Part shown: positions 1-64,000 of the stretch, piece by piece
Layout of the letters: each line of letters starts with the position of its first letter
Numbering within the stretch: the stretch's first letter is position 1
Origin: Candidatus Saccharimonadota bacterium
GTDB lineage: Bacteria; Patescibacteriota; Saccharimonadia; Saccharimonadales; JACDBH01
Direction of reading: 5' to 3'
Length of the DNA stretch: 64,000 nucleotides
NCBI GenBank assembly: GCA_028289135.1
Contig: JAQGGW010000006.1
Span: forward strand, 7,334 to 71,333
The notes under the pieces: generated by a model
The model's database searches: none
What the model was told of the DNA's origin: nothing
The model's input: only the letters and a program-made list of their open reading frames with translations
Made by a program: the position numbers and the translations under genes

Positions 1-16
1 AATTAAAATCCATATC

Positions 17-412
17 CTAGGCAAGGTCACGGTTGCGGCTGCCGATTGTAAGCAGTTTAGCTATTGCTACCGTTAAGATGCCGTAGACGATTATAGCCAC
101 GATTGTGGCGCTGTCAAAGGTTGATGTTCCGTAAGTTGGGCGGGTAAAGATGCCGTTAAATGGCGCTACAAATACTCCGCTAAGGCTATAGACAAAGTTT
201 ACAAAACTACTTGCCTGAGATGCTCCAAGTAGGAGCAAGACAAAGCGTGCGGCTAGTATTACCATAATCGCACCGCCGATGTAGTAGACAATTCTTTGTG
301 CTAGAACTGAGCTGGATACGGATTGTGTCGTCCGAACGGTTTGTCTGTCTACTCGCTCGTTACCATTTACTGCTGTTTGCTGTCTTACTTCTGTTTGTTG
401 TTCGTCAACCAT
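17..412 (-). CDS. Small integral membrane protein, YggT-family-like
   Basis: 131-aa ORF with a polar N-terminus followed by hydrophobic spans (IVYYIGGAIMVILAARFVLLLLG and IVAIIVYGILTVAIAKLL). The FVAPFNGIF...FDSATIVA pattern recalls YggT-type proteins. Assigned by motif recall only. Confidence 0.5.
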   Translation of the reverse strand: MVDEQQTEVRQQTAVNGNERVDRQTVRTTQSVSSSVLAQRIVYYIGGAIMVILAARFVLLLLGASQASSFVNFVYSLSGVFVAPFNGIFTRPTYGTSTFDSATIVAIIVYGILTVAIAKLLTIGSRNRDLA

Positions 413-501
413 TTCATTCTCCTTATTAACCTTAAAGGTATAAGAAAATTATGACACTAGACTGGACAGGAAGATGTAAAATATCTTGCGCCAGCAAAAC
501 T

Positions 502-1248
<747 letters not shown>

Positions 1249-1500
1249 TTAAGACGCTAATAGGGTGGTCTTGTACCATTTTCACCTCACATGAAAAAAG
1301 CACAAGTTTTAACATTAGCGTGTCACGAAATATATGTCAACCCATGCCAAAATCGTTTCATAAAAGCTATCTGTAAAAGCATAATTGTTTTGCAGTAGTT
1401 TGTATATATTACAACGTGGCAGCCATCGAAGAGCAATATGCTTACAAAAAGCAAAACAAATAGGTTCATTTCAAAATAAGTCTCATCTGTTATAGAATAG

Positions 1501-2169
1501 GTGAATATGGAAAAAATCTTGCCAGAAAAACCAGTGCTTATCATGATGTATGGCTTTCCGGGTTCTGGTAAAACCTACTTTTCACGCCAGCTCTGTGAAG
1601 AGGTACAATCCGCCCATCTCGAAGAAGACCGCATTCGATACGAACTTTTTCAGCAGCCACGCTTTTCCAAGCAAGAAAACTTTGCTCTAGGACGCATTAT
1701 GGAATATATGACGGGCGAATTTTTAAATGCAGGCATCAGCGTTATTTATGACATGAACGCCATGCGCATTAGCCAACGCCATCAGCTGCGGGAAATTGCC
1801 CGTAAACATAAAGCCGAAACACTCGTCGTATGGTTCCAGCTGGACGCCGACACTGCATATCTCCGCAACCAAAAACGTGACCGCCGCAAGCTCGACGACC
1901 GCTTTGCAGCCGGCTACAATGTCGAACAGTTTAAAGAAGTAGCTTCGTACATGCAGCAGCCGGAACCAACCGAAGATTTTATTGTTATCAGCGGCAAGCA
2001 CACATATCCAACCCAGCGCAGCAGTGTTATTAAAAAGCTGGCCGACAAAGGTGTCGTAAAACGCAGCGCCGCCATGCACAAAATGATTAAACCAGACCTT
2101 GTAAACCTTGTCCCAAACAACAATGGCAGCCAGAGCCAAAACGGCCGCCAAAACATTAATCTGAAATAA
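1501..2169 (+). CDS. P-loop kinase (AAA_33 / zeta-toxin-like / polynucleotide-kinase-like fold)
   Basis: Walker A motif MMYGFPGSGKTYFSRQL at the N-terminus, in a roughly 170-aa kinase-like core. The track start is GTG at 1501. ATG at 1507 lies 8 nt after a TAGAAT -10-like box (1493-1498) and may be the real, leaderless start. Confidence 0.6.
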   Translation: MNMEKILPEKPVLIMMYGFPGSGKTYFSRQLCEEVQSAHLEEDRIRYELFQQPRFSKQENFALGRIMEYMTGEFLNAGISVIYDMNAMRISQRHQLREIARKHKAETLVVWFQLDADTAYLRNQKRDRRKLDDRFAAGYNVEQFKEVASYMQQPEPTEDFIVISGKHTYPTQRSSVIKKLADKGVVKRSAAMHKMIKPDLVNLVPNNNGSQSQNGRQNINLK

Positions 2170-2172
2170 ATT

Positions 2173-2880
2173 ATGCCAGGAAAAGAATACGATATTGCCG
2201 GAATCGGTTCTGTTACTGTCCTCAAACGCCGGGGCAGTAAATCTATTCGTATGAGTTTTGGCAGCAAGGGTGAAGTCCGCGTGAGCATACCTTCTTGGGT
2301 GCCATACCAAGCAGGCGCATCTTTTGCCAGAGACCGCGCCGATTGGATTGCCGAGCACCAGCCAACACCAACTAGGCTCTTTAGCTCTGGAGACCGGATT
2401 GGCAAAGCCCACCACATGACCCTAAGCCCTGACGCCGTCGTCAAGTCCACCCAGGTGCGGTTAAAAGGCAGCGAGATAGTGGTCAAATACCCCGGCAAGC
2501 TTAATTTTGACGACCCTTTAGTACAAACAGCAGCTGAACGCGGAGCTAAAAAGGCCTTGCGGGGAGAAGGCGAGCGCTTGCTGCCGCAAAGATTAAGACT
2601 TTTAGCCGAAGAACATAACTTTGATTTCCGCAGCATTACCGTCAAGCAGCTCAAAACAAAGTGGGGCAGCTGCAACCAAAACCACGAGATAACCCTAAAC
2701 TACTACCTTATGCAGCTGCCGTGGCACCTAATAGACTACGTATTAATCCACGAACTGGTCCATACCGAACATCTCAACCACTCCGATGGTTTTTGGCAAC
2801 GGTTTGAAGAAGCGCTGCCTGGTGCCAAGAAAATCCGCAAAGAACTTAAAGCCTACAAAACGTCCGTCATCCCAAATTAG
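2173..2880 (+). CDS. YgjP/DUF45-type (M48-like) zinc metallohydrolase
   Basis: HExxH motif in IDYVLIHELVHTEHLNHSDGFW near the C-terminus, with a YgjP-like length. Starts 4 nt after the kinase gene, so the two are probably co-transcribed. Confidence 0.7.
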   Translation: MPGKEYDIAGIGSVTVLKRRGSKSIRMSFGSKGEVRVSIPSWVPYQAGASFARDRADWIAEHQPTPTRLFSSGDRIGKAHHMTLSPDAVVKSTQVRLKGSEIVVKYPGKLNFDDPLVQTAAERGAKKALRGEGERLLPQRLRLLAEEHNFDFRSITVKQLKTKWGSCNQNHEITLNYYLMQLPWHLIDYVLIHELVHTEHLNHSDGFWQRFEEALPGAKKIRKELKAYKTSVIPN

Positions 2881-2927
2881 CCCCGTTATTGACTGTTGCG
2901 GTCTTAAGTAGTAGTATTGACACATTG

Positions 2928-2957
2928 ACCTACAGAATAATGTAGGTTTTTTATTTT
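2928..2957 (+). terminator. Rho-independent terminator candidate upstream of secE
   Basis: ACCTACA (2928-2934), loop GAATAA, TGTAGGT (2941-2947), followed by TTTTTATTTT. Confidence 0.5.
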
Positions 2958-2970
2958 GTAAGGGGTAAAA

Positions 2971-3360
2971 ATGGCAGACAAAAAGCCGCGAGTTCGTAAA
3001 GTAGAGACTGTCCGCGAGCGCAACGAAAAGGCTACTCTTAAAGCCGAAGCTAACGCTTCTAAAGTTAAGAAACAACCTGTCCGCAGCACCGCGCGCACCA
3101 TCGGCAAGCCGCTAGGAGTGGTTGCAAAGCCGTTTAAAGCCCGCCCAGTGCGCTTTACGGCCAAATGGATAGGACTAATATTGGTCCCGCGTTATTTCCG
3201 CAACGCATTTAAGGAGCTACGCCAAGTAACCTGGCCATCACGCCGCGAAACCTGGAAGCTAACCTTCGCGGTTTTAATTTTCGCCGTAATCTTTGGCTTT
3301 TTAGTCACAGTAACTGACTACGGTCTCGATAAAGTAATAAGAAGGATTGTACTAAGATAA
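2971..3360 (+). CDS. secE: Preprotein translocase subunit SecE with a Lys/Arg-rich N-terminal extension
   Basis: C-terminal FKELRQVTWPSRRETWKLTFAVLIFAVIFGFLVTVTDYGLD is the canonical SecE TM and hinge. Sits directly upstream of nusG. Confidence 0.8.
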   Translation: MADKKPRVRKVETVRERNEKATLKAEANASKVKKQPVRSTARTIGKPLGVVAKPFKARPVRFTAKWIGLILVPRYFRNAFKELRQVTWPSRRETWKLTFAVLIFAVIFGFLVTVTDYGLDKVIRRIVLR

Positions 3361-3899
3361 TGAAACGCTACGACACAACCAAGCAATGGTACGCTATCCA
3401 CACTTATAGCGGCTACGAAGAAAAGGTCGCAGAATCTATCCGCCAGCGTGCGGAATCACTAGACATGAAGGACAAAATCTATCAGGTTTTGGTTCCTAAA
3501 GAAAAAATGATCGAAATCAAGAACGGCAAACGAAAAGTCGTTGAAAAGCGCATTTTCCAGGGCTATGTAATGGTAGAAATGAAGCTGACAGAAGACGCAT
3601 GGTACATTGTCCGCAACACCCCATCTGTTACTGGATTTGTTGGAACCGGCACTGAGCCGACCCCTGTTGAAAATGAAGAAATAGAAAAAATAATGAAGCG
3701 CATGGGCAAGGATGAGCCAAAGCACAAGATGGACTACAAAATTGGCGATGTTGTTAACATCATCGACGGTCCATTCAAGGGCTTTGACGGCGCTATTAAT
3801 GAAATTGACCCAGCTAAGGGCAAACTGAAAGTGCTCGTAAACATGTTTGGCCGCGAAACACCTGTTGAGCTTGATGGCTTACAGGTTAAGAAGACCTAA
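3360..3899 (+). CDS. nusG: Transcription termination/antitermination factor NusG
   Basis: KQWYAIHTYSGYEEKV NGN start and a C-terminal KOW block (GDVVNIIDGPFKGFDGAINEID). Canonical secE-nusG-rplK synteny. Confidence 0.95.
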   Translation: MKRYDTTKQWYAIHTYSGYEEKVAESIRQRAESLDMKDKIYQVLVPKEKMIEIKNGKRKVVEKRIFQGYVMVEMKLTEDAWYIVRNTPSVTGFVGTGTEPTPVENEEIEKIMKRMGKDEPKHKMDYKIGDVVNIIDGPFKGFDGAINEIDPAKGKLKVLVNMFGRETPVELDGLQVKKT

Positions 3900-3906
3900 C
3901 ATACAC

Positions 3907-4116
3907 ATGCCAAACCGTACAGAATTTTGGAGCGAAATAAGAGATCTTTCACTTGTGGTAGGTGCTGTGGGAGTTGGTGGCTTTATAACAAGTCAAGAAA
4001 TCGATAGTGTATGGACAGGATTAGGTATCGGTGGAGTTATTGGAGCCGTAATTTGTGCGATTATGGAACGAAAGACAGTGAGCAGTGATGATATTGATCC
4101 TAGACAACAGGGGTAA
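3907..4116 (+). CDS. Small two-span glycine-zipper membrane protein (hypothetical) inserted between nusG and rplK
   Basis: ATG 8 nt after the nusG stop, 69 aa. Two Gly-rich hydrophobic segments (LSLVVGAVGVGGFI and GLGIGGVIGAVICAIM). No Shine-Dalgarno sequence. The longer track ORF from 3847 overlaps nusG and is less likely. Confidence 0.35.
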   Translation: MPNRTEFWSEIRDLSLVVGAVGVGGFITSQEIDSVWTGLGIGGVIGAVICAIMERKTVSSDDIDPRQQG

Positions 4117-4129
4117 TCTATAGTACAAT
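4101..4129 (+). promoter_or_regulatory. Sigma70-type promoter candidate for rplK
   Basis: TAGACA (4101-4106), 17-nt spacer, TACAAT (4124-4129). The roughly 60-nt leader contains CAGGGAGCTTCACACCCTCGAG, a GGGAG-containing hairpin. Confidence 0.4.
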
Positions 4130-4196
4130 AGTACTTAAGTTACGCACAATTAGTTCAGGGAGCTTCACACCCTCGAGCATAAGAAGGATTTTTATC

Positions 4197-4625
4197 ATGG
4201 CAAAAGAAGTTAAAGCAAATTTGAAAATGAAAATCAAAGGCGGCCAAGCATCGGCAGCGCCTCCGGTTGGTAGCACCCTTGGCCAGCACGGTGTTAACAT
4301 GATGGATTTCATTGGACCGTTCAACGACGCAACTAAAGACCAAATGGGCAAGAACCTGACAGTTCACATCACTATTTTTACAGACAAGACTATGGCATGG
4401 CGCTTTGTTGGCGTCCCAACAGACGACCTCATCCGTGCAGCCCTTAAGATCGACAAAGGTTCTGGTGTCCCAAACAAGGAAAAGATTTCCAAGAAGCTTA
4501 GCCAGTCCCAGCTCCGCGAAATTGCCGAAACTAAAATCCAGGACATGAATGCTGACTCTGTTGAATCAGTCATGAAGATGGTTGCTGGAACAGCTCGTTC
4601 AATGGGCGTCGAAATCGAGGCCTAG
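4197..4625 (+). CDS. rplK: 50S ribosomal protein L11
   Basis: KMKIKGGQASAAPPVGSTLGQHGVNMMDF matches the L11 N-terminal domain. Synteny agrees. Confidence 0.95.
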   Translation: MAKEVKANLKMKIKGGQASAAPPVGSTLGQHGVNMMDFIGPFNDATKDQMGKNLTVHITIFTDKTMAWRFVGVPTDDLIRAALKIDKGSGVPNKEKISKKLSQSQLREIAETKIQDMNADSVESVMKMVAGTARSMGVEIEA

Positions 4626-4627
4626 GG

Positions 4628-5137
4628 ATGGCAATTTCAAACGAACGTCGACAAGCTTTCGAAAACGAATTAGATGACGTTTTAGGTGAAGCCACAAGAC
4701 ATATAAGAATCTCTGAAGCCGAGAAACAACGTATACGTGAGCGAACTTTTGGACTCATTAAGCATTTTGGTAAAAGTGATAAACCAGGCGATATAGCATC
4801 TACTTTAGATCCAACATCAGGCGACAGCGATACTTTGAATGGTTTTGGAGCTAACAGAGAATCTAGTTCACATCATGCGATGCAACGCGCCCTACATCAT
4901 CCAGTCACTGACGAAGGAGTGATAAAACCTTATATTGTCAGCCATGTTATTGGCACACGAAGACAAGTCGCTGAAGCAGATGAACCGTTTAGAACTACGG
5001 AACTTACAGTACCTACGCCTACACAAGAACATGGCGAGGAATTATCGTTACAACAAGACCTTGCGCAAAAAGTAAGTAGAGACACAGCTGCTGCGTTAAG
5101 CTTGTTTCTAGATGGTCCTCACCGTCAAGGTATGTAG
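4628..5137 (+). CDS. Hypothetical protein inserted between rplK and rplA
   Basis: 169-aa ORF starting 2 nt after the rplK stop. No recognisable motif. By eye it is more AT-rich than the flanking ribosomal genes. Confidence 0.5.
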   Translation: MAISNERRQAFENELDDVLGEATRHIRISEAEKQRIRERTFGLIKHFGKSDKPGDIASTLDPTSGDSDTLNGFGANRESSSHHAMQRALHHPVTDEGVIKPYIVSHVIGTRRQVAEADEPFRTTELTVPTPTQEHGEELSLQQDLAQKVSRDTAAALSLFLDGPHRQGM

Positions 5138-5143
5138 TATTAA

Positions 5144-5172
5144 TTGCATTTACCCCTGTTTTTTAGTATAAT
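5144..5172 (+). promoter_or_regulatory. Sigma70-type promoter candidate dedicated to rplA
   Basis: TTGCAT (5144-5149), 17-nt spacer, TATAAT (5167-5172). The roughly 60-nt leader contains GTGGGAGATTC and an SD-like GAAAGGA before ATG 5241. Confidence 0.5.
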
Positions 5173-5240
5173 TAGTTTATAAAACATTAATTTGTGGGAG
5201 ATTCTAACGAATCGTATGCACCACGAAAGGATCACAACTC

Positions 5241-6227
5241 ATGGCAGAAACTAAAACAGAGCTTTTGAAGCAAGCAAAAGAGCTTGGTGTTGAGCACCTA
5301 ACAACCAAGAACACTATGGCCGAAATGCGTGACGCAATCGCCGCCGTAGCGCCTAAAAAGCATGACAAAGAAGCCTTGCCCGCAGAAGAGCACGAAGCCA
5401 AAGTTGCCAAAGCTGGCAAACGAAGCGAGAAGGCTCTAAAAGAAACAGAAGAAAAGATCGAAAAAGAAGAGCGCAAAACTCATGCAGCCGAAAAGGCCGA
5501 AGCGCCAAAAGCTCCTGTTAAAGTTGTTCGCACTAAGCTTGAACGCGCGGGCAAAAAGCTACGCGAAGTTGCAAAACTTGTTGAAAAAGACAAAATGTAT
5601 ACCCTTAAGGACGCTTTGGAGCTTGCTATCAAGACTAGCCCAGTCAAGTTTGATGCGACCGTTGAACTCCACATTAACCTTGGTGTTGACCCGCGCCAGG
5701 CTGACCAGAACGTGCGTGATAACCTTGTGCTGCCAGCTGGAACCGGCAAAACCATTCGTATCGCTGTCTTGGCCGAAGCTGACGACGCTAAAGCTGCAAA
5801 AGCTGCTGGTGCTGACATTGCTGGGACTGACGACCTGTTAAAAGACATCGAAAAAGGCATTATAAACTTTGACACCTTAATCGCTACACCGGCTCTCATG
5901 GCTCGTCTTGGCAAATACGCCCGCGTGCTTGGTCCAAAAGGCCTGATGCCTAACCCAAAGAGCGGTACAGTGACTCCAGACGTTGTTAAGGCTGTTGAAC
6001 AGGCTAAAGCCGGCCGCGTAGAATACCGCGTTGACTCAACCGGCATCGTCCACCTAGGCGTTGGCAAAGTTTCATTTGGTACCGACAAGCTCGCGACCAA
6101 CGTTGCAGCTGTGTTTGCGTCAATCAAGAGCAACAAGCCAGCCAGCCTAAAAGGTAACTACGTCAAGGCAATTACCATGAGCACCACAATGGGCCCTGGT
6201 ATCAAGATTGCTACAAACGAACTTTAG
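5241..6227 (+). CDS. rplA: 50S ribosomal protein L1 with a roughly 95-aa N-terminal extension
   Basis: The core, from about residue 100 ([40 protein letters not shown]), is canonical L1. The first 35 or so residues ([30 protein letters not shown]) resemble the Rho-N/HeH (SAP-like) motif and are followed by a Lys/Glu/Ala-rich linker. Confidence 0.95.
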
Positions 6228-6245
6228 GGTAGTGCTTTAATAAAA

Positions 6246-6277
6246 AACGACCTTCGAATTGAAGGTCGTTTTATTTT
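6246..6277. terminator. Bidirectional Rho-independent terminator between rplA and the convergent gene
   Basis: AACGACCTTC (6246-6255), loop GAATT, GAAGGTCGTT (6261-6270). An A-run sits on the left and TTATTTT on the right. Confidence 0.8.
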
Positions 6278-6286
6278 AACTAAAAA

Positions 6287-6685
6287 TTAGTTTCCGCCCT
6301 TGACCGAAAAGTGCTTGCCTATGTGCCTTCCTATAAAACCTTTTCTTTGCTCCTGTCCGTATGTAAGTTCAGCTTCTTGCTCATCTAGAAGAATTTTTCT
6401 AAGTTCTGGCTTTCGTGTACTTGAAGCATATAAAAGCGCTGTATTTTGTGCAGAAAGTTTATCTGGCACGGGTTGATCTGTATACCTCGCAATGGTACGT
6501 TCCACAACGAAGAGTAAAGCTGTCAGACCTATTACTCCAGATCCTAGCGCCACAACAGCGGTTGTATCAGGATTCCTCTGCGGCAATTGATTCATTGGCT
6601 GTTCAATAGAAGCAAAGGTGCTTTCCGGAATAGGAACTAAGGGCATAACTTGCGTTGAAAATTCCAGACTATACGGATGGCTCAT
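6287..6685 (-). CDS. Hypothetical single-span membrane protein
   Basis: 132-aa ORF with one hydrophobic span (VVALGSGVIGLTALLFVV). No recognised motif. Confidence 0.5.
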   Translation of the reverse strand: MSHPYSLEFSTQVMPLVPIPESTFASIEQPMNQLPQRNPDTTAVVALGSGVIGLTALLFVVERTIARYTDQPVPDKLSAQNTALLYASSTRKPELRKILLDEQEAELTYGQEQRKGFIGRHIGKHFSVKGGN

Positions 6686-6815
6686 ATAAGTTATAATATC
6701 ACACTAGTGCTTTTATGTCAATTGAGTAGTTTTATTAAAATCTACAACACGTATATGCTTGTAGGGCAATGGCGTGGCCTAGTATACTAGTGCCAAGACC
6801 GATAGGAGGGTTATT

Positions 6816-7529
6816 TTGGGAGTTTATAGTAACATGCAGATAAGAAAGGCTATTGATGATGGTCATATTATTTGCACCCCTTTTCAACCCAAGCATGTCA
6901 GCCAGGCCTCTTTGGACGTTACTTTAGGCTATTATTTTTACAGGGTAGAGCGCGTTAATGAGCGCGGTATTTATAATCCTTTTGAACGCGAGGATGTTGA
7001 ACGTTATTTTGACGGCCCATACGAAGCTATGCCGCATGGCCAGTGGTGCAAGCTAAATGGCGTAACACCGCTTAAAAATATCCCTCTCGACCATCCAGTC
7101 ATCGCCCTCAAGCCCGGCGAACGTATTTTGGCACATACCCACGAGTTCTTTGGAATCTTGCCGCCAGGCGCCTGCGAAGTAAAGAGCCGCTCTTCTTGGG
7201 GCCGCAACGGCGTCGCTGTCTGTTTTGACGCCGGCTGGGTTGACCCGGGCTACATTAACCGCCTTACTCTCGAGATTTATAACTTAAACCAGCGCGAAAC
7301 CGTTTTGCTGCCGGTAGGTGAGCGCATTGCCCAGATTGTTTTCCACGAAACCGGCGAAGTAGACGGCAGCTACGGCGCAGGCCGGGATAGCGGCTTTAGC
7401 GGCAAATACCAATCTGGCACCAATCTTAAGACCCTTATGGCCACCTGGTCGCCGTCACTGATGCTGCCGCGGGCTTACATCGACAGCCGGGAAATGCCGG
7501 TCAAGATTGAGGGTATGAGTTATGAATGA
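6816..7529 (+). CDS. dcd: dCTP deaminase / dUTPase-superfamily protein
   Basis: The N-terminus IRKAIDDGHIICTPF...ASLDVTLG is typical of Dcd. TTG start at 6816 lies 6 nt after AGGAGG (6804-6809), with ATG 6834 as an alternative. At 237 aa it is longer than the usual Dcd. Confidence 0.85.
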   Translation: MGVYSNMQIRKAIDDGHIICTPFQPKHVSQASLDVTLGYYFYRVERVNERGIYNPFEREDVERYFDGPYEAMPHGQWCKLNGVTPLKNIPLDHPVIALKPGERILAHTHEFFGILPPGACEVKSRSSWGRNGVAVCFDAGWVDPGYINRLTLEIYNLNQRETVLLPVGERIAQIVFHETGEVDGSYGAGRDSGFSGKYQSGTNLKTLMATWSPSLMLPRAYIDSREMPVKIEGMSYE

Positions 7530-9870
7530 GAAAACAACGCCGTCAACAAACGGCCGCTACATCGTTATTGAAGGCGCCGAGGGCGTCGGCAAAACCACTC
7601 AGCTGACCATGCTTGGGCAACGACTGGAAAAAGCTGGCTATCCTGTAAGATTATTCCGCGAACCAGACAGCCAAAGCGACCTTACAGCCCGCGCCATCCG
7701 CATGCTAACCCAAGATCCACGCTACCCAATGAACACGCGCACCGAAGTGCTGCTATACAACGCCGCCCGCAGCCAGTCGCTAGAAGTCATTAAGCGCGCC
7801 CGTGACGCCGGTGTTATCTGCCTCTGCGATCGCAACTACCTAACAACTCTTGCTATCCAGTACTACGGCCGCGGCGATGTGCCAGATTACGATACTATCA
7901 ACAGCATCATTAGCTTTGCGGTGGCCGACATGCAGCCGGACATGACCATTGTGCTTGATGCGCCAGTGCAGGACCTTAAAAAACGCTCAGAAAATCGCAA
8001 CGCTGGTGAACGTTTTGACAACTTAGACGAAGCATTTTTGGAACGTGTCCGGGCTGGATACCTTTGGGAAGCAAAACAGCGCGGCTTTTCGGTTATCTCG
8101 GCCATTAATTCCCCCGAGGAAGTAAACGAAGAAATCTGGAAGATCCTCAACGGCGCTGCCCAAACCCCAACTGCCGAGACAAACGAACCTCCAATGCTCA
8201 CATCAGCATCAGCAGCCACCACGCCTGCAGCTTCTATCAAAGAAGTTATCGAGGCCAAAATTGACCATCTTGAAGAAAAAAAGAAGCTAGAATTCCTTAA
8301 AAAAGACAAAGCAGGGCACTTTAAGATAACTGCCGACGGCAAAGAGTTCTTAAACGACGCTGTTACCACAAGTGACGGTGATGTCTACGCTTTTACCGAC
8401 AAACTTAGCCCAACCACGATTGCGGCCGCCATGGCCCGCCTCAGCCGCCGCGGTGACGACATGCGCGTGACATTGCTCGACGAATTCGCAGCTAGTGCAG
8501 GCAAAGACGCCAAGCTGCTCCAACGTGTTATTACCGCCTACGGCGATGACTCTGTCCAGCAGCTCGTGGGTATTCATGTAGTGGTCGAAAACGCCTCCAA
8601 TCTCCTAACCAAAAAGTTGGAATGGGGACGTCTGGCCGCTTATTTGGAACAGTCCACCCGCTATATTTACTTTGACCAAAAGGACCAGCACGGCAAATAC
8701 CGCTACTTTACGCCTGCCGATCTGCCGCTGAAGCTAAAGGATCACTACGAAGAAGTCATGGACAAGATTTTTGATATTTATTCGGATATGGTTCATAAGC
8801 TGACAGACTATGTCCGTGACCATTCAAGCGTCCCAGAAGCTGAGCGTGATGGCGCATTCAACGGCGCGACCCGTGCCCAAGCTTGCGACGCCATCCGAGC
8901 CGTTTTGCCAGTCGCCGTAAAGTCAACGGTCGGTATTTATGCTTCTGGGCAAGCTCTAGAAAGCCTTATTATGCATCTTCAGTCCGACAACTTGCCGGAA
9001 GCCCGCAAAGTTGGCGATGACCTTCTGCGTGAAGCCCGCAAAACAGTCCCAACATTTTTGGAGCGCGCCGACAAACCAGACCGCGGCGGCGCAATGGTAG
9101 CCTACCGCTCCAACACCTATAATGCTATGAAAAGGGTGGCCGACGAACAGCTTAAGCAGAACCTCGGCTCGCTGGACGAAGACATCCAGCTGGTAGACTA
9201 CTGGCCGCGCAATGAATTAGACCTCTTGCCGCACATGCTCTACGAGCACAGCACAATGAGCCTTAAAGACATCAAAAAAGAGATTCAAGCATGGCCGTAC
9301 GAGCAAAAACTAGCAGCATTTAGAACATATATGGGCGAACGCCTTAACCGCCGCCACAAGCCGGGCAGGGCGTTAGAAGCTGCCCATTATAGCTGGGACC
9401 TTTTGTGTGATTACGGGATCTTTCGTGATCTCCAGCGCCACCGCATGGTTGACGCCTTTGACTGGCAGCAGCTTACTCCGCGCTACGGCTTTGATATGCC
9501 TGAATTGGTTGAGCAAGCAGGCCTAAGCGACCAATTTGAACAGTGTTTTGACCTTAGCGCCGCGCTGTATAGCCAGCTCCAGGCCGAAGGTTTTGCGCTT
9601 GAGGCCCAGTACGCCACATTGCTTGGCCACCGCATGCGCTGGAAAATAATTTATAACGCCCGCGAAGCATTCCACTTTCACGAACTCCGCACTGCGCCGC
9701 AAGGCCACCCCGGCTACCGCAAACTAGTCAAAGAAATGCACGACAAAGTCGCTGAAATCCACCCGCTGCTCACCGACGCTATGATTTTTGTAAACAGAGA
9801 CGAAGACGAAGAGTTAACCCGCCTCGCCGCCGAAAAATACACCCAGTTTAAGCTAAGCCAGCTAAGCTAG
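7522..9870 (+). CDS. Fusion protein: thymidylate kinase (N-terminal) joined to a double-length ThyX-like flavin-dependent thymidylate synthase (C-terminal)
   Basis: Tmk P-loop YIVIEGAEGVGKTTQ plus a Tmk-like core of about 205 aa. Pro/Ala/Thr linker. A roughly 540-aa ThyX-like region carries LEQSTRYIYF in its first half and FRDLQRHRMVD (RHR at 9436-9444) and ELRTAPQGHPGYR in its second half. The start overlaps the dcd stop by 8 nt. Confidence 0.8.
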   Translation: MNEKTTPSTNGRYIVIEGAEGVGKTTQLTMLGQRLEKAGYPVRLFREPDSQSDLTARAIRMLTQDPRYPMNTRTEVLLYNAARSQSLEVIKRARDAGVICLCDRNYLTTLAIQYYGRGDVPDYDTINSIISFAVADMQPDMTIVLDAPVQDLKKRSENRNAGERFDNLDEAFLERVRAGYLWEAKQRGFSVISAINSPEEVNEEIWKILNGAAQTPTAETNEPPMLTSASAATTPAASIKEVIEAKIDHLEEKKKLEFLKKDKAGHFKITADGKEFLNDAVTTSDGDVYAFTDKLSPTTIAAAMARLSRRGDDMRVTLLDEFAASAGKDAKLLQRVITAYGDDSVQQLVGIHVVVENASNLLTKKLEWGRLAAYLEQSTRYIYFDQKDQHGKYRYFTPADLPLKLKDHYEEVMDKIFDIYSDMVHKLTDYVRDHSSVPEAERDGAFNGATRAQACDAIRAVLPVAVKSTVGIYASGQALESLIMHLQSDNLPEARKVGDDLLREARKTVPTFLERADKPDRGGAMVAYRSNTYNAMKRVADEQLKQNLGSLDEDIQLVDYWPRNELDLLPHMLYEHSTMSLKDIKKEIQAWPYEQKLAAFRTYMGERLNRRHKPGRALEAAHYSWDLLCDYGIFRDLQRHRMVDAFDWQQLTPRYGFDMPELVEQAGLSDQFEQCFDLSAALYSQLQAEGFALEAQYATLLGHRMRWKIIYNAREAFHFHELRTAPQGHPGYRKLVKEMHDKVAEIHPLLTDAMIFVNRDEDEELTRLAAEKYTQFKLSQLS

Positions 9871-10369
9871 AAACATTTGCATAATCTTCAGGTGTGTAAA
9901 TTTGAAAAGAAAATACCTCAAATGTATTTCCGGTCAAAGAATTATGATCATGCTTCGGTGACCTAGGAAAACGTTGTCCTGTCATAAGAAGATCTGCCTC
10001 ATGGCTATAAGCTGCTTCTACTTGTATATAAGGCGGATCAATCAAATTATCGTTATTTACTTCAATGTCTAAAGGTCCAGCAAGTAACAAAAATCCACGG
10101 TTAAACCAAAATCTTCCCACATCATCTTGGTTTGCACTTACTACAAAAGGTGGTGGTAGGTTTTCTTCAAGCTTATGAGGAAACTTTCCTGCCAAAATCC
10201 TAGCTGCCATTGTACCTCTGTCAAGATCCTTGACAGCTCTGTCTTTACTCTTATCATCAAGTCCCATAATATCGTGGAACCATCCCTCACGAATACGCTG
10301 GCTAACATGTAAGTCACCTTCAAAAGAGGGCACTTTTTGTCCAAGCAATATATTTAATCCGTGACTCAT
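9848..10369 (-). CDS. Hypothetical protein
   Basis: 173-aa ORF. It is convergent with the tmk::thyX 3' end and overlaps it by 23 nt. AT-rich by eye. No recognised motif. Confidence 0.5.
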   Translation of the reverse strand: MSHGLNILLGQKVPSFEGDLHVSQRIREGWFHDIMGLDDKSKDRAVKDLDRGTMAARILAGKFPHKLEENLPPPFVVSANQDDVGRFWFNRGFLLLAGPLDIEVNNDNLIDPPYIQVEAAYSHEADLLMTGQRFPRSPKHDHNSLTGNTFEVFSFQIYTPEDYANVSSLAGLA

Positions 10370-10412
10370 ATCTTTATTATATCACACTTAAGCTTATTAT
10401 GCAATATTAGTG

Positions 10413-10440
10413 TTGACGTTTAAGATTAAAAGAGTAAGCT
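10413..10440 (+). promoter_or_regulatory. Promoter candidate for the 10614 gene leader
   Basis: TTGACG (10413-10418), 16-nt spacer, TAAGCT (10435-10440). This predicts a 5' leader of about 165 nt. Confidence 0.35.
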
Positions 10441-10482
10441 AAAGTACGTTATGGTATTCGCTAACTCCAAATTACACGCGCT

Positions 10483-10595
10483 CAACCTTCTAGGTCTTAT
10501 AGAGGTTGTGTTGCCTATGGAGTGAAGCCAAACTAGATCCCGCAACAGAACCAGTCACCCTTAAACCCGGCTTCACTCCATACGTGAAGTTTTTT
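10483..10595 (+). promoter_or_regulatory. Structured 5' leader with mutually exclusive long hairpin and terminator (riboswitch- or attenuator-like)
   Basis: Hairpin 10483-10508. A 13-bp perfect stem, ATGGAGTGAAGCC (10517-10529) with GGCTTCACTCCAT (10569-10581), closes a 39-nt loop. The right arm shares CTTCAC (10571-10576) with a small hairpin CTTCAC/GTGAAG (10584-10589) followed by TTTTTT (10590-10595). AAGGAG and ATG 10614 follow. Confidence 0.35.
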
Positions 10596-10613
10596 AATTT
10601 TTAAGGAGAATAT

Positions 10614-11048
10614 ATGAATAATCATCAACAAAGTCCAAAACGTATAAACAACTGGGTTTTCAAACGCGGTGCGCCAATTAGAAGGGCAGCAGGAGAAAAT
10701 TACGAACCGGCAAAAGGTGTTCCAGGAGCAGAAGCTGCAAGAACATTGATAGAAATATTTATAGCATCTGGACAAGAACTAAATGAAAACGACCAGAGAA
10801 AATTTACAGCTGCAAAACGCTTATTTGGCATTGCAGATCCAGAGTATGCAAAAAATCATACATTAGATGCATCCACAGATGTAATTGCTGCTACAGTCGA
10901 AGTACAGAACAACGTAGTTTCTCAAGATGGTTCAGTAGCAGGAGAGGCTCCCCAAGTAATCTACCTGAACAGTAACTTTGGAGGCATGTTTCACGAGTAC
11001 TATACTGGAACGGATAAAACACCCGAGCCCCATATTTCAGAAACTTGA
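10614..11048 (+). CDS. Hypothetical protein
   Basis: 144-aa ORF with a good SD (AAGGAG) 7 nt upstream. No recognised motif. Confidence 0.55.
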   Translation: MNNHQQSPKRINNWVFKRGAPIRRAAGENYEPAKGVPGAEAARTLIEIFIASGQELNENDQRKFTAAKRLFGIADPEYAKNHTLDASTDVIAATVEVQNNVVSQDGSVAGEAPQVIYLNSNFGGMFHEYYTGTDKTPEPHISET

Positions 11049-11073
11049 CATATTACCCCCGTTAATCTATACT
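11045..11073 (+). promoter_or_regulatory. Near-consensus sigma70-type promoter for rplJ-rplL
   Basis: TTGACA (11045-11050), 17-nt spacer, TATACT (11068-11073). This predicts a 5' UTR of about 190 nt. Confidence 0.6.
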
Positions 11074-11080
11074 TTGTTTT

Positions 11081-11199
11081 GATTACCAAAGACAGTAGCG
11101 ATCGCAAGATTTAAGAATGCTACCGAGGTGAACATCTAGATTCTATTTGTTCAACGTAGAAACGTCTTTGTTAGTAATAACAGAGGCGTTTTTCGTTTT
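11081..11199 (+). promoter_or_regulatory. L10(L12)-leader-like 5' UTR with a terminator/attenuator hairpin
   Basis: Position upstream of rplJ. ACCAAAGACAGTAGC...GCTACCGAGGTG hairpin. A 13-bp stem AAACGTCTTTGTT / AACAGAGGCGTTT (11160-11191, with two U-G wobbles on the plus strand) is followed by TTCGTTTT. The match to the Rfam L10 leader was not verified. Confidence 0.4.
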
Positions 11200-11273
11200 A
11201 GTAATCAGTTGTATCTTTTCAAGGTCGATAAGATCAACACCTAGGTAAACTAAAATCCTAAAGGATTTATTAC

Positions 11274-11798
11274 ATGGCATTAACCAAACAAAAGAAAGAC
11301 GAAGTTGTTGCTGAAGTAGCAGCGCTATTGGCTAGTTCTAAACTAACCGTAGTTGCTCAGTATCAGGGGACAACCGTCAAAGCCATCCAGTCACTTCGAA
11401 AAGAAGCAAAAAACTCTGGTACCAAAGTTAGTGTCGTAAAAAACCGTTTGGTCATTAAAGCCGTTGCTGCAACCGAAAGCCTCAAAGACACTGATATCAG
11501 TGCGCTTAAAGGCCAGTTACTCTACGCTTTTAACGATTCAGACGAAGTAGCACCGGCTAAAAGCCTTGCTGATTTTGCGAAGACTAACCCAAGTATCCAA
11601 TTTGTTGGCGCAATCACGGCCGACGGCCAGTTTATGAGTGCGGATGACGTTAAAGCGCTGGCAACATTGCCAAGCAAGAACGAGTTGATTGCACAGGTTA
11701 TCGCCACCCTAACATCGCCATTAAACGATGTTATGAATGGTCTATCTGGCAACATCCACGCTTTGCTTGACGGTATCAGCGAAAAGGCTACGGCCTAA
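11274..11798 (+). CDS. rplJ: 50S ribosomal protein L10
   Basis: KQKKDEVVAEVAALLASSKLTVVAQYQGTTV is a typical L10 N-terminus. Synteny agrees. Confidence 0.95.
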   Translation: MALTKQKKDEVVAEVAALLASSKLTVVAQYQGTTVKAIQSLRKEAKNSGTKVSVVKNRLVIKAVAATESLKDTDISALKGQLLYAFNDSDEVAPAKSLADFAKTNPSIQFVGAITADGQFMSADDVKALATLPSKNELIAQVIATLTSPLNDVMNGLSGNIHALLDGISEKATA

Positions 11799-11818
11799 AT
11801 TAATTTAAGGAGAATAAA

Positions 11819-12196
11819 ATGGCAGATTTGAAGAAATTAGCAGAAAGCCTTACCGGCCTTACTGTTTTGGAAGTTAACGAACTTAAGACAATCCTAAAAG
11901 ATGAATACGGCATTGAACCAGCTGCAGCAGTTGCAGTTGCCGGTCCTGCAGCTGGCGGCGAAGCCGCTCCAGCCGCTGACGAAAAAGCTGAGTACGATGT
12001 TGTCCTCAAGGACGCAGGCGCTCAGAAGGTTGCAGTTATCAAGGCTGTCAAAGACATTACTGGTCTTGGCCTTGGTGAAGCAAAAGCCATCGTTGACGGT
12101 GCTCCAAAGAATGTTTTGGAAGCAGCTAAAAAAGAAGACGCAGAAGCCGCCAAGAAAACCTTGGAAGCCGCTGGCGCAACTGTCGAACTAGCCTAA
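11819..12196 (+). CDS. rplL: 50S ribosomal protein L7/L12
   Basis: Ala/Pro hinge plus a C-terminal domain [28 protein letters not shown]...EAAGATVEL. Confidence 0.95.
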
Positions 12197-12213
12197 TTAA
12201 GATTTAGTTTCAC

Positions 12214-12251
12214 AAAAAAGGACCGCCCACCTAGTGTAGGCGGTCTTTTTT
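12214..12251 (+). terminator. Rho-independent terminator after rplL
   Basis: AAAAAGGACCGCC ... GGCGGTCTTTTTT. The stem core is 12221-12227 with 12239-12245, and the T-tract is 12246-12251. Confidence 0.8.
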
Positions 12252-12266
12252 AGATTGCTAAAAATA

Positions 12267-12295
12267 TTGCCTTATAATAATTTTTATGCTATAAT
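12267..12295 (+). promoter_or_regulatory. Promoter with leaderless geometry for the 12302 gene
   Basis: TTGCCT (12267-12272), 17-nt spacer, TATAAT (12290-12295), then only 6 nt before ATG 12302. No SD sequence. Confidence 0.5.
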
Positions 12296-12301
12296 ATATA
12301 T

Positions 12302-13867
12302 ATGAGTGACCCTCAGGAATTAATAACAGTTATACCGGCTGACGGACAGACGGATCCTTTAGCTTTTTACCAAGACTTCGTTCATGAGATCCCTGACCCC
12401 GTGGCTGATATTCATACTGAGTTTGTACAAACTATGCCGCGGCTTGACGGGCAGGCAAGGATTAAGGCCGCTGAATGGTTTTACGAAAAAACAAACGGAA
12501 AAACTCCTGAAGATTTTACTGAGTCTTTTGTTCATGACAACCCATTTGTTGTGCGCAGAATACTAGAATTTCAATATGGCGAGGAAGAGCTTACTGCCAA
12601 AGAAGTTATTTTGCGCGGCATAGCTGAGGCTCCTGGTGTTGCCGAAGAAGAGGCAGGCCTTTTTGAAGAGACCATGCTGGATGTCTTTCAGGAATCTGAT
12701 GATCCTGAAAGCACGCTGGAAAGTACTTATGAAAATGAATTAGATAGTATTCTTTATGGCCCATTAATAAGGGTTTTGAAACGTTCTGATTCAACTGTAC
12801 CAGCCGGAGACTACATAGCTAACCCAATCAGAATGTATAAAACTATTGTCCGCGAGCCTGTGATAATTGGAGATACCGTCGTCCGTGAGCCAATAGATAT
12901 TTATAAGTTAAATATGCCTGAGTTCCGTCAACCGTGGGAAGCGCCCGTAGAGGCCGTTATTGCAGCACTTGAGACTGGGGCGCACGTTGTTATTGGTGCC
13001 CGTCGAAACTCAGGCAAGACTCATATTTTCCCAAGTGTTCTACGCGAACGCGCTCCGCAGGCATGGGAAATTTCAGAAGTGACCAACAATATCCTTAATG
13101 GCGGCGAGGGGTTTGGATCATCTGCAGCGGGAACGCTCTTTAGGGGGATATACGACGGAACTCAGATAGATGATCTCATAGACCAAGAACATACTCTGCG
13201 TAAAGACGGAGCACATGTACGAAAAGCCGTAGGCAATACGCCTGAACGTAAAATCTTAGTTGTCGATGAAATTCAGGAGATAGTGCTTGATGAAAAATAT
13301 AGAGAGGCCCAGGTTTTGCGCAATTTGGTTGCTTGGGCGGATGAGAACAATACCCAGTTAGTTATGATTAGTGCAATTGGCGACCAACGGCAAGTACCCG
13401 AAGTGAGCGATTATATAAACGCTATTATTCCGGACTACCAACAAGTGAAGATTGAGGCATTCTTCGACCGGCCTGATTATCCGCGAGATGTACTTACTAA
13501 GTTATTAGGACAGGTAGGCGTTGGGGCAGAGGTTATTGAATGGATAGCCGAACAGCCAGCTGCTAAGCCGCTTCGTTCTATGCGCGGGCTTTCCTATTTA
13601 TATGGCGCTTTGTCGGACGTTTACTTTTATCAGCACATTAACGACTACCGTGTGCGTAACTTAGGCCAACTAGCCAGCATGCTTGATGCCATGAACAATA
13701 AAAGCTTTTTGGGTAGCGCACCGTTGAGATTGTTTGATGTCATGGCAGTTAGCCACATTGGCAGTGGTTCTGAAACCGTCGCACTTGCAAAATCCTTAGG
13801 TTTACCAGAGCCAAACTTTTACTATCTTGGCCACAGAGAAAACATTACGCCCGAAGACCTTTTGTAA
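12302..13867 (+). CDS. Hypothetical P-loop NTPase (AAA+-like) with an acidic N-terminal region
   Basis: Walker A GARRNSGKT (12995-13021). Walker B ILVVDEIQE (D-E at 13265-13270), followed by LVMISAIGDQRQVPE. The layout recalls the DnaA/Hda/IstB clade but this is not established. Occupies the position after rplL where rpoB is usually found. Confidence 0.6.
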   Translation: MSDPQELITVIPADGQTDPLAFYQDFVHEIPDPVADIHTEFVQTMPRLDGQARIKAAEWFYEKTNGKTPEDFTESFVHDNPFVVRRILEFQYGEEELTAKEVILRGIAEAPGVAEEEAGLFEETMLDVFQESDDPESTLESTYENELDSILYGPLIRVLKRSDSTVPAGDYIANPIRMYKTIVREPVIIGDTVVREPIDIYKLNMPEFRQPWEAPVEAVIAALETGAHVVIGARRNSGKTHIFPSVLRERAPQAWEISEVTNNILNGGEGFGSSAAGTLFRGIYDGTQIDDLIDQEHTLRKDGAHVRKAVGNTPERKILVVDEIQEIVLDEKYREAQVLRNLVAWADENNTQLVMISAIGDQRQVPEVSDYINAIIPDYQQVKIEAFFDRPDYPRDVLTKLLGQVGVGAEVIEWIAEQPAAKPLRSMRGLSYLYGALSDVYFYQHINDYRVRNLGQLASMLDAMNNKSFLGSAPLRLFDVMAVSHIGSGSETVALAKSLGLPEPNFYYLGHRENITPEDLL

Positions 13868-14053
13868 GCATATTGGGATGTCATTTTCCCTAGTTTAGTG
13901 TTTCAAAAGGGTCGAGTCACTCTATATATAGAGTACCAGATTCGTTTTTTCCACAGATTTTGTGAAATATTTTTGACTTGACTAGTGTGCTATGTTACGG
14001 TTATGCGTAAGTACTAGGTACAAAAAAATTCCCGAGAAAGATAAAGTACAAAA

Positions 14054-14560
14054 ATGGCAGACATTCCAGAAAAACAGGTAAAGCGATTACGAGCGCTGAT
14101 CCAGGAGGCCGAAACAAACTTAGCAGCTGCAAAAGAGCTGCTTATAAGCTTGGTTGGTGAAGACTCCGAAATTATGACAAGTGCGAAGGACGAAAACATC
14201 GGCAAAGTGATCGAAGGCGTCTTTGACGGCCAAAATATGGTTGGCTCTGACGCCAAGACTTATCCTGTGCCAGCAAACTACGCTAGCAAGTCAAAACTTG
14301 TCCAAGGCGACATCTTAAAGCTCACCATCGCCGAAGATGGCGCGTTCTTATACAAGCAAATTGGTCCAATCCCGCGAAAACAAATAGTTGGCGTTTTAAC
14401 CCAAAAAGAAGGCCATTACGTTGTAACCGTCGGCGAAACCGAATACCGCGTCCTCTTAGCCAGCGTTACCTACTTTAAGGCAAAACCTGGCGACCAAGTC
14501 AGCATCAACGTCCCAGAAGACGGTCCTGCCGAGTGGGCCGCTCTCGAAGCCGCTCTCTAG
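14054..14560 (+). CDS. Hypothetical protein (N-terminal helical segment plus a beta-rich C-terminal part)
   Basis: 168-aa ORF. TAAAGT (14042-14047) lies 6 nt before the ATG and there is no SD. No recognised motif. Confidence 0.55.
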   Translation: MADIPEKQVKRLRALIQEAETNLAAAKELLISLVGEDSEIMTSAKDENIGKVIEGVFDGQNMVGSDAKTYPVPANYASKSKLVQGDILKLTIAEDGAFLYKQIGPIPRKQIVGVLTQKEGHYVVTVGETEYRVLLASVTYFKAKPGDQVSINVPEDGPAEWAALEAAL

Positions 14561-14575
14561 AAATTACAACTTAAC

Positions 14576-14612
14576 CACACCCTGTGTACGTCTTATGTAC
14601 AACGGGGGTGTG
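14576..14612 (+). other. Stable hairpin between the 14054 gene and the dnaX promoter (terminator-like but without a U-tract)
   Basis: CACACCC(T) pairs with (G)GGGTGTG (14576-14583 with 14605-14612, including a U-G wobble on the plus strand). Inner TGTAC/GTACA stem with a 7-nt loop. No T-run follows. Confidence 0.3.
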
Positions 14613-14665
14613 ACAACGCGCACCTAGGCACTATACTATACGTACACCATTGGAGGGGTTTTATT

Positions 14666-16195
14666 TTGGGGCAGGCACTATACCGGAAATACCGGTCTAA
14701 ATCTTTATCAGAAATTGTCGGGCAGAAACACATTACCGACACGCTAAGCCGCGCGATTAAAAACGGCCAGATTAGCCACGCCTATCTGTTTACCGGGCCA
14801 AAAGGTGTTGGCAAGACTTCGATTGCTAGGATTTTGGCGCATGAAGTAAATGGCCTGCCATACACCGATGAATCAATACACCTGGACATTATCGAAATTG
14901 ATGCCGCCAGCAATCGCCGGATAGACGAAATACGCGACCTGCGCGATAAAGTCCATATAGCGCCCACCAGTGCTAAATACAAGGTCTACATTATCGACGA
15001 AGTCCACATGCTTACTAAAGAGGCTTTTAATGCGCTTTTGAAAACCCTCGAAGAACCACCAGCGCATGTTATTTTTATTTTGGCTACAACAGAGGCGCAC
15101 AAGCTTCCGGATACCATCGTCAGCCGCACTCAGCGCTTTACTTTTAAAGCAATAGAACAGAGCAAAGCTGTTGAGCATTTGCGTGAACTCGCCCATAAAG
15201 AAAAAATGGACATAAGCGATGACGCGCTGGAGCTTTTAGCGGTGCATGGAGGCGGCAGTTTTAGGGACGCGATTGGGCTCCTTGACCAGATAGGGCACAG
15301 CAAAAAGACCGTCAGCCGCAAAGATGTTGAAGAGCTGATTGGGATAGCCCCAGAAGAAGCAGTGCAAGGCTTGCTTGATTCTACGTTAACAGGGCAGCCA
15401 TCCGACATTATTAACTCACTTGAAAACTTTACCGAACGAGGTATTGCGCCGGCTCAGATTTCTAAACAAGTCTCTGGGCTAATCAGGAAAAATCTGTTGG
15501 AAAATAAATCGGCAGACGTAAAACGCTACACCCAGCTGTTGGCAGACCTTTTGGGCGTAACTTCTTCGCAGCAACCCGGGATGGCGCTTGAGATTGCTTT
15601 GTTTAATGCGAATTCTTTTAATGCACCTGAACTTATTGCAGCTGTTCTGCCCGTTAAACACGTTGGCACTCCACCTCAATCTGTACCGATAGTTAAGAAG
15701 CCAGAGGAAAAGGCTGCGATCAAAACCGAAGAATCTAATGCTGTTGAAAAAAACGATGATAAGCCGGCCGAAAAAGAAGCAATACCAGTTATACAAATGG
15801 TAGAGGGCGAAGATATCTCAAACTGGTGGCCAAAACTGGTCAACAATATTAAAAAGCATAACAACACCTTGTATGGAGTCCTCCGCCTGGCTCATCCGCA
15901 CTTGGATGGCGACACGCTGCTGCTGAGTTTTGCCTTTGGCCTGCATACCAAAAAGGTTACAGACGCACAGGTTAACTTGGTGCTGCAAGAAGCGATTAAG
16001 GCGCTAACTGGACGCGATTTAGTCATTAAAGCCGTGCAGGACAAAGATCTAAAAGATAAAATTCCCGCCATCACGAATGCCCAAGCCTTTTCTGCACCTG
16101 AACCAGAGATTCAAATACCCGAGCCGGCAGAATTGTCAGAAGACTTGAGCGCGATAACGTCAATTTTTGGTGGCGGAGAGGTGCTTGAAAGCTAA
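14666..16195 (+). CDS. dnaX: DNA polymerase III subunit gamma/tau
   Basis: GQKHITDTLSRAIKNGQISHAYLFTGPKGVGKTSIARILA, DEVHML and SRTQRF motifs. TTG start 7 nt after GGAGGGG. Promoter GTGACA-16-TATACT at 14610-14637. Confidence 0.9.
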   Translation: MGQALYRKYRSKSLSEIVGQKHITDTLSRAIKNGQISHAYLFTGPKGVGKTSIARILAHEVNGLPYTDESIHLDIIEIDAASNRRIDEIRDLRDKVHIAPTSAKYKVYIIDEVHMLTKEAFNALLKTLEEPPAHVIFILATTEAHKLPDTIVSRTQRFTFKAIEQSKAVEHLRELAHKEKMDISDDALELLAVHGGGSFRDAIGLLDQIGHSKKTVSRKDVEELIGIAPEEAVQGLLDSTLTGQPSDIINSLENFTERGIAPAQISKQVSGLIRKNLLENKSADVKRYTQLLADLLGVTSSQQPGMALEIALFNANSFNAPELIAAVLPVKHVGTPPQSVPIVKKPEEKAAIKTEESNAVEKNDDKPAEKEAIPVIQMVEGEDISNWWPKLVNNIKKHNNTLYGVLRLAHPHLDGDTLLLSFAFGLHTKKVTDAQVNLVLQEAIKALTGRDLVIKAVQDKDLKDKIPAITNAQAFSAPEPEIQIPEPAELSEDLSAITSIFGGGEVLES

Positions 16196-17559
16196 TGAAT
16201 CCGCAAAACCCTGCCGCTGTTGTCCCGCCGCAAAATACTGAAGCCGAAGCCAGCTTACTCGGCGCGCTGTTGATTGACAGCGACGCGATAGTAAAAGTGG
16301 CAGATCTTGTCCGACCAGATGATTTTTATGACGAACGCCACGCCAGGATTTATGAAGCCGCTTTGCAGCTTTATGAAAAACACAGCCCTATTGATGTCTT
16401 AACCCTCTCAGACCAACTTAAAAACACAGGCATGCTTGATCTTGTTGGCGGTGCGTCCTATTTAACCGAACTTACCAACTTTGTGCCCACAGCCGCTCAT
16501 GCCGACCGCTACGCAGACATTATTTCCCAAAAGTCGATGCGCCGGCGGCTTATCAAGGCTAGCCAAAAAATTACCAACCTTGGCTATGACGAAGCGCAGA
16601 GTTTGCAAGAGCTTATAGAAAATGCTGAATCAACCCTGTTTGACGTCAGCCAAAAACACGTTAGTCAAGATGTCGAAAGCATTGAAAACATCTTGTCCGC
16701 TAGCTTTGACCGTTTGGATGAGCTTCATAAGGACAAAGGCAAACTGCGCGGGGTTTCAACCGGCTATAAAGACCTCGACAATGTCCTGGCAGGTTTCCAA
16801 CCGTCTGATCTTATTATCCTTGCCGCCCGGCCTTCGATGGGCAAATCTGCTTTGGCGCTTAACTTTGCGCATAACGTAGCCGTTAAATCCAACATGCCGG
16901 TTCTTATGTTTTCGCTCGAAATGAGCAAGGAACAGCTAGTTGACCGTATGCTAGCCGCCGAAGCGGGGGTTAACTCTTGGAACCTGCGTACCGGCAACCT
17001 AACAGACAGCGATTTCGAAAAAATTGGCCAGGCAATGGGAACGCTCTCTGAGGCTCAAATCTATTTTGATGACACCCCAGGCATAACGGTGAGCGATATG
17101 CGCACCAAAGCCCGCCGTGAAGCGCACCAGAGGCCATTAGGGCTGATTATCGTCGACTACCTGCAGCTTATGAGCGGCGGAGCGAAATTTGGCAACTCAG
17201 ACAACCGTGTGCAGGAAATTTCCGAAATTTCTCGTGGGCTAAAGGGGATTGCGCGTGAGCTTAAGGTGCCAATTATTGCCCTAAGCCAGCTAAGCCGTTC
17301 GGTAGAAAGCCGCAGCCCGCAGATCCCGCAGCTGGCCGACCTTCGTGAATCTGGATCCATTGAGCAGGATGCCGATGTAGTGGCGTTTATTTACCGCGAG
17401 GACTACTACAACCCAGAAACAGAGAACAAAAACATAGCCAAAATCTTAATTAAAAAACATCGTAATGGCCCGACAGACGACATTGACCTCTACTTTGACC
17501 GAGAAAAACAGAAATTCTTTAGCATCGACAACAAACACTCCCAGCCTTTCGAAAATTAA
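16195..17559 (+). CDS. dnaB: Replicative DNA helicase DnaB
   Basis: PPQNTEAEASLLGALLID, GFQPSDLIILAARPSMGKSALALN and IVDYLQLM motifs. The ATG overlaps the dnaX stop (TAATG). Confidence 0.95.
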   Translation: MNPQNPAAVVPPQNTEAEASLLGALLIDSDAIVKVADLVRPDDFYDERHARIYEAALQLYEKHSPIDVLTLSDQLKNTGMLDLVGGASYLTELTNFVPTAAHADRYADIISQKSMRRRLIKASQKITNLGYDEAQSLQELIENAESTLFDVSQKHVSQDVESIENILSASFDRLDELHKDKGKLRGVSTGYKDLDNVLAGFQPSDLIILAARPSMGKSALALNFAHNVAVKSNMPVLMFSLEMSKEQLVDRMLAAEAGVNSWNLRTGNLTDSDFEKIGQAMGTLSEAQIYFDDTPGITVSDMRTKARREAHQRPLGLIIVDYLQLMSGGAKFGNSDNRVQEISEISRGLKGIARELKVPIIALSQLSRSVESRSPQIPQLADLRESGSIEQDADVVAFIYREDYYNPETENKNIAKILIKKHRNGPTDDIDLYFDREKQKFFSIDNKHSQPFEN

Positions 17560-17610
17560 CTTTGCACCAAAAACCGTGAGCGGCATGCAGGAAATGCTAT
17601 ACTAGGATCA

Positions 17611-18789
17611 ATGAAACGAGTGTGGAATTATATCGTTACAATGTGGCAGCCGGCCAGTATTTTTATAGCCGGAGCGGTCATTATTGCCGGCCTCTTTGCT
17701 TACCGGATTGGCGGCCTTATGCCTGGTGCAAGCAGCGTCGAAATCCAGGGGCGTAATAGCAGCATAAGTATTAAAAGTATTGTAAATGACCCAGTTAACG
17801 CGCCTTATAAATCGCTGCGTTTTATCGCCCGGCATATTCATAACTCAATCGGCAGCGAACGGCTTGTCAGCAGCCTGGTAGCAGGGCTGTCGGTTGTTTT
17901 GTTTTATCTGGTGATCAGGCATTTTTGTCACCGCTACGCCGCTGTGCTAGCAAGCATTATGTACGCTACCTCAACTAGTTTGCTTAGTAGTGGCCGGCTT
18001 GCCACGTCCAACATATTGTTGGTTATGCTGCTGGCGCTTTTGGCCTGCGGCTACCACCTGCGCTTTAACCAAAACCGGACAAGATCTTGGCTTATTACTT
18101 CTGTGATATTGGGGCTGTCGCTATATGTTCCCGGCATGATTTACTTTATTGTCGCGGGTGCGCTGTGGCAATTTAAAACCGTACGCAAGAGTCAGCGGCT
18201 TCCAAAAAGGTCACTGATTGGTATAAGTTCCGGCATTCTGCTAGTTATCATCGCACCGCTTATTTTCGGCCTTATAGCCCATCCATCAATTTGGCGTGAA
18301 TATCTCGGTCTAAGCGCATCCTGGCCGACGTTTACTGGATTTTTAAAGACGCTGGCTGCTGTTCCGTATGGCATATTTATTGCCGCTCCCAAAAATCCGG
18401 TTTATCGCATTGGCAAACAGGCTGTGTTGGACATTTTTGCAAGCGCCATGCTGATTTTTGGCTGCATTACTCTTTTCAAACACTATAAACTTGACCGTCT
18501 GGTTCTGCTTTTGGCAATATTTATTATCGCCGCGCTATTTACAGCCATAAGCGGTAACTACGAAAATAGCTTTATTCTTTTGCCGTTTATCTACTTTTGC
18601 GTCGCAATCGGTATTGGATCGCTGCTGGAGCAGTGGCAAAAAGTTTTTCCGCTCAACCCGCTGGCGCGTATTTTGTCGATGAGCGTCGTTGCGATCGCGG
18701 TGCTTATATCTGTTAATTTCCAAACCCGGCGCTATTTCATTGCGTGGCCGCACAATACCGAGGCACGTGCCGTGTTTACGCTTAAGTAG
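17611..18789 (+). CDS. Polytopic membrane protein (possibly a GT-C/ArnT-like glycosyltransferase fold)
   Basis: 392 aa with about 10 hydrophobic spans. TATACT (17598-17603) lies 7 nt before the ATG. The functional class is a guess from topology only. Confidence 0.55.
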   Translation: MKRVWNYIVTMWQPASIFIAGAVIIAGLFAYRIGGLMPGASSVEIQGRNSSISIKSIVNDPVNAPYKSLRFIARHIHNSIGSERLVSSLVAGLSVVLFYLVIRHFCHRYAAVLASIMYATSTSLLSSGRLATSNILLVMLLALLACGYHLRFNQNRTRSWLITSVILGLSLYVPGMIYFIVAGALWQFKTVRKSQRLPKRSLIGISSGILLVIIAPLIFGLIAHPSIWREYLGLSASWPTFTGFLKTLAAVPYGIFIAAPKNPVYRIGKQAVLDIFASAMLIFGCITLFKHYKLDRLVLLLAIFIIAALFTAISGNYENSFILLPFIYFCVAIGIGSLLEQWQKVFPLNPLARILSMSVVAIAVLISVNFQTRRYFIAWPHNTEARAVFTLK

Positions 18790-18833
18790 AATTTCCTATA
18801 TAATATAAAGTACTTATTTAAGGAGTATTACCG

Positions 18834-19127
18834 ATGAGCCGATTCGACCAGGCCAAAATGCTAATGCAGGTTAAAAAACTGCAAAAAGAATTGCAAAAAC
18901 AGATTATTACAGTTGAAGCCGGCGATGGCGCCGTTAGCGTTGAAATAAACGGCGAACAAAAGCTAAAGAAAATCCACATCGATCCAGAATTTGTGGATCT
19001 CGACGACATTGGCATGCTGGAACGTTGGGTAGAAGATGCAGTCAAAGAAGCTATTGCCGAAAGCCAAAAACTTGCGGCCGACAAAATGCAGCCAATGATG
19101 GGCGCTTTAGGCAACTTGGGTCTATAA
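18834..19127 (+). CDS. YbaB/EbfC-family nucleoid-associated protein
   Basis: 97 aa. MLMQVKKLQKELQKQ...VEINGEQKLKKIHIDPE is typical of the YbaB family. Lies directly upstream of recR. Confidence 0.85.
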   Translation: MSRFDQAKMLMQVKKLQKELQKQIITVEAGDGAVSVEINGEQKLKKIHIDPEFVDLDDIGMLERWVEDAVKEAIAESQKLAADKMQPMMGALGNLGL

Positions 19128-19133
19128 GCACTA

Positions 19134-19739
19134 ATGAGCTTGCTGCCGCGCGCTCTTCAGGACGTAATTGACGATCTTGGCAAACTTCCGGGTGTTGGGC
19201 CACGGACGGCGGAGCGCTATGCGTACTATTTGCTCCGTACCGACCCGCAAAAATCCCGCACTCTGGCTCATTCGCTAGAACACCTGCACGAAGGAATTGG
19301 TTATTGCCGCAAAACGTTTGCACTGGTCGAAAAAGGCCAAGAGCTTTCACCGCTATACACAGACCCTGAGCGGGATAAAACTACGATTGCGGTGGTGGCC
19401 GAACCGTTTGATATCGTAGCGATTGAAAAAACCGCTCATTTTAAGGGCACCTATCATGTTCTTGGCGGCTTAGTCTCGCCAATTGATGGCATTGGCCCCG
19501 AAAACCTGCATATTAAGGAGTTAGTGGCGCGGGTCAAAGAAGACAAAGTAAAAGAAATAATTTTAGCCACAAGCGCCAGCGTAGAGGGCGAAAGCACCGC
19601 GCTTTATATCCAAAAAGAGTTGGAAGGCACAAAAGTAAAAATGAGCCGTCTTGCCCGTGGCTTATCAGTTGGGTTAGATCTGGAATACGCTGACCAGTTA
19701 ACGCTTACGCGCGCGCTGGAAGACCGCCAAGCAATGTAA
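19134..19739 (+). CDS. recR: Recombination protein RecR (zinc-finger cysteines missing)
   Basis: HhH motif LGKLPGVGPRTAERYAYYLL and a Toprim region VVAEPFDIVAIEKTAHFKGTYHVLGG...ATSASVEGESTALYI. Only one Cys (GYCRK) is present where the C4 finger is expected. Confidence 0.9.
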   Translation: MSLLPRALQDVIDDLGKLPGVGPRTAERYAYYLLRTDPQKSRTLAHSLEHLHEGIGYCRKTFALVEKGQELSPLYTDPERDKTTIAVVAEPFDIVAIEKTAHFKGTYHVLGGLVSPIDGIGPENLHIKELVARVKEDKVKEIILATSASVEGESTALYIQKELEGTKVKMSRLARGLSVGLDLEYADQLTLTRALEDRQAM

Positions 19740-19995
19740 ACCGCGGCACGGTTTTTCCTTGCCATTCAACTGTTTCTAGCCAAACGGACAACGGCCTTAC
19801 AAACTCTACGCCGTTATTTTTTGCCGAAGCATACCGCACGACAACCGCATTATCTTCCTCCATTATTACCAAGCCTTTTACTTGGTAGGGCATTTCAGGA
19901 TGTTTGTAATGAGCGTAGTATTTACCCAACTGTACACTTTTAGCGGCTTCGATCAATTCACGCTCAAGTTCTTCGTAAGTTTTTTTGTCATCCAT
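19705..19995 (-). CDS. DUF1653-like small protein
   Basis: 96 aa. The pattern YYAHYKHPEMPYQVKGLVIMEEDNAVVVRY...VRPLSVWLETV recalls DUF1653. The 3' end overlaps the recR 3' end by 35 nt. Confidence 0.6.
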   Translation of the reverse strand: MDDKKTYEELERELIEAAKSVQLGKYYAHYKHPEMPYQVKGLVIMEEDNAVVVRYASAKNNGVEFVRPLSVWLETVEWQGKTVPRFTLLGGLPARA

Positions 19996-20037
19996 AACTA
20001 TATGATATCAGGCTATAACACCGTACAATAGTAAATA

Positions 20038-21039
20038 ATGAACGAAGTAAAACAGGTTAAAGATTTGGTCGGTGAGGCCAAAAAGATTGTCATTATCCAA
20101 GCGGATAACCCCGATGCCGATTCTTTGGGCAGTGCGTTGGCGCTCGAAAGCATTTTAGGTGACGCCGGCAAAGAGCCTTTTATGTACTGCGCGCTCGACA
20201 TGCCGGAGTATTTAAAATATATGCAGGGCTGGGACAGGGTAAACAAAGAACTGCCCGTGAGTTTTGACATGAGCATTATCGTCGACACTAGCACAATTAC
20301 CTTGCTTGAAAAGCTTGATGCTTCTGCCCAGCGGGCTTTGGTCGTTAAAAAACCATGCATTGTGCTGGACCATCACGCCGATGTTCCGTGCGATATTCCG
20401 TATGCTACGGTAGTCATTAACGATGGTGCAAAAGTTTCTACTGGTGAGCTGATTTACAGCCTATCCAAAGAACTGGGTTGGCCGCTTGGTATTCCAGCCC
20501 AAGAATTTATTATGAGCTCGATTTTGGCAGATTCTTTAGGACTTGCTAGCGAAAATACCACCGCTAACACCTACCGCGTTATGGGAGAACTGGTAGACAA
20601 CGGTGTTAACCGGCCAAAGCTTGAAGAGCTGCGCCGGGCGCTAACCAAAATGCCCGTGCCCATACTTCGCTACAAAGCAGAACTTATCCAACGAGCTGAA
20701 CTTTTGGCTGATGGAGCATTGGCGGTTATTGTCATACCCCAAAAAGAAATTACCGAATTTAGCCCAATGTATAACCCGGCGCCGCTAATCCAAAATGACC
20801 TCTTACAAACCGAGGGCGTAAAAATAAGCGTCGTCATAAAATCTTATGACAACGGTCGTATAACCGCTGCCATCCGCTGCAATAACCCAGCGCCAATCGG
20901 AGCCGAACTTGCCAAACACTTCGGCGGAGGCGGCCATGCCTATGCAGCCGGCTTTAAAACAGAGGGCAAGCCGCTCAACGAGATAAAATCAGAGTGTATT
21001 AGCTATGCAAACCAGCTTTTACAAAACTTGAATACCTAG
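20038..21039 (+). CDS. DHH/DHHA1 phosphoesterase (NrnA-like oligoribonuclease / pAp phosphatase)
   Basis: Motifs DNPDADSLGSALAL, LDHHADV and GGGGHAYAAGF. Confidence 0.8.
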   Translation: MNEVKQVKDLVGEAKKIVIIQADNPDADSLGSALALESILGDAGKEPFMYCALDMPEYLKYMQGWDRVNKELPVSFDMSIIVDTSTITLLEKLDASAQRALVVKKPCIVLDHHADVPCDIPYATVVINDGAKVSTGELIYSLSKELGWPLGIPAQEFIMSSILADSLGLASENTTANTYRVMGELVDNGVNRPKLEELRRALTKMPVPILRYKAELIQRAELLADGALAVIVIPQKEITEFSPMYNPAPLIQNDLLQTEGVKISVVIKSYDNGRITAAIRCNNPAPIGAELAKHFGGGGHAYAAGFKTEGKPLNEIKSECISYANQLLQNLNT

Positions 21040-21047
21040 GGATACAA

Positions 21048-22460
21048 ATGAAACTATTTAACACACTGACAAAAAATTTAGACGAGGTTAAGCCGCTTGA
21101 TGGAAATACTGTTCGTATATACTCTTGCGGGCCAACTGTCTATGACCACAGCCATATTGGCAACCTGAGCTCATTTATTTTTGCCGACACTTTACGACGC
21201 GTAATTGCGCTAAATCATAACGTGAAGCATGTTATGAACTTTACCGACGTAGACGATAAGACAATTAGGCGTTCGGGTGAACGGGAAACTGGTGAAGACC
21301 CTAAAGTAAAGTTAAAAAAGCTTACAGAAAAATACGAAAACGTTTTTCTGGAAGACATGGCCAGTATTGGCAACGACATCTCTTCCATGACATTTGTTAA
21401 GGCTACCCAAAGCATTGATGAGATGCAAAAACTAATAACGGCTTTGCACGCAGCCGGCTTTGCATACGTGGCAGATGACGGTGTCTACTTTTCTATTGCC
21501 AAGTACCGGGAAAGCGGTAAGAAATACGGCCAATTGTTAGAAATTACAGAGGCCAGCACCTCCGAAGCTCGTATTCAAAATGATGAATACGACAAAGATT
21601 CAGCACATGATTTTGCTCTTTGGAAAGTAAAAAAACCTGGCGAACCTGCTTGGGAATTTAATCTTGATGGCCATGACCTCGAAGGTCGGCCAGGCTGGCA
21701 CATTGAGTGTTCGGCAATGAGCAAGAGTGCTTTGGGGCAGCCTTTCGATATTCACACCGGCGGTATTGACCTGGTGTTCCCGCATCACGAAAATGAGATT
21801 GCCCAAAGTACGGCTTTGACGGACAGCCCGGTGATGGCTACCTTTTTTGCCCATAACGGCCATTTGTTTATAGACGGCAAGAAAATGAGTAAGTCTTTGA
21901 ATAATTTCCACACCCTAGAAGACATTAAGAAAAAAGGCTTTGACCCATTGGCATTACGGCTACTTGTGCTGCAGTCAAACTACCGTTCTGAGGCCAATTT
22001 TACGTGGGAGATCTTAGAAGCCGCCCAAAACAGCTTGAAACGGCTTGAAGCATGGGCTGACTTAAGACACCAGACAACGATCCAGCATATGCCTGAAGAG
22101 CTGGATAACTTATGGGGCGAAACCCTCGCGGGAATCCAGGAGGATCTAAATAATGACCTAAACAGCCCGCAGGCTTTAGCTAAACTGCATAAACTAGTTA
22201 GCTATATGGAGAACATTCCAGTTCCATCAACTGATGGAAAGAACTCAGATGGCGCGCTGGCAATTATAGACAAGCTTTTTGGCTTGCGTTTAGACGGCCG
22301 GCCAGATATAACTTCTGAGCAAAAAGTCTTAATTCAAAAGCGGGAAGAAGCCCGCACAAACAAAGACTTTGAAGGCTCCGACCACCTTCGCCAAGAGCTG
22401 GAAAACCAGGGCTTGTTAGTACGCGACACTCCAAATGGACCGGTTTGGTCAAGAAAATAG
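21048..22460 (+). CDS. cysS: Cysteine--tRNA ligase
   Basis: YSCGPTVYDHSHIGN (HIGH motif), KMSKS, and the WHIECSAM zinc-site region. Confidence 0.95.
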   Translation: MKLFNTLTKNLDEVKPLDGNTVRIYSCGPTVYDHSHIGNLSSFIFADTLRRVIALNHNVKHVMNFTDVDDKTIRRSGERETGEDPKVKLKKLTEKYENVFLEDMASIGNDISSMTFVKATQSIDEMQKLITALHAAGFAYVADDGVYFSIAKYRESGKKYGQLLEITEASTSEARIQNDEYDKDSAHDFALWKVKKPGEPAWEFNLDGHDLEGRPGWHIECSAMSKSALGQPFDIHTGGIDLVFPHHENEIAQSTALTDSPVMATFFAHNGHLFIDGKKMSKSLNNFHTLEDIKKKGFDPLALRLLVLQSNYRSEANFTWEILEAAQNSLKRLEAWADLRHQTTIQHMPEELDNLWGETLAGIQEDLNNDLNSPQALAKLHKLVSYMENIPVPSTDGKNSDGALAIIDKLFGLRLDGRPDITSEQKVLIQKREEARTNKDFEGSDHLRQELENQGLLVRDTPNGPVWSRK

Positions 22461-22462
22461 CA

Positions 22463-23593
22463 TTACTTAGATATAGGACCAGCTTCTGGAAGCTCATCGT
22501 CATCGGCTGGGTCAAGTAGTTTTTTGCGGTTTAAATAGTCCAAGATCAGAATACGGGTGCAGCCGGCGATTGGAATGGCCACCAAACCGCCAAGCAGGCC
22601 GCTGAAGCTGACGCCGATGATAACTGACATAAATACCAGCAGCGGTGACATATCTGTCGAATTGGCCTGGATACGCGGCTGGATAGCGTAGTTTTCGATC
22701 TGCTGGTAAGTAATGTAGTAAACAAGAACAATAAGCGCAGTTAAAGGTGATTGGAACAAAGCCACGGTACTGACAATAACCGCGCCGATTGTGTGCCCAA
22801 CCAGCGGGATCAGGCCACAGATAAAAATGATTACCATCAGAGCGATGGGGTAGCTAACGTGCAGTAAAAACAGCGGTACAACGATCAAAAGCGACGCAAT
22901 ACCAGCAAGCAGCACCTGTCCATTTACATAGCCCTTCACGACTCTGTACATATCGTGAGCCAGCTTTTCGAAATGCGGCTCTTTTTCGTCTGGCAAAAGC
23001 CTGCGGGCAAAAGCTACCCAGCGCGGGCCCTCGATCAGCATCATAAATGTCAGCACCAACACCGTTAACATCGCGAAAATGCTGCTGCCGATTTTGGTAA
23101 TGGTAGATACGGCCGAGCCGCTAATATTTTTAAGGCGCGTTGAAAGCTGGGTCGAGAACTTATCAACCTGATCCTGGAGCTTGTGCTGACGGATAAATTT
23201 ACCCGTTGTCGAATCTTCACTTCTAAGCTGTTCCACAAGATGCGGCGCCTCGTTAATAAAGCTCGTAGTCTGCTTGACTAGCGGTGGCGCGATACTGGCA
23301 ATAAAGCCGCCAAGCACCGCGATAATTAAGAAAAACGACAGTCCAGTGGCAAGCGTCCGGCTGCCTCTGCGTTTGCCGGGAAGAACCTGTGCCAAAGCAT
23401 GGACTGGAGCGTTTAGTGCAAGACTTAAAAATGCGGCAATAAAAATAAGCGTCAAAGCATGCGTGGCCTTACCAAGCGCCACCAAGAACAGGTAGGACAG
23501 CAAAACAAGACCTAAAAACCGTATAACTGTCCTATTCGAAAAAGTTACCCGCACTGTTTCTTGTTTGCTATGTCTGTTTGAAAAGAAGCCCAT
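22463..23593 (-). CDS. AI-2E family (PerM/YhhT-like) transporter
   Basis: 376 aa with about 8 TM spans. The C-terminal half (GLIPLVGHTIGAVIV...QQIENYAIQPRI) is typical of the family. Confidence 0.8.
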   Translation of the reverse strand: MGFFSNRHSKQETVRVTFSNRTVIRFLGLVLLSYLFLVALGKATHALTLIFIAAFLSLALNAPVHALAQVLPGKRRGSRTLATGLSFFLIIAVLGGFIASIAPPLVKQTTSFINEAPHLVEQLRSEDSTTGKFIRQHKLQDQVDKFSTQLSTRLKNISGSAVSTITKIGSSIFAMLTVLVLTFMMLIEGPRWVAFARRLLPDEKEPHFEKLAHDMYRVVKGYVNGQVLLAGIASLLIVVPLFLLHVSYPIALMVIIFICGLIPLVGHTIGAVIVSTVALFQSPLTALIVLVYYITYQQIENYAIQPRIQANSTDMSPLLVFMSVIIGVSFSGLLGGLVAIPIAGCTRILILDYLNRKKLLDPADDDELPEAGPISK

Positions 23594-23600
23594 ATCAGCA

Positions 23601-24725
23601 TTATCTCATTTCCGCTCGCGCTTGCAAGCACTGCTTATAAATTTTTACAAAGGCCGAACCAACTTTTGAAATATCATACTGCTCAACGGCCTGTTCTTGC
23701 CAAATATGCATTCGCTCGCGCAGGCGCTGGTCATCTATAAACAGCTTTAAATGCTCAGCAAAAGCTTCGGTATCGCGCGGGTTAAAAAGCAGGTACGGCT
23801 GCTGGCCCAAAACACTCTTGTACCCTGGGTTATTGCCGCCCAGTACCACCCCAGCTCCTGCCGCCATAGCCTCAACTAGCACTATTCCAAAAGATTCACC
23901 CGATATGGAAGGGAAGACTGCAATGTCCGCGCTTGCCAAAAAGTCGGCTTTTTCTTTTTCGCTAATATAGCCTGAAAAAATAATATCCTTGTCGTTGCTT
24001 GCCAAATGTTTTGCCTTTGACCTAAGCGGTCCCTTACCCCCAATGATCAACCGGGTTTTTTTAGCGGTATCAAAGTCGAGCATGTTATAAGCTTTAATTA
24101 GCTCCAAAATACCTTTTCTTTGCACTAATCTGCCCAAGAAAACAATGTTTAGTTTATTTTTGCCGTAATGAGCAAGCCGTTTACCGCTCCTAAAATCTTC
24201 TGTTACGATTGGGTTTGGCAGGTAAGTCGCATTAATACCGTATGCTTTGCGGGCAAAGTGAACAGCAGGCTCGGAAACGGCCACAATCTTGTCGAAACGC
24301 TTTAAACTACGCCCCAGCATCAGGCGCAGCGCCTGGTTCGAAACACTATGCAGCCGTGAAGCCGGCAAAATATGAAACGTACCCACAACTGCAGTACGCG
24401 GCCCAGCCATCTGGATAACCTGCTTTGCTAGAAATGGGCTGTAGGGCAGCATAATGTGCAGAACGTCAAAATCTTCTCTTTTAAGGAGCGCTTTGATCCG
24501 TTTACGGCTGGCCGGCAGGGGCGTCCGGACATTGTTGCCGTTAAAACGGAGGTTGGCAAAGCGGCCCAGGCCATGAATGTTCGGAATGTCAGTCCGCTCT
24601 GTATCAGCCACCAAATAGTGCACTTCATGGCCCTCTTCGCTCAGCCAATGTCCAAGTGTAATTACTGCCTGCTGGACGCCGTCTGGTTTGTCGAGTGTAT
24701 CATCAAGTACCAGGCCTATTTTCAT
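23601..24725 (-). CDS. GT4-family (GT-B fold) glycosyltransferase
   Basis: MKIGLVLDD start and an E-x7-E region FPSISGESFGIVLVEAMAAGAGVV. Confidence 0.85.
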   Translation of the reverse strand: MKIGLVLDDTLDKPDGVQQAVITLGHWLSEEGHEVHYLVADTERTDIPNIHGLGRFANLRFNGNNVRTPLPASRKRIKALLKREDFDVLHIMLPYSPFLAKQVIQMAGPRTAVVGTFHILPASRLHSVSNQALRLMLGRSLKRFDKIVAVSEPAVHFARKAYGINATYLPNPIVTEDFRSGKRLAHYGKNKLNIVFLGRLVQRKGILELIKAYNMLDFDTAKKTRLIIGGKGPLRSKAKHLASNDKDIIFSGYISEKEKADFLASADIAVFPSISGESFGIVLVEAMAAGAGVVLGGNNPGYKSVLGQQPYLLFNPRDTEAFAEHLKLFIDDQRLRERMHIWQEQAVEQYDISKVGSAFVKIYKQCLQARAEMR

Positions 24726-25852
24726 TGCTGCGCCTTCTTAAAGTCCATCGCTTGCTTAAAAACTTTTTCGTATTGGTCCACAACAAGCGACAAGTCATAC
24801 TGTTTTATCTCTTCTTTTGCCCAGGTGAGCCAGAGCTTGCGCATACCGTCGTCATTCATCAGCAGCTCCAAACGGCGGGCAAACTCCTCTGTTTCCTTAA
24901 CATTAACAAGCGACAGCAGCCCGCGGTCCTTCATGACGCACGCATAGCCGGGGTTATCCCCAGCCACAATCGGCACGCGCGCGGCCATTGCTTCCAGAAG
25001 CACAATCCCAAAACTTTCACCATAAATTGCCGGCGAACAAAACAGCCGTGCCTGGTGCAGCAGTTTGAGTTTAGTTGGCTCATCAACATTGCCTAAAAAA
25101 GTAACCCGCGGAACATCATTATCCTTAACCCAGTCTTCCAGCTTTTCACGCTCGCCGCCGTCTCCAGCAATTACCAGTCTTACTTCTTTGTCGTGCTCAG
25201 CAAGATCTTTGAAAGCGTGCAGCAAATACTTTACACCCTTGCGCTTTTCGAGGCGGCCAACATACAAAATCATGCTTGGATCACGAACTACTCCTACCGG
25301 CGCCTTGGAAAAATAATTAATATCAACGTAATTAGGCACGATAGTAACCGGCTGTTTTGACCAGTCGCGCACAAACCGGGCCGCACTTTCGGACACCGCC
25401 GTCATGGCTGCCAAGTTTTTATAAATACTGCGCGCATAAGGTACGCGGAAAAACTCAATTGATTTGCCAGCAGCGTTTTCTGGGTGCGTAGCATGAAAAG
25501 TCGCTACAATCGGCGCGTGTGCCCGGGCGGCAATCTGGGCGCCCAAAATCGGCACTTCAGGCTCATGTACATGCAAAATATCAAAATGTTCGCGCTCCAG
25601 CACGGCTTCCATCTCTGTAAGATCCAGGCTCATGGCTACTTCCAGCGTGGTGTTGATGGGCGTATTCCATTTGGCAGACTGGCCAATAAATATTGTACGT
25701 TCAGGCACTTCGCCTTTATAAGCCCTGGGGCGCGGTGTAATAATTCTTACATCGTGACCGCGCGCTGTAAGTTCTTTATCAAGTTGTTCGACAAGTTTCT
25801 GGACTCCTCCTTGCCGGAAGAAGTCATACGGGCATACAAGTCCGATTTTCAT
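24722..25852 (-). CDS. GT4-family glycosyltransferase (PimA-like)
   Basis: MKIGLVCPYDFFRQGGVQ start and CSPAIYGESFGIVLLEAMAARVPIV. A 4-nt overlap with the downstream GT4 gene. Confidence 0.85.
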   Translation of the reverse strand: MKIGLVCPYDFFRQGGVQKLVEQLDKELTARGHDVRIITPRPRAYKGEVPERTIFIGQSAKWNTPINTTLEVAMSLDLTEMEAVLEREHFDILHVHEPEVPILGAQIAARAHAPIVATFHATHPENAAGKSIEFFRVPYARSIYKNLAAMTAVSESAARFVRDWSKQPVTIVPNYVDINYFSKAPVGVVRDPSMILYVGRLEKRKGVKYLLHAFKDLAEHDKEVRLVIAGDGGEREKLEDWVKDNDVPRVTFLGNVDEPTKLKLLHQARLFCSPAIYGESFGIVLLEAMAARVPIVAGDNPGYACVMKDRGLLSLVNVKETEEFARRLELLMNDDGMRKLWLTWAKEEIKQYDLSLVVDQYEKVFKQAMDFKKAQQ

Positions 25853-25886
25853 ATAGTTATTTTACCATGTCTTATGGGCAAAAAGT

Positions 25887-26843
25887 CTATAGCTTAGTCC
25901 TTGTGGCTGCAGAACTTTCAAGATAGTTCAGCAAATCTGGCGGCAAGAGTTCTAAGACGCTCTCTGGGCTTCCAAGGTCAAGTGGAGCATGGATGGCCAA
26001 GTTTAAGCTAAATTCCTGAAAACTACTAAACATTTCTTTTAACTCAACTGCAACTCTTGTATTGTCCACCAAATGATCTTTTGGAACACCAATATGCGTG
26101 ACAGGAACTTTAATCCGGTATGCAGTCAGGTCATTGTGTTTGCAAAAGGCCAGTGCGGTAACCGCATGTGTCCTTAGGTCGTTTATACGCCACAGCCAAG
26201 CTTGTTCGTCCATATATGATTTTGCTTCAGCTTTGGAGAGGGACTTAAATTTGGCCTGGATTGGTTTGGTAATCATATAAATGCCGCTTACAAGCCAGTC
26301 GCGCTCTAAAAATGTTAAGATTCTTGATCCAAGCCAGGTCTTAGCAGGTAATGCCAGCAGATAGAGCATTGGAATGCTGTAGCTTGGCGGAAGATGAAAG
26401 TCATTATGATGCACAAAACCAACAAAACTAATGGCATCTTCAACTTTTTGCTGCAATTCTGGAAAACTATGCAGTGTTTCTGTAACCAGCTGGAAGCCAT
26501 ATGAAATCCCAAGCAGAGTAAGTGTTTTATCTGCAGGTATAATTTCTTTAATAAATTGGTTTATGTGACCTGAATAGAAGCTTAGGGTTGGCTGTTCACC
26601 AATTTTGTAAGCAGGGTCCATACCGCCAAAACCTGGGTAATCCACGGCGTATACATCGCCAAACTTAGTCAAAGCACTGACAATCGGTTCAATCCGCTCC
26701 AGCGTCGCATGCTGGCCATATAAAACCACGAATGTCCGTTTAGCCTCCGCGCTTTTAGCTGGCATATAAATATATCTTCCACACAGGCCTTTATAGGCAT
26801 ACGGCTTGTAGTAATCGGCTGTAGAAAACAGGGATTTTTTCAT
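25887..26843 (-). CDS. Alpha/beta hydrolase (paralogue 1)
   Basis: YPGFGGMD oxyanion-region block and a nucleophile elbow GISYG. Clearly paralogous to the next gene. Confidence 0.65.
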   Translation of the reverse strand: MKKSLFSTADYYKPYAYKGLCGRYIYMPAKSAEAKRTFVVLYGQHATLERIEPIVSALTKFGDVYAVDYPGFGGMDPAYKIGEQPTLSFYSGHINQFIKEIIPADKTLTLLGISYGFQLVTETLHSFPELQQKVEDAISFVGFVHHNDFHLPPSYSIPMLYLLALPAKTWLGSRILTFLERDWLVSGIYMITKPIQAKFKSLSKAEAKSYMDEQAWLWRINDLRTHAVTALAFCKHNDLTAYRIKVPVTHIGVPKDHLVDNTRVAVELKEMFSSFQEFSLNLAIHAPLDLGSPESVLELLPPDLLNYLESSAATRTKL

Positions 26844-26894
26844 AGGTTATTAAACTTAGTATAACGCATTTTAACTTGCTAAATTATTAATTGC

Positions 26895-27827
26895 TTACGG
26901 TTTACGGGCAAGGCGTTTACGCAGCTGCGGCGGAAAGATAACACTGGCAAACTTTTTTTCACCAATAATACTCGGCGAATGAGAAGTGGTACTGGCTGTA
27001 TAGACTGAAACATCGTCAAAAATTTTACGAAGGTTTTGTTCAACTCTTTGGCCGTCAAAGTATTTGTCGGCAGCTACGGTCACGTGTGCCAGCGGTACTG
27101 ATAATTTTTTCTTGGTATTATCAACTTTCAAAAACTCTACGGTTGTGGTCATGTGAGTACGTACATCGTTTACGCGCCAAAGATAGACTTCAAAGTCATT
27201 GGTAGCAGCACGCGCCTGAGCATCCAGCCCTTCAAACTTTTCTTTGGCATTATGAAGACGGTGGTAAACAGCTTTTAAAACGGTTGGGTGCAAGAAAATA
27301 TTTCGGAAAAATACGGCCGGAATTTTGTGGCTAAATACTCGCGCGCCCGATCTATAGAAAAAGTAACGTGTTTTAGTAAACGTAAAGTCATCTTTGTGTG
27401 AAAAACCAACCGAGCTGATAAGTAAATCGACTTGTTTTTCGAGCTCTGGATACAACTGCAGCATCCGTGTGACGACTATAAACCCAAACGAAAACCCCAT
27501 AATTGTCAGGCGCTTATTTTTATAACGCAGCTTTATAAACGAAGCCAGGTAGCCAGCCAGGTTGTCGAGCGTAGGCTTTTCGTGGATCGTATAAAAGCTG
27601 TCCATACCGCCAAACCCCGGCAAATCAGGCATTGTAACTGCGCCGTAATCATTTAATACTTCCGCTACACCGTACATCCGTTCCAAGCTTGTGTGATGCC
27701 CATAAACAAGCAATATCTCACGTTTTTTCTTGTTTTTCGCAGGCAATCGCAGCATCCGCCCGCGAAGGCCATTCATGTTTATTGGAATAACGTATTCGGC
27801 CGGTATTTGCACAGCAGGTTTTGGCAT
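26895..27827 (-). CDS. Alpha/beta hydrolase (paralogue 2)
   Basis: LPGFGGMD and nucleophile elbow GFSFG. Collinear similarity to 25887-26843, for example YG(Q/H)H..LER and YPELxxQV. Confidence 0.65.
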   Translation of the reverse strand: MPKPAVQIPAEYVIPINMNGLRGRMLRLPAKNKKKREILLVYGHHTSLERMYGVAEVLNDYGAVTMPDLPGFGGMDSFYTIHEKPTLDNLAGYLASFIKLRYKNKRLTIMGFSFGFIVVTRMLQLYPELEKQVDLLISSVGFSHKDDFTFTKTRYFFYRSGARVFSHKIPAVFFRNIFLHPTVLKAVYHRLHNAKEKFEGLDAQARAATNDFEVYLWRVNDVRTHMTTTVEFLKVDNTKKKLSVPLAHVTVAADKYFDGQRVEQNLRKIFDDVSVYTASTTSHSPSIIGEKKFASVIFPPQLRKRLARKP

Positions 27828-27849
27828 AGATTATCTAAAACTATACAAT
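27821..27849 (+). promoter_or_regulatory. Sigma70-type promoter pointing into the gene-free structured region
   Basis: TTGGCA (27821-27826), 17-nt spacer, TACAAT (27844-27849). It overlaps the start codon of the divergent hydrolase gene. Confidence 0.4.
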
Positions 27850-27898
27850 AAATCTGAACTAAATAACAGATACAAAACAATTTAATCCTCTCTTCTTA

Positions 27899-28084
27899 GC
27901 TAAACCCCTTCCATCCTGACAAGCAACACCCAACTTATAGGTAAGCTCCCAGTCAAGAGACACAACAAGCCTGCGGAACTTGATGCTACGCATCTTCAAA
28001 CAGTCCTCGGCTGGATTTTGTTGTGTCTTTGACGGAGCTTAGCCTAAAAAGTGTGTAAGCATGCCAGGATGGAAGGGATTTAGC
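27899..28084 (+). ncRNA. Candidate 6S-RNA-like structured RNA (element A); strand uncertain
   Basis: 20-bp closing stem, 27899-27918 with 28065-28084, with one C/A mismatch. Internal loop of about 19 x 18 nt. Bulged stem of about 28 bp, 27938-27968 with 28018-28046. Apical domain of about 49 nt. Total 186 nt. No ORF. No Rfam scan was possible. Confidence 0.35.
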
Positions 28085-28086
28085 TT

Positions 28087-28313
28087 GCGGACGCTTAACA
28101 CTAGTTCCTAGTGATTAACGTCCGCAGCCCAAACGCACCCAGTATACAGGCGGCTACCAGGAAAAACTGATGAAAATCAGTAAGTGGCATTACGAGCTCC
28201 GAGGACTAGCCCTGAAAGGGCCGACCATAGGGAGTCCCGCAGGAGCCGAATGACAATTACTAATTTTCAATAATGTTTTTTCTGAGTCGGTTGTAGGCTG
28301 GGTGCGTTTGGGC
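28087..28313 (+). ncRNA. 39-nt hairpin plus a 187-nt rod-like structured RNA candidate (element B); strand uncertain
   Basis: Hairpin GCGGACG...CGTCCGC at 28087-28125. A 16-bp perfect stem (28127-28142 with 28298-28313) encloses successive helices and an apical GCCC-TGAAA-GGGC (28209-28221). The local hairpin CTGAT-GAAA-ATCAG (28167-28180) has a GNRA loop on the plus strand. Confidence 0.3.
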
Positions 28314-28350
28314 AGAAAGAGAAAACTTAGCTTTTATCCTAGGCTTATGC

Positions 28351-28379
28351 TTGATATTTTTAAATAGTCATGCTATAGT
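28351..28379 (+). promoter_or_regulatory. Sigma70-type promoter for the DEAD-box helicase gene
   Basis: TTGATA (28351-28356), 17-nt spacer, TATAGT (28374-28379). This predicts a 5' UTR of about 120 nt. Confidence 0.55.
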
Positions 28380-28505
28380 TTAGACATATTGTTCGACTAA
28401 TGAATCCAGGTAGTTTTGTACGAAGTAGTTTTTAGTACCGAGGTTTCATTCATTTAAACAATGAAGTACTAATAATAACTTACAAAACAAGAAGGATTCT
28501 TTTTT

Positions 28506-29708
28506 ATGTACACACCATCTAACAACCGCCGTCCATCACGTGGACGTAGCTTTGGGGGCCAAAGCAGCTCAAACCGCCGCAGCGGTGGGCCAAAAAACCA
28601 CAAACAAAACATTAACCCTAGCCGATTTATTAAGCCTGCTACCGCTTTTGTTGATGAAGTCTATACTTCTGAGCACAGCTTTGATGACTTTGCGATGCAC
28701 CCACTGCTTAAGAAGAACATTGCTACCAAAGGCTACATTACACCGTCCCCAATCCAGGACAAGGCCATCCCGCACGGTCTTATGGGCAAAGACGTGCTTG
28801 GAATTGCTAACACCGGTACTGGCAAGACTGCTGCTTTTGCATTGCCAGTCCTACACAAGCTTCTAGAACAACCAGGCAGCCGAGTGCTGATCATCGCCCC
28901 AACCCGCGAACTAGCAGAACAGATCGAAGACGAATGCCGTTCATTTGCCAAGGGCAGCGGACTGTTTGGCGTTCTCCTGATTGGCGGTGCCAGCATGACC
29001 AACCAGCTTCGTGACCTTAAGAAAAAGCCAGAAATTGTCATCGGAACTCCAGGACGTATCAAAGACCATGTTGAACGCGGCACTTTGAGCCTTTCAACTT
29101 TTAACCTCGTTGTATTAGATGAAGTTGACCGCATGGTCGACATGGGCTTTATCGCCGACATCCGTTATTTGCTTGGCGGCATCCCGGAAGTGCGCCAGTC
29201 GCTATTCTTTAGCGCGACCATTGAGCCAAAAATAGCCCAGCTTATTAATACCTTTTTGATTGATCCAATCACCATTTCTGTCCGCACCAGCGAAACAAGC
29301 GACAATGTCGAACAAGACGTGGTCTACTACAGCGGCCGCGACGATCGTATCGACAAGCTGCACGACGTATTAAACAGCGCAAAAGACGGCAAAGTATTAA
29401 TTTTTGACGAAACCAAGTTTGGTGTTGAACGCCTTGGCAATGAACTTGTCCAGCGTGGCTTTAAGGCCGATGCCTTGCACGGCGGCAAATCACAGAGCCA
29501 ACGCCAGCGCGCATTAAAGCGTTTCCGTACTAATGACATTAATGTTTTGGTGGCAACCGACGTTGCTGCCCGCGGTATTGACGTTGCCGACATTACGCAT
29601 GTTATTAACTACGCAACTCCGAACACTTACGAAGATTACGTCCACCGTATTGGCCGTGCTGGACGTGCAGGCCGCACCGGCACCGCGCTGACATTCATTA
29701 GCAGATAA
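28506..29708 (+). CDS. DEAD-box ATP-dependent RNA helicase with an Arg/Gly/Ser-rich N-terminus
   Basis: Q-motif region, ANTGTGKTAAF (motif I), VLDEVDRM (motif II, DEVD variant), SAT, and HRIGRAGRAGRTG (motif VI). Confidence 0.9.
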   Translation: MYTPSNNRRPSRGRSFGGQSSSNRRSGGPKNHKQNINPSRFIKPATAFVDEVYTSEHSFDDFAMHPLLKKNIATKGYITPSPIQDKAIPHGLMGKDVLGIANTGTGKTAAFALPVLHKLLEQPGSRVLIIAPTRELAEQIEDECRSFAKGSGLFGVLLIGGASMTNQLRDLKKKPEIVIGTPGRIKDHVERGTLSLSTFNLVVLDEVDRMVDMGFIADIRYLLGGIPEVRQSLFFSATIEPKIAQLINTFLIDPITISVRTSETSDNVEQDVVYYSGRDDRIDKLHDVLNSAKDGKVLIFDETKFGVERLGNELVQRGFKADALHGGKSQSQRQRALKRFRTNDINVLVATDVAARGIDVADITHVINYATPNTYEDYVHRIGRAGRAGRTGTALTFISR

Positions 29709-31406
29709 TTAGAAGTGATTATCCTGCGCTGGGTCGTAGGTAAGAACTTTGTCTAAAGCTTGGGCGATAGCCGGGACATCAAGCCAGTCACCGTCCCATG
29801 CTAAAAAGTTGTCGTGCCAAGTTGGTTCAAATTTGTTTTTAAATTGGCGTAACCCCCGGGCTGAAAAAAATGTTTCAACAAATGCCGTGCTAAGTCCAAG
29901 CGCGGTTTTTTTAGCCAATTTTTCCTCTGTTTGGGCAAGCGGCACAAAGCCAAGGTCAAAAGTTTTATAATATCCGGCTTGGTGCAGGTTAATCAGTACT
30001 TCGCTCAAAAGATATGAAATAGCGCCGTCATTACCGGGCAGGGCGCGCATCAGGTCAATTGTTGCCTGGGTATTGTTATTATAATTTGGCAACTGGTTTG
30101 CAAATGCGACAATTACGCCGTTTTCGTCGCGCAAAACATGCATTTTGCAGCGCTTAAAAAACGCTTCGTCGTAATAACCTAACCCAAAGGTCCGTTCTAC
30201 ATGGTCATCACCCTTTAGCCACGCCTCATTAATTGCCCGGATTTCACGCAGGTCTTTTTCGCTAAACGGTACCTCGGCCACGCCGTACAGAAGACCCAGC
30301 TTGGCGTTTTTGTTTCGTACCCATCGCCACCATTTGTTACGCGCCGTCTCGGTGGCAAACTTATCCAGCGAAACAACTGCGTTGGCACCAATCGTCAAAG
30401 TCTTGAAGCCATTTTCTGCATTAGCCTTTTCATCTGCAAACAGCCAAACGAGTTTCCAGCCATGCTGCCGGCAGTAGTTACGAAAATCTTTGTAGGCTTC
30501 CGCCCGGGCCTGCGGATTCCCTACTGGTGCTTCAAGCGCGAATGCGAAGCCTTTGTATTGTTTGTAGGCAATTCCGGCACTGCCATTTGAGCTAAACCAA
30601 TAATGTTTGTCCTCTGGCCACAGTTTAAAGCTGTCTTCACTAGTTGTCCCGTAGGCATCTAAAAGTTTTTGCATTTCTGCCCGCTCGTCCGAGTCGGCAA
30701 AGCGTTTGCTATGGATTGACGGCAAAAATAGTCCGGCCACAATCCAGGCGTACATGGCAATTCCGGCGGTAGTTAAAGCCTGGCCAAAAAGCCGGGCTTT
30801 TAGAGGTTCTTTAGAATGATCTGATACTTCCAAAAGGGTGACGCGCATCACAATCCGGCCGGCGCTATAAGCGCTGCGGTGCCAATCTTCTGGCTCGTGG
30901 TAGCGAAAAACAATGCCAAACAGGCTAATTATAAGAATTGCCGCCACGATTGCCGCGGCCGTGGTACGAAGACGGTACAAAAACGATTTTGGACTGGTTT
31001 TGCGGTCAAAATAGTCACGGCTAAAGATAAGAATAACAAGAACGAATGTATAGATAGAAAAGGGCAGTATACGCGGCAAAACAACGCTGTACTTAACAAC
31101 TTGCATGGCAACAAGGATCAAGCTTATCCTGTATGCCGTGGTCTCACCCTGGTAAACTTTTCGTGCTAAATACAAAAAGGCAAATCCGACTAAAACAGCA
31201 TGCTGCGCCAACCAGGCCGTTCCTGGAGCGATGAGCACCGAATGCATTTGGAAATTACGGCCAAAATGCGCGCCACTGACAATCGACAATATCCCGACAA
31301 GCCCAAGGACTAGCGCCATTCCACGCCGGACAAGCCCAATATCCACATCTTTATGCCTTTTTTTGGCGGGGAAAAAACCGGACCAGGAATTTATATTTTT
31401 AGACAT
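29709..31406 (-). CDS. MprF-like aminoacyl-phosphatidylglycerol synthase (TM region plus a DUF2156/LysX-type C-terminal domain)
   Basis: The N-terminal 250 or so residues hold several TM spans. The C-terminal part (SFKLWPEDKHYWFSSNGSAGIAYKQYKGFAFALEAPVG...) is typical of the DUF2156 synthase domain. Confidence 0.7.
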   Translation of the reverse strand: MSKNINSWSGFFPAKKRHKDVDIGLVRRGMALVLGLVGILSIVSGAHFGRNFQMHSVLIAPGTAWLAQHAVLVGFAFLYLARKVYQGETTAYRISLILVAMQVVKYSVVLPRILPFSIYTFVLVILIFSRDYFDRKTSPKSFLYRLRTTAAAIVAAILIISLFGIVFRYHEPEDWHRSAYSAGRIVMRVTLLEVSDHSKEPLKARLFGQALTTAGIAMYAWIVAGLFLPSIHSKRFADSDERAEMQKLLDAYGTTSEDSFKLWPEDKHYWFSSNGSAGIAYKQYKGFAFALEAPVGNPQARAEAYKDFRNYCRQHGWKLVWLFADEKANAENGFKTLTIGANAVVSLDKFATETARNKWWRWVRNKNAKLGLLYGVAEVPFSEKDLREIRAINEAWLKGDDHVERTFGLGYYDEAFFKRCKMHVLRDENGVIVAFANQLPNYNNNTQATIDLMRALPGNDGAISYLLSEVLINLHQAGYYKTFDLGFVPLAQTEEKLAKKTALGLSTAFVETFFSARGLRQFKNKFEPTWHDNFLAWDGDWLDVPAIAQALDKVLTYDPAQDNHF

Positions 31407-31489
31407 ATTTAAGCCTTATAGTAGCAGTTTTTTGCGCCGCAATATACCACTCCCGTTCTTTGCACTTATGCTTTATACTAAAAGCTAAT

Positions 31490-33052
31490 ATGGGTAGGAA
31501 AAAAGAGCAGGGCTTTACTCTTGTTGAGCTAATGGTTGGCATGGTGCTATTGGGCCTCATCTCAATAAGCATGCTAACTCTGTTCTCAACACTTATCCGA
31601 AGCACGGTAATTATTAAGCGTAAAGCAGTCGCAGCCAACTTCGCTACTACCCAAATGGAGTATTTAAAATCACTACCGTATGATTCCTTGGCTATTTCCG
31701 GGACAGGGACAACCACTACAACAACCCTGAACGGTGTAACTTATACCACCAAAACAACAATTGAATATGTGGATGACGCTTTTGATGGATGCATTTCTTA
31801 TCCTAGTGTAGCGACAGAGCAGGCCGAGTGCCGCAACTTTGTCGTGCACTCCGGCGCGCCGACAGGCGATAGCAACCCAAAAGATTATAAAATTGCCCAT
31901 GTTAAAGTCACTGATCAAAACAGTTTGATTTTAGCGGAGGTCGACTCGCAGATTTCTGCCCGTGTCGCTGAAACCGCCAGCACAACAGGGGCCATGTTCG
32001 TAAAAGTGCTTGACCAAAATGGCAACCCGCTGAGCGGCGCGACTGTCCGCGTCCAGAACAGTACCACCACGCCTGTTACGGATGTTAGTGATTCGACAGA
32101 CACAAGCGGGAATGCAATTTTTTATGACCTAACGCCTGACACTACTGGATATGACTACACAATTACAGCTTCACTAGGAAACTATTCATCATTGACTACA
32201 ATTCCTCCAACTGGATCTTTGACGCCAACATATCCAAGCCAACAAGTAATTACTCAGCTTTCATCTTTTGTAACTCTTACGCTTAAACAGCAAGGCGACT
32301 ACAATTTGCTCGCCGAAGTTGTTGATACCAGTAACAATCCAATAGGGGGTATGAAATTATATGTAAAAGGCGGTTATAAAAAATACACGGCAACAACCGA
32401 TAAAACCTATTATTTTGATAACTTGGCCACAAACACTATGCCAGTTACCGATGGTAGCGGCCTCGCCCCAATTTATAACGGCACCAGCACTAACTTCACA
32501 CTTGTGCCAGGGACATATGTATTATGCAGTGAAACCGCTGATACCAGCTGTAAGGTTGGCAATACGACCTACTATCTGGCCGCGGCACTGCCATATACCG
32601 GCAATAATCCATTTAACCCCATAACTGTACCCACGTATACTTCAAGCTCGCCGCCAAGCACTACTTTTGCATACAGCGGAAACCAGTTCCTTCAAAAAGT
32701 GCGGCTTATGATGACGACCAATATCAGCTTCCCAAGAATCTATTCGCTCACCCCAGACGATGTTTCCTTGAGTGCAAGCGCCTTGAGTGCGTTTACTTTT
32801 ACAATAACAGGCGCAAACTTGCCCTGCAGCAGCACGGCGGCAAGTTGCTCTACAAGTGTTAAGTTTACCCAAGGTTCAAATACATACACTGCCAGCTGCA
32901 CGGGGAACGCATCTCCTGCGACCACACTTAATTGTACGATTAATTTAACCGGCATATCTATCGGGGCGTCTCAGCTCATATTAAAAGTAGGAACTAACAC
33001 GTTAACAGTCCCTGTTGGCAGTTTCTTAGGAGGATTTAGTGTCTCTTCCTAA
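31490..33052 (+). CDS. Large prepilin-type (type IV pilin / pseudopilin-like) protein
   Basis: MGRKKEQG|FTLVELMVGMVLLGLISISML is a class-III signal and N-methylation motif. The downstream part is Thr-rich and beta-rich, with a carboxypeptidase-regulatory-like segment (VKVLDQNGNPLSGATVRVQN) and an IPT/TIG-like segment. ATG 31490 is preferred because TATACT (31474-31479) lies inside the longer TTG-started ORF. Confidence 0.75.
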   Translation: MGRKKEQGFTLVELMVGMVLLGLISISMLTLFSTLIRSTVIIKRKAVAANFATTQMEYLKSLPYDSLAISGTGTTTTTTLNGVTYTTKTTIEYVDDAFDGCISYPSVATEQAECRNFVVHSGAPTGDSNPKDYKIAHVKVTDQNSLILAEVDSQISARVAETASTTGAMFVKVLDQNGNPLSGATVRVQNSTTTPVTDVSDSTDTSGNAIFYDLTPDTTGYDYTITASLGNYSSLTTIPPTGSLTPTYPSQQVITQLSSFVTLTLKQQGDYNLLAEVVDTSNNPIGGMKLYVKGGYKKYTATTDKTYYFDNLATNTMPVTDGSGLAPIYNGTSTNFTLVPGTYVLCSETADTSCKVGNTTYYLAAALPYTGNNPFNPITVPTYTSSSPPSTTFAYSGNQFLQKVRLMMTTNISFPRIYSLTPDDVSLSASALSAFTFTITGANLPCSSTAASCSTSVKFTQGSNTYTASCTGNASPATTLNCTINLTGISIGASQLILKVGTNTLTVPVGSFLGGFSVSS

Positions 33053-33638
33053 TAATTCAAAGGGTTTTACGCTTATTGAACTAATGATTTCTATTGCTGT
33101 AATCAGCGTTTTATCGACAACCTTTTTTACTTTTTTTAACACCACTATTAGCCAATACCTGTCTCTACATCGTGACTCATTGGCTTTTGCAGATCTGGCG
33201 ACCCAGTCGCAAAGAATAGGCAACGTCGTTCGCGGTGTAACCGACATCACATTGGCAAATGACAATGAGCTTACGGCGTACGCTTACTTCGCACCAAGCG
33301 ATACTTATGTTTCAATTGTGCATTATTACTTAACAAATAGTAATACAAAACTGCTCGCGGATGTCACGCATATGACGGCCAACCCGCCGATAGGCACCCC
33401 AATTTCGAGCTCATTAAAAACCTTCAACATCATTGATACCTTTTACCTGCCGACTGGCATTAAAACATTTACCTACTACGATGCCGCAAATAATGTACTT
33501 ACTCCGCCGATTTCGGATGAACATACGATTAAATCAGTCAAAATTTCTCTTGCCGTGCCGTCAAAATCGCCAGTTGCAAGCAGTAACACGACTATGGTTG
33601 TCGAGGTGTCGCTAAGGACTAGAAAGACTAATTTATGA
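33039..33638 (+). CDS. Prepilin-type N-terminal cleavage/methylation domain protein (minor pilin-like)
   Basis: MSLPNNSKG|FTLIELMISIAVISVLS. GTG start 5 nt after TAGGAGGA. Overlaps the upstream gene by 14 nt. Confidence 0.8.
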   Translation: MSLPNNSKGFTLIELMISIAVISVLSTTFFTFFNTTISQYLSLHRDSLAFADLATQSQRIGNVVRGVTDITLANDNELTAYAYFAPSDTYVSIVHYYLTNSNTKLLADVTHMTANPPIGTPISSSLKTFNIIDTFYLPTGIKTFTYYDAANNVLTPPISDEHTIKSVKISLAVPSKSPVASSNTTMVVEVSLRTRKTNL

Positions 33639-35206
33639 GACTGCTAAAAAACGAATCTAGCGGCTTTATTATCCCCGCGCTTTTAAGCCTAATGGTCGCG
33701 TTATCCATTATAACCGCATCCGTAGTGATTCTTATTGACAGCAATTTTACTCTAGTAGGACGCAACATACAGAGCCAACAAGCTTTTAATATTGCCGAAG
33801 CGGGCTTGAATTATTATCTATGGCATTTAAGCCACAACGCTACAGATTACAAAGATGGCGGGACAACTCCTGCCAGCCCGACAACTTACGGATATGGCCC
33901 ATATGTTCATAATTATGTGGACGCAAGCGATAAGATTCAGGGCACTTTTACGCTCTACATTAACCCTGTTGGCAGCGGATCTAGTGTCGTTAAGGTTAGG
34001 TCAATAGGCCAGGTAAACGGTACTAATTTTGCCCGCACTGTTGAGGCTCAAATCGGGGCGCCATCATTTGCTAGTTATGCGATATTGTCCGATTCTGCTC
34101 TTTGGTTTGGTAAAAACGAAGTAGCCGACGGACCCGTCCACTCAAACCAGGGAATACGCATGGATGGCTCAAGCAACGCCGACATCACTAGTGCAAATGC
34201 CACATACCTGCCAACAAATAGCCTAGGAGGAGACGGTAATTCACATCCAGGAGTCTGGTGCGATATATCGGTTATTAGCCCAGTAAACTGCAATACCCGG
34301 CCAAAAACTGATTGGCGGTATCCTGTTCCAACTATCGACTTTAACCAAGTAAGCGGCACGCTTTGCACAGTAAAAAAGGCCGCATTTGCTTCTGACCCAT
34401 CCACAGCATCGCTAGCAACCCAAGCAAACGCCTGTTCGCAAACGCCTGGCACGCGCACAAATGCCTACATACCTCAGCGAAGCTCCAGCGCAAATGACTC
34501 AAGAGGTTATTATATTAACCTCAACTCCAATAGTACTTATGATTTATATACAGTTAACAACGTAAAAGATATTATGACTGATTATAGCAGCGCTTTGTCG
34601 CCAACATTGGTTGCGTCAAACATTGCCGTGCCGGCGAGCGGTGTAATATTCGCCGAGGATAACGTTTGGGTTCGTGCTGGTACAACTTTTGCGGGCAGGC
34701 TAACTTTGGCTTCTGGGAGGCTCGCAACCTCTGTAACCACAAATCTGACCGTAGTTGATAACATAAAATATTCGACAAAAAACGGTAATGACGCCATTGG
34801 GCTGATGGCCGAGGGCGATATATGGATTGCACCGTACGCACCGCCGACAACGAGTTCATTTACCTTTGAAGTCGACGCAGCTGTAATAGCGGGTTCTGGG
34901 GACGTGGTATATCCTTCCAACTACACTTTTAGTAATACGACTTGCACTCGAGGTTGGATTAGCCCAAACCAAAAGCTGCTGTTTTATGGGTCTATTGCTG
35001 TTAGGCAGACTTGGACTTGGTCTTGGCAGTGGAACAGTTCTTGCGGCGATAATGTCTATGATTCAAGTACAGGCTATTACATTTCAGGGTTTAAGTACAA
35101 TACGACACAATACGACTATAATCTGTTATATAACCCTCCGCCAAGCTGGCCAATAACAAGCAGCTACAACTTCTTGTCCTGGCGTGAAGTTCTCGTAACC
35201 CCATAG
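33635..35206 (+). CDS. PilX-N-terminal-like large pilus-associated protein
   Basis: The N-terminus SSGFIIPALLSLMVALSIITASVVILIDS...QQAFNIAEAGLNYYLWHL resembles PilX_N. ATGA overlap with the upstream gene. 523 aa. Confidence 0.65.
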   Translation: MRLLKNESSGFIIPALLSLMVALSIITASVVILIDSNFTLVGRNIQSQQAFNIAEAGLNYYLWHLSHNATDYKDGGTTPASPTTYGYGPYVHNYVDASDKIQGTFTLYINPVGSGSSVVKVRSIGQVNGTNFARTVEAQIGAPSFASYAILSDSALWFGKNEVADGPVHSNQGIRMDGSSNADITSANATYLPTNSLGGDGNSHPGVWCDISVISPVNCNTRPKTDWRYPVPTIDFNQVSGTLCTVKKAAFASDPSTASLATQANACSQTPGTRTNAYIPQRSSSANDSRGYYINLNSNSTYDLYTVNNVKDIMTDYSSALSPTLVASNIAVPASGVIFAEDNVWVRAGTTFAGRLTLASGRLATSVTTNLTVVDNIKYSTKNGNDAIGLMAEGDIWIAPYAPPTTSSFTFEVDAAVIAGSGDVVYPSNYTFSNTTCTRGWISPNQKLLFYGSIAVRQTWTWSWQWNSSCGDNVYDSSTGYYISGFKYNTTQYDYNLLYNPPPSWPITSSYNFLSWREVLVTP

Positions 35207-35237
35207 TAAACAAGTTTTATAGTTATCCTGCATTAAA

Positions 35238-35274
35238 AGAGCGCCAGTTGCGAAGTTGGCGCTCTATATATTTT
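35238..35274. terminator. Bidirectional Rho-independent terminator
   Basis: AGAGCGCCA (35238-35246) pairs with TGGCGCTCT (35257-35265). AAAA sits on the left and ATATATTTT on the right. Confidence 0.7.
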
Positions 35275-35297
35275 GGCCCAAAATGTGCATTAAAAAG
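35275..35297 (+). repeat. Solo copy of a short dispersed repeat (GGCCCAAAATGTGCATTAAAAAG)
   Basis: Matches 36887-36908 (GGCCAAAATGTGCACTGAAAAG), including the flanking ATATT(T/C). An inverted degenerate copy lies at 36800-36822. Confidence 0.5.
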
Positions 35298-35301
35298 CAT
35301 T

Positions 35302-35442
35302 CTACATCTGGAGGCGGATGTTTGGCCCAAGCGACATTTCAATAAATTCAATATCATAGTCCGACAAAACAACTTTGTGCCCGCTGCGTCCCTTGCGAAC
35401 CGTTTTTTTAAGTTCGGGCTTGAATGTGTAACTTCTACTCAT
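35302..35442 (-). CDS. Possible 46-aa small protein downstream of the GlsB-family gene
   Basis: ATG 11 nt after the GlsB-gene stop: MSRSYTFKPELKKTVRKGRSGHKVVLSDYDIEFIEMSLGPNIRLQM. It is below the ORF-track size cutoff, has only a weak AGGA upstream, and ends just before the terminator. Confidence 0.3.
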   Translation of the reverse strand: MSRSYTFKPELKKTVRKGRSGHKVVLSDYDIEFIEMSLGPNIRLQM

Positions 35443-35453
35443 AATGAATAATC

Positions 35454-35708
35454 CTACTTGTTATTTTTACTTACAAATTCGACTATAACTAGCAAACCCA
35501 CCGCACCTCCAACCGCCGAAAACATACTATTTACCTCAATGCTGCTCGGCGAATGGCTGCGAATCGTAAACAAAACTCCTGCCATAACCGCCCCCACCAC
35601 ACCAATAAGAACAGGAACCCATGATGTAGAACCACCTGTTCTTAACATTAGCGCTACAACCCAACCCGTTAGCGCACCAAACAATATCCATAAAACCAAG
35701 GCCCACAT
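35454..35708 (-). CDS. GlsB/YeaQ/YmgE-family stress-associated membrane protein
   Basis: 84 aa. WILFGALTGWVVALML...LIGVVGAVMAGVLF...AVGGAVGLLVIVEFV is typical of the family. Confidence 0.8.
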   Translation of the reverse strand: MWALVLWILFGALTGWVVALMLRTGGSTSWVPVLIGVVGAVMAGVLFTIRSHSPSSIEVNSMFSAVGGAVGLLVIVEFVSKNNK

Positions 35709-35792
35709 TTATATGTGAAACTTGGAGAATTTCTTATCCAAAAATCGCGAAATACGATTTTCTAGGTCATTTGTGTTAGTTATTACTGGCAT
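35709..35792 (-). CDS. Possible 27-aa leader peptide translationally coupled to the GlsB-family gene
   Basis: AGGAGG 5 nt before ATG 35792. Sequence MPVITNTNDLENRISRFLDKKFSKFHI. Its TAA stop abuts the ATG of the next gene (TAAATG). Confidence 0.3.
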   Translation of the reverse strand: MPVITNTNDLENRISRFLDKKFSKFHI

Positions 35793-35850
35793 GATACCTC
35801 CTATTTTTTCGTCTGTTTTTTCTACTCTCCGAAACCGTCTAACAGATATA

Positions 35851-35873
35851 TCATAAACGCTTATGATCATAAG
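35851..35873. promoter_or_regulatory. Overlapping dyad symmetries in the divergent region (candidate operator for the adjacent Crp/Fnr-family regulator)
   Basis: TCATA-N6-TATGA at 35851-35866 has CRP-like 5-6-5 geometry. A perfect 14-bp palindrome CTTATGATCATAAG lies at 35860-35873. Confidence 0.35.
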
Positions 35874-35945
35874 AGCTGTAAAGACTACTACACCTTTCTT
35901 GTAAGAATTTTTACACATTATTGCCAATCGCGCTATAATGGAGCT

Positions 35946-36596
35946 ATGAATGGAGTTTCCTTTGACGAATCTGCCGCTAGGCGGTACGGAAAATCTAGTA
36001 TTATTGTCTACCAAGGCGAGATACCCCGAGATGGTTTTTTAATTAAAAAAGGCGTAGTCCGCGTATACCAAATCGGCGCTTCAGGCGACAGCCGGACGGT
36101 AACTTTTTATACAAAAGGCGATATATTTCCAGTCGCATGGCTCAGCGGAAGCACCGCGCCGGCCATGTATTACTACGAAGCATTTGACGACGTTGACCTT
36201 GTGCAAATTAGCCGTGAAACGTGGGCGACCGCCATGGCTAACCCCAAAGAGCTTCAGGCTTTTAGCGCCTACATGGTAAAAAACTACCAGTCATCTCTTA
36301 TCCGTATTGCTGCCCTAGAACAAGCCAAAGCGCACGATAAGATTGCCTACACGCTGTTTTATCTTATGCTCCGCCATGGCCGTGAAATTATGCCTGGCAT
36401 ATGCCGGCTTGAACTAAAGCTAAAACACCAAGATATTGCCGAGCTTGTAGGCCTAACCCGCGAAACTACCGCCATTGAAGTCCACTCTCTGCAAACTGCC
36501 AAAGTTTTATCCTACCAAAACCAACGCTACTTAATTAAGCGCGAAAAACTCCTAAACATCCTCAACGAAGACAGCCTGCGCCAGCTCGAACTCTAA
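35946..36596 (+). CDS. Crp/Fnr-family transcriptional regulator
   Basis: Cyclic-nucleotide-binding-like beta-roll (IVYQGEIPRDGFLIKKGVVRVYQIGASGDSRTVTFYTKGDIFP) and a C-terminal HTH (LKHQDIAELVGLTRETTAIEVHSL). TATAAT (35934-35939) lies 6 nt before the ATG. Confidence 0.85.
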   Translation: MNGVSFDESAARRYGKSSIIVYQGEIPRDGFLIKKGVVRVYQIGASGDSRTVTFYTKGDIFPVAWLSGSTAPAMYYYEAFDDVDLVQISRETWATAMANPKELQAFSAYMVKNYQSSLIRIAALEQAKAHDKIAYTLFYLMLRHGREIMPGICRLELKLKHQDIAELVGLTRETTAIEVHSLQTAKVLSYQNQRYLIKREKLLNILNEDSLRQLEL

Positions 36597-36647
36597 CTTT
36601 AGGTTATTCAAGTTTATTTTTTAATTGCTCCCGCCGTCCCTATCCTT

Positions 36648-36773
36648 GGAAGTTTCATCACATTGATTTAGCCGCTGGAGACAGTTTTACGCTATTAAAT
36701 CAACGTGCCGAAACTTCCCGTAAACCTCACCATGCCTTTGAGAGCTTTGTGAAGCCCCTGGATGGGGCTTCAC
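36648..36773. other. Two stable hairpins in the convergent intergenic region (unassigned; 3'-UTR elements or a small RNA)
   Basis: Hairpin a is 36648-36718: a 9-bp stem GGAAGTTTC/GAAACTTCC plus a 12-bp stem CACATTGATTTA/TAAATCAACGTG carrying one A/C mismatch that would be U-G on the minus strand. Hairpin b is 36749-36773: GTGAAGCCCC-TGGAT-GGGGCTTCAC. Neither has a U-tract. Confidence 0.3.
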
Positions 36774-36795
36774 GTCTGCCTCTAATTAGTTAACC

Positions 36796-36912
36796 GGTGC
36801 TTTTCAGTAGTGCAATTTGGTCGAAGAACGAGCACTGTATTCGGAGTGTACAGAGAAGTACATGGAGAAACGGAGCGGAGATATTCGGCCAAAATGTGCA
36901 CTGAAAAGTGGC
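36796..36912. repeat. Inverted pair of the short dispersed repeat forming a hairpin of about 115 nt at the 3' end of the two-component operon
   Basis: 36800-36822 (CTTTTCAGTAGTGCAATTTGGTC) is an imperfect reverse complement of 36887-36908 (GGCCAAAATGTGCACTGAAAAG). About 60 nt lie between them, including a small TGTAC/GTACA hairpin. Confidence 0.5.
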
Positions 36913-36921
36913 GGCCGTCTG

Positions 36922-37308
36922 CTATTTGTCCAACTCGGCGTCGATCATGCGTACAAGTTCGCTAGGACTCGCCCAAGACTTGAGCATGTACTTGCTAGCG
37001 CCCAGCGCGAAAGCCTGGTCTATTTCTTTCTGCATATCAAGATTGCTAAAGATAATAACCTTTACCTTAGGGTGTTTTTCTTTGAGGTTATAGGCTTTCA
37101 AAAAGTCAATTCCGCCAATTTCTGGCATACGGAGATCGAGCAAGATAACGTCAGGCTCATAGTTTTTAGTTATCTTTAGGGCTTCAGAGCCATCGAGAGC
37201 ACTTTTAACCTCATGACCTGCGCGCTTCAGTATCATCACATATGCGTCATTCAGCGCCTTTTCATCTTCGGCAATAAGTATTTTTGCCACTTTATTTACC
37301 CTTTGCAT
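36922..37308 (-). CDS. Stand-alone response-regulator receiver (CheY-like) protein
   Basis: 128 aa. ILIAEDE, VILLDLRMPEIGG (phospho-acceptor Asp), and IIFSNLD...ALGASKYMLK. Confidence 0.9.
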   Translation of the reverse strand: MQRVNKVAKILIAEDEKALNDAYVMILKRAGHEVKSALDGSEALKITKNYEPDVILLDLRMPEIGGIDFLKAYNLKEKHPKVKVIIFSNLDMQKEIDQAFALGASKYMLKSWASPSELVRMIDAELDK

Positions 37309-37401
37309 TTGCTTTAAATTCTATAGATATAAACCATCCAATGCTGTAATATTTCTTACAACGAACTTCTTTACAAAGGTTATCATTAACACCTTTAAGC
37401 A

Positions 37402-39195
37402 TTAGCTTAACCCTTTGGATTTTGGAAGCGATAGGGTAAAAGTCGTACCTTTATTATGTTTTGAGATAAAAGTCAGGTCACCGCCATGAAGCAAGGCCAG
37501 CTGTTTTGCTAGGTAAAGTCCTATCCCGCTGCCTGAAGTCTGCCGCGTCAGCTCGTTAGGAATCCGGCTAAACTTCATAAATACGTCCTTGTAATCTTCT
37601 GATTTAATGCCGACGCCGCTATCTGTAACATTAACTAATACTGCGTCTTTTGTGTTCTGCAGGCCCACTATGACGGCCGTTTTCTCGAATGAATACTTTG
37701 AAGCGTTACTAAGCAAGTTTTCGACAATCATCCGCAAATATTGTGGGTCGGCCACGCACATAACTGGGCGTTTTGGCACATTGTAAAGCACTTTTTGTTT
37801 GCGTACCTTAAATTCAGCCCGCTGTTCGTCAATTACAGAAATTATAAGATCGCTGATGTTGATATTCTCTGGCTTAAGCGTTGTCTTGCCGGCATCGAGG
37901 CGGGCAACATAAAGCAGGTCGTCGACAATAGTCAGCTGGCGCTCGTTGCTTTCGTAGGCACTTTGAAGCAGCTTATGTTGGTCGGGGGTAAGTTCACCCG
38001 CAAAACCCTCTTTTACCATCGACACGTACTGTTTTACGGCTGTGGCCGGGGTGCGGAGTTGGTGCGAAGCTAGTGACAATAGATCATCTTTGGCTTCTTC
38101 AAGCTTTTTTTGCTCGACATATGCCAGGGTACGGGTACGCCGCTGTATTAAAAGATAAATAATGGCGGCCAAAGCGGCGGCAAAAATACTGCCGCCAATG
38201 ATGACGCTTAAAGGACGCTCCCGGACAGAGTAGGGAACAATCTCATTTTTAACTTTATAGACAATCTCCCAGTCCTGGCCAAACAACGACATATGGGTTG
38301 TTTTTACTTGATGGAACTGTGGATCGTTGACGTGATCACTACTTTGGTATAGCTGTGTCGTCTGGCTTGGCGTGCCGTCGTAAATAGTAAAGGCAAAAGA
38401 CGGGTCAGAAATGTCAAAAAGGCTCTTAAAAACCCCGTCGCTGACAAACGGCGCATAAAAGAAACCATCCAGCGCTGCTAAACGTTCCTCTTTTGTATTA
38501 TGCGGCAGATCCTTTTTGTAGAGCGGCGAAAATAGCAAGAACCCTCTGTTTGATTTGTTGTTGGGGCTTTTAATCAAATCAATAATACTGGACAGCGTCG
38601 CGCTGTTATTTTCAGCAGCTTTTTGCATAGTGTGGAATCTTTCTGGGACGGAATACATATCAAGGCCCAGAACCGGTGCATTATGGTCGTCAGTTATAGA
38701 ACCAGTGCCAAGCGGTACGATAAACTGAAGCGGAGCAATTATATCAGTGTTAGTATCGGGATAAACGGTATAGGTGTTTAGGTCATCAGAGCGATTAGCT
38801 TCTTCAAAAGCTACTTTGTCGGCCGCAGGTAGGACTTTTACAAAACCTAGGCCTCGGATGCCTGGGTAGCGGTCTGGGAGGTCAAGCGATAACACAAACT
38901 CTTTCCATTCCGCCCGCGTAACGCTATCAGAGCTTAAAAACAAACCATTTGCTGCCCTCAAACTGTTTTCATAGACTGTAAAACGCTGGGCCAAGCTGCT
39001 TTCAACAAAAGTCGAGTTTTGGGTAACGATGTTTTTTTGCTGGGTAATAATGTCCTGCTTAGCTGTATGCCAGCTTATGACAATAATGACCATTAGCGCC
39101 AAAAAAACTAAAAATGCCGGCAGAAGGGGCCTTACATAAAGATCGTGGTTAAGCAGTCGTTTGGATATTTTTTTTGAAAACATGAATCCCTTCAA
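37402..39195 (-). CDS. Sensor histidine kinase with an extracytoplasmic CHASE-like domain
   Basis: Two TM spans flank a sensor of about 280 aa (GLDMYSVPERFHTMQKAAENNSATLS...GFLLFSPLY, CHASE-like). HisKA H-box LASHQLRTPATAV. HATPase_c motifs (N, G1, G2: GSGIGLYLAKQL). Confidence 0.85.
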   Translation of the reverse strand: MKGFMFSKKISKRLLNHDLYVRPLLPAFLVFLALMVIIVISWHTAKQDIITQQKNIVTQNSTFVESSLAQRFTVYENSLRAANGLFLSSDSVTRAEWKEFVLSLDLPDRYPGIRGLGFVKVLPAADKVAFEEANRSDDLNTYTVYPDTNTDIIAPLQFIVPLGTGSITDDHNAPVLGLDMYSVPERFHTMQKAAENNSATLSSIIDLIKSPNNKSNRGFLLFSPLYKKDLPHNTKEERLAALDGFFYAPFVSDGVFKSLFDISDPSFAFTIYDGTPSQTTQLYQSSDHVNDPQFHQVKTTHMSLFGQDWEIVYKVKNEIVPYSVRERPLSVIIGGSIFAAALAAIIYLLIQRRTRTLAYVEQKKLEEAKDDLLSLASHQLRTPATAVKQYVSMVKEGFAGELTPDQHKLLQSAYESNERQLTIVDDLLYVARLDAGKTTLKPENINISDLIISVIDEQRAEFKVRKQKVLYNVPKRPVMCVADPQYLRMIVENLLSNASKYSFEKTAVIVGLQNTKDAVLVNVTDSGVGIKSEDYKDVFMKFSRIPNELTRQTSGSGIGLYLAKQLALLHGGDLTFISKHNKGTTFTLSLPKSKGLS

Positions 39196-39333
39196 GCAGA
39201 GCTAGTTTGATCCAGTGTACCAAGTTTTTCACCCTATACGCTGTAATTATTTTAACAAATATAGTGTTTAAAATGCAGGTATTTCAAGAAAGTCCAATAC
39301 ACTTTTTTAAAGCATGCAAGATGCGGAACTGCT

Positions 39334-40611
39334 ATGCTAGAACTAAGCACTATGAAAACTAAGCGTATACTTTATCCTGCTTCGGTCACTGACACAAGAA
39401 TCCGGGCCCCGAAAAGCAAAAACCATTATTATGTCCTAGCGTGTTTAATCTTATTTTTAGCGCTTGCCGCTGTTTACGTCCATGCCGCGCTCATAAAGCC
39501 GCTGCCAATGGTAAGCTTTGCTAGTAAAACAGTTACACTTCCAGCTTCAACTCAGCCCGTAACCCCATGGCCGGCAGGTGTTTCGGCGGGATTTGGTACG
39601 ACCACAAGCGGCGTACTTGATACTTCTCCCAGTAGCGAACAACCTCGCTCAATTGCCAGTATTGCTAAAGTTATAACCGCATTGGCAGTCACTCAAAAAA
39701 AGCCACTTTCTAGTGATGCTGATAACATCATCACGTTTAGTGCTGCAGACGAAGAGCTCTACCACCATTACGCTGCTTCTGACGGATCTTATGTTCCTAT
39801 CCATGCGGGCGATCAACTAAGCGAATACCGTGCGCTTGAAGCCATGCTTTTGCCGTCTGCCAACAACATGGCTGACAGTTTGGCAATCTGGGCCTTTGGA
39901 TCCATGGACGCCTATGCCAGTTACGCCACCAATATGGTAAAAAGCTATGGGCTTAAAAACACGACCATAACAGAGGCAAGCGGTTTTAATGACACTGTCC
40001 TTAGCACCCCTTCGGATCTTATTGTGCTTGGCCAAAAGCTACTGGCTAACACCGAGCTGGCACAAATTGTTATGCAGCAAAACGATACCCTGCCAATTTT
40101 AGGCAAGCTATACAACACCAACCAGCTGCTAGGGAATGGGGTTAACGGCATAAAGACCGGGCATACAACGGGCGCGGGGTACTGTTTGCTATTAGAGAAA
40201 AATATCGTAATTGACAGCACGCACACAGTTCACGCCATAAGCGCCGTTTTAGGTGCTGGTAGTTCTAATGATTCGTTTAGTTTAAGTGATTCGCTTATAA
40301 AGTCGGTTCAAGGTGATTTTGGAGCGGTGTTAATTGCGCCAAAAAACGCTGTTCTTGGAACCATAATAACACCTTGGGGAGCGCGTAGCGATATTGTCGC
40401 AACCGCCGATGTAAACACCTACGGCTGGAAATATACCGCCCGAACCGCACAAACCAGCCCGCTGCCAGTAGCTGGGGCGGCTAGTGCAGGAACTGCGGCC
40501 GGCAGTATAACCGTTAAAAATGATTCCGGCTTTACTGATAGCTATAACCTTGTCCTAAAAAATAGCCTTAAACCGCCTTCAAAATGGTGGCGTTTAACGC
40601 ACTATTTTTAA
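39334..40611 (+). CDS. Serine-type D-Ala-D-Ala carboxypeptidase (PBP5/S11-like)
   Basis: SxxK (SIASIAKV), SxN (PSANN) and KTG (IKTGHT) motifs in the correct order. N-terminal membrane anchor. ATG 39352 is an alternative start. Confidence 0.85.
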   Translation: MLELSTMKTKRILYPASVTDTRIRAPKSKNHYYVLACLILFLALAAVYVHAALIKPLPMVSFASKTVTLPASTQPVTPWPAGVSAGFGTTTSGVLDTSPSSEQPRSIASIAKVITALAVTQKKPLSSDADNIITFSAADEELYHHYAASDGSYVPIHAGDQLSEYRALEAMLLPSANNMADSLAIWAFGSMDAYASYATNMVKSYGLKNTTITEASGFNDTVLSTPSDLIVLGQKLLANTELAQIVMQQNDTLPILGKLYNTNQLLGNGVNGIKTGHTTGAGYCLLLEKNIVIDSTHTVHAISAVLGAGSSNDSFSLSDSLIKSVQGDFGAVLIAPKNAVLGTIITPWGARSDIVATADVNTYGWKYTARTAQTSPLPVAGAASAGTAAGSITVKNDSGFTDSYNLVLKNSLKPPSKWWRLTHYF

Positions 40612-40651
40612 TATAAAGTCGGCTCAATAAAAATGATATAATAATTGCAAC

Positions 40652-41626
40652 ATGTCACACCAAGGCGATGGTCTTATATCGGTTGTTGTGCCTCTTTATA
40701 ATGAAGCGGCTAGTTTGCCTGGGCTCCATAAACATCTTACTGAAGTTCTGAGCAGCCTTGGCAACCCTTATGAAATTATCTACATAGAAGACGGCAGCAC
40801 CGATGAGAGCAACGCCATCATTAGCGCCTGGACGGCAACCGACAGCCATGTCAGGATGATCGCGCTGTCGCGTAATTTTGGCAAAGAAGCTGGACTTGCT
40901 GCCGGTATTGCCCAGTCAAAGGGTGATGCCGTTATTATGATGGACAGTGACGGACAGCATCCGGTTGAAATGATCCCAGAATTTATCAAAGCCTGGAAGG
41001 ACGGGGCGCAGGTCGTCATTGGGATTTCGGCGGACAAAAAGGGCGAGGGCGCTTTTAAAAAAGTCGGCTCAAAGCTATTTTATAAATTGTTTAACAGGTT
41101 TTCCGACCAGCCGCTTGTGCCTGGCTCTACCGATTTCCGTTTGATAGATGCCGAAGTCCGCGCCGCTTTTTTGAAACTTGAAGAAAAAGACCGCATTACC
41201 CGCGGACTGATCGACTGGCTTGGCTTTAAACGAAGCTACATTACCTATGTCACTCGTGAGCGCCAACACGGCACCGCAACCTACAGCCGCCGTAAACTGA
41301 TTAGCCTTGCCACCAATAGCTTTGTCACGCTTACTTCTACCCCGATATTTCTCTTTGGCTACCTGGGCGTTTTTATTTCCAGCCTGTCATTCTTACTAGG
41401 AACGGCGATTATAATTGAACAGCTGATTTTAGAAGATCCGCTCAGCTGGAACTTTACGGGCACAGCCATGCTTGGAGTACTAATTATCTTCTTGGTCGGT
41501 ATAGTGTTAATGTCCCAAGGTATTTTGTCGCTTTATATTTCCCATATCCACACTCAGAGCAAAAACCGCCCATTGTATGTCATTAACCATGCAAAATCCG
41601 CCGGCGTTATAAGTCATGAATCCTAA
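40652..41626 (+). CDS. GT2 polyprenyl-phosphate glycosyltransferase (GtrB/CsbB/ArnC-like)
   Basis: ISVVVPLYNEAASL, IYIEDGSTD and MMDSDGQHP motifs, plus two C-terminal TM spans. Confidence 0.85.
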   Translation: MSHQGDGLISVVVPLYNEAASLPGLHKHLTEVLSSLGNPYEIIYIEDGSTDESNAIISAWTATDSHVRMIALSRNFGKEAGLAAGIAQSKGDAVIMMDSDGQHPVEMIPEFIKAWKDGAQVVIGISADKKGEGAFKKVGSKLFYKLFNRFSDQPLVPGSTDFRLIDAEVRAAFLKLEEKDRITRGLIDWLGFKRSYITYVTRERQHGTATYSRRKLISLATNSFVTLTSTPIFLFGYLGVFISSLSFLLGTAIIIEQLILEDPLSWNFTGTAMLGVLIIFLVGIVLMSQGILSLYISHIHTQSKNRPLYVINHAKSAGVISHES

Positions 41627-42035
41627 TTTTAAAACCTTAATCAAAAATACGACTAGCCGTTATGTCGTAGTTGGGGTTAGCGTTTATATAATTGAGCTTA
41701 TTGTTATCATTATCGCCCAACATCTAGGCTCAGGCAGCACCTTGGCGGTAGCTATAAGTTTTTGGGTAGGATTACTAATATCTTTTTTCTTGCAAAAACT
41801 TTTTACTTTTAAAGATAACCGCATGCATCATAAGACTGTACTACCGCAGCTGATTGCAGTAAGTTTACTGGTGCTGTTTAACTTCGGCTTTACCATCCTT
41901 GTTACCCGCTGGTTAAAAAATACTTTGCCAGCAGTTGGTACCCGTACGGTGGCGCTGGGCATCACCACCATCTGGAACTTCTACCTATACCGCACAAGGA
42001 TATTTAAATCGGACAACATCCAGCTGGTAGACTAA
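41616..42035 (+). CDS. GtrA-family small membrane protein (putative lipid-linked sugar flippase)
   Basis: 139 aa with 4 TM spans. RYVVVGVSVYIIEL...WNFYLYRTRIFK is typical of GtrA. An 11-nt overlap with the GT2 gene. Confidence 0.8.
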   Translation: MNPNFKTLIKNTTSRYVVVGVSVYIIELIVIIIAQHLGSGSTLAVAISFWVGLLISFFLQKLFTFKDNRMHHKTVLPQLIAVSLLVLFNFGFTILVTRWLKNTLPAVGTRTVALGITTIWNFYLYRTRIFKSDNIQLVD

Positions 42036-42101
42036 ATTTTGCTGGGAATTTCACAGTTGTTAATTTAGGCTTTTTTCGAGATACTTATAGTCAATACACT
42101 T

Positions 42102-44708
42102 ATGGTCCAAACCAAGACACGCGTGCATACCACGCATAAAACACCTGTGCCTACACACCACCCTAATAGGCTCTTTAAAGAAAAGTGGTTTACGAATGCC
42201 TATGTCCTTGCTGCGCTCGTCATCCTTCTGGGCAGTACAGTATTTTGGTCGCTGTTAAGCGCCCATGTACATTCCGGGAATGCCGACCAGTTGGTTAACC
42301 CATATCTATTTGACTCCAGATCTATAATGCACGGCGCGCTGCTGCCAGGTCAGCACACATTTTTGCTTAAATGGCCTGTGTTTTATTTTACAAAACTGTT
42401 TGGCGAAACAGCCAGATCTTATGAGGTCATAACTGCTGCGCTTAGTTTGATTACTGTCGGATCTTTAGCATATATCCTCCATCGGATAGATCCGCGGCCT
42501 TACGTAAAGGGCACACTTTTCTTGGCGCTGGCCTCTGTTTTACTTGTGATCCCGGCCCAGCCGTATCCGGGCGGTTTGCTTCCTGTAAATATGGCAATGA
42601 TCGCCACTCGGAACATTGAATATATCCTTTATATTGCGTCTGCCTGGGCTTTGGTACGCGCAAAACGTATGGTAAGCCCAACCTGGATTATTGGCTGCTT
42701 AGGGTTAATTATTTTAATAGCCAGCGATAAGTTATTTTTGTCGCTTAGTATTGGTGCGGCACTAGTTGCGTGCATTGTCTATGTTTTTAGGCAGCGGATG
42801 ACACTTGCAACCCTGTCAGCACGTTGGTTTGTGACCACTCTGCTGGCGGCAGTTGGTTCTTTTTTGCTGTTGGCACTAATAAATGCACTACATATTGTTC
42901 ATATTGTCGGAGGTGGAAATGACCCATATCATATTATTAATTCAGCCTCACAGTTAGCGCACGGATTTATAGGTGCAGCGTCCGGACTGCTTACGAACTT
43001 TGGCGCCAATCCTGCCGGCAACACTATTAGCCTTAAAGCTGCGCCGGCAGAAGCCGTACATCATCTATTTAGCCTTGGCGGGCCAATTTTAATACTCAAT
43101 GCCATACTGCTTGTCGGTGGGATAGCCGCCAGCCTGCATTTGCTTAAAGCTAGCCTGGAAATACACCCAAACAATAAGAAACATGAATTTTCTGATAGCC
43201 AAAAACTTTCCTTATTGCTAATTTGGACAACCTTGGCAGCATATGGGGCGTTTATTGCGACCAATCATTTTTATCCAGTTGATAGCCGCTACTTAAGCAT
43301 TGGCATGTTCGCTCTTTTTGTTTCTATTGCTAGCTTTACACGTCTACGTCAGTGGGAGGGCAGGCGCCTGGTGCTTATCGGTTGTATTTTGGCAGCTGGG
43401 ATGGCGCTGGCTATCCCTTCGGTCTTTAAGTCATATCATAATGAAAAAAACGCCTCATTCGTGGCAGACCAGCGAAACTCACGGATTTCTCAGGCCATTT
43501 CCAGCCATAAAGTCAGTGTGCTTGTGGGAGACTACTGGCGCGTTGTGCCAATTAAGCAGCTGTCAAAAAATAACATTACAATCATGCCGCTCGAAAGCTG
43601 CATCACTCCGCGCAGTATCTTAACTTCCTCCAAGTGGATAGAAGATCTAAAAACTTCTAGCTTTGCATATGTATTATCCCTGGACAAAAGCCAGACCGAC
43701 TTCCCGCGCTGTAGTGTATCTGAAATTTTTAACACCTACGGCAAGCCGAATGCCAGCGTAGTTATAGAGGGCAGTATTTTACATCCTAAGGAGATGTTGT
43801 TGTTTTACGATCACGGTATTCATAAAAGTGCGCCTGTAAATGCAGCCACATCTCCAGCATCACCAACCATAGAGGCAGTACCGATCGAAGATTTACCAAG
43901 CGGTGTTTGCTCTTTACCTACTTCTCTTAACGTTGTGGCCCATCAAGACGATGACTTATTATTTATGAACCCAGATACCCAGGCAGACATTACGGCCGGA
44001 CATTGCGTACGAACAGTATATATAACCGCAGGCGATGCCGGCTATAATCAATTTTATTGGCTGGGACGTGAGCAAGGTTCAGAAGCAGCATACTCGAAAA
44101 TGATTGGCAGCGATGCCATTTGGATCCAGCGAATTATTCAGATTGGCATAAACCAATATGTAACAATAGCCAATCCAAAAGGCAATACCAAAGTTTCATT
44201 AATCTTTATGCATCTCCCAGATGGCAATATCGGGGGCAGCGGTTTTGGTGCATCAAATCATGAAAGCCTGCAAAAGTTATTTAATGGACAAATTTCCTCA
44301 ATAGAAGCAATCTATGGCGGGTCTAGTTACAGCTCAGATGATCTAACAGCAGCCTTGGTAGAATTAATGCATTTTTACCAGCCTGCTGACATCCGGACCT
44401 TGGCAACTTACGAAAGCAAAGCCTACACGGACCATAGTGATCACATGACCGTTTCTCGGTTCACCACCCGAGCCTACGACCAATATGAGCTTAATCAATA
44501 CAACAACAGCGTAATAATCCCGCTTAAGCACTATATTGGCTACCCAATCCACGCTTTTCCAGAAAACGTTAGCGGTGATGACTTGGGCACAAAAACTGCC
44601 ATATTTTTAAGCTACGCCAAACATGATGGCAGTGTTTGCCAATCCGTTGAACAGTGTGCGGCCAATCCGGCGTACGGCTTTTACTTGCGGCGGCAATATA
44701 CTCAATAA
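42102..44708 (+). CDS. Large polytopic membrane protein (GT-C-like) fused to a C-terminal PIG-L/LmbE-family deacetylase domain
   Basis: About 560 aa with many TM spans. Then VVAHQDDDLLFMNPD...VYITAGDAG...REQGSEAAYSKMIG, which matches the AHPDDE-type PIG-L signature. Confidence 0.7.
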   Translation: MVQTKTRVHTTHKTPVPTHHPNRLFKEKWFTNAYVLAALVILLGSTVFWSLLSAHVHSGNADQLVNPYLFDSRSIMHGALLPGQHTFLLKWPVFYFTKLFGETARSYEVITAALSLITVGSLAYILHRIDPRPYVKGTLFLALASVLLVIPAQPYPGGLLPVNMAMIATRNIEYILYIASAWALVRAKRMVSPTWIIGCLGLIILIASDKLFLSLSIGAALVACIVYVFRQRMTLATLSARWFVTTLLAAVGSFLLLALINALHIVHIVGGGNDPYHIINSASQLAHGFIGAASGLLTNFGANPAGNTISLKAAPAEAVHHLFSLGGPILILNAILLVGGIAASLHLLKASLEIHPNNKKHEFSDSQKLSLLLIWTTLAAYGAFIATNHFYPVDSRYLSIGMFALFVSIASFTRLRQWEGRRLVLIGCILAAGMALAIPSVFKSYHNEKNASFVADQRNSRISQAISSHKVSVLVGDYWRVVPIKQLSKNNITIMPLESCITPRSILTSSKWIEDLKTSSFAYVLSLDKSQTDFPRCSVSEIFNTYGKPNASVVIEGSILHPKEMLLFYDHGIHKSAPVNAATSPASPTIEAVPIEDLPSGVCSLPTSLNVVAHQDDDLLFMNPDTQADITAGHCVRTVYITAGDAGYNQFYWLGREQGSEAAYSKMIGSDAIWIQRIIQIGINQYVTIANPKGNTKVSLIFMHLPDGNIGGSGFGASNHESLQKLFNGQISSIEAIYGGSSYSSDDLTAALVELMHFYQPADIRTLATYESKAYTDHSDHMTVSRFTTRAYDQYELNQYNNSVIIPLKHYIGYPIHAFPENVSGDDLGTKTAIFLSYAKHDGSVCQSVEQCAANPAYGFYLRRQYTQ

Positions 44709-44731
44709 TTTATGGTGTTATACTAGCGCAT

Positions 44732-45427
44732 ATGCAGTGGAATAACGGTTGTAAAACAGATGAGGTTTGGCAGCGTGACATCAAAAACCGCGCACTTAAA
44801 GAAAAGGCTGCTCGTAAGCTGGCTTTGCGCTTAAAAGACGGAGAGGTAGTGGGGGCGGGTAGCGGCTCGACCAGTTACTTAACCCTTCTAGCGCTGGCCG
44901 CACGGGCAGAGCGTGAAGGGCTTAGTTTCCGCATTATTCCAACATCTATCGAGATTGAGCTGACTTGTTCGACGCTTGGCATCCCAACTACAGAGCTAAA
45001 AGTGGAGCGGCCAGATTGGTCCTTTGACGGAGCGGACGAAGTTGATGCAGACAACAATATAATAAAAGGCCGCGGCGGGGCATTGCTGCGTGAAAAGCTC
45101 GTCATTGCCGCTTCGCCCGAGGTTTATATTGTGATAGACAAGTCAAAGCTTGTTAAACGGCTTGGCCAGAACTTCCCAGTGCCTGTTGAAGTCCACCCTG
45201 ATGCTGTGCAGCTAGGTTGCGAAGCGCTCAATAAACTTCCAGGCGTAACAGATGTGGTTCTGCGCCAGGCGGTTGCAAAAGACGGCCCGGTTATCACCGA
45301 AAGCGGCAACCTGATCTTTGATGTTTATTTTAGTATTATTGCTGCAGGAACTGAACAAAAGCTCAAGTCAATCATTGGCGTTGTCGAAAGCGGCTTATTT
45401 ATGGGCTACCCCGTAACAATTATTTAA
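44732..45427 (+). CDS. rpiA: Ribose-5-phosphate isomerase A
   Basis: VVGAGSGSTSY, FDGADEVD and KGRGGALLREK motifs. ATG 44732 is preferred: TATACT (44719-44724) lies 7 nt upstream, and the longer track ORF overlaps the previous gene. Confidence 0.85.
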   Translation: MQWNNGCKTDEVWQRDIKNRALKEKAARKLALRLKDGEVVGAGSGSTSYLTLLALAARAEREGLSFRIIPTSIEIELTCSTLGIPTTELKVERPDWSFDGADEVDADNNIIKGRGGALLREKLVIAASPEVYIVIDKSKLVKRLGQNFPVPVEVHPDAVQLGCEALNKLPGVTDVVLRQAVAKDGPVITESGNLIFDVYFSIIAAGTEQKLKSIIGVVESGLFMGYPVTII

Positions 45428-45470
45428 AATTAACAACAAATAAAGACTACTGCGCTGTTATACTAATCTT

Positions 45471-46439
45471 ATGACGAGTTTAGCTGGGCGTAAGCTATGT
45501 ATTATGACGGGTCGTGCACACCCCGGATTAGCTGATGAAGTTGTCAAAGAACTTGGCATTAAACTATGTCCAGTTGACCTTGGTAACTTTGCCAATGGCG
45601 AAATTAGCTGCCGGATTACCGAATCTATCCGCGGCAGCGACGTTTTTATCATCCAGACGCATTGCGGCAACGTAAATGATGCCATCATGGAGCAGGCGAT
45701 TATTATTGACGCCGCCAAGCGTGCCTCAGCGGCTTCCGTGACGGCCGTCTGCCCGTTTTTGGGTTATGCCCGCCAGGATCGCAAGTCAGCCGCACGCGAG
45801 CCTATTACCGCCCGTCTGGTAATTGATCTTTTAGCGGTTGCCGGCGCTGACCGGATTATGAGCATTGACCTACACTCCGGCCAGACCCAAGGCTTTTTTA
45901 ACGGCCAGTTTGACCACATTATTGCCCGTCCAACACTCATCAAGTACATGAACAAACGTTTTAAAGACAGGGACGACCTGGTTATAGTTTCGCCTGATGC
46001 CGGCCGCGTAAAGTCAGCCGAACGCTACAGCGGCGAACTGCAGTGCTCGATCGCCATTATCCACAAACAGCGCTCCACCTCCATCCGCAACAAATCCGAG
46101 GCCAAATATTTGTTTGGAGATGTAAAAGGCAAAACCTGCGTTGTTATAGACGACATGATCGACACCGCAGGAACGGTTTGCTCAGCATCCGAGATTTTAA
46201 TGGAAAACGGCGCCAAAGAAGTTTATGTCGTGGCTACCCATGGTGTATTGTCTGACCCTGCCATGGAGCGGATCGAAGCTTCACCGATTAAAGAAGTTAT
46301 TGTTACCAGCACTTTGCCAGAAAAGCCGCATCATTCCAAAAAAGTAATTTATCTTTCGATCGCACCGCTGCTTGCTGGCGCCATTGATGCTGTTTTTAGA
46401 GATCATTCACTGTCCGCAATGCTCGGTAAAAAGAACTAG
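45471..46439 (+). CDS. prs: Ribose-phosphate pyrophosphokinase
   Basis: FANGEISCRITESIRGSDVFIIQ, YARQDRK and VVIDDMIDTAGT motifs. TATACT (45459-45464) lies 6 nt before the ATG. Confidence 0.95.
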   Translation: MTSLAGRKLCIMTGRAHPGLADEVVKELGIKLCPVDLGNFANGEISCRITESIRGSDVFIIQTHCGNVNDAIMEQAIIIDAAKRASAASVTAVCPFLGYARQDRKSAAREPITARLVIDLLAVAGADRIMSIDLHSGQTQGFFNGQFDHIIARPTLIKYMNKRFKDRDDLVIVSPDAGRVKSAERYSGELQCSIAIIHKQRSTSIRNKSEAKYLFGDVKGKTCVVIDDMIDTAGTVCSASEILMENGAKEVYVVATHGVLSDPAMERIEASPIKEVIVTSTLPEKPHHSKKVIYLSIAPLLAGAIDAVFRDHSLSAMLGKKN

Positions 46440-46449
46440 GAGGCAAGTT

Positions 46450-47370
46450 ATGGGTTTAAAGCACGTTACTACTGTTGAGCAGCTTGCTGACAAAAAACTG
46501 TTAAGTACACTCATGGCGCGCGCAGCCGAACTCCAGGCTATGCCTTTGCACGAATACCCTAAACCTTTGCAAGATTTAACTATTTGCACATTATTTTTTG
46601 AGCCCAGTACCCGCACCCGTTTGTCGTTTGAGACGGCCATCCAAAACCTTGGCGGCCACCTTATTAGCGTAGAAAACGCCGGGACTTCATCTTCTGGCGT
46701 AAAAGGCGAAACCTTAGAAGATACCATTAAAACGATCAACTGCTATGCTGACGGCATTGTTATCCGCCATCCAGAAGTAGGGTCCGCGGAAGAGGCAGCA
46801 AAAGTCTCTGATGTCCCGATAATAAATGCCGGTGATGGCGCAGGGCTGCACCCAACCCAGGGTCTCCTTGACCTCTATACCATCCAAAAGTCTAAGGGCA
46901 AAATTGACGGGCTCAAGGTTGCTATGGTTGGCGATCTTCTAAATAGCCGCTGCGTGCATTCACTTGTTGAGCTGCTTGCACTGTATAAAATTGAACTTTT
47001 CTTACTAGCACCACCAGAGTTAAAAATACCTGAATCTTACCTAAAACTGCTCAAAAAAGAGGGCATAACTTATCATGAATACGAAAAGTGGGAAGACGTC
47101 ATCGGTAAAGTTGATATGCTTTATATGACACGCGTCCAAAAAGAACGTTTTAAGTTTATCGAAGACTACCGGGCAATTAAAGACAGTTACATCCTAACCC
47201 TCGACCTCGTAAAACAAATGAAAAAGGACGCCATCATAATGTCGCCGTTGCCACGGGTTAACGAGATTGAATTTTCTATTGACAGTGACCCACGCGCAAT
47301 CTACTTCCAAGAAGTCCGTAACGGCCTCTACGCCCGTATGGCGCTGCTTGAGCACATATTCGCTAACTAG
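46450..47370 (+). CDS. pyrB: Aspartate carbamoyltransferase catalytic subunit
   Basis: STRTRLSFE, HPTQ and PLPRVNEI motifs. ATG 46450 lies 7 nt after AGGAGG. The upstream part of the track ORF overlaps prs. Confidence 0.9.
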   Translation: MGLKHVTTVEQLADKKLLSTLMARAAELQAMPLHEYPKPLQDLTICTLFFEPSTRTRLSFETAIQNLGGHLISVENAGTSSSGVKGETLEDTIKTINCYADGIVIRHPEVGSAEEAAKVSDVPIINAGDGAGLHPTQGLLDLYTIQKSKGKIDGLKVAMVGDLLNSRCVHSLVELLALYKIELFLLAPPELKIPESYLKLLKKEGITYHEYEKWEDVIGKVDMLYMTRVQKERFKFIEDYRAIKDSYILTLDLVKQMKKDAIIMSPLPRVNEIEFSIDSDPRAIYFQEVRNGLYARMALLEHIFAN

Positions 47371-47965
47371 CTAAGAAATCGACGCACTGTTTGTACTTTG
47401 TATCATCAATTTTATTATTCTGTTTCATTATCTCAACGACTTCTTTCATAGTCAAAAAGGCGTGTAAGTTATAGCCTTTTTCTTTCAGGAGAGCACTGCC
47501 ACCTTTTTCGTAATCTATAAGTACTACAAAATCCTTAATTACTAAGCCATTGTTCTGGAATGGTTCAATCACTTCAAGTTTTGAGTCGCCCTTGGTCACA
47601 AGGTCGTCAATAACGACAACTACATCACCTTCATTAAACTCGCCTTCAATCGCTTTCTTAAGCCCGTACCCTTTGGCCAGACCTTCTTTACGCATATAAA
47701 TCCATGGCTTTTCCATCTCCAAACTTACAGCTCCAGCAATTGGCAGAGCAGCGTAGGCAATACCTGCTAGCTTGTCATACTCCAAAGGCTCAATCATGCT
47801 CGCGAATGCCTTAGCAACCTTTTTAAGGACCTTAGGGTAGCTCACGAACAAACGAAGATCCATGTACATCGGGCTCACGATACCGCTTTTAAAAGTAAAC
47901 TCACCAAATTTTAAAGCGCCAATTTCGTGCAGGTCCAAGGCTATTTCTTTTTTTAGATCATCCAT
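47363..47965 (-). CDS. pyrE: Orotate phosphoribosyltransferase
   Basis: FTFKSGIVSPMYMDLR and the PRPP loop VVVVIDDLVTKGDS. Confidence 0.9.
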   Translation of the reverse strand: MDDLKKEIALDLHEIGALKFGEFTFKSGIVSPMYMDLRLFVSYPKVLKKVAKAFASMIEPLEYDKLAGIAYAALPIAGAVSLEMEKPWIYMRKEGLAKGYGLKKAIEGEFNEGDVVVVIDDLVTKGDSKLEVIEPFQNNGLVIKDFVVLIDYEKGGSALLKEKGYNLHAFLTMKEVVEIMKQNNKIDDTKYKQCVDFLAS

Positions 47966-47967
47966 TA

Positions 47968-48702
47968 TTACATCTCCTCAATTTCTTTAATTATACTTTT
48001 TAAAGCCTCTTTAGGTGAACCAATTTCGCTTGGAGGTGAAGTAATTGGTCGCCCAATTACTAGCATATCTGCGCCTCTCTCGATCGCCTCCATTGGCGTA
48101 GCAACACGTTGCTGTTCATTACTAGCCGCCCACTTTGGCCGAACACCTGGAGTAATTAAAAGTAGATCTTTAAGTTTTTCATTTTTTCTCAAATCGGCAA
48201 CCTCTTCTGGGGAACATACGATTGCATCAAACCCCGCTTTTGCTGCTGTCTCGGCAAACTGGATAGTGCGAGTTTTAGGATCGGCTCCGTAAATTTGCAT
48301 GCATTCTTCAGGAGAAATTGAGGTAAGTACGGTTACGCCAACAATCTTAGGCCTGCTCACACTTTTATCCATAACTGCCCTATCAACTCCACGCTTAATT
48401 GCTTGTAGCGCTTCGAAACTATTGTCGGCCATAACAGTAAAATAATCTGGTTCATGTAAAGTCAATGAGTAGGCCGCCTCTTCAACAGTGTTCGGGATGT
48501 CTTTAAACTTGGCGTCGCAAAAGACCTTAAAACCTCTAGACTTAGCGATTTGAATGCCTTCCGCCCAACTTGCATTTGTTGCCAGCTGTAAACCAAACTT
48601 TATGTTTCCAACTTCGCCCACAAACTGATCCATAAGCTTTTCTGCGTCATCGATAGTTGTTACATCAATTGATACGAAAATTCTATCTTTGGGCTGCATC
48701 AA
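47968..48702 (-). CDS. pyrF: Orotidine 5'-phosphate decarboxylase
   Basis: IFVSIDV, FCDAKFKDIPNTV and LVIGRPIT motifs. Confidence 0.85.
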   Translation of the reverse strand: MMQPKDRIFVSIDVTTIDDAEKLMDQFVGEVGNIKFGLQLATNASWAEGIQIAKSRGFKVFCDAKFKDIPNTVEEAAYSLTLHEPDYFTVMADNSFEALQAIKRGVDRAVMDKSVSRPKIVGVTVLTSISPEECMQIYGADPKTRTIQFAETAAKAGFDAIVCSPEEVADLRKNEKLKDLLLITPGVRPKWAASNEQQRVATPMEAIERGADMLVIGRPITSPPSEIGSPKEALKSIIKEIEEM

Positions 48703-48749
48703 TCCTCCTTAGGTTGTCTATTTACATCTATGGTATCCTTTATGTAACG

Positions 48750-49823
48750 ATGGCACAACACTTATCTAACTGGCTGTACGACCCAGAACTAAGCTATCAT
48801 GATAACCTTAAGCACGGCCCTTTTGGTGGCTTCGATAAATTGCCAAAATATCAAAATACAGGCATGCCAAAATATGACTTTTTCGGTACGAAAGTCTATT
48901 CGCCGTTTGGAATAGCTGCTGGACCTTTACCTGCTGCCAAATTTGTTGGATCAGCGTTAGGCAGGGGTTTTGATATTGTGACTTTTAAAACAGTACGCTC
49001 TAATACCTATCCCTGTCTTCCAGGCCCAAACGTTTTTTCGTTAGAGCTAAGCAAATTAGACCCATCAAAAACAGATGTCCCAATAAAAACAAGGGATGGT
49101 TTTGATTTTCCGATGAGTCTGGCTAACTCATTCGGCATACCTTCTTTCAAGCCGTCAATATGGCAACCTGAAATAAGAAAATCATTCGAGATGCTAAATC
49201 AGGGCCAAGCTCTTTTAGTCGCCTTTCAAGGCACGCTTAGTCCAGGGTCGAGACAGAAATTTATTAACGATCATGTTAAAGGAATTGGCCTTCTGTCTCA
49301 AACGGGCGCAAAAGTAATAGAAATAAACCTTAGCTGTCCTAACGAAGGACACTCTAACTTACTCTGTTTTGATATTGAGACATCTAAGACAATCGTTCAA
49401 AAAGTCCACAAAGCCTATCCGGATATAAAGCTAATTGTTAAGATCACTTACTTTAATGACGACGAACATTTAAAACTTTTCGTAAAAGAGGTAGGACCTT
49501 ATGTGGTCGGGATAACTGCTATAAATACAGTTGGCGCAAATATTGTTAATGAAAGCGGCGCCCAGGCATTTAGCGGCTCCGAGTCTCGCAGCAAAGCCGG
49601 TGTAAGTGGGCTCGCCGTTAAGCACTTAGCAATAGACATGGTTAAAAGGCTTAAGATACACCGCAGGGAACTTAACTTAAAATTCAAGATAATCGGGGTT
49701 GGAGGTGTTCAGACTGCCCAAGACTTTCACGATCATAGGAATGCGGGAGCGGATTTCGTGATGGGGCTTACTGGGGTTATGTGGAATCCAAATCTGGCCG
49801 CAGAGATTAAAGCTAGCTTATAA
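48750..49823 (+). CDS. pyrD: Dihydroorotate dehydrogenase, class 1-like (Cys catalytic base)
   Basis: EINLSCPN motif and IIGVGGVQTAQDF...GADFVMG. There is an N-terminal extension relative to typical class 1 enzymes. ATG 48750 is preferred because the longer track ORF overlaps the pyrF start. Confidence 0.75.
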   Translation: MAQHLSNWLYDPELSYHDNLKHGPFGGFDKLPKYQNTGMPKYDFFGTKVYSPFGIAAGPLPAAKFVGSALGRGFDIVTFKTVRSNTYPCLPGPNVFSLELSKLDPSKTDVPIKTRDGFDFPMSLANSFGIPSFKPSIWQPEIRKSFEMLNQGQALLVAFQGTLSPGSRQKFINDHVKGIGLLSQTGAKVIEINLSCPNEGHSNLLCFDIETSKTIVQKVHKAYPDIKLIVKITYFNDDEHLKLFVKEVGPYVVGITAINTVGANIVNESGAQAFSGSESRSKAGVSGLAVKHLAIDMVKRLKIHRRELNLKFKIIGVGGVQTAQDFHDHRNAGADFVMGLTGVMWNPNLAAEIKASL

Positions 49824-50862
49824 TTTTGCCGCTGCCCGGGAGGGCGAGGACTTTGCCGTTTTCGAAGACTTTTGTTCCATGCAGGTAGACGGTTTTTACT
49901 TTGCCTACTACTTTGCGGCCGTTGAATGGGGACCAGCCGCATTTTGTTAGCAGGTCTTTGTTTTTAATTTCGTATTCTGACATATCTACTTCAACTTTTG
50001 TCGCTTCGTCTACGGCAATGCCAAATAGGCGGGCAGGGGTGGTGTGCAATTTTTCAATCAGTTGTGCCTGGGTTAATTTGCCTTCAGCAACTGCTGTTAA
50101 CATTAGCGGCAAGGTAGTTTCCAGGCCAGGCACGCCAAAGGGCGGTGTGTCGCTGTCTTTTTCTTCGCGGGTATGCGGCGCGTGGTCGGACTCAATCAGG
50201 TCAACCGCGTCCATGTGCGCCCAAATAAAGTCGATGTCTTTTTGAGACTTTAGGAATGGTTTCATATGGCCGTATGCGCCCAATTTGTCACCATCTTCGC
50301 TCGTTAAAAACAAGTGGTGCGGTGTTATGCCGCAGGTAATAGGCAGGCCTTTTTCTTTGGCCTTCATGACAAATGTCAGCTCGGCCTCGCTGGAAACATG
50401 GCAGATGTGCGTTTGTTTGGGAACGGCCGCAAGCGTCTTAAATACTATGTCCGACACATCATCTTCGGCATGCAGCAAAATTGGTTTGCTTCCAGGCCAA
50501 GCTTTGTATATTTCAATCAAACTATCGGCGTCGATCTTAAAGTTGCCTGTGGTAACGTTCATATAAACTTTAAGACCCGTCACACGGTCTATTACTTTTT
50601 CAAATTCTGCGAAATTGTCGCCAAGTGTCCCAAAATGAAAGCCAATGTCGCTCACGATCTGTTTATGCGCGCTAGCAATCTTTGCATCAAGCCGCTCAAC
50701 GGTGGTAATTGGCTCGGCATTATTTGGCATGTCTAATACCGTGGTAAAGCCACCAGCCAGTGCTGCCGATGTACCAGTATAAAAATCTTCTTTGTGTGTC
50801 TGGCCTGGGTCGCGCAGGTGCACATGCACATCTATTAGTCCGGGAAGAGTAAGAATGCTCAT
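49813..50862 (-). CDS. pyrC: Dihydroorotase
   Basis: LIDVHVHLRDPG and VLDMPN motifs, with later His/Asp metal-ligand positions (HVSS, DHAPH). Confidence 0.8.
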   Translation of the reverse strand: MSILTLPGLIDVHVHLRDPGQTHKEDFYTGTSAALAGGFTTVLDMPNNAEPITTVERLDAKIASAHKQIVSDIGFHFGTLGDNFAEFEKVIDRVTGLKVYMNVTTGNFKIDADSLIEIYKAWPGSKPILLHAEDDVSDIVFKTLAAVPKQTHICHVSSEAELTFVMKAKEKGLPITCGITPHHLFLTSEDGDKLGAYGHMKPFLKSQKDIDFIWAHMDAVDLIESDHAPHTREEKDSDTPPFGVPGLETTLPLMLTAVAEGKLTQAQLIEKLHTTPARLFGIAVDEATKVEVDMSEYEIKNKDLLTKCGWSPFNGRKVVGKVKTVYLHGTKVFENGKVLALPGSGKIIS

Positions 50863-50890
50863 TATATAAATAAGTATATTCCTCCGTATG

Positions 50891-53800
50891 TTAAACGGGG
50901 AAATATTCCTTCCAATATTTAGGCGTAATATTCTTTAGTTCTTCGCTCGTTAGGCACTTGAGTAACAAACGGCCGGTTTCGGCATTGGTAAGAAGCGGCA
51001 CATGGTTGTCGATGGCTAGGCGGCGAATGCTGTACGCGTCTGAGCTGCTTTCGATCAAAGACGGCACACTAATCATAAGGTCAAATTTTTTGCCTTCAAT
51101 GGCTGATCTAAGGCTTGGTTCTTTTTTATCACGTATTTTGTAAAGCTTGGTAGAATTAATACCTTGTTTCTTAAGAAAATCATGTGTGCCTTCAGAAGTG
51201 TAAATTTTCCAGCCGTCTTTTTGCAGCGCCTTAGCTTCATCTATAAACTTCAGCTTGTGCTCGTCGGGTACGCTAATAAATACACGTTTGCCCTTGACCT
51301 GCTGCTCAGTGGCCAGCCACGAACTGTAAAAAGCTTCTTCCAGGCTATTCCCAAAACAAGCCACTTCGCCCGTGGAGGCCATTTCAACGCCGGCAACAGG
51401 GTCAGCGCCCTTCAAACGGTTATACGAAAACTGCGGGCTCTTTACGGCCACGTGATCAAGCTCAAGCGTTTGATAGGCAGTATTATTCGGCAGGCCGAGC
51501 ATTGCATCGATCGCAATCGCGATAAAATTATGTCCGGAAACTTTGGACACAAACGGGAAAGAGCGCGATGCCCGGACGTTGCACTCAATCACTTTAAGTT
51601 CATTATCCTTGGCAATAAACTGGATATTAAACGGCCCGGTAATGTTCAGGCTGCGGGCAACGTCTTTGGCAATCCTTTTGGCTCGCCGCACGGTTTCGAG
51701 ATACAACTGCTGGGCAGGGTAGACTACTGTTGCATCGCCCGAGTGCACGCCGGCATTTTCGATGTGCTCGCTCATGGCATAAATCAGCAGCTTGCCGTTT
51801 TGGGCAACGCCGTCGATCTCCAGCTCTTTGGCGTTTAAAATAAACCTTGAAATTACTACTGGATGGTCGGGTGAAAGATGAGTAGCACGGTTAAGATACA
51901 ACTCCAGCTCTTTTTCGGCCTTGATAACACTCATCGCTCCTCCGGACAAGACATACGAAGGACGCACAAGCAGCGGATAGCCAACTTTTTTGCCAAATGC
52001 CTTGGCGTTTTTTAGATTAGTTACTTCTTGCCACTCTGGCTGGTCAATTCCAAGGCCGCCAAGCATGGTTGAGAATTTTTGACGGTCTTCGGCCTTGTCG
52101 ATGTCTTCTGCTGATGTTCCCAAAATCGGGTAACCATTATGCGCTAGCGGCAAAGCAAGGTTGTTGGCAATCTGTCCGCCAACAGATACAACAATGCCCT
52201 CAGGAGTTTCAAAGTCGGCAATGTCCTGTAGTCGCTCAAGAGTTAATTCTTCAAAATAAAGTCTATCAGAGCGGTCAAAGTCGGTCGAGACGGTTTCAGG
52301 ATTAGAATTAACAATAATCGTTTTTTTGCCGCGTTTGGCGAGCGTCTTAGCAGTGTTAACGGCGCACCAGTCAAACTCAACCGAAGATCCGATGCAATAC
52401 GGCCCCGAACCAATGATTGCCACAGCTTTAGCGCCAAGTGGCTTCACATCGTTCGTCTCGCCGTGGTAAGTCACGTACAAATAATTTGTCTCGGCATCAA
52501 ATTCTCCTGCCAATGTGTCGATCTGCTTTACCACCGGCACCACGCCGTTTTTAACCCTAAACTTGCGAACTTTGGCTTCGGTATTTCCGCGGAGTCGCGC
52601 AATGGTTTTGTCCGAAAAACCTTGTTTTTTGGCGCGCATCAGCATGTCGGACTTTAGAGTCTTGGGCATGCGCAGATCTTCTTCGGTTTCCAATATATCT
52701 TTGAGGTGGTTCAAAAACCAATTATCAATCCTGGACAGGTCGTGAATTTTATCAACACTAACGCCTTCTTTTAGCGCATCATAAATGGCATACAGGCGCC
52801 TGTCGGTAGCGTTTTTAATTTCGTCCAGTTTGTCCGTAAATTCGTAAGGGTGAGCACTTAGGCCTTCAGCACCGATGTTAAGCATCCGAATGGCTTTTTG
52901 AAGCGCCTCAGGAAAAGACCGCCCAAGCGCCATTACTTCTCCAACGCTTTTCATCTCTGATCCAATGTGATGGTCACCAGCCTTAAGCTTAGTCAGATCC
53001 CAGCGCGGCATTTTAACTGCCAAATAATCGAGTGCTGGTTCATAAAATGCAGAAGTTTTGCCGGTGACTGCGTTTTTAAGCTCGTGCAGACGCTTGCCGA
53101 GCATCAGTTTTGAAGCCACAAATGCCAAAGGATAGCCGGTGGCTTTTGAAGCCAGCGCGCTAGAGCGGGAAAGGCGGGCGTTTACTTCAATGACGCGGTA
53201 ATCGCCATCAACTGGGTTCAATGCGTATTGGATGTTGCACTCGCCGATGATCCCGATGTGGTTAATGGTCTTAATAGCCATTTCTCGGAGACGATGGTAT
53301 TCTTCGTTTGTTAGGGTCTGTGAAGGCGCCACCACTATGCTTTCGCCGGTGTGGATACCCATCGGGTCAAAGTTCTCCATGTTACAGACGGTGATGGTGT
53401 TGCCGTCGATGTCGCGAACGACTTCGTATTCAACCTCTTTCCAACCCATCAAATATTCTTCGATCAAAACCTGCGAAACTGCCTTAAAAACCTCACCGGC
53501 ACGATGCTTTAGCTCGGCTTCATTGTCTATCCGTCCGGAGCCTAAACCGCCCAATGAAAAGCCGGAGCGCATCATAATTGGGTAGCCAATTTTTTTAGCG
53601 GCGGCCAATGCTTCTTTTAAGTTATAAGTAGCAATACTGCGGGCGGTTTTGGTGCCAATCTCTGACAAAACCTGCTTAAATATTTCGCGGTCCTCGGTGG
53701 CTTTAATAGCAGAAACAGGTGTCCCAAGTACGCGGATATTAAGCCTTTTTAAAACACCTGTGTCGTGGAGTTCAAGCCCAAGGTTTAAGGCTGTTTGGCC

Positions 53801-54073
53801 GCCAAAGCTCAGTGTAATTGCATCGGGCTTTTCTTGCTCCAAAATCTTGGTAACGGTTTTTGCGTTCAGCGGCTGGAAATAAATCTTGTCAGCCATGTCA
53901 TCATCGGTTTGGACTGTCGCGATGTTTGGATTAATTAAAACGGTGTAGATGCCTTCTTCTTTTAATGACTTAATGGCCTGCGAGCCGGAGTAGTCAAACT
54001 CGCCAGCTTGTCCAATACGCAAACCGCCAGAACCAAGGATTACGACTTTTTTGGGCATTTCTAATTTTTTCAT
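50891..54073 (-). CDS. carB: Carbamoyl-phosphate synthase large subunit
   Basis: 1060 aa. Duplicated ATP-grasp halves (ILGSGGLRIGQAGEFDYSG and IIGSGPYCIGSSVEFDW) and an MGS-like C-terminus. Confidence 0.97.
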   Translation of the reverse strand: MKKLEMPKKVVILGSGGLRIGQAGEFDYSGSQAIKSLKEEGIYTVLINPNIATVQTDDDMADKIYFQPLNAKTVTKILEQEKPDAITLSFGGQTALNLGLELHDTGVLKRLNIRVLGTPVSAIKATEDREIFKQVLSEIGTKTARSIATYNLKEALAAAKKIGYPIMMRSGFSLGGLGSGRIDNEAELKHRAGEVFKAVSQVLIEEYLMGWKEVEYEVVRDIDGNTITVCNMENFDPMGIHTGESIVVAPSQTLTNEEYHRLREMAIKTINHIGIIGECNIQYALNPVDGDYRVIEVNARLSRSSALASKATGYPLAFVASKLMLGKRLHELKNAVTGKTSAFYEPALDYLAVKMPRWDLTKLKAGDHHIGSEMKSVGEVMALGRSFPEALQKAIRMLNIGAEGLSAHPYEFTDKLDEIKNATDRRLYAIYDALKEGVSVDKIHDLSRIDNWFLNHLKDILETEEDLRMPKTLKSDMLMRAKKQGFSDKTIARLRGNTEAKVRKFRVKNGVVPVVKQIDTLAGEFDAETNYLYVTYHGETNDVKPLGAKAVAIIGSGPYCIGSSVEFDWCAVNTAKTLAKRGKKTIIVNSNPETVSTDFDRSDRLYFEELTLERLQDIADFETPEGIVVSVGGQIANNLALPLAHNGYPILGTSAEDIDKAEDRQKFSTMLGGLGIDQPEWQEVTNLKNAKAFGKKVGYPLLVRPSYVLSGGAMSVIKAEKELELYLNRATHLSPDHPVVISRFILNAKELEIDGVAQNGKLLIYAMSEHIENAGVHSGDATVVYPAQQLYLETVRRAKRIAKDVARSLNITGPFNIQFIAKDNELKVIECNVRASRSFPFVSKVSGHNFIAIAIDAMLGLPNNTAYQTLELDHVAVKSPQFSYNRLKGADPVAGVEMASTGEVACFGNSLEEAFYSSWLATEQQVKGKRVFISVPDEHKLKFIDEAKALQKDGWKIYTSEGTHDFLKKQGINSTKLYKIRDKKEPSLRSAIEGKKFDLMISVPSLIESSSDAYSIRRLAIDNHVPLLTNAETGRLLLKCLTSEELKNITPKYWKEYFPV

Positions 54074-55215
54074 AGCAGCTTCCTAAACTTTTCGAACAAA
54101 AAGTTAGTGTCGGTTGGTCCGGGGCAGGCTTCGGGGTGAAACTGCACGGAAAAGAATGGTTTGCTAACATGTTTGATGCCTTCAACCGAATCATCATTTA
54201 AGTTTCTAAACCAAACATCCCAATTTTTTGGCAAAGATTTTGCATCAAGCGCATAGCCATGGTTTTGGCTCGTAATATAACACCGCTCCGTATCGCTTTC
54301 CATGCATGGCTGGTTGTGGCCGCGGTGGCCAAACTTGAGCTTAAACGTCTTGCCGCCAGCCGCGAGGCCCAAAACCTGGTTACCAAGACAAATACCAAAA
54401 ACCGGTTTGCCAATTTTTAAAGCTTTTCTAGCAACGGCAATTGTTGGAGCATAGTCAGTTGGGTCGCCCGGGCCGTTGGACAACACCACACCGTCATAAT
54501 TTTCTTTTGTATAGTCATAATCATAAGGCACCTTTTTGACCTGGAGTTTCATGGCGCACAAAGACCGCAAAATATTATCCTTGGCTCCGCAGTCCACCAA
54601 AATCACTTTTTTCTTACTTTTTGGGTTATAAATTTCAGGTTCGGTGATCGATATAATTTTGCTTTCCAGTTTCATGTCTTTTGGCTTGGCCTGCGTAGTT
54701 CCAATGGAGCCGGCCATGGTGCCTTTTACGCGCAGATGTTTGGTCAGCGAGCGTGTATCAACATCATATAAAACCGGGATATTTTGTGACTTTAACCACT
54801 CCGCCAGGCTAATTTCGGGCTTGGTGTGACTTGGGTGCGCCGCCAGCTCACTCATAATAACGCCAGCTACCTGGATTTTGCCCGACTCCGCAGAGGCTAG
54901 CGAAACGCCGTAATTGCCAATCAAAGGATAGGTAAATACTAGGATTTGGTTGGAGTAAGAAGGGTCGGTAATAGACTCGACATAGCCGCTCATACCAGTG
55001 TTAAAAACAACTTCGCCCGTAAAACTGCCTGTTTGCCAATCCGGCATTTTGCCGCCGAATGTTGACCCATCGCTTAAGTCCAGCCGTCCAGTTTTGGAAC
55101 TAAAAAAATCGCCCCCGGAAGAGCGATTAATACGCGTTGTCTTAGTAGTCTTGACCGGTCGCGATTTATTTACCATGTTGCATAAAAATGTAACAGATAT
55201 AAGAGCGGGGATCAA
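54070..55215 (-). CDS. carA: Carbamoyl-phosphate synthase small (glutaminase) subunit
   Basis: GICLGNQ (Cys nucleophile) and FSVQFHPEA motifs. ATGA overlap with carB. The N-terminus carries an extra 35-50 aa, and ATG 55176 is an alternative start. Confidence 0.9.
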   Translation of the reverse strand: MIPALISVTFLCNMVNKSRPVKTTKTTRINRSSGGDFFSSKTGRLDLSDGSTFGGKMPDWQTGSFTGEVVFNTGMSGYVESITDPSYSNQILVFTYPLIGNYGVSLASAESGKIQVAGVIMSELAAHPSHTKPEISLAEWLKSQNIPVLYDVDTRSLTKHLRVKGTMAGSIGTTQAKPKDMKLESKIISITEPEIYNPKSKKKVILVDCGAKDNILRSLCAMKLQVKKVPYDYDYTKENYDGVVLSNGPGDPTDYAPTIAVARKALKIGKPVFGICLGNQVLGLAAGGKTFKLKFGHRGHNQPCMESDTERCYITSQNHGYALDAKSLPKNWDVWFRNLNDDSVEGIKHVSKPFFSVQFHPEACPGPTDTNFLFEKFRKLL

Positions 55216-55266
55216 TAAGCGTTAGCTATAATACAACGTCTTTTAGTTACGAGGTTCAGTAAATAG

Positions 55267-55413
55267 TTATTTTGGCAAAGCCAACTTTTCAAAACAGTCG
55301 ACGCACAGATGGTATTTTCTAACTTTTGAACTTTCATCTGGCGGGCTCAGCACAATCGCTCCAAATTCTGTTAGTTCTTTGCCACAGGTGTCACAAGTTG
55401 GTTTTATAGCCAT
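55267..55413 (-). CDS. Small zinc-ribbon protein (hypothetical)
   Basis: 48 aa from the internal ATG: MAIKPTCDTCGKEL...YHLCVDCFEKL, with two CxxC pairs. The longer 63-aa version from 55458 is possible. Confidence 0.45.
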   Translation of the reverse strand: MAIKPTCDTCGKELTEFGAIVLSPPDESSKVRKYHLCVDCFEKLALPK

Positions 55414-55523
55414 ATAGACATTGTATATTAAGAAGTTAAAACTACCCTGTCTAGTCATAGCCTCTCCGTGCTATAGTTATTGTAGTTATGGTTAAGTGTA
55501 AATAGGGATGAAACAAAGGGTTA

Positions 55524-56435
55524 ATGGCTAAGCCAAAACACAAGTTAGGCATGGGCAAAACTGTTGGGCTTATACTCGCCGGGCTTGTTTGCTTTGTATT
55601 GGTAAATGCAGCACTACTTCACGGGACAAATCTCGCGCTCTTTAGCCCCCAAGGCTACATTGCGGGCGAAGAGCATCGGCTTATGCTCTACACTGTTTTT
55701 ATATTGCTCGACATTGGGATCCCGACCCTAATTTTATTTTATTTTGTTGCTTGGAAGTACAGGGAAACAAACAAAAAAGCGGAACATACTCCCAATGAAA
55801 GTAGCGGCAAATCCTTAGTATTTCTAACTTGGGCAATTCCATTTGCTATTATGGGTCTTTTGGCGGCAGTTATGTGGCCGGCAACCCACCGGCTCGCCCC
55901 AAGACAAGCACTTATTTCTGACGTTAAGCCGATGACCATTGAAGTAATCGCCATGCGCTGGAAATGGTTGTTTATATATCCAGAGCAAAATATAGCGGCA
56001 GTCAACTTTGTTCAGATTCCGACCGATACTCCTGTGCAGTTTGTTTTAACCGCTGACGAAACACCTATGAGTTCTTTTTGGATCCCTAAGCTTGGCGGCC
56101 AGCTGTACGCTATGACAGGTCATCAAAACTTGCTTAATCTGATGGCTACAAGCCCTGGTGATTATCCGGGCAGAACAGCCGAAATTAACGGGTCTGGATT
56201 TGCTGGCATGACATTTACCGCCCGCGCCAGTACAACGGATGATTTTAATAGTTGGGTTCAAGATACACGGCTGGCTTCTGACGTGCTAGACAGCTCAACT
56301 TATAATAAGCTGCTAAAGCCAAGCGAGAATATGCCAAGTACTGTCTATGCGCGAACTGATCCAAATTTGTATAACAACTTGCTTGTAAAATACAGCGGCA
56401 CCCATGGCGGTCACGCAGAAACGGCTACGGAATGA
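55524..56435 (+). CDS. cyoA: Cytochrome o/bo3-type quinol oxidase subunit II
   Basis: Two N-terminal TM spans. The cupredoxin domain FWIPKLGGQLYAMTGHQNLLNLMATSPGDYPGRTAEINGSGFAGM parallels the E. coli CyoA region and lacks the CuA Cys/His ligands. Confidence 0.85.
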   Translation: MAKPKHKLGMGKTVGLILAGLVCFVLVNAALLHGTNLALFSPQGYIAGEEHRLMLYTVFILLDIGIPTLILFYFVAWKYRETNKKAEHTPNESSGKSLVFLTWAIPFAIMGLLAAVMWPATHRLAPRQALISDVKPMTIEVIAMRWKWLFIYPEQNIAAVNFVQIPTDTPVQFVLTADETPMSSFWIPKLGGQLYAMTGHQNLLNLMATSPGDYPGRTAEINGSGFAGMTFTARASTTDDFNSWVQDTRLASDVLDSSTYNKLLKPSENMPSTVYARTDPNLYNNLLVKYSGTHGGHAETATE

Positions 56436-58525
56436 AAGAATTTTTAATCGGCAGGCTAAACCTCGAAGCATTGCCGCATGAATGGTTTACTATCGGCGGC
56501 ACGGCAGCATTTTTTGCTATGGCACTGTTGGCCGTTACTGTCATCACCCGCATGAAGCGCTGGAAGTGGCTCTGGAACGAATGGTTTACCAGTGTTGATC
56601 CAAAAAAGATTGGGATAATGTATTTCTTAGTCTCCGGCTTTATGCTGCTGCGCGGCGGCCTGGACGCGCTGATGATGTGGCTCCAGCAGTCGCTTTCCTC
56701 AGGATCATCACACGGCTATCTATCGGCTAACCACTACCAGCAAATTTTTACAGCGCACGGCAATATTATGGTCTTTTTTGTCGCCATGGGCTTTGTGTTT
56801 GGGCTAATTAACTACATTGTTCCACTCCAGATTGGCGCGCGTGACCTGGCATCGCCTTTCCTAAACACCCTAGGTTTTTGGCTGTTTGTGGCCGGTGTTA
56901 TTATGATCAACACCTTCTTCGTTTTTGGCGGACAATATGCCGCGACTGGCTGGCTTGCTGTCGCGCCGCTTTCTGGGACGCAGTTTAGTCCTGGAGTTGG
57001 AGTGGACTACTGGATATGGAGCTTGCAGATTTCAGGAATCGGTACGACTCTGGGCGCAATTAACTTTATTATGACCATCCTCAAGATGCGCGCGCCAGGT
57101 ATGAGCCTGCGCAAAATGCCGCTATTTACTTGGGGTTCACTCTGCAGCATGGTAATGGCCGTAACTGTTTTCCCACTTCTTACCATGACGCTTTTCTTGA
57201 TGTTTTTTGATAGGTATTTTGGCGCGCACTTCTTTACGACCACGCTTGGCGGCAACGCCATGATGTATACCAACCTCATCTGGATGTGGGGCCACCCGGA
57301 AGTATACATTTTGATGCTGCCGTCGTTTGGAGTTTTCTCGGAAATTGTCAGTACATTTAGCCGCAAAGCAACCGCAAGCTATTGGACAAACGTCGGCGGT
57401 ATGACCGGTGTCTCGGCCTTCGCACTCTCTGTCTGGCTGCATCACTTCTTTACTATGGGTTCCAGTGCCGATGTGAATGCCTTTTTTGGACTGATGACCA
57501 TGATCATTGCCATCCCGACGTCGGTGCTGTTTTTTAACTGGATCGCCACCATGTATAAAGGCAAGATAAAGTTTGACACACCGATGCTGTGGTTCTTAGG
57601 CTTTGTTGCTTTGTTTGCGGTTGGCGGAATGGCAGGCGTTATGATGGCCGTGCCGCCGATTGATTTCCAGCTGCACAACAGCTTGTTTTTGGTGGCGCAT
57701 TTTCACACTATGGTTGTCGGCGGCGTATTGTTTGGCATTTTTGCGGGACTTAGTTATTGGTTTCCCAAAATCGCAGGATTCCGGCTCAACGAACGGATTG
57801 GCAAGTACGCTTTTTGGTGCTGGACGGTAGGATTTATTATGGCATTTACACCGCTTTATATTCTTGGATTTATGGGCGCGACCAGACGGCTTGACCATTA
57901 CGATGCCTCGACTGGTTTTCGGCCATTTTTCATTATGGCTCTGCTCGGCGGCATTGTTATCATGGCAGGCGTTTTGCTCCAAATTGTGCAGATTATTGCT
58001 AGTGTAATGCAGAGAAGGCGCCTTGCCGATCCAACCGGCGACCCATGGGGCGGCCGTACTCTGGAATGGGCTGTGCCTTCAACTCCGCCGTCTTACAACT
58101 TTACGATTATTCCAGAAGTGACTTCACGCGACGCATTCTTAGAAATGAAAAAACAAGGCCTGCCGACCAAAAAAGTATTTGAAGACATCCATATGCCGCG
58201 CAATACCTCATCGGGCATCTACATTTCCGGCTTCGCGTACTTGCTTGGTTTTGGATTTGTCTGGCACATTGTCTGGCTGATTATTCTTGGTGTTTTGGGT
58301 ATACTGACATGTTTAATTAAGAGGACGTTTAACGAAGATACCGAGTTTACCATTACGGCCGCAGAGGTTGAGGATATGGAAGAAAAGCGCATTAAAAAAG
58401 CTCACGCCTCACGCGCGGGCAAAGACCTTGGCACCGATGAAGACATGGGGCTTAAAGAATTTATAATAATCGTTATCAAATGGGCGCTGGACATTGTTAA
58501 AAATAAAAGGTGGAAAAAATGGTAG
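56432..58525 (+). CDS. cyoB: Quinol oxidase subunit I (heme-copper oxidase)
   Basis: WFFGHPEVY-type block (LIWMWGHPEVYILMLPSFG) and HHFFTMG and HFHTMVVGG His ligands. 697 aa. Confidence 0.95.
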   Translation: MKEFLIGRLNLEALPHEWFTIGGTAAFFAMALLAVTVITRMKRWKWLWNEWFTSVDPKKIGIMYFLVSGFMLLRGGLDALMMWLQQSLSSGSSHGYLSANHYQQIFTAHGNIMVFFVAMGFVFGLINYIVPLQIGARDLASPFLNTLGFWLFVAGVIMINTFFVFGGQYAATGWLAVAPLSGTQFSPGVGVDYWIWSLQISGIGTTLGAINFIMTILKMRAPGMSLRKMPLFTWGSLCSMVMAVTVFPLLTMTLFLMFFDRYFGAHFFTTTLGGNAMMYTNLIWMWGHPEVYILMLPSFGVFSEIVSTFSRKATASYWTNVGGMTGVSAFALSVWLHHFFTMGSSADVNAFFGLMTMIIAIPTSVLFFNWIATMYKGKIKFDTPMLWFLGFVALFAVGGMAGVMMAVPPIDFQLHNSLFLVAHFHTMVVGGVLFGIFAGLSYWFPKIAGFRLNERIGKYAFWCWTVGFIMAFTPLYILGFMGATRRLDHYDASTGFRPFFIMALLGGIVIMAGVLLQIVQIIASVMQRRRLADPTGDPWGGRTLEWAVPSTPPSYNFTIIPEVTSRDAFLEMKKQGLPTKKVFEDIHMPRNTSSGIYISGFAYLLGFGFVWHIVWLIILGVLGILTCLIKRTFNEDTEFTITAAEVEDMEEKRIKKAHASRAGKDLGTDEDMGLKEFIIIVIKWALDIVKNKRWKKW

Positions 58526-59109
58526 AACACAGTGAGCTAATTCACGAAGAAGCGGCCACCGAGCGGGCAATGTTTGGTTTTTGGGTCTACCTGATGACGG
58601 ACCTTCTCATGTTTGCCGTGCTATTCGCGGTCTATGCGGTTTTGCATGACAACACGCTTAACGGGCCGACAGGCAAAGATTTATTTAGCTTGCCGCTAGC
58701 TTTGTCCGAAACGCTAATTCTTTTAACCAGTAGCTTTACGAGTGGTATTGGTATTGTTGCCGCCAGGGAAGGAAACAAAAAGCAGGTTTTCACTTGGTTT
58801 GGCCTGACATTTTTGCTTGGCCTAGCATTCCTTGGGCTGGAGCTTAAAGAATTTACAGAATTTATACATGCCGGGCACACCATTAGCAGCAACGCTTTTT
58901 TCTCGTCGTTTTTCGCGCTGGTTGGCACGCATGGATTGCACATTATCTCTGGACTTCTTTGGATGGGAATTACGCTTTACTACGTCTCAAAGCGCGGACT
59001 CACCAAATCTATGGTACGCAAATTGACCCTGCTGAGCCTGTTTTGGCACTTTCTTGATATTGTCTGGATCTTTATCTTTACCATAGTGTATCTGAGGGCA
59101 TTTGTATGA
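58510..59109 (+). CDS. cyoC: Quinol oxidase subunit III
   Basis: 199 aa with 5 TM spans. FGFWVYLMTDLLMFAVLF and LFWHFLDIVWIFIFT are typical. Confidence 0.9.
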   Translation: MEKMVEHSELIHEEAATERAMFGFWVYLMTDLLMFAVLFAVYAVLHDNTLNGPTGKDLFSLPLALSETLILLTSSFTSGIGIVAAREGNKKQVFTWFGLTFLLGLAFLGLELKEFTEFIHAGHTISSNAFFSSFFALVGTHGLHIISGLLWMGITLYYVSKRGLTKSMVRKLTLLSLFWHFLDIVWIFIFTIVYLRAFV

Positions 59110-59780
59110 GCATAAAAAATCCAAAAGGCGAAGGCGATGCAACCAAGTCCTACTTTATCGGCTTCTTTTTATCACTGCTGTTTACTGCAGTTCCATATTA
59201 TTTAGTTACCAGCAAAACCGTTTCCGGCACGGCGCTGCTTGCTACAATTGTTAGCATTGCAGTCATTCAAATGGCTATCCAGGTATTCTTCTTCCTCCAT
59301 CTTGGCCGCGGACCAAAGCCGCTTTATAACGTCGTTTTCTTTGCGGGCACTGTGGGGCTCATTTTAGTTGTTGTCATTGGGTCAATATTTATTATGAATA
59401 ACCTGCACTACAATATGGCGCCGGCCGACGTTACGACCAAACTTGCACAAGACGAAAGTATTGCGCAGGTTAGCGGCACTAGCACCGGTGCCTGCCAGGA
59501 AGTCTACAAGAATTACCAAGTTATATTTACGGATGGCAAAATGAGCCCTCACAGCATAAACGCGCATCTATGTGACACGCTTACTTTCGTAAACAAAGAC
59601 AGCAGCGCGCATATTGTTGTTTTTGGAACATACCCACAGGATGCCAGTTATAGCGGGGAAGCGGACTTAAACGTAAACAAAAGCGTTCCTCAAACTATTA
59701 CTTTAAACCAGTTGGGTTCATATCAATTTTACGACCAGCTTGACCGTCAAACAACGGGCGACTTTACCGTTAGCCCATAA
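59106..59780 (+). CDS. cyoD: Quinol oxidase subunit IV fused to a C-terminal cupredoxin-like domain of about 100 aa without copper ligands
   Basis: The N-terminal 115 or so residues match CyoD (SYFIGFFLSLLFTAVPYY...VIQMAIQVFFFLHL...IFIMNNLHYNM). The C-terminal part has LCDTLTFVNKDSSAHIVVF and YQFYDQLDRQTTGDFTV, which resemble cupredoxin strands with Cys, His and Met replaced. Confidence 0.75.
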   Translation: MSIKNPKGEGDATKSYFIGFFLSLLFTAVPYYLVTSKTVSGTALLATIVSIAVIQMAIQVFFFLHLGRGPKPLYNVVFFAGTVGLILVVVIGSIFIMNNLHYNMAPADVTTKLAQDESIAQVSGTSTGACQEVYKNYQVIFTDGKMSPHSINAHLCDTLTFVNKDSSAHIVVFGTYPQDASYSGEADLNVNKSVPQTITLNQLGSYQFYDQLDRQTTGDFTVSP

Positions 59781-60710
59781 ATGGAAAAGTTTGATTTTAA
59801 GATAAATAATTTGGCCGCGTATCTGGAACAAGTGGACCAAAAGTTAAAATCAGTTGGTACAAAAGATATTCCTGGCTTAGACCGTATGTTGGTTGCGCGC
59901 GGTAAAAGATTACGGCCAAGCCTAGTTATTGCTATTGCTGAGTATTGCGGCGTTAAAATAGATGAAAAAGTTATTACTGCGGCCGCGGCTGTGGAGCTCG
60001 TGCACCTCGCGAGCCTAGTGCATGACGACATTATCGACAATGGCACACTGCGCTGGGGTGTGCCAACCATAAACACTATGGAGGGAGCTACAGCGGCGTT
60101 ATTGGCAGGAGATTACCTATTGGCCAAAGGCTGCGCGCTGGCGGCTTCGTGCGGGGCGCAGGCTGGGGTTGTCATGGCCGAAACCATCGCAAGTTTGTGC
60201 GAAGGCCAGGCAAAGGAAATTGCCGATCAGTTTAACATCGCACGCACTGTCGAGTCACTTAACGCTGCCATAAAAGGCAAAACTTGTTCTATGTTTGTTG
60301 CCGCTTGTACGCTGGGCGGTTTGGCCGCAATGTTAGATTCAGAGGATACAAATACGCTGTCTGAATTTGCCGAATACTTTGGCCTTGCTTTCCAATACAT
60401 GGACGACATTTCCGACTTTACCAATTCACGCGAAACAACAGGTAAATCTGCAACCAGCGACATACAAACAGGCAACTACACTTTGCCGGTGATTTTATCT
60501 TTGCAGCGTCCGAATAAGGCAAAACTAAATAAACTCCTTAAAACCCCAAATACTCCAACTCAAGACATTCTTAATATCTTAATACAAGACAGATCAATCA
60601 ATAAAGCACAAAGAGAAGCTCAATTTTATCTAAATAATGCCGTAAAAAGCCTATCAAAACTCAAAAATAATGATTTAAAAAACGGCCTTACGAATCTTAT
60701 TAAATTTTAG
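59781..60710 (+). CDS. Polyprenyl diphosphate synthase (trans-IPPS family)
   Basis: First Asp-rich motif LVHDDIIDNGTLRWGVPT and second motif FQYMDDISDF. Starts 1 nt after the cyoD stop. Confidence 0.85.
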   Translation: MEKFDFKINNLAAYLEQVDQKLKSVGTKDIPGLDRMLVARGKRLRPSLVIAIAEYCGVKIDEKVITAAAAVELVHLASLVHDDIIDNGTLRWGVPTINTMEGATAALLAGDYLLAKGCALAASCGAQAGVVMAETIASLCEGQAKEIADQFNIARTVESLNAAIKGKTCSMFVAACTLGGLAAMLDSEDTNTLSEFAEYFGLAFQYMDDISDFTNSRETTGKSATSDIQTGNYTLPVILSLQRPNKAKLNKLLKTPNTPTQDILNILIQDRSINKAQREAQFYLNNAVKSLSKLKNNDLKNGLTNLIKF

Positions 60711-61449
60711 TGAGTGATGACAGCGGTTGATAGTCCATAGAGGTAAGCTTTTCAATGTAATATTTCCCGTTTTTCCAAAATGTCTTGTAAGCCGATCTTT
60801 CACTATTGGCGCCAATTATCCTGTACTGTTCGCCGTCAATCTCGAGCGCCACGCTGTTATCTAGGGCCACTGCAATATTTTTAGTCCCCTTAAGGCTATG
60901 CTTTAAACCCTCGATCCGTTTTGGCTCGCTCGAAAAGTGAGGACAAAGGATAATGTTATACAATTTAAGCCCTTTGACGGTTATATAATCCCAATTTTTC
61001 CCGCTTGCGGTGAAGCTTCTGGAATCGCTCAGCCCACCCTTAAACCAACAGATCGCACCCGCACTCAGACCCGACAAAACCGCTCCTCGTTCGGCAGCAC
61101 CCAGCAACAATTTATCAACGCCCATTTTACGCCATTTAGTCATCATTTTTAGCGTATTCCCGCCGCCCACATAAATTACATCCGCCGCATCAATCGCATT
61201 TTTAATTTCCATAATCAACGGATTGCTATATAACATTAACGTCTTCACGGTGCAGCCCAAGCGCCCGCCGAAGTGTTCTCTAACGGCATCTACATAACTC
61301 TCCGCATCATGGCTGGCAGTTGGGATAAACAACAGCCGCGGGTTTTTCTTGCCGGAGAGTTTTATAATCTGCTCATCAATATTCATGGTCTCAACAGGGA
61401 AGCCGGGCCTCCCGATCTCACCGCCGCCAATCGCAATAATCTTGCTCAT
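60700..61449 (-). CDS. Peptidase S51 (dipeptidase E-like, class I glutamine-amidotransferase-like fold)
   Basis: IIAIGGGEIG, LFIPTAS, VIYVGGGNT and GLSAGAICWF (nucleophile Ser) motifs. Confidence 0.75.
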   Translation of the reverse strand: MSKIIAIGGGEIGRPGFPVETMNIDEQIIKLSGKKNPRLLFIPTASHDAESYVDAVREHFGGRLGCTVKTLMLYSNPLIMEIKNAIDAADVIYVGGGNTLKMMTKWRKMGVDKLLLGAAERGAVLSGLSAGAICWFKGGLSDSRSFTASGKNWDYITVKGLKLYNIILCPHFSSEPKRIEGLKHSLKGTKNIAVALDNSVALEIDGEQYRIIGANSERSAYKTFWKNGKYYIEKLTSMDYQPLSSLTKI

Positions 61450-61570
61450 GGCTTAATCATACCAAACTACAATGTTATATAATCCTTAATTTTCAGAGTT
61501 AATGATCTGTTTTTACGTATCTTGATATATGATAACTGCATAGGGTGAAGCCGATTACAAATTTTAGATT

Positions 61571-62017
61571 ATGAATATCAAGAGCAGCGAATTTAATGAT
61601 TATTATCTATTGCCAGATTCCTGCGGATTTAATAAAGGTAACAGGCCTCCTTCTCTACAAATAACAGATGTACCGCCAAACGCAACCAGCCTTGCGCTCT
61701 ATGTTTTCGATTCAGACGTTATTTACGGCGAAAAGGAGCTAACGCACTGGCTTCTTTGGAATATCCCTGTTGATATTGGCGAATTTTCATCTGACAATCT
61801 TCCTGCGCAAGTGGTGCAGGGGACAAACGATATGGGTGCCGTGGGTTACAGCGGACCAATGCTTGCGCGTGAAATACACCACATACATTTTGTCGTTTTT
61901 GCACTGGATAGTACTCTCGATCTAGATTCGTCCTCGACAAGAGAATCTTTTGACCAAGCCGTAACCGCTAACTTCATTGATCACGCTGCTATAATTGGTA
62001 TGTATCAAACGGTTTAG
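61571..62017 (+). CDS. YbhB/YbcL-family PEBP (Raf-kinase-inhibitor-like) protein
   Basis: THWLLWNIP and GYSGPMLAREIHHIHFVVFALD are PEBP signature blocks. Confidence 0.8.
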   Translation: MNIKSSEFNDYYLLPDSCGFNKGNRPPSLQITDVPPNATSLALYVFDSDVIYGEKELTHWLLWNIPVDIGEFSSDNLPAQVVQGTNDMGAVGYSGPMLAREIHHIHFVVFALDSTLDLDSSSTRESFDQAVTANFIDHAAIIGMYQTV

Positions 62018-62066
62018 AATATCCTTCGGTTATGATAACTGAAGATAGTATAAATATTTCGCAGCT

Positions 62067-62399
62067 TTAACTCTGGTGCTCTTTAAACCATTCGCGTGGG
62101 CGGTTAAATTGCCACGGTTCGCGTGTGTTTGATTTGTGAACTGTCACATCTTTCCAAACATTACCGACAACATAAGGTTCGGATTCAAGCCATTCATAAA
62201 GTTCTTTTTCTGAAGGGTACTGAACAACAATCATCGAGCCTTTCATAGATCCGTCGTCGTGCAGTAAGGCTGCGCCGTAGAGCATGTTACCTGACAGTCT
62301 TAAAGATTCACCAAGGTCAATATGCGCCTCTCTGGCTTTAGCTCTTCTTTGCACAGCGCCTTCATCGGTACCATCAAGTCCAATAACAACAAATTGCAT
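62067..62399 (-). CDS. YciI-family protein
   Basis: 110 aa. MQFVVIGLDG...REAHIDLG...GAALLHDDGSMKGSMIVVQYPSEKELYEWLESEPY fits the YciI-like pattern. Confidence 0.75.
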   Translation of the reverse strand: MQFVVIGLDGTDEGAVQRRAKAREAHIDLGESLRLSGNMLYGAALLHDDGSMKGSMIVVQYPSEKELYEWLESEPYVVGNVWKDVTVHKSNTREPWQFNRPREWFKEHQS

Positions 62400-62487
62400 G
62401 GTCTAATCTTAGCAGATAAAACTACTTGCATACCGACAATTTTAAAGCTTTAATTTATACCGGTGCTAGCCTATTCGAAAAGTTATT

Positions 62488-62937
62488 CTATTCCACACGC
62501 CGTGCGAATATTTCCTCGGTTTCACGCATAAAAATCTCCGCGATCTTCGGCCCGACTCCATAAAATTCTTGCAGCCTTTTCGAAAATTCGTCCTCGTCAA
62601 AACTATTATCAAGCATAAGCTGCAGCGAACCGTCATATTCACGGATTAGCCGCTCCATACAAACCTTTAGTCCGTGCGCCGTAACGTGCTGGTAGCGCGT
62701 GTAGCCGCCTTTGTGCAAAACGCTAACAAGCTTATGATCAGATGCCTCAACGATCGCCCATGGGTTGTCTAGTTTTTTGGCAATGAGCAGCTTCCACGTA
62801 TCCACCGCAACATCAGACTGTATTGGTTTGCCGAACAAATAACACAGCAAAAACCACTTGAACATATCTGTATCTCCCGACAGAATATCAAGATCAAAGT
62901 CGCTTGCATAATGCTGCTGGCGGGTTTTACGGGGCAT
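62488..62937 (-). CDS. Hypothetical protein with a helix-hairpin-helix motif (endonuclease III/HhH-GPD-like, short)
   Basis: 149 aa with a C-terminal FYGVGPKIAEIFMRE HhH-like motif. No catalytic residues recognised. Confidence 0.4.
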   Translation of the reverse strand: MPRKTRQQHYASDFDLDILSGDTDMFKWFLLCYLFGKPIQSDVAVDTWKLLIAKKLDNPWAIVEASDHKLVSVLHKGGYTRYQHVTAHGLKVCMERLIREYDGSLQLMLDNSFDEDEFSKRLQEFYGVGPKIAEIFMRETEEIFARRVE

Positions 62938-63069
62938 TATTTTTATTATACTAATAAGCTAAAAGCTTGGTGTTAGAAAACTATCATCATATTTTAAAGA
63001 GTCCTTACAGACACATTATTGCGCTCAGCCTACAATCATCTAAACAACAATAAACGAAAAGGAGAATTT

Positions 63070-63318
63070 ATGCCGCAAGATGACCCGCAGGACGATTTTT
63101 TAACAAACGACCCAGACGATACAAACCCAATGAACGATATCAAAGAGGATGAAGAATTGCCAGATGATGTCAGTGATGACACGCCGTTCTCAAAGCCGAG
63201 TGATGTCAAGGACACGCTGGACCCAACCTCGCAACAGTTCGACCCTGCATCAGACATTGATTCGCAGGAAGAATATGACGCCGGAGCTGATGTTGCTTCT
63301 GGCTCGACTGATAGCTAA
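63070..63318 (+). CDS. Highly acidic, low-complexity small protein (82 aa)
   Basis: ATG 63070 lies 7 nt after AAGGAG, downstream of a TACAAT box. Sequence MPQDDPQDDFLTNDPDDTNPMNDIKEDEELPDDVSDD... is very rich in Asp, Glu and Pro. Confidence 0.45.
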   Translation: MPQDDPQDDFLTNDPDDTNPMNDIKEDEELPDDVSDDTPFSKPSDVKDTLDPTSQQFDPASDIDSQEEYDAGADVASGSTDS

Positions 63319-63429
63319 GTTACGCTTGGCAATAAATTAAACTGCAGACCTAATCATGATAGAAAAATTACAGACGCTTAATAATAAAGCATTTAAAATT
63401 ATAAAAGTAAATTAAAAGAAAGGTACTCT

Positions 63430-63543
63430 ATGGCAGACGCTGTAAATCCAATAAATGACGACAATGATTTAAACCCGCTTCATGATGTAAATAAAGATCC
63501 GCAACTTAATGATGTTGGCGAAAAGCCAGCAGTAAACCCTTAA
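63430..63543 (+). CDS. Possible 37-aa acidic peptide related in composition to the upstream gene
   Basis: MADAVNPINDDNDLNPLHDVNKDPQLNDVGEKPAVNP. AAAGG upstream and a strong terminator directly downstream. Below the ORF-track cutoff. Confidence 0.3.
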   Translation: MADAVNPINDDNDLNPLHDVNKDPQLNDVGEKPAVNP

Positions 63544-63571
63544 AGTACAGCATGTTTAGCCTGATCTAAAA

Positions 63572-63606
63572 GGTACGCTTTGTAACTTGCAAAGCGTACC
63601 TATTTT
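63572..63606. terminator. Bidirectional Rho-independent terminator
   Basis: GGTACGCTTTG (63572-63582) pairs with CAAAGCGTACC (63590-63600), then TATTTT. An A-run precedes the stem, serving the minus strand. Confidence 0.7.
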
Positions 63607-63616
63607 AATTGTTATA

Positions 63617-64000
63617 TTAATTAGCAGATTCAAGATCGGCAACCGCTTTAGGATTGAAACCTTTAAAAATAAGCCATAGCCCTAGCGAAAGCTCAAATAG
63701 CGCCACAGGGAAGGCGGCCGCTCCTGATATTTTCGCGTGCTGTTCAACACCGCCAAACAATACCGTCAAATAGCTAACAATAAGTATCGGTGCGCCTATG
63801 ATCCCGACCATTGCTAAGCCGCGTGGGATTAAACGTGATTTGAACAAAAGTATGCCTAAAATCAAGTCGCAGATCGCTGGCATAAAACTCTGGCTAAGCA
63901 AAAATGTGCGGTCATAAAGAGCAGAGAGCAAATGGCTGCTTGCAAGAGCGTCGGCTCCAACACCTGTTCTACGCAACACAACTACAGTTGACAGAAATGC
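63617..64000 (-). CDS. DUF4386-like membrane protein (5' end outside the window)
   Basis: The reading frame is open to the window edge. C-terminal sequence ...ICDLILGILLFKSRLIPRGLAMVGIIGAPILIVSY...ALFELSLGLWLIFKGF is typical of DUF4386-type proteins. Confidence 0.55.
   Translation of the reverse strand, partial: AFLSTVVVLRRTGVGADALASSHLLSALYDRTFLLSQSFMPAICDLILGILLFKSRLIPRGLAMVGIIGAPILIVSYLTVLFGGVEQHAKISGAAAFPVALFELSLGLWLIFKGFNPKAVADLESAN

What the first reader, a model, noticed from the sequence alone, without database searches (positions are those of the whole stretch)
6816..9870. Translationally coupled dTTP module: dcd overlapping a single-ORF thymidylate kinase :: double-length ThyX fusion
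One 782-aa ORF joins three parts:
- a complete Tmk module (P-loop GAEGVGKTT, about 205 aa)
- a Pro/Ala/Thr-rich linker (about 8150-8240)
- a ThyX-like region of about 540 aa, roughly twice a canonical ThyX monomer

The ThyX signature appears split. STRY (LEQSTRYIYF) lies in the first half and RHR (9436-9444) in the second. The residue normally Ser in RHRxxS is Asp here (RHRMVD).

The ORF overlaps the stop of a dCTP-deaminase-family gene by 8 nt. Consecutive steps from dCTP to dTDP are therefore encoded in one coupled 3-kb unit. I do not recall a described Tmk-ThyX fusion, and the altered motif raises the question of whether both halves are catalytic.
Basis: partly seen in the sequence, partly recalled or inferred. 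Interest (0 to 1): 0.55.

Follow-up and report, generated by a model that had tools for sequence, protein, structure and literature searches.

The report
Thymidylate kinase fused to split-site tandem ThyX
A real gene, conserved across Saccharibacteria, joins thymidylate kinase to a double-length flavin thymidylate synthase whose two halves each keep only one part of the catalytic site; the gene layout is already common in databases, but the split site appears to be undescribed.

Summary
A dCTP-deaminase gene (6816-7529) overlaps by 8 nt a 782-aa ORF (7522-9870) made of Tmk, a disordered linker and two complete ThyX domains.

It is not an artefact. All 80 related genome loci keep one uninterrupted ORF, 79/79 have dcd directly upstream, and 72/79 keep the same overlap.

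It is not rare. All named sources of the fusion are Saccharibacteria or other Patescibacteria (CPR). JGI already labels some copies "thymidylate kinase/thymidylate synthase ThyX". Unfused tandem ThyX (about 540 aa) is widespread in CPR bacteria and DPANN archaea.

The new point concerns the two halves. They have degenerated in complementary ways across 426 family members. Half 1 keeps the dUMP/catalytic loop (E86, S88, R90, Y91, R147 in T. maritima numbering). Half 2 keeps the flavin side (RHR, R165, R174). In canonical ThyX these two sets come from different subunits of one site. I therefore infer one composite site per chain, and two per presumed dimer.

The Dcd carries the Trp that marks dUMP-forming bifunctional enzymes, so the unit plausibly runs dCTP to dUMP to dTMP to dTDP.

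No paper or solved structure describing this was found. Quaternary structure and activity are untested.

The parts
6804..6809 (+). AGGAGG ribosome-binding site, 6 nt before the dcd TTG start
   Evidence: Read directly from the sequence.
6816..7529 (+). dcd: dCTP-deaminase-family gene (237 aa), predicted to be a bifunctional dUMP-forming dCTP deaminase:dUTPase
   Evidence: Pfam DCD E=5.5e-35. TIGR02274 scores 96.1 bits against a cut-off of 92.8. The best solved relatives are 4XJC, the M. tuberculosis enzyme 2QXX, and the M. jannaschii 'dUMP-forming' enzyme 1OGH; E. coli 1XS1 matches only weakly. A homolog lies directly upstream of the fusion in 79/79 related loci.
7236..7238 (+). Trp141 of Dcd, within AGW-V-D143-PGY: the aromatic residue two positions before the catalytic Asp
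   Evidence: PMC3360063 states that monofunctional Dcd enzymes have Arg here, which blocks dUTP hydrolysis, while bifunctional enzymes have Phe or Trp. The motif AGW[VI]DPGY is present in 79/79 relatives.
7522..7529 (+). 8-nt overlap (ATGAATGA) between the stop of dcd and the start of the fusion ORF; GAGGG ribosome-binding site at 7509-7513, inside dcd
   Evidence: Read from the sequence. The same in-frame ATG and 8-nt overlap occur in 72/79 related loci.
7522..9870 (+). Single 782-aa ORF: Tmk + linker + tandem ThyX
   Evidence: A 100% identical protein is in NCBI as 'MAG: putative thymidylate synthase [Candidatus Saccharibacteria bacterium]'. The ORF is uninterrupted in 80/80 related genome loci.
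7552..8148 (+). Thymidylate kinase module (aa ~11-209); P-loop GAEGVGKTT at nt 7573-7599
   Evidence: PF02223 E=1.9e-29. TIGR00041 scores 105.8 bits against a cut-off of 83.25. The top 50 Foldseek PDB hits to the model are all Tmk, with target TM 0.77-0.85 and 28-38% identity.
8149..8238 (+). Pro/Ala/Thr-rich disordered linker (aa ~210-239)
   Evidence: pLDDT is below 50 for aa 213-238 in the full-length model.
8284..9150 (+). ThyX half 1 (aa ~255-543): the substrate-loop half
   Evidence: Thy1 scores 68.7 bits when scanned alone. The family profile hits M. tuberculosis ThyX 3GWC at E=5.5e-13. pLDDT is about 90 or higher.
8647..8664 (+). E376-Q-S378-T-R380-Y381: equivalent to T. maritima E86, S88, R90, Y91 (dUMP-binding and catalytic loop)
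   Evidence: Register from the alignment to M. tuberculosis ThyX. These residues are 94-100% conserved in 426 family members. The loop is deleted in half 2.
8896..8898 (+). R459 of half 1: equivalent to T. maritima R147
   Evidence: R in 95-100% of family members. The matching position in half 2 is Q696 (Q in 87-99%).
9151..9867 (+). ThyX half 2 (aa ~544-782): the flavin/RHR half
   Evidence: Thy1 scores 60.0 bits when scanned alone. The family profile hits T. maritima, H. pylori and PBCV-1 ThyX. pLDDT is about 90 or higher.
9346..9369 (+). N609-R-R-H-K-P-G-R616: a near-invariant basic motif specific to half 2 of the tandem family, lying where canonical ThyX has G-H53-x-T55
   Evidence: R610, R611 and R616 are conserved at 94-100%, H612 at 78-89% and P614 at 94-96%. 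Function is unknown; see 'unexplained' in the report.
9424..9444 (+). R635-D-L-Q-R639-H640-R641: equivalent to T. maritima R74, Q75, R78-H79-R80 (ThyX RHR motif)
   Evidence: Register from the alignment to T. maritima ThyX. Conserved at 94-100%. Half 1 has K-K..W-G-R at these positions.
9655..9690 (+). N712-A-R714...L722-R723: equivalent to T. maritima N163, R165, L173, R174 (FAD and uracil contacts)
   Evidence: Conserved at 92-100% in half 2. In half 1 of fused forms the same positions are S, Q, M and H.
6244..6272 (+). Strong hairpin plus T-tract after rplA. It bounds the module upstream.
   Evidence: 13-bp stem followed by a T-run.
11068..11203 (+). L10 leader RNA before rplJ. It bounds the region downstream.
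   Evidence: Rfam RF00557 scores 69.8 bits against a gathering threshold of 44.

Best explanation
The region is a conserved, translationally coupled two-gene dTTP-precursor unit of a Saccharibacteria (CPR) genome.

Gene 1 is a dCTP-deaminase-family enzyme. It is predicted to be the bifunctional dUMP-forming type (dCTP to dUMP).

Gene 2 is one polypeptide made of a thymidylate kinase, a disordered linker, and a tandem (internally duplicated) flavin-dependent thymidylate synthase, ThyX.

The two ThyX halves are ancient paralogues that have lost complementary parts of the canonical active site:
- Half 1 keeps the dUMP-binding and catalytic loop plus R147. In canonical ThyX this is the role of subunit C.
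- Half 2 keeps the RHR motif, R165 and R174, which hold FAD and the uracil. In canonical ThyX these are the roles of subunits A and B.

A canonical ThyX site is assembled from different subunits of a homotetramer. The tandem protein should therefore form one complete composite site per chain, from half 2 plus half 1, and one degenerate pseudo-site. Two chains would give a pseudo-tetramer with two active sites instead of four. That would match the two Tmk sites of a Tmk dimer one to one. dTMP made by ThyX would be phosphorylated to dTDP by the tethered kinase.

Shown here: gene structure, domain identity, conservation across relatives, residue complementarity, and fold.

Inferred: composite-site geometry, dimeric state, dUMP-forming activity of the Dcd, and any substrate channelling.
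For: Gene structure and coupling:
- ORFs, overlap and ribosome-binding sites are as described.
- HMM hits pass the curated cut-offs for Tmk and Dcd, and two full Thy1 domains are present.
- The fusion is a single ORF in 80/80 independent genome loci, dcd lies upstream in 79/79, and the 8-nt overlap is kept in 72/79.

Fold:
- The tandem-region model has pLDDT 90.2 and pTM 0.86. It matches only single-domain ThyX chains, with target TM about 0.7 and query TM about 0.3.
- The Tmk module matches solved Tmk structures at target TM about 0.8.

Residue register:
- Half 1 was aligned to M. tuberculosis ThyX and half 2 to T. maritima ThyX using family profiles.
- A half-1 versus half-2 profile comparison gave the same register independently (E=9.5e-5).

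Conservation in 219 fused and 207 unfused tandem proteins:
- E86, S88, R90, Y91 and R147 are 94-100% kept in half 1 and 0/5 kept in half 2.
- R74, R78, H79, N163, R165, L173 and R174 are 92-100% kept in half 2. In half 1 of fused forms they are replaced by K, W, G, S, Q, M and H.

Subunit roles in canonical ThyX:
- RHR and Arg199 come from subunit A; Ser71 and Arg190 from subunit B; Gln103, Ser105, Arg107 and Tyr108 from subunit C (PMC6514825).
- In PBCV-1 ThyX, Gln75 and Arg182 come from one monomer and Ser88 and Gln89 from another (PMC3498832).

Dcd:
- The nearest solved relatives include enzymes described as bifunctional.
- The diagnostic Trp is conserved in 79/79 relatives.
Against: - No coordinates were available, so I could not verify that half 2's RHR/R723 and half 1's S378/R380/Y381/R459 converge on one pocket. 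I also could not determine which canonical interface is the intramolecular one.
- The assignment of subunit-B-role residues is mixed. The Ser71 equivalent is kept only in half 1 (S344). The Arg190 equivalent is kept in half 2 (R714) and only partly in half 1.
- The flavin-stacking His53 is absent from both halves (D342 and P614). Flavin handling therefore differs in some way from canonical ThyX.
- The TIGR02170 ThyX equivalog model scores below its cut-off (55 against 87.9).
- R147's subunit of origin comes from my own knowledge, not from a text I read here.
- The oligomeric state, FAD content and enzyme activities are all untested.
- The mono- versus bifunctional Dcd call rests on one diagnostic residue.
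Confidence: 0.72

Rival explanations
1. Both ThyX halves are independently competent, so a dimer of the fusion behaves like a normal ThyX tetramer with four active sites.
For: Both halves are complete Thy1 domains by Pfam and both are confidently folded. The third Arg of RHR (R370) is retained in half 1.
Against: Half 2 lacks the whole E86/S88/R90/Y91 loop, which is a 9-residue deletion, and it lacks R147 (Q696). Half 1 lacks R78, H79, R165 and R174 in the fused lineage. Ser88 and Tyr91 are reported as critical for activity (PMC11940539). The losses are family-wide and reciprocal, not sporadic.
Confidence: 0.05
2. The tandem ThyX-like module no longer makes dTMP. It would catalyse a different flavin-dependent pyrimidine modification or act on a different nucleotide substrate.
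For: The family is very divergent from characterised ThyX: no phmmer hit to the PDB and TIGR02170 below its cut-off. His53 is replaced in both halves, and an extra invariant NRRHKPGR motif is present.
Against: All canonical dUMP and uracil contacts (R78, R174, S88, R90, Y91, R147) are preserved somewhere in the protein. The protein is fused to a dTMP kinase that passes its equivalog cut-off. It is coupled to a dCTP deaminase in 79/79 loci. That context fits dUMP to dTMP to dTDP.
Confidence: 0.08
3. The Tmk module is not catalytic. It would be a nucleotide-sensing (dTMP/dTTP/ATP) regulatory domain for the synthase, with the real kinase encoded elsewhere.
For: I could not examine the rest of the genome for a second tmk. 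In two distant fused forms (P0141, P0151) the Tmk match stops short of the profile's C-terminal end.
Against: TIGR00041 equivalog scores 105.8 bits against a cut-off of 83.25. The P-loop is intact. The model matches Tmk at target TM about 0.8 with 28-38% identity to active Tmks. The module is retained across fused forms down to 34% identity.
Confidence: 0.07
4. The long ORF is an assembly or frameshift artefact that joins separate tmk and thyX genes.
For: The junction is a low-complexity Pro/Ala/Thr stretch in a metagenome-assembled genome.
Against: The fusion is a single uninterrupted ORF in 80/80 independently assembled genomes at 62-87% identity, including complete chromosomes. Hundreds of database proteins of 765-800 aa show the same layout. 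Distant fused forms exist as well.
Confidence: 0.01

Closest known systems
Canonical homotetrameric ThyX / FDTS (T. maritima TM0449, M. tuberculosis Rv2754c, PBCV-1 A674R)
   Same: Same fold in each half (Foldseek target TM about 0.7). Same Pfam family. Every canonical dUMP and FAD contact listed in PMC6514825 is present somewhere in the protein.
   Different: Two domains sit in one chain and have no detectable pairwise similarity to each other (BLASTP E=5.6). The RHR-X7-S motif is not intact in either half. The catalytic residues are partitioned between the halves. His53 is replaced in both halves. There is an extra NRRHKPGR motif. Two sites per pseudo-tetramer are predicted instead of four.
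[quoted passage not shown]
   Same: Same two-half architecture and the same complementary residue pattern. The window's ThyX region is a member of this family (E down to 1e-237).
   Different: They lack the N-terminal Tmk. The one neighbourhood I examined (P0410) has no adjacent dcd or tmk. Half 1 is less degenerate in these forms: R165 is kept in 69%, and K or R stands at the R174 position in 88%.
Bifunctional DHFR-TS of protozoa and plants (from my own knowledge)
   Same: Enzymes of the thymidylate cycle joined in one chain. It is the classical example of a fusion proposed to channel intermediates.
   Different: Unrelated folds (ThyA and DHFR). The partner activities differ. There is no internal duplication and no split active site.
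Bifunctional dCTP deaminase:dUTPase (M. jannaschii MJ0430, PDB 1OGH; M. tuberculosis Rv0321, PDB 2QXX)
   Same: The window's Dcd shares the family motifs and the aromatic residue at the diagnostic position.
   Different: It is 237 aa, with an insertion of about 45 aa near residues 45-90 relative to the solved enzymes. Its activity is untested.
T. thermophilus Thy1 with an extra C-terminal domain (PDB 6J61)
   Same: A ThyX with an appended domain, and a structural hit to the model.
   Different: It has a single ThyX domain. Its extra domain is neither a kinase nor a second ThyX copy.

Membership tests
Thymidylate kinase (Tmk; TIGR00041 / PF02223) | Score above the curated equivalog cut-off | tested here: met
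   TIGR00041 scores 105.8 bits against a cut-off of 83.25. PF02223 scores 103.1 against 27.
Thymidylate kinase (Tmk; TIGR00041 / PF02223) | P-loop GxxGxGK[ST] and the Tmk fold | tested here: met
   GAEGVGKTT at aa 18-26. Foldseek top hits are all Tmk, with target TM 0.77-0.85.
Thymidylate kinase (Tmk; TIGR00041 / PF02223) | dTMP + ATP to dTDP activity | not testable with these tools
   Needs an enzyme assay or complementation of a tmk mutant.
ThyX / flavin-dependent thymidylate synthase (PF02511; TIGR02170) | Thy1 domain above the Pfam gathering score | tested here: met
   Met twice: 68.7 and 60.0 bits against a gathering score of 24.8, each covering nearly the full profile.
ThyX / flavin-dependent thymidylate synthase (PF02511; TIGR02170) | NCBIfam equivalog cut-off for thyX | tested here: not met
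   TIGR02170 scores 55 bits against a cut-off of 87.9.
ThyX / flavin-dependent thymidylate synthase (PF02511; TIGR02170) | Intact ThyX motif (RHR...S-x-R-Y) within one domain | tested here: not met
   Half 1 reads W-G-R...S-T-R-Y. Half 2 reads R-H-R with the S-x-R-Y loop deleted. The motif is complete only when both halves are combined.
ThyX / flavin-dependent thymidylate synthase (PF02511; TIGR02170) | ThyX fold | tested here: met
   Model pLDDT 90.2. Foldseek hits to M. tuberculosis, T. maritima and PBCV-1 ThyX have target TM about 0.7 and probability 1.00.
ThyX / flavin-dependent thymidylate synthase (PF02511; TIGR02170) | Homotetramer with four sites, each built from three subunits; bound FAD | not testable with these tools
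   Only a monomer could be predicted and no coordinates were exposed. A dimer forming a pseudo-tetramer with two sites is inferred.
Tandem (double-length) ThyX family of CPR/DPANN (unnamed) | Two Thy1 halves with complementary retention of the substrate-loop and RHR/R174 residue sets | tested here: met
   The window sequence aligns end to end with the family. The residue pattern is shared by 219 fused and 207 unfused members.
dCTP deaminase (TIGR02274 / PF22769) | Score above the curated cut-offs; SSxGR and DPG...TLE motifs | tested here: met
   TIGR02274 scores 96.1 bits against 92.8. PF22769 scores 121.2 against 27. The motifs SRSSWGR, AGWVDPGY and LTLE are present.
Bifunctional dCTP deaminase:dUTPase (dUMP-forming) | Aromatic residue (Phe/Trp) instead of Arg two positions before the catalytic Asp | tested here: met
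   Trp141 precedes Asp143. The criterion comes from PMC3360063. It is conserved in 79/79 relatives.
Bifunctional dCTP deaminase:dUTPase (dUMP-forming) | Release of dUMP + PPi from dCTP | not testable with these tools
   Needs an enzyme assay.

The most novel reading that the evidence does not exclude
The tandem ThyX family would be a naturally evolved obligate pseudo-heterotetramer. After an ancient internal duplication, the flavin-holding role (half 2) and the substrate-loop/catalytic role (half 1) were partitioned between paralogous domains, halving the number of active sites. The design is shared by the two radiations of ultra-small episymbionts, CPR bacteria and DPANN archaea, which would imply ancient inheritance or inter-domain transfer. 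In Saccharibacteria it was then tethered to Tmk, giving one ThyX site per kinase site and possibly handing dTMP directly to the kinase. None of this appears to have been described or solved structurally.
Probability: 0.5. Interest if true: 0.6.

Novelty: new variant of a known kind. Interest (0 to 1): 0.45.

Why it matters
ThyX is a drug target and a mechanistically unusual enzyme. Its active site is built from three subunits, which makes the contribution of each subunit hard to dissect in a homotetramer.

A natural single-chain version that has separated the flavin-side residues from the substrate-loop residues would act as a ready-made asymmetric ThyX. Each role could be mutated independently. 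It would show that two sites per pseudo-tetramer are enough. It would also show how the enzyme works without the canonical His53.

For CPR and DPANN biology, it marks thymidylate synthesis as a pathway these reduced-genome symbionts retain and have compacted: coupled dcd, fused tmk, and placement inside the ribosomal-protein cluster.

For annotation, many members are labelled only 'dTMP kinase', and Pfam Thy1 misses the ThyX part in some distant members. ThyX presence is therefore under-called in metabolic reconstructions of these lineages.

Tried and rejected
- **Single-sequence phmmer against the PDB.** The ThyX region and half 1 alone found no ThyX, only chance hits. Family profiles were needed.
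- **Direct BLASTP of half 1 against half 2.** Nothing found (E=5.6). The duplication is visible only with profiles.
- **Foldseek with the full-length model.** It returned only Tmk hits in the top 50, so the tandem region had to be modelled separately.
- **Model coordinates.** They are not exposed to scripts, so the composite-site geometry and the identity of the intramolecular interface could not be tested.
- **Cluster look-up for taxonomy.** It gave no organism names. Taxonomy came from NCBI names.
- **Literature searches.** ThyX + thymidylate kinase + fusion gave one irrelevant paper. ThyX + Saccharibacteria, ThyX + DPANN and 'ThyX domain' each gave 0 papers. ThyX + Patescibacteria gave 2 papers, neither bearing on this (one read; one judged from title and abstract).
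- **Chlamydial ThyX.** I recall that it is about 529 aa and may be a tandem. I could not verify this. PMC6171736 says only that chlamydial ThyX is too divergent to have been included in earlier phylogenies.
- **Single origin of the fusion.** Not supported by a crude NJ tree, which gave two fused clades and at least 4 state changes. I leave this open.
- **Considered and rejected:** an assembly artefact, and two independently active halves (see the rival explanations).

Full report

Yes. The + strand carries a 237-aa ORF (6816..7529, TTG start) and a 782-aa ORF (7522..9870, ATG start). The junction reads ...GGTATGAGTT**ATG**AA**TGA**G. The second ORF therefore starts 8 nt before the first one stops. 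A GAGGG ribosome-binding site lies 8 nt upstream of that ATG, inside dcd. The dcd TTG is preceded by AGGAGG.

Pfam and NCBIfam give these assignments:

| Protein or region | Model | Result |
|---|---|---|
| Upstream protein | Pfam DCD | E=5.5e-35 |
| Upstream protein | TIGR02274 dCTP deaminase | 96.1 bits, cut-off 92.8 |
| Long ORF, aa 16-205 | Pfam Thymidylate_kin | E=1.9e-29 |
| Long ORF | TIGR00041 dTMP kinase | 105.8 bits, cut-off 83.25 |
| Long ORF | Pfam Thy1 | two stretches |

Scanned separately, aa ~296-511 scores 68.7 bits and aa ~558-749 scores 60.0 bits. Each covers almost the whole 191-position Thy1 profile. The ThyX region is therefore a true tandem of two complete domains.

**2. 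Artefact or real gene?**

It is a real gene.
- An identical protein is in NCBI as 'MAG: putative thymidylate synthase [Candidatus Saccharibacteria bacterium]'. The best 120 database relatives are all 739-794 aa and 67-95% identical over the full length.
- A scan of one genome per species found 138 genomes with a relative. The 80 loci kept are all Saccharibacteria, Saccharimonadales or Patescibacteria MAGs, and some are complete chromosomes.
- All 80 loci keep the fusion as one uninterrupted ORF. A dcd homolog (73-93% identity) lies directly upstream on the same strand in 79/79 loci with enough flank.
- The same in-frame ATG and 8-nt overlap are present in 72/79 loci.
- rplA lies upstream in 73/80 loci and rplJ downstream in 62/80.
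- In the window, a strong hairpin terminator follows rplA (6244-6272), and an L10 leader RNA precedes rplJ (11068-11203).

The module therefore occupies the boundary between the rplKA and rplJL operons throughout this clade.

**3. How common is the architecture?**

An exhaustive search with the ThyX region alone found 3488 clusters (at 50% identity) with E ≤ 1e-3, and 703 with E ≤ 1e-30. The top 150 split into two kinds:
- proteins of about 720-800 aa in which the match starts near residue 250;
- proteins of about 505-560 aa that match over their whole length.

All nine distant long forms I tested (34-49% identity) carry an N-terminal Tmk. In two of them Pfam Thy1 does not detect the ThyX part at all.

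The short, unfused forms are named 'FAD-dependent thymidylate synthase'. They come from DPANN archaea (Aenigmarchaeota, Micrarchaeota, Woesearchaeota, Diapherotrites) and from CPR bacteria, including some Saccharimonadales and Woesebacteria.

JGI already names several fused proteins 'thymidylate kinase/thymidylate synthase ThyX'. One unfused Saccharimonadales gene has unrelated neighbours, with no dcd or tmk nearby.

A crude NJ tree places the fused forms in two main clades and needs at least 4 state changes. A single fusion event is therefore not established.

At database level, then, the architecture is common and partly annotated. In the searchable literature I found nothing describing it. 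No solved structure spans a tandem ThyX either. Both the sequence-profile search and the fold search of the PDB return only single-domain chains of about 200-270 residues.

**4. What are the two halves doing?**

The halves show no pairwise similarity to each other (BLASTP E=5.6). The duplication is therefore ancient. Registers against crystallised enzymes came from family profiles:
- Half 1 aligns to M. tuberculosis ThyX (E=5.5e-13).
- Half 2 aligns to T. maritima, H. pylori and PBCV-1 ThyX.
- An independent profile-profile comparison of half 1 against half 2 gives the same register (E=9.5e-5). W-G-R faces R-H-R. The QSTRYIYFD loop of half 1 faces a 9-residue deletion in half 2. R459 faces Q696.

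I then aligned 219 fused and 207 unfused tandem proteins to one HMM and tabulated the canonical positions, using T. maritima numbering:

| Canonical residues | Half 1 | Half 2 |
|---|---|---|
| E86, S88, R90, Y91, R147 | E376, S378, R380, Y381, R459; 94-100% conserved | absent or replaced (loop deleted; Q649; Q696) |
| R74, R78, H79, N163, R165, L173, R174 | K, W, G, S, Q, M, H in fused forms | R635, R639, H640, N712, R714, L722, R723; 92-100% conserved |
| R80 | kept (R370) | kept (R641) |

In a canonical active site, the published structures assign the residues to subunits as follows (PMC6514825):
- Subunit A supplies RHR and Arg199 (T. maritima R174).
- Subunit B supplies Ser71 and Arg190 (T. 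maritima T55 and R165).
- Subunit C supplies Gln103, Ser105, Arg107 and Tyr108 (T. maritima E86, S88, R90, Y91).

The PBCV-1 structure likewise puts Gln75 and Arg182 on one monomer and Ser88 and Gln89 on another (PMC3498832). Ser88 and Tyr91 are reported as critical for activity (PMC11940539).

So half 2 has kept the flavin/RHR role and half 1 the substrate-loop role. The loss is reciprocal and family-wide. The simplest reading is one composite site per chain, built from half 2 plus half 1, together with one dead pseudo-site. Two chains would then give a pseudo-tetramer with two sites.

Bacterial Tmk is normally a homodimer (my own knowledge). A dimer of the fusion would therefore satisfy both modules and give one ThyX site per Tmk site.

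Neither half is catalytic alone, and together they form one site.

The Asp in RHRMVD sits at the T. maritima Ser83 position. It is specific to the fused lineage: D in 94% of fused forms, T or S in 89% of unfused forms.

**5. Structure**

- The full-length model has mean pLDDT 84.7, with a disordered linker at aa 213-238. Its best PDB matches are all thymidylate kinases, with target TM 0.77-0.85.
- The tandem-only model has pLDDT 90.2 and pTM 0.86, so the two halves pack in a defined way. It matches M. tuberculosis, T. maritima, PBCV-1 and T. thermophilus ThyX at target TM about 0.7. Each hit covers about half of the model.
The convergence of the two residue sets on one pocket is therefore inferred, not shown.

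**6. The dcd gene**

Its closest solved relatives are 4XJC, M. tuberculosis 2QXX/2QLP and M. jannaschii 1OGH. The last is labelled 'dCTP deaminase, dUMP-forming'. E. coli monofunctional Dcd (1XS1) is a much weaker match.

PMC3360063 describes the M. tuberculosis enzyme as bifunctional and gives a diagnostic. Monofunctional enzymes have an Arg two residues before the catalytic Asp, and that Arg blocks dUTP hydrolysis. Bifunctional enzymes have Phe or Trp there.

The window has A-G-W141-V-D143-P-G-Y, and all 79 relatives keep the Trp. The Dcd is therefore predicted to produce dUMP directly. That would make the 3-kb unit a complete route from dCTP through dUMP and dTMP to dTDP. The prediction rests on one residue and is untested.

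**7. Unexplained**

- The flavin-stacking His53 is replaced in both halves: invariant Asp342 in a G-D-D-S motif in half 1, and Pro614 in half 2.
- Half 2 carries a near-invariant basic motif, N-R-R-H-K/R-P-G-R (aa 609-616), at that location. It has no canonical counterpart. It may take over flavin, NADPH or folate contacts.
- The subunit-B-role residues are split. The Ser71 equivalent is kept only in half 1, while the Arg190 equivalent is kept mainly in half 2. I cannot say which canonical interface is the intramolecular one.

**8. Verdict**

The gene is ordinary in the sense that it is a conserved, widely distributed and partly auto-annotated architecture of Saccharibacteria. Fusion of consecutive enzymes is also a familiar theme.

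What appears to be undescribed is the tandem ThyX itself, and in particular the complementary partition of the active site between its halves, shared by CPR bacteria and DPANN archaea. I rate it a new variant of a known kind, with moderate interest.

Noticed in passing
window 5241-6227 (+): Ribosomal protein L1 is 328 aa. The Pfam L1 domain starts only at aa 131, leaving an N-terminal Lys/Glu/Ala-rich extension of about 110-130 aa. rplA homologs in related loci are mostly similarly long (about 320-355 aa).
   Followed up: partly
window 5241-11798; loci L001-L080: The dcd-tmk::thyX module sits between rplA and rplJ on the same strand in most related Saccharibacteria genomes (rplA upstream in 73/80, rplJ downstream in 62/80). 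A nucleotide-metabolism unit is thus embedded at the rplKA/rplJL operon boundary.
   Followed up: partly
window 11068-11203 (+): An L10 leader RNA (Rfam RF00557, 69.8 bits) lies directly upstream of rplJ (11274). It was the only Rfam gathering-level hit in the 64-kb window.
   Followed up: yes
window 6287-6685 (-), 9848-10369 (-), 10614-11048 (+): Three ORFs flank the module (132, 173 and 144 aa). None has a Pfam hit, and the 80 related loci hold essentially no homologs: 0 for the first and third, and for the second only one weak match (38.6% identity, L001) to an ORF overlapping dcd on the opposite strand, probably spurious. They may be lineage-specific genes or non-coding. The 173-aa ORF overlaps the 3' end of the fusion ORF by 23 nt, convergently. 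A near-consensus sigma-70-like promoter (TTGACA-17-TATTAT with an upstream TG) at 6721-6693 on the minus strand faces the 132-aa ORF.
   Followed up: partly
proteins P0202 and P0222: In some distant Tmk-tandem-ThyX fusions the Pfam Thy1 model detects nothing in the roughly 500-aa ThyX region. Pipelines therefore call these proteins only 'dTMP kinase', and ThyX is probably under-counted in CPR metabolic reconstructions.
   Followed up: partly
protein P0195 (717 aa): A tandem ThyX with a C-terminal extension of about 175 aa and no Pfam match. This is a third architecture in the family.
   Followed up: no
proteins P0274-P0392: Unfused tandem ThyX of about 540 aa is widespread in DPANN archaea (Aenigmarchaeota, Micrarchaeota, Woesearchaeota, Diapherotrites) as well as in CPR bacteria. 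The distribution across two domains of ultra-small symbionts suggests ancient inheritance or inter-domain transfer.
   Followed up: partly
window 6816-7529, Dcd aa ~45-90: The Dcd is 237 aa, against about 160-205 aa for the solved family members. The extra sequence is an insertion between the N-terminal strand and the conserved core. The 237-aa length is shared by most relatives.
   Followed up: no

Follow-up and report, generated by a model that had tools for sequence, protein, structure and literature searches.

A selected array of three long hairpins between a hydrolase and a DEAD-box helicase gene in Saccharibacteria, one of them related to rod-shaped elements at other loci

Introduction

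What is a block of three long, abutting hairpins doing between a hydrolase gene and a helicase gene of a candidate Saccharibacteria genome, i.e. is it a fixed RNA gene, a leader of the helicase or an assembly of palindromic modules? The genomes of Saccharibacteria and other bacteria of the candidate phyla radiation (CPR) are small and tightly packed, so that a selected non-coding block of 415 nt stands out. To our knowledge, very few non-coding RNAs have been described from these bacteria. A preliminary description of the 64,000-nt stretch of DNA analysed here (the window) took the first hairpin to be a candidate 6S-like RNA and the last one to be a second structured RNA, and could not assign the block to RNase P, tmRNA, SRP RNA or a riboswitch. 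We therefore compare the block with its counterparts in related genomes and weigh the explanations that it allows.

Results

Gene-free gap and folding of the hairpins

The three abutting hairpins reported before were found again, at 27898–28313, and consist of element A (27898–28085, 188 nt), element M (28086–28126, 41 nt, GCGGACG...CGTCCGC) and element B (28127–28313, 187 nt), with M adjoining both A and B without any linker. On the left, the gap is bounded by a gene running divergently from the block (26895–27827, minus strand), which NCBI names alpha/beta hydrolase and which shows weak matches to the Pfam families Abhydrolase_1 and Hydrolase_4. On the right follows the gene of an RhlE-like DEAD-box RNA helicase (28506–29708, plus strand), assigned from the Pfam domains DEAD (4e-48) and Helicase_C (4e-34) and from the names in the source. 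As an ORF check confirmed, the gap at 27828–28505 is free of ORFs of 60 aa or more; the longest one fully within it has 46 aa (27859–27999, minus strand), and two further ORFs, of 52 and 51 aa, enter from the left edge. A conserved small ORF in the block was rejected, as the 27-aa ORF of B meets a stop after five codons in the sister genome L271.

The region 27890–28320 folds with -214.4 kcal/mol on the plus strand (z -15.1, matched by none of 100 shuffles) and -217.7 kcal/mol on the minus strand (z -13.9). When the entire 64-kb window is folded in sliding segments of 200 nt, A and B are the two strongest outliers. Each hairpin also folds far better by itself than its shuffled versions (0 of 200 as good in each case), i.e. 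the rod-like A with -89.8 kcal/mol on the plus strand (z -10.8) and -100.7 on the minus strand, M with -22.0 (z -7.9) and the equally rod-like B, on the plus strand, with -99.3 (z -10.9). The closing stems are as had been described, namely 16 perfect base pairs in B and about 20 in A with a single C/A mismatch. By fold stability, A prefers the minus strand and B the plus strand in both genomes that carry the block, the minus-strand fold of A being better by about 10 kcal/mol in the window and in L271 alike. An outer helix around all three hairpins (CUCUUCUU / AGAAAGAG) forms in the window and was dropped, because it is absent from the minimum-energy fold of L271.

Several other readings of the locus were considered and abandoned: a replication origin, given that there is no turn in GC skew and no cluster of DnaA boxes, as well as an integron attC site and a single-strand origin, given that no integrase or Rep gene is found nearby. 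BLAST searches of phage and plasmid collections with the block gave no match, viral contigs scanned with the arms of A and B gave single 16-mer chance matches only, and viral contigs scanned with the apical motif of B gave either nothing or chance matches without support from the covariance models. The longest stop-free frame inside A, used as a query for miscalled ORFs on other copies, found no candidate in the protein database. A metagenome scan with the closing-stem 16-mer of B returned at least 120 matches, and those listed comprised chance matches and an unrelated termite-gut repeat sharing a 21-mer. Of note, Logan contigs break inside A and B, which is uninformative because those contigs break often.

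Selection on base-pairing

The window and L271 are sister genomes, their hydrolase and LPG synthase proteins being 82 and 85 % identical, respectively (53–58 % against other relatives), and their neutral sites are saturated, with 30–48 % identity at four-fold degenerate sites of eight genes. Against this background, A and M are each 80.5 % and B is 91.3 % identical between the two genomes, and the short spacers adjoining the hairpins are 54–76 % identical. Compensatory pairs are present. After the 60 observed substitutions, the fold still reaches -196 kcal/mol on the plus and -201 on the minus strand, compared with averages of -132 and -135 for 300 random substitution sets matched to the observed one in size and transition share (z -5.6 and -6.0), and none of the 300 reaches the observed value. 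The substitutions in A alone likewise preserve its fold (z -4.5 and -5.4). Since the observed changes keep the fold so much better than random ones, base-pairing in the block is under selection.

Element A and the 6S reading

While the size of A (188 nt), its long closing stem, the weakly paired middle and the inner stem in the window, together with a promoter-like site upstream, are what a 6S-type RNA would offer, i.e. a mimic of an open promoter that sequesters the RNA polymerase holoenzyme, the comparison with known families and relatives speaks against it. A cmscan of 27700–28600 on both strands at E<=10 gave four chance-level matches to unrelated families and none to 6S RNA, so that A has no match to 6S or any other Rfam family at this threshold, in line with the earlier lack of a match to RNase P, tmRNA, SRP RNA or a riboswitch; at gathering thresholds, the whole window yields the L10 leader only. 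The internal loop of 19 x 18 nt, formerly taken to be the central bubble of A, is not a clean bubble, the minimum-energy fold placing 2+2+4 pairs there, and in L271 almost all of it is paired, including stems of 5 and 6 bp. Moreover, the apex of A in L271 carries an inserted 63-nt hairpin, and A folds more stably on the minus strand, against the direction of the promoter.

The distribution of A is equally narrow. A covariance model of A (R3), run against 95 Saccharibacteria/CPR loci, finds A in the window and L271 and in none of the other 93, and at this intergenic site A is also missing from the remaining lineages of its group. In so far as sequences can decide, the 6S reading of A is refuted, and we regard it as having next to no probability.

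A filled site in one clade

The block as a whole is known only from the window and L271, where A corresponds to 9324–9573 and B to 9626–9809 and where the stem of M is conserved with a loop 11 nt longer. At least nine related lineages lack it between their hydrolase and helicase genes: in six of them (L002, L003, L004, L275, L278 and L281) the gap is empty and 209–255 bp long, and it carries other content in L272, L276 and L277. Neither the 64-kb window nor 818 kb of loci from relatives contains a second A, M or B. A and M are hairpins specific to this clade.

Element B belongs to a dispersed family

The situation is different for B. A covariance model of B (R1) matches two distant Saccharimonadales, L285 at 10646–10785 (51.7 bits, E 8e-11) and L028 at 3641–3761 (27.3 bits), which brings the B-type members to four sequences from three independent lineages. 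Their common core, with covarying stems and conserved loops, spans 28151–28289 on the plus strand of the window and corresponds to L271 9650–9786, L028 3633–3772 and L285 10646–10784. In the alignment of the four sequences (A11), 93.4 % of the cells of 50 pairs are paired and 23 of the 50 pairs are changed on both sides, counts that are inflated because the alignment was fitted to the structure; none of 500 shuffles was as good, and slid controls gave one to five pairs changed on both sides. A model built from this alignment (R2) matches with 113–125 bits and on the plus strand only, and neither the L271 nor the L028 or L285 element has a match in Rfam.

The apical domain of B (28199–28243, plus strand) is conserved in sequence, with the consensus CCGAGGAC(Y)AGCC-loop-GGCCGAC-N-GGAGUCCCGCAGG and a conserved asymmetric internal loop, GA / CGCA; a K-turn was considered for this loop, and its consensus, judged by eye, did not appear to fit. 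Exact matches to both 13-nt apical blocks occur in the window, L271 and L028 only, in 2.1 Mb searched, and L285 differs at one or two positions. A Logan contig from the same genome as the window (L001) contains only the 3' one of the two blocks, as an exact match.

All four members fold better on the plus strand, G-U pairs are conserved on one strand of the family, and the plus strand is the sense strand of the neighbouring transcription unit in every case. Because of the covarying stems, the asymmetric apical domain and the one-stranded G-U pairs, B is most likely read as RNA on the plus strand. Judged from these comparisons of sequence and predicted structure, B is a member of an undescribed, dispersed family of rod-shaped structured elements of about 140–190 nt in Saccharimonadales.

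The preliminary description had held the block to be a structured non-coding element and not mere spacer. This part of the claim is upheld, while the 6S identity of A is unsupported. The claim of structure stands strongest for B because of conservation far above neutral, fold-preserving substitutions, covariation across four sequences from three lineages and the lack of an Rfam family.

Mobile palindromes or conserved modules

How, then, did the hairpins arrive? The window and L271 have the block at this site, six lineages have the site without any insert, and the B-like element sits at different loci in L028 and L285: in L028 it lies upstream of the helicase promoter, and in its relative L285 it lies 26 nt after a Fic gene, with none upstream of the helicase. 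A hairpin of a different family, at 36636–36722 of the window, has a counterpart with 84 % identity between the hydrolase and helicase genes of L272, and the region 36597–36921 differs from L271 by three separately inserted hairpins. The term 'dispersed module' is based on the one relocation between L028 and L285 and on analogy with this other hairpin family.

It is tempting to read the same facts at the level of DNA, with the hairpins serving recognition by a transposase and not any RNA, as selfish, non-autonomous palindromes of the MITE, REP or REPIN kind that inserted where a gap between divergent promoters tolerated them. Each of the three hairpins is an inverted repeat over its whole length with near-perfect termini, and A and B prefer opposite strands. 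The gap also behaves as a hot spot whose content varies with the lineage: it may be empty or hold other hairpins, two genes or a short additional stretch. The 63-nt hairpin nested in the apex of A in L271, the three separate insertions at 36597–36921 and the varying loci, from genome to genome, of the 36636–36722 and B families fit such an origin as well.

However, neither the window nor the 818 kb of related loci has a second A, M or B, let alone the near-identical copies with target-site duplications that the preliminary description had named as a sign of MITE-like elements. The one candidate duplication, TTAGCT, was discarded, as its copies at 27896 and 28080 belong to the palindromic stem of A itself and L271 does not conserve the third one, at 28327. 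Around B, and likewise around the B-like elements in L028 and L285, there are no flanking direct repeats. Neither is there a transposase, including a RAYT-like gene, among the genes called in the loci examined. Furthermore, the sole orthologous copy is kept at 80–91 % identity with fold-preserving changes while neutral sites are saturated, and therefore either host-level selection or a very recent site-specific re-insertion is needed. The strand-specific, conserved apical domain of B and its conserved G-U pairs are likewise at odds with a role in DNA alone. Taken together, we consider selfish DNA palindromes an unlikely explanation, with perhaps one chance in a handful.

Promoters and the link to the helicase

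Both promoter-like sites noted before were recovered by the promoter scan. The distal one, P2 (TTGGCA-17-TACAAT, 27821–27849, plus strand), faces the block, overlaps the start codon of the divergent hydrolase gene and is identical in L271 at 9247–9275; at its position, relatives without the block have TACAAG or TACATG. In L028, the B-like element also comes after a similar TACAAT site, and the L285 member has the promoter-like site of the Fic operon. The conservation of P2 may nevertheless be unrelated to the block, because its hexamers overlap both the start codon and the -10 box of the hydrolase gene.

The proximal site, P1 (TTGATA-17-TATAGT, preceded by TG, 28351–28379, plus strand), is the promoter of the helicase gene and is conserved in all relatives, with or without the block. 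It is followed, outside the block, by a conserved 5' leader (28380–28505, plus strand; AUGAAUCC ... AAGGAUUCUUUUUU AUG), which is 93 % identical to L271 and 82–92 % identical to other relatives, with four-fold sites saturated, which could be aligned over ten sequences, and in which inverted repeats at 28399–28420 and 28481–28502 cover the ribosome-binding site. Since at least nine related lineages keep promoter and leader and lack the block, the helicase gene has a promoter of its own, in agreement with what had been proposed.

The same observation weighs against a dedicated cis-regulatory leader, in which transcripts from P2 would carry the double-stranded rods into the helicase mRNA and the helicase or RNase III would act on them in a feedback loop. 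In its favour, deaD/csdA of Escherichia coli has a long regulatory 5' UTR. Two independent lineages (window/L271 and L028) have a B-type rod ahead of the helicase promoter, in the orientation of the helicase gene. Neither the window nor L271 has a predicted terminator after B, leaving none between B and the helicase in the window, and unrelated long rods lie directly upstream of, or within, the helicase leader in L006 and L065. On the other hand, the L285 member is 4.4 kb from the helicase, after the Fic gene, and the chance of two of the three occurrences falling in the helicase gap is about 0.04 by a rough estimate that is not a formal test, the association being biased because the loci were sampled around helicase genes. 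A dedicated helicase leader therefore appears improbable to us.

Discussion

Our data point, with confidence slightly better than even, to a clade-specific array of three independently folding long hairpins whose pairing is kept by selection and of which B is a dispersed rod-shaped RNA element comparable to ERIC, BOX and Correia elements. Separate hairpin modules were probably joined into this array in the ancestor that the window genome shares with L271. With members at different loci, B-type elements would resemble transcribed intergenic palindromic modules of the ERIC, BOX or Correia type and not a fixed housekeeping RNA gene. Transcription of the block probably starts at P2 and would yield either a non-coding RNA or a long leader upstream; a leader transcript would end at, or run into, the helicase promoter region, where it may act through RNA stability, processing or control of read-through. 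A single plus-strand transcript fits A poorly, because A folds better on the minus strand and B on the plus strand, and the strand of A and M, as well as any effect on the helicase, is an inference.

ERIC (or IRU) elements of enterobacteria are imperfect palindromes of 127 bp in transcribed intergenic regions. A and B, as well as the other B members, are likewise rod-like imperfect palindromes of 100–200 nt with a stable fold, the block is intergenic and in DNA that is probably transcribed, it is present or absent at orthologous sites of related species, and its sequence is conserved far above neutral. Even the internal insertions known from some ERIC copies have a parallel in the nested 63-nt hairpin of L271. 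In contrast, A, M and B each occur once within the 64-kb window, they show no sequence similarity to ERIC, the apical domain of B is distinct, conserved and asymmetric, and the host belongs to a reduced-genome Saccharibacteria lineage.

Correia elements (CREE/NEMIS) of Neisseria and BOX elements of pneumococci are modular hairpin elements that join neighbouring transcripts and can bring promoters or processing sites, and their mosaics of modules are paralleled by the A-M-B array and by the three hairpins inserted at 36597–36921. They differ in that Correia elements have 26-bp terminal repeats, TA duplications and hundreds of copies, none of which is seen here, and in that BOX modules are repeated within one genome, whereas A, M and B are unrepeated in the window and the further 818 kb. 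With 6S RNA (RF00013), A shares a similar length, the rod-like shape and the long closing stem, but it has no model match, no conserved central bubble and no group-wide conservation, and its strand preference is opposite to the putative promoter. REP and REPIN sequences, mobilized by RAYT transposases, are hairpin-forming extragenic palindromes with preserved pairing (PMC3733652), and M has the size of a REP (41 nt) and contains CGTC. REPs are 20–40 bp long and of high copy number, whereas A and B measure about 187 nt and are single-copy in the sequence searched; no RAYT-like gene is present in the loci examined.

We give a small chance, of the same order as for the dedicated leader, to a sharper choice, i.e. 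that B-type rods are either functionally tied to the DEAD-box helicase or a structured element that spreads between genes without a recognizable transposase. If tied to the helicase, a long double-stranded RNA with a conserved apical protein-binding domain would have been recruited upstream of its promoter independently in two Saccharimonadales lineages, and the B rod might set helicase expression by mimicking a substrate or acting as a sensor.

The B-type rod is a candidate for a new RNA family, with covariation that is unusually clear for so few members, and a working covariance model for such rods now exists. If the rods are dispersed modules, they would be the first ERIC/BOX-like elements reported for this group, as far as our knowledge and full-text literature searches show, and they would account for the variation among assemblies of these genomes at particular intergenic sites. 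If B is instead tied to the helicase, the locus would offer a testable case of an RNA helicase under the control of a double-stranded RNA from the DNA adjoining its gene.

Three hairpins in the hydrolase/helicase gap

Gene and ORF calls place an intergenic gap at 27828-28505, between the divergent genes of an alpha/beta hydrolase (26895-27827, minus strand) and a DEAD-box helicase (28506-29708, plus strand). As previously claimed, every ORF within the gap is shorter than 60 aa. The gap harbours three abutting hairpins, i.e. element A (27898-28085; -89.8 kcal/mol, z -10.8), element M (28086-28126; -22.0 kcal/mol, z -7.9) and element B (28127-28313; -99.3 kcal/mol, z -10.9). The z-score of the whole-block fold is -15 on the plus and -14 on the minus strand, and when the 64-kb window is folded in sliding segments, the hairpins come out as its two strongest outliers. 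The stems, their coordinates and the two promoter-like sites of the preliminary description, i.e. the distal P2 (27821-27849, plus strand, TTGGCA-17-TACAAT) and the proximal helicase promoter P1 (28351-28379, plus strand, TTGATA-17-TATAGT), were all correct on re-checking.

The only Rfam 15 family in the whole window is the ribosomal protein L10 leader (11068-11203, RF00557, 69.8 bits); the region 27700-28600 gave no meaningful match at E<=10, including to 6S RNA and the large ncRNA families. No tRNA or tmRNA is present, and the phage and plasmid collections contained nothing resembling the block. That A is a 6S RNA, as had been proposed from its layout, is hardly credible: the stems hold, but the central 'bubble' is partly paired in the fold and is not conserved, no family model matches, and A is not conserved across relatives. 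Among 95 loci, a covariance model of A (R3) matches the window and its sister contig L271 only. In both, the minus strand gives A the more stable fold, a preference for which no predicted promoter accounts.

Selection on base-pairing

Four-fold degenerate sites of eight genes are saturated when the window is compared with L271 (30-48 % identical) and the adjoining short spacers are 54-76 % identical, while A and M are each 80.5 % and B 91.3 % identical, the latter being close to the conservation of the helicase leader (93 %). With the 60 observed substitutions put into the window sequence, the block folds at -196 kcal/mol on the plus and -201 kcal/mol on the minus strand, as compared with averages of -132 and -135 kcal/mol for 300 random sets matched for size and transition share (z -5.6 and -6.0), none of which reached the observed values. 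Fold preservation was seen separately in A, M and B. RNAalifold found six pairs altered on both sides, and the window's own fold, not fitted to L271, shows three double-sided changes with 93 % of cells paired. Since pairing is kept despite the substitutions, the hairpins are being maintained rather than decaying.

In L271, the loop of M is 11 nt longer and a 63-nt hairpin (TTTTTTGC..CATCGGGC-TTT-GCCCGATG..GCAAAAAA, L271 9399-9476) is nested exactly at the apex of A; no further copies of it were found across the loci examined.

Distribution among relatives

The window's helicase places it in Candidatus Saccharibacteria, and the corresponding locus of its relatives was gathered from GTDB genomes and from contigs bearing close helicase homologues. 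In six relatives (L002, L003, L004, L275, L278 and L281) the hydrolase/helicase gap spans only 209-255 bp and is block-free. The gap is a variable hot spot between lineages: in L276 it is occupied by two extra genes (8486-9779), one with a weak match to a proteasome subunit, in L277 by a short extra stretch (the gap, 892-1196, measures 305 bp and contains a 42-aa ORF) and in L272 by 330 nt of unrelated hairpins (2040-2365). Among the relatives' gaps, the block is present only in L271, a JGI contig. Protein identities make L271 the sister of the window (hydrolase 82 % and LPG synthase 85 % identical, vs 53-58 % with other relatives), and a single acquisition of the block by their shared ancestor would therefore suffice to account for where it occurs.

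All relatives have the final ~165 nt of the gap in common, comprising P1 and a conserved leader. This leader (28380-28505) is 82-93 % conserved across species with saturated synonymous sites, contains a long-range helix (GAAUCC ... GGAUUC) covering the ribosome-binding site and is likely a regulatory leader of the DEAD-box helicase.

A dispersed family of B-like elements

With R1, a covariance model derived from element B of the window and of L271, a match was obtained in L028 (3641-3761), a Saccharimonadales genome with a helicase of only 63 % identity. It sits in a 577-bp gap upstream of the helicase gene, on the strand of that gene and before the helicase's own promoter. When relatives of L028 were added, a stronger match was found in L285 (10646-10785; 51.7 bits, E 8e-11), 26 nt downstream of a Fic gene and near a methyltransferase and a MutH-like gene, i.e. 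not upstream of a helicase. While the two independent placements of B upstream of a helicase would fit a leader or feedback element dedicated to the helicase, the L285 copy makes this improbable, and any such association is biased by the choice of loci, which were collected around helicase genes. The stretch before the L285 element (8492-10620) harbours the MutH-like gene, an N6/N4 DNA methyltransferase, a 33-aa ORF and the Fic-domain gene, and may represent a mobile defence or toxin-antitoxin islet.

The family shares three conserved sequence blocks, i.e. GAAAAACUGA on the 5' side, CCGAGGAC(Y)AGCC-loop-GGCCGAC-N-GGAGUCCCGCAGG at the apex and AUCAUGUUUUUU on the 3' side, and the stems between them vary in sequence and stay paired. 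In the curated four-sequence alignment A11, which represents three independent lineages only, 93.4 % of cells at 50 pairs are paired and 23 of these pairs are altered on both sides; no shuffle out of 500 was as good and slid-partner controls gave 1-5 double-changed pairs, a large margin even though A11 was fitted to the structure and its counts lean that way. Across 818 kb of Saccharibacteria/CPR loci, the refined model R2 matches the four members and nothing else, and on the plus strand only. All four are more stable on this strand and several G-U pairs are conserved, which together points to B being read as RNA in the same direction as its neighbouring genes. None of the four has an Rfam family. 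A repeat family from termite-gut metagenomes (at least seven loci, including L153, L177, L179, L184, L198, L207 and L222) has nothing in common with B beyond the 21-mer GCAGCCCAAACGCACCCAGTA in B's left arm.

Proposed gain of hairpin modules

Elsewhere in the window, a spacer of 325 bp (36597-36921; fold z-score -5) corresponds to one of 78 bp in L271 (18031-18108) plus three separately placed hairpins, i.e. one at 36636-36722 (minus strand), a GC hairpin (GTGAAGCCCC-TGGAT-GGGGCTTCAC) and a rod of ~115 nt (~36797-36910). The first is flanked by a Crp-like gene and a response regulator, and recurs inverted, with 84 % identity, in the L272 hydrolase/helicase gap (2269-2355). This unit of ~88 nt (a hairpin of ~71 nt and a short conserved tail), with at least one compensatory pair, is a second dispersed hairpin family. 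Unrelated rods of 135-200 nt occur in other Saccharibacteria, i.e. at the helicase upstream region of L006 (3817-3982, inside the helicase leader between its two conserved arms) and L065 (2345-2545), and in L005 (1552-1686, with a 34-bp perfect stem). A further ~260 bp extra in the window (19740-20037, vs L271 1412-1447) apparently holds a small minus-strand ORF from near 19995 and no hairpin.

These lineage-variable hairpins, together with the relocation of B between L028 and L285, suggest that hairpin modules are gained one at a time at intergenic sites, and the A-M-B array is probably a mosaic of such separately gained modules. Purely DNA-level mobile palindromes are an unlikely explanation, considering that A, M and B are single-copy in the window and the related loci searched, that no target-site duplications were found, and that the elements show long-term conservation and strand-specific features. 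Expression of the array would probably start from the putative P2; a TACAAT site of this type is found in the window, L271 and L028, and TACAAG in relatives without the block. On sequence evidence, we lean towards an array of structured elements that is under selection and most likely transcribed, in which B would represent a new dispersed family of rod-shaped RNAs, comparable in behaviour to the ERIC, BOX and Correia modules.
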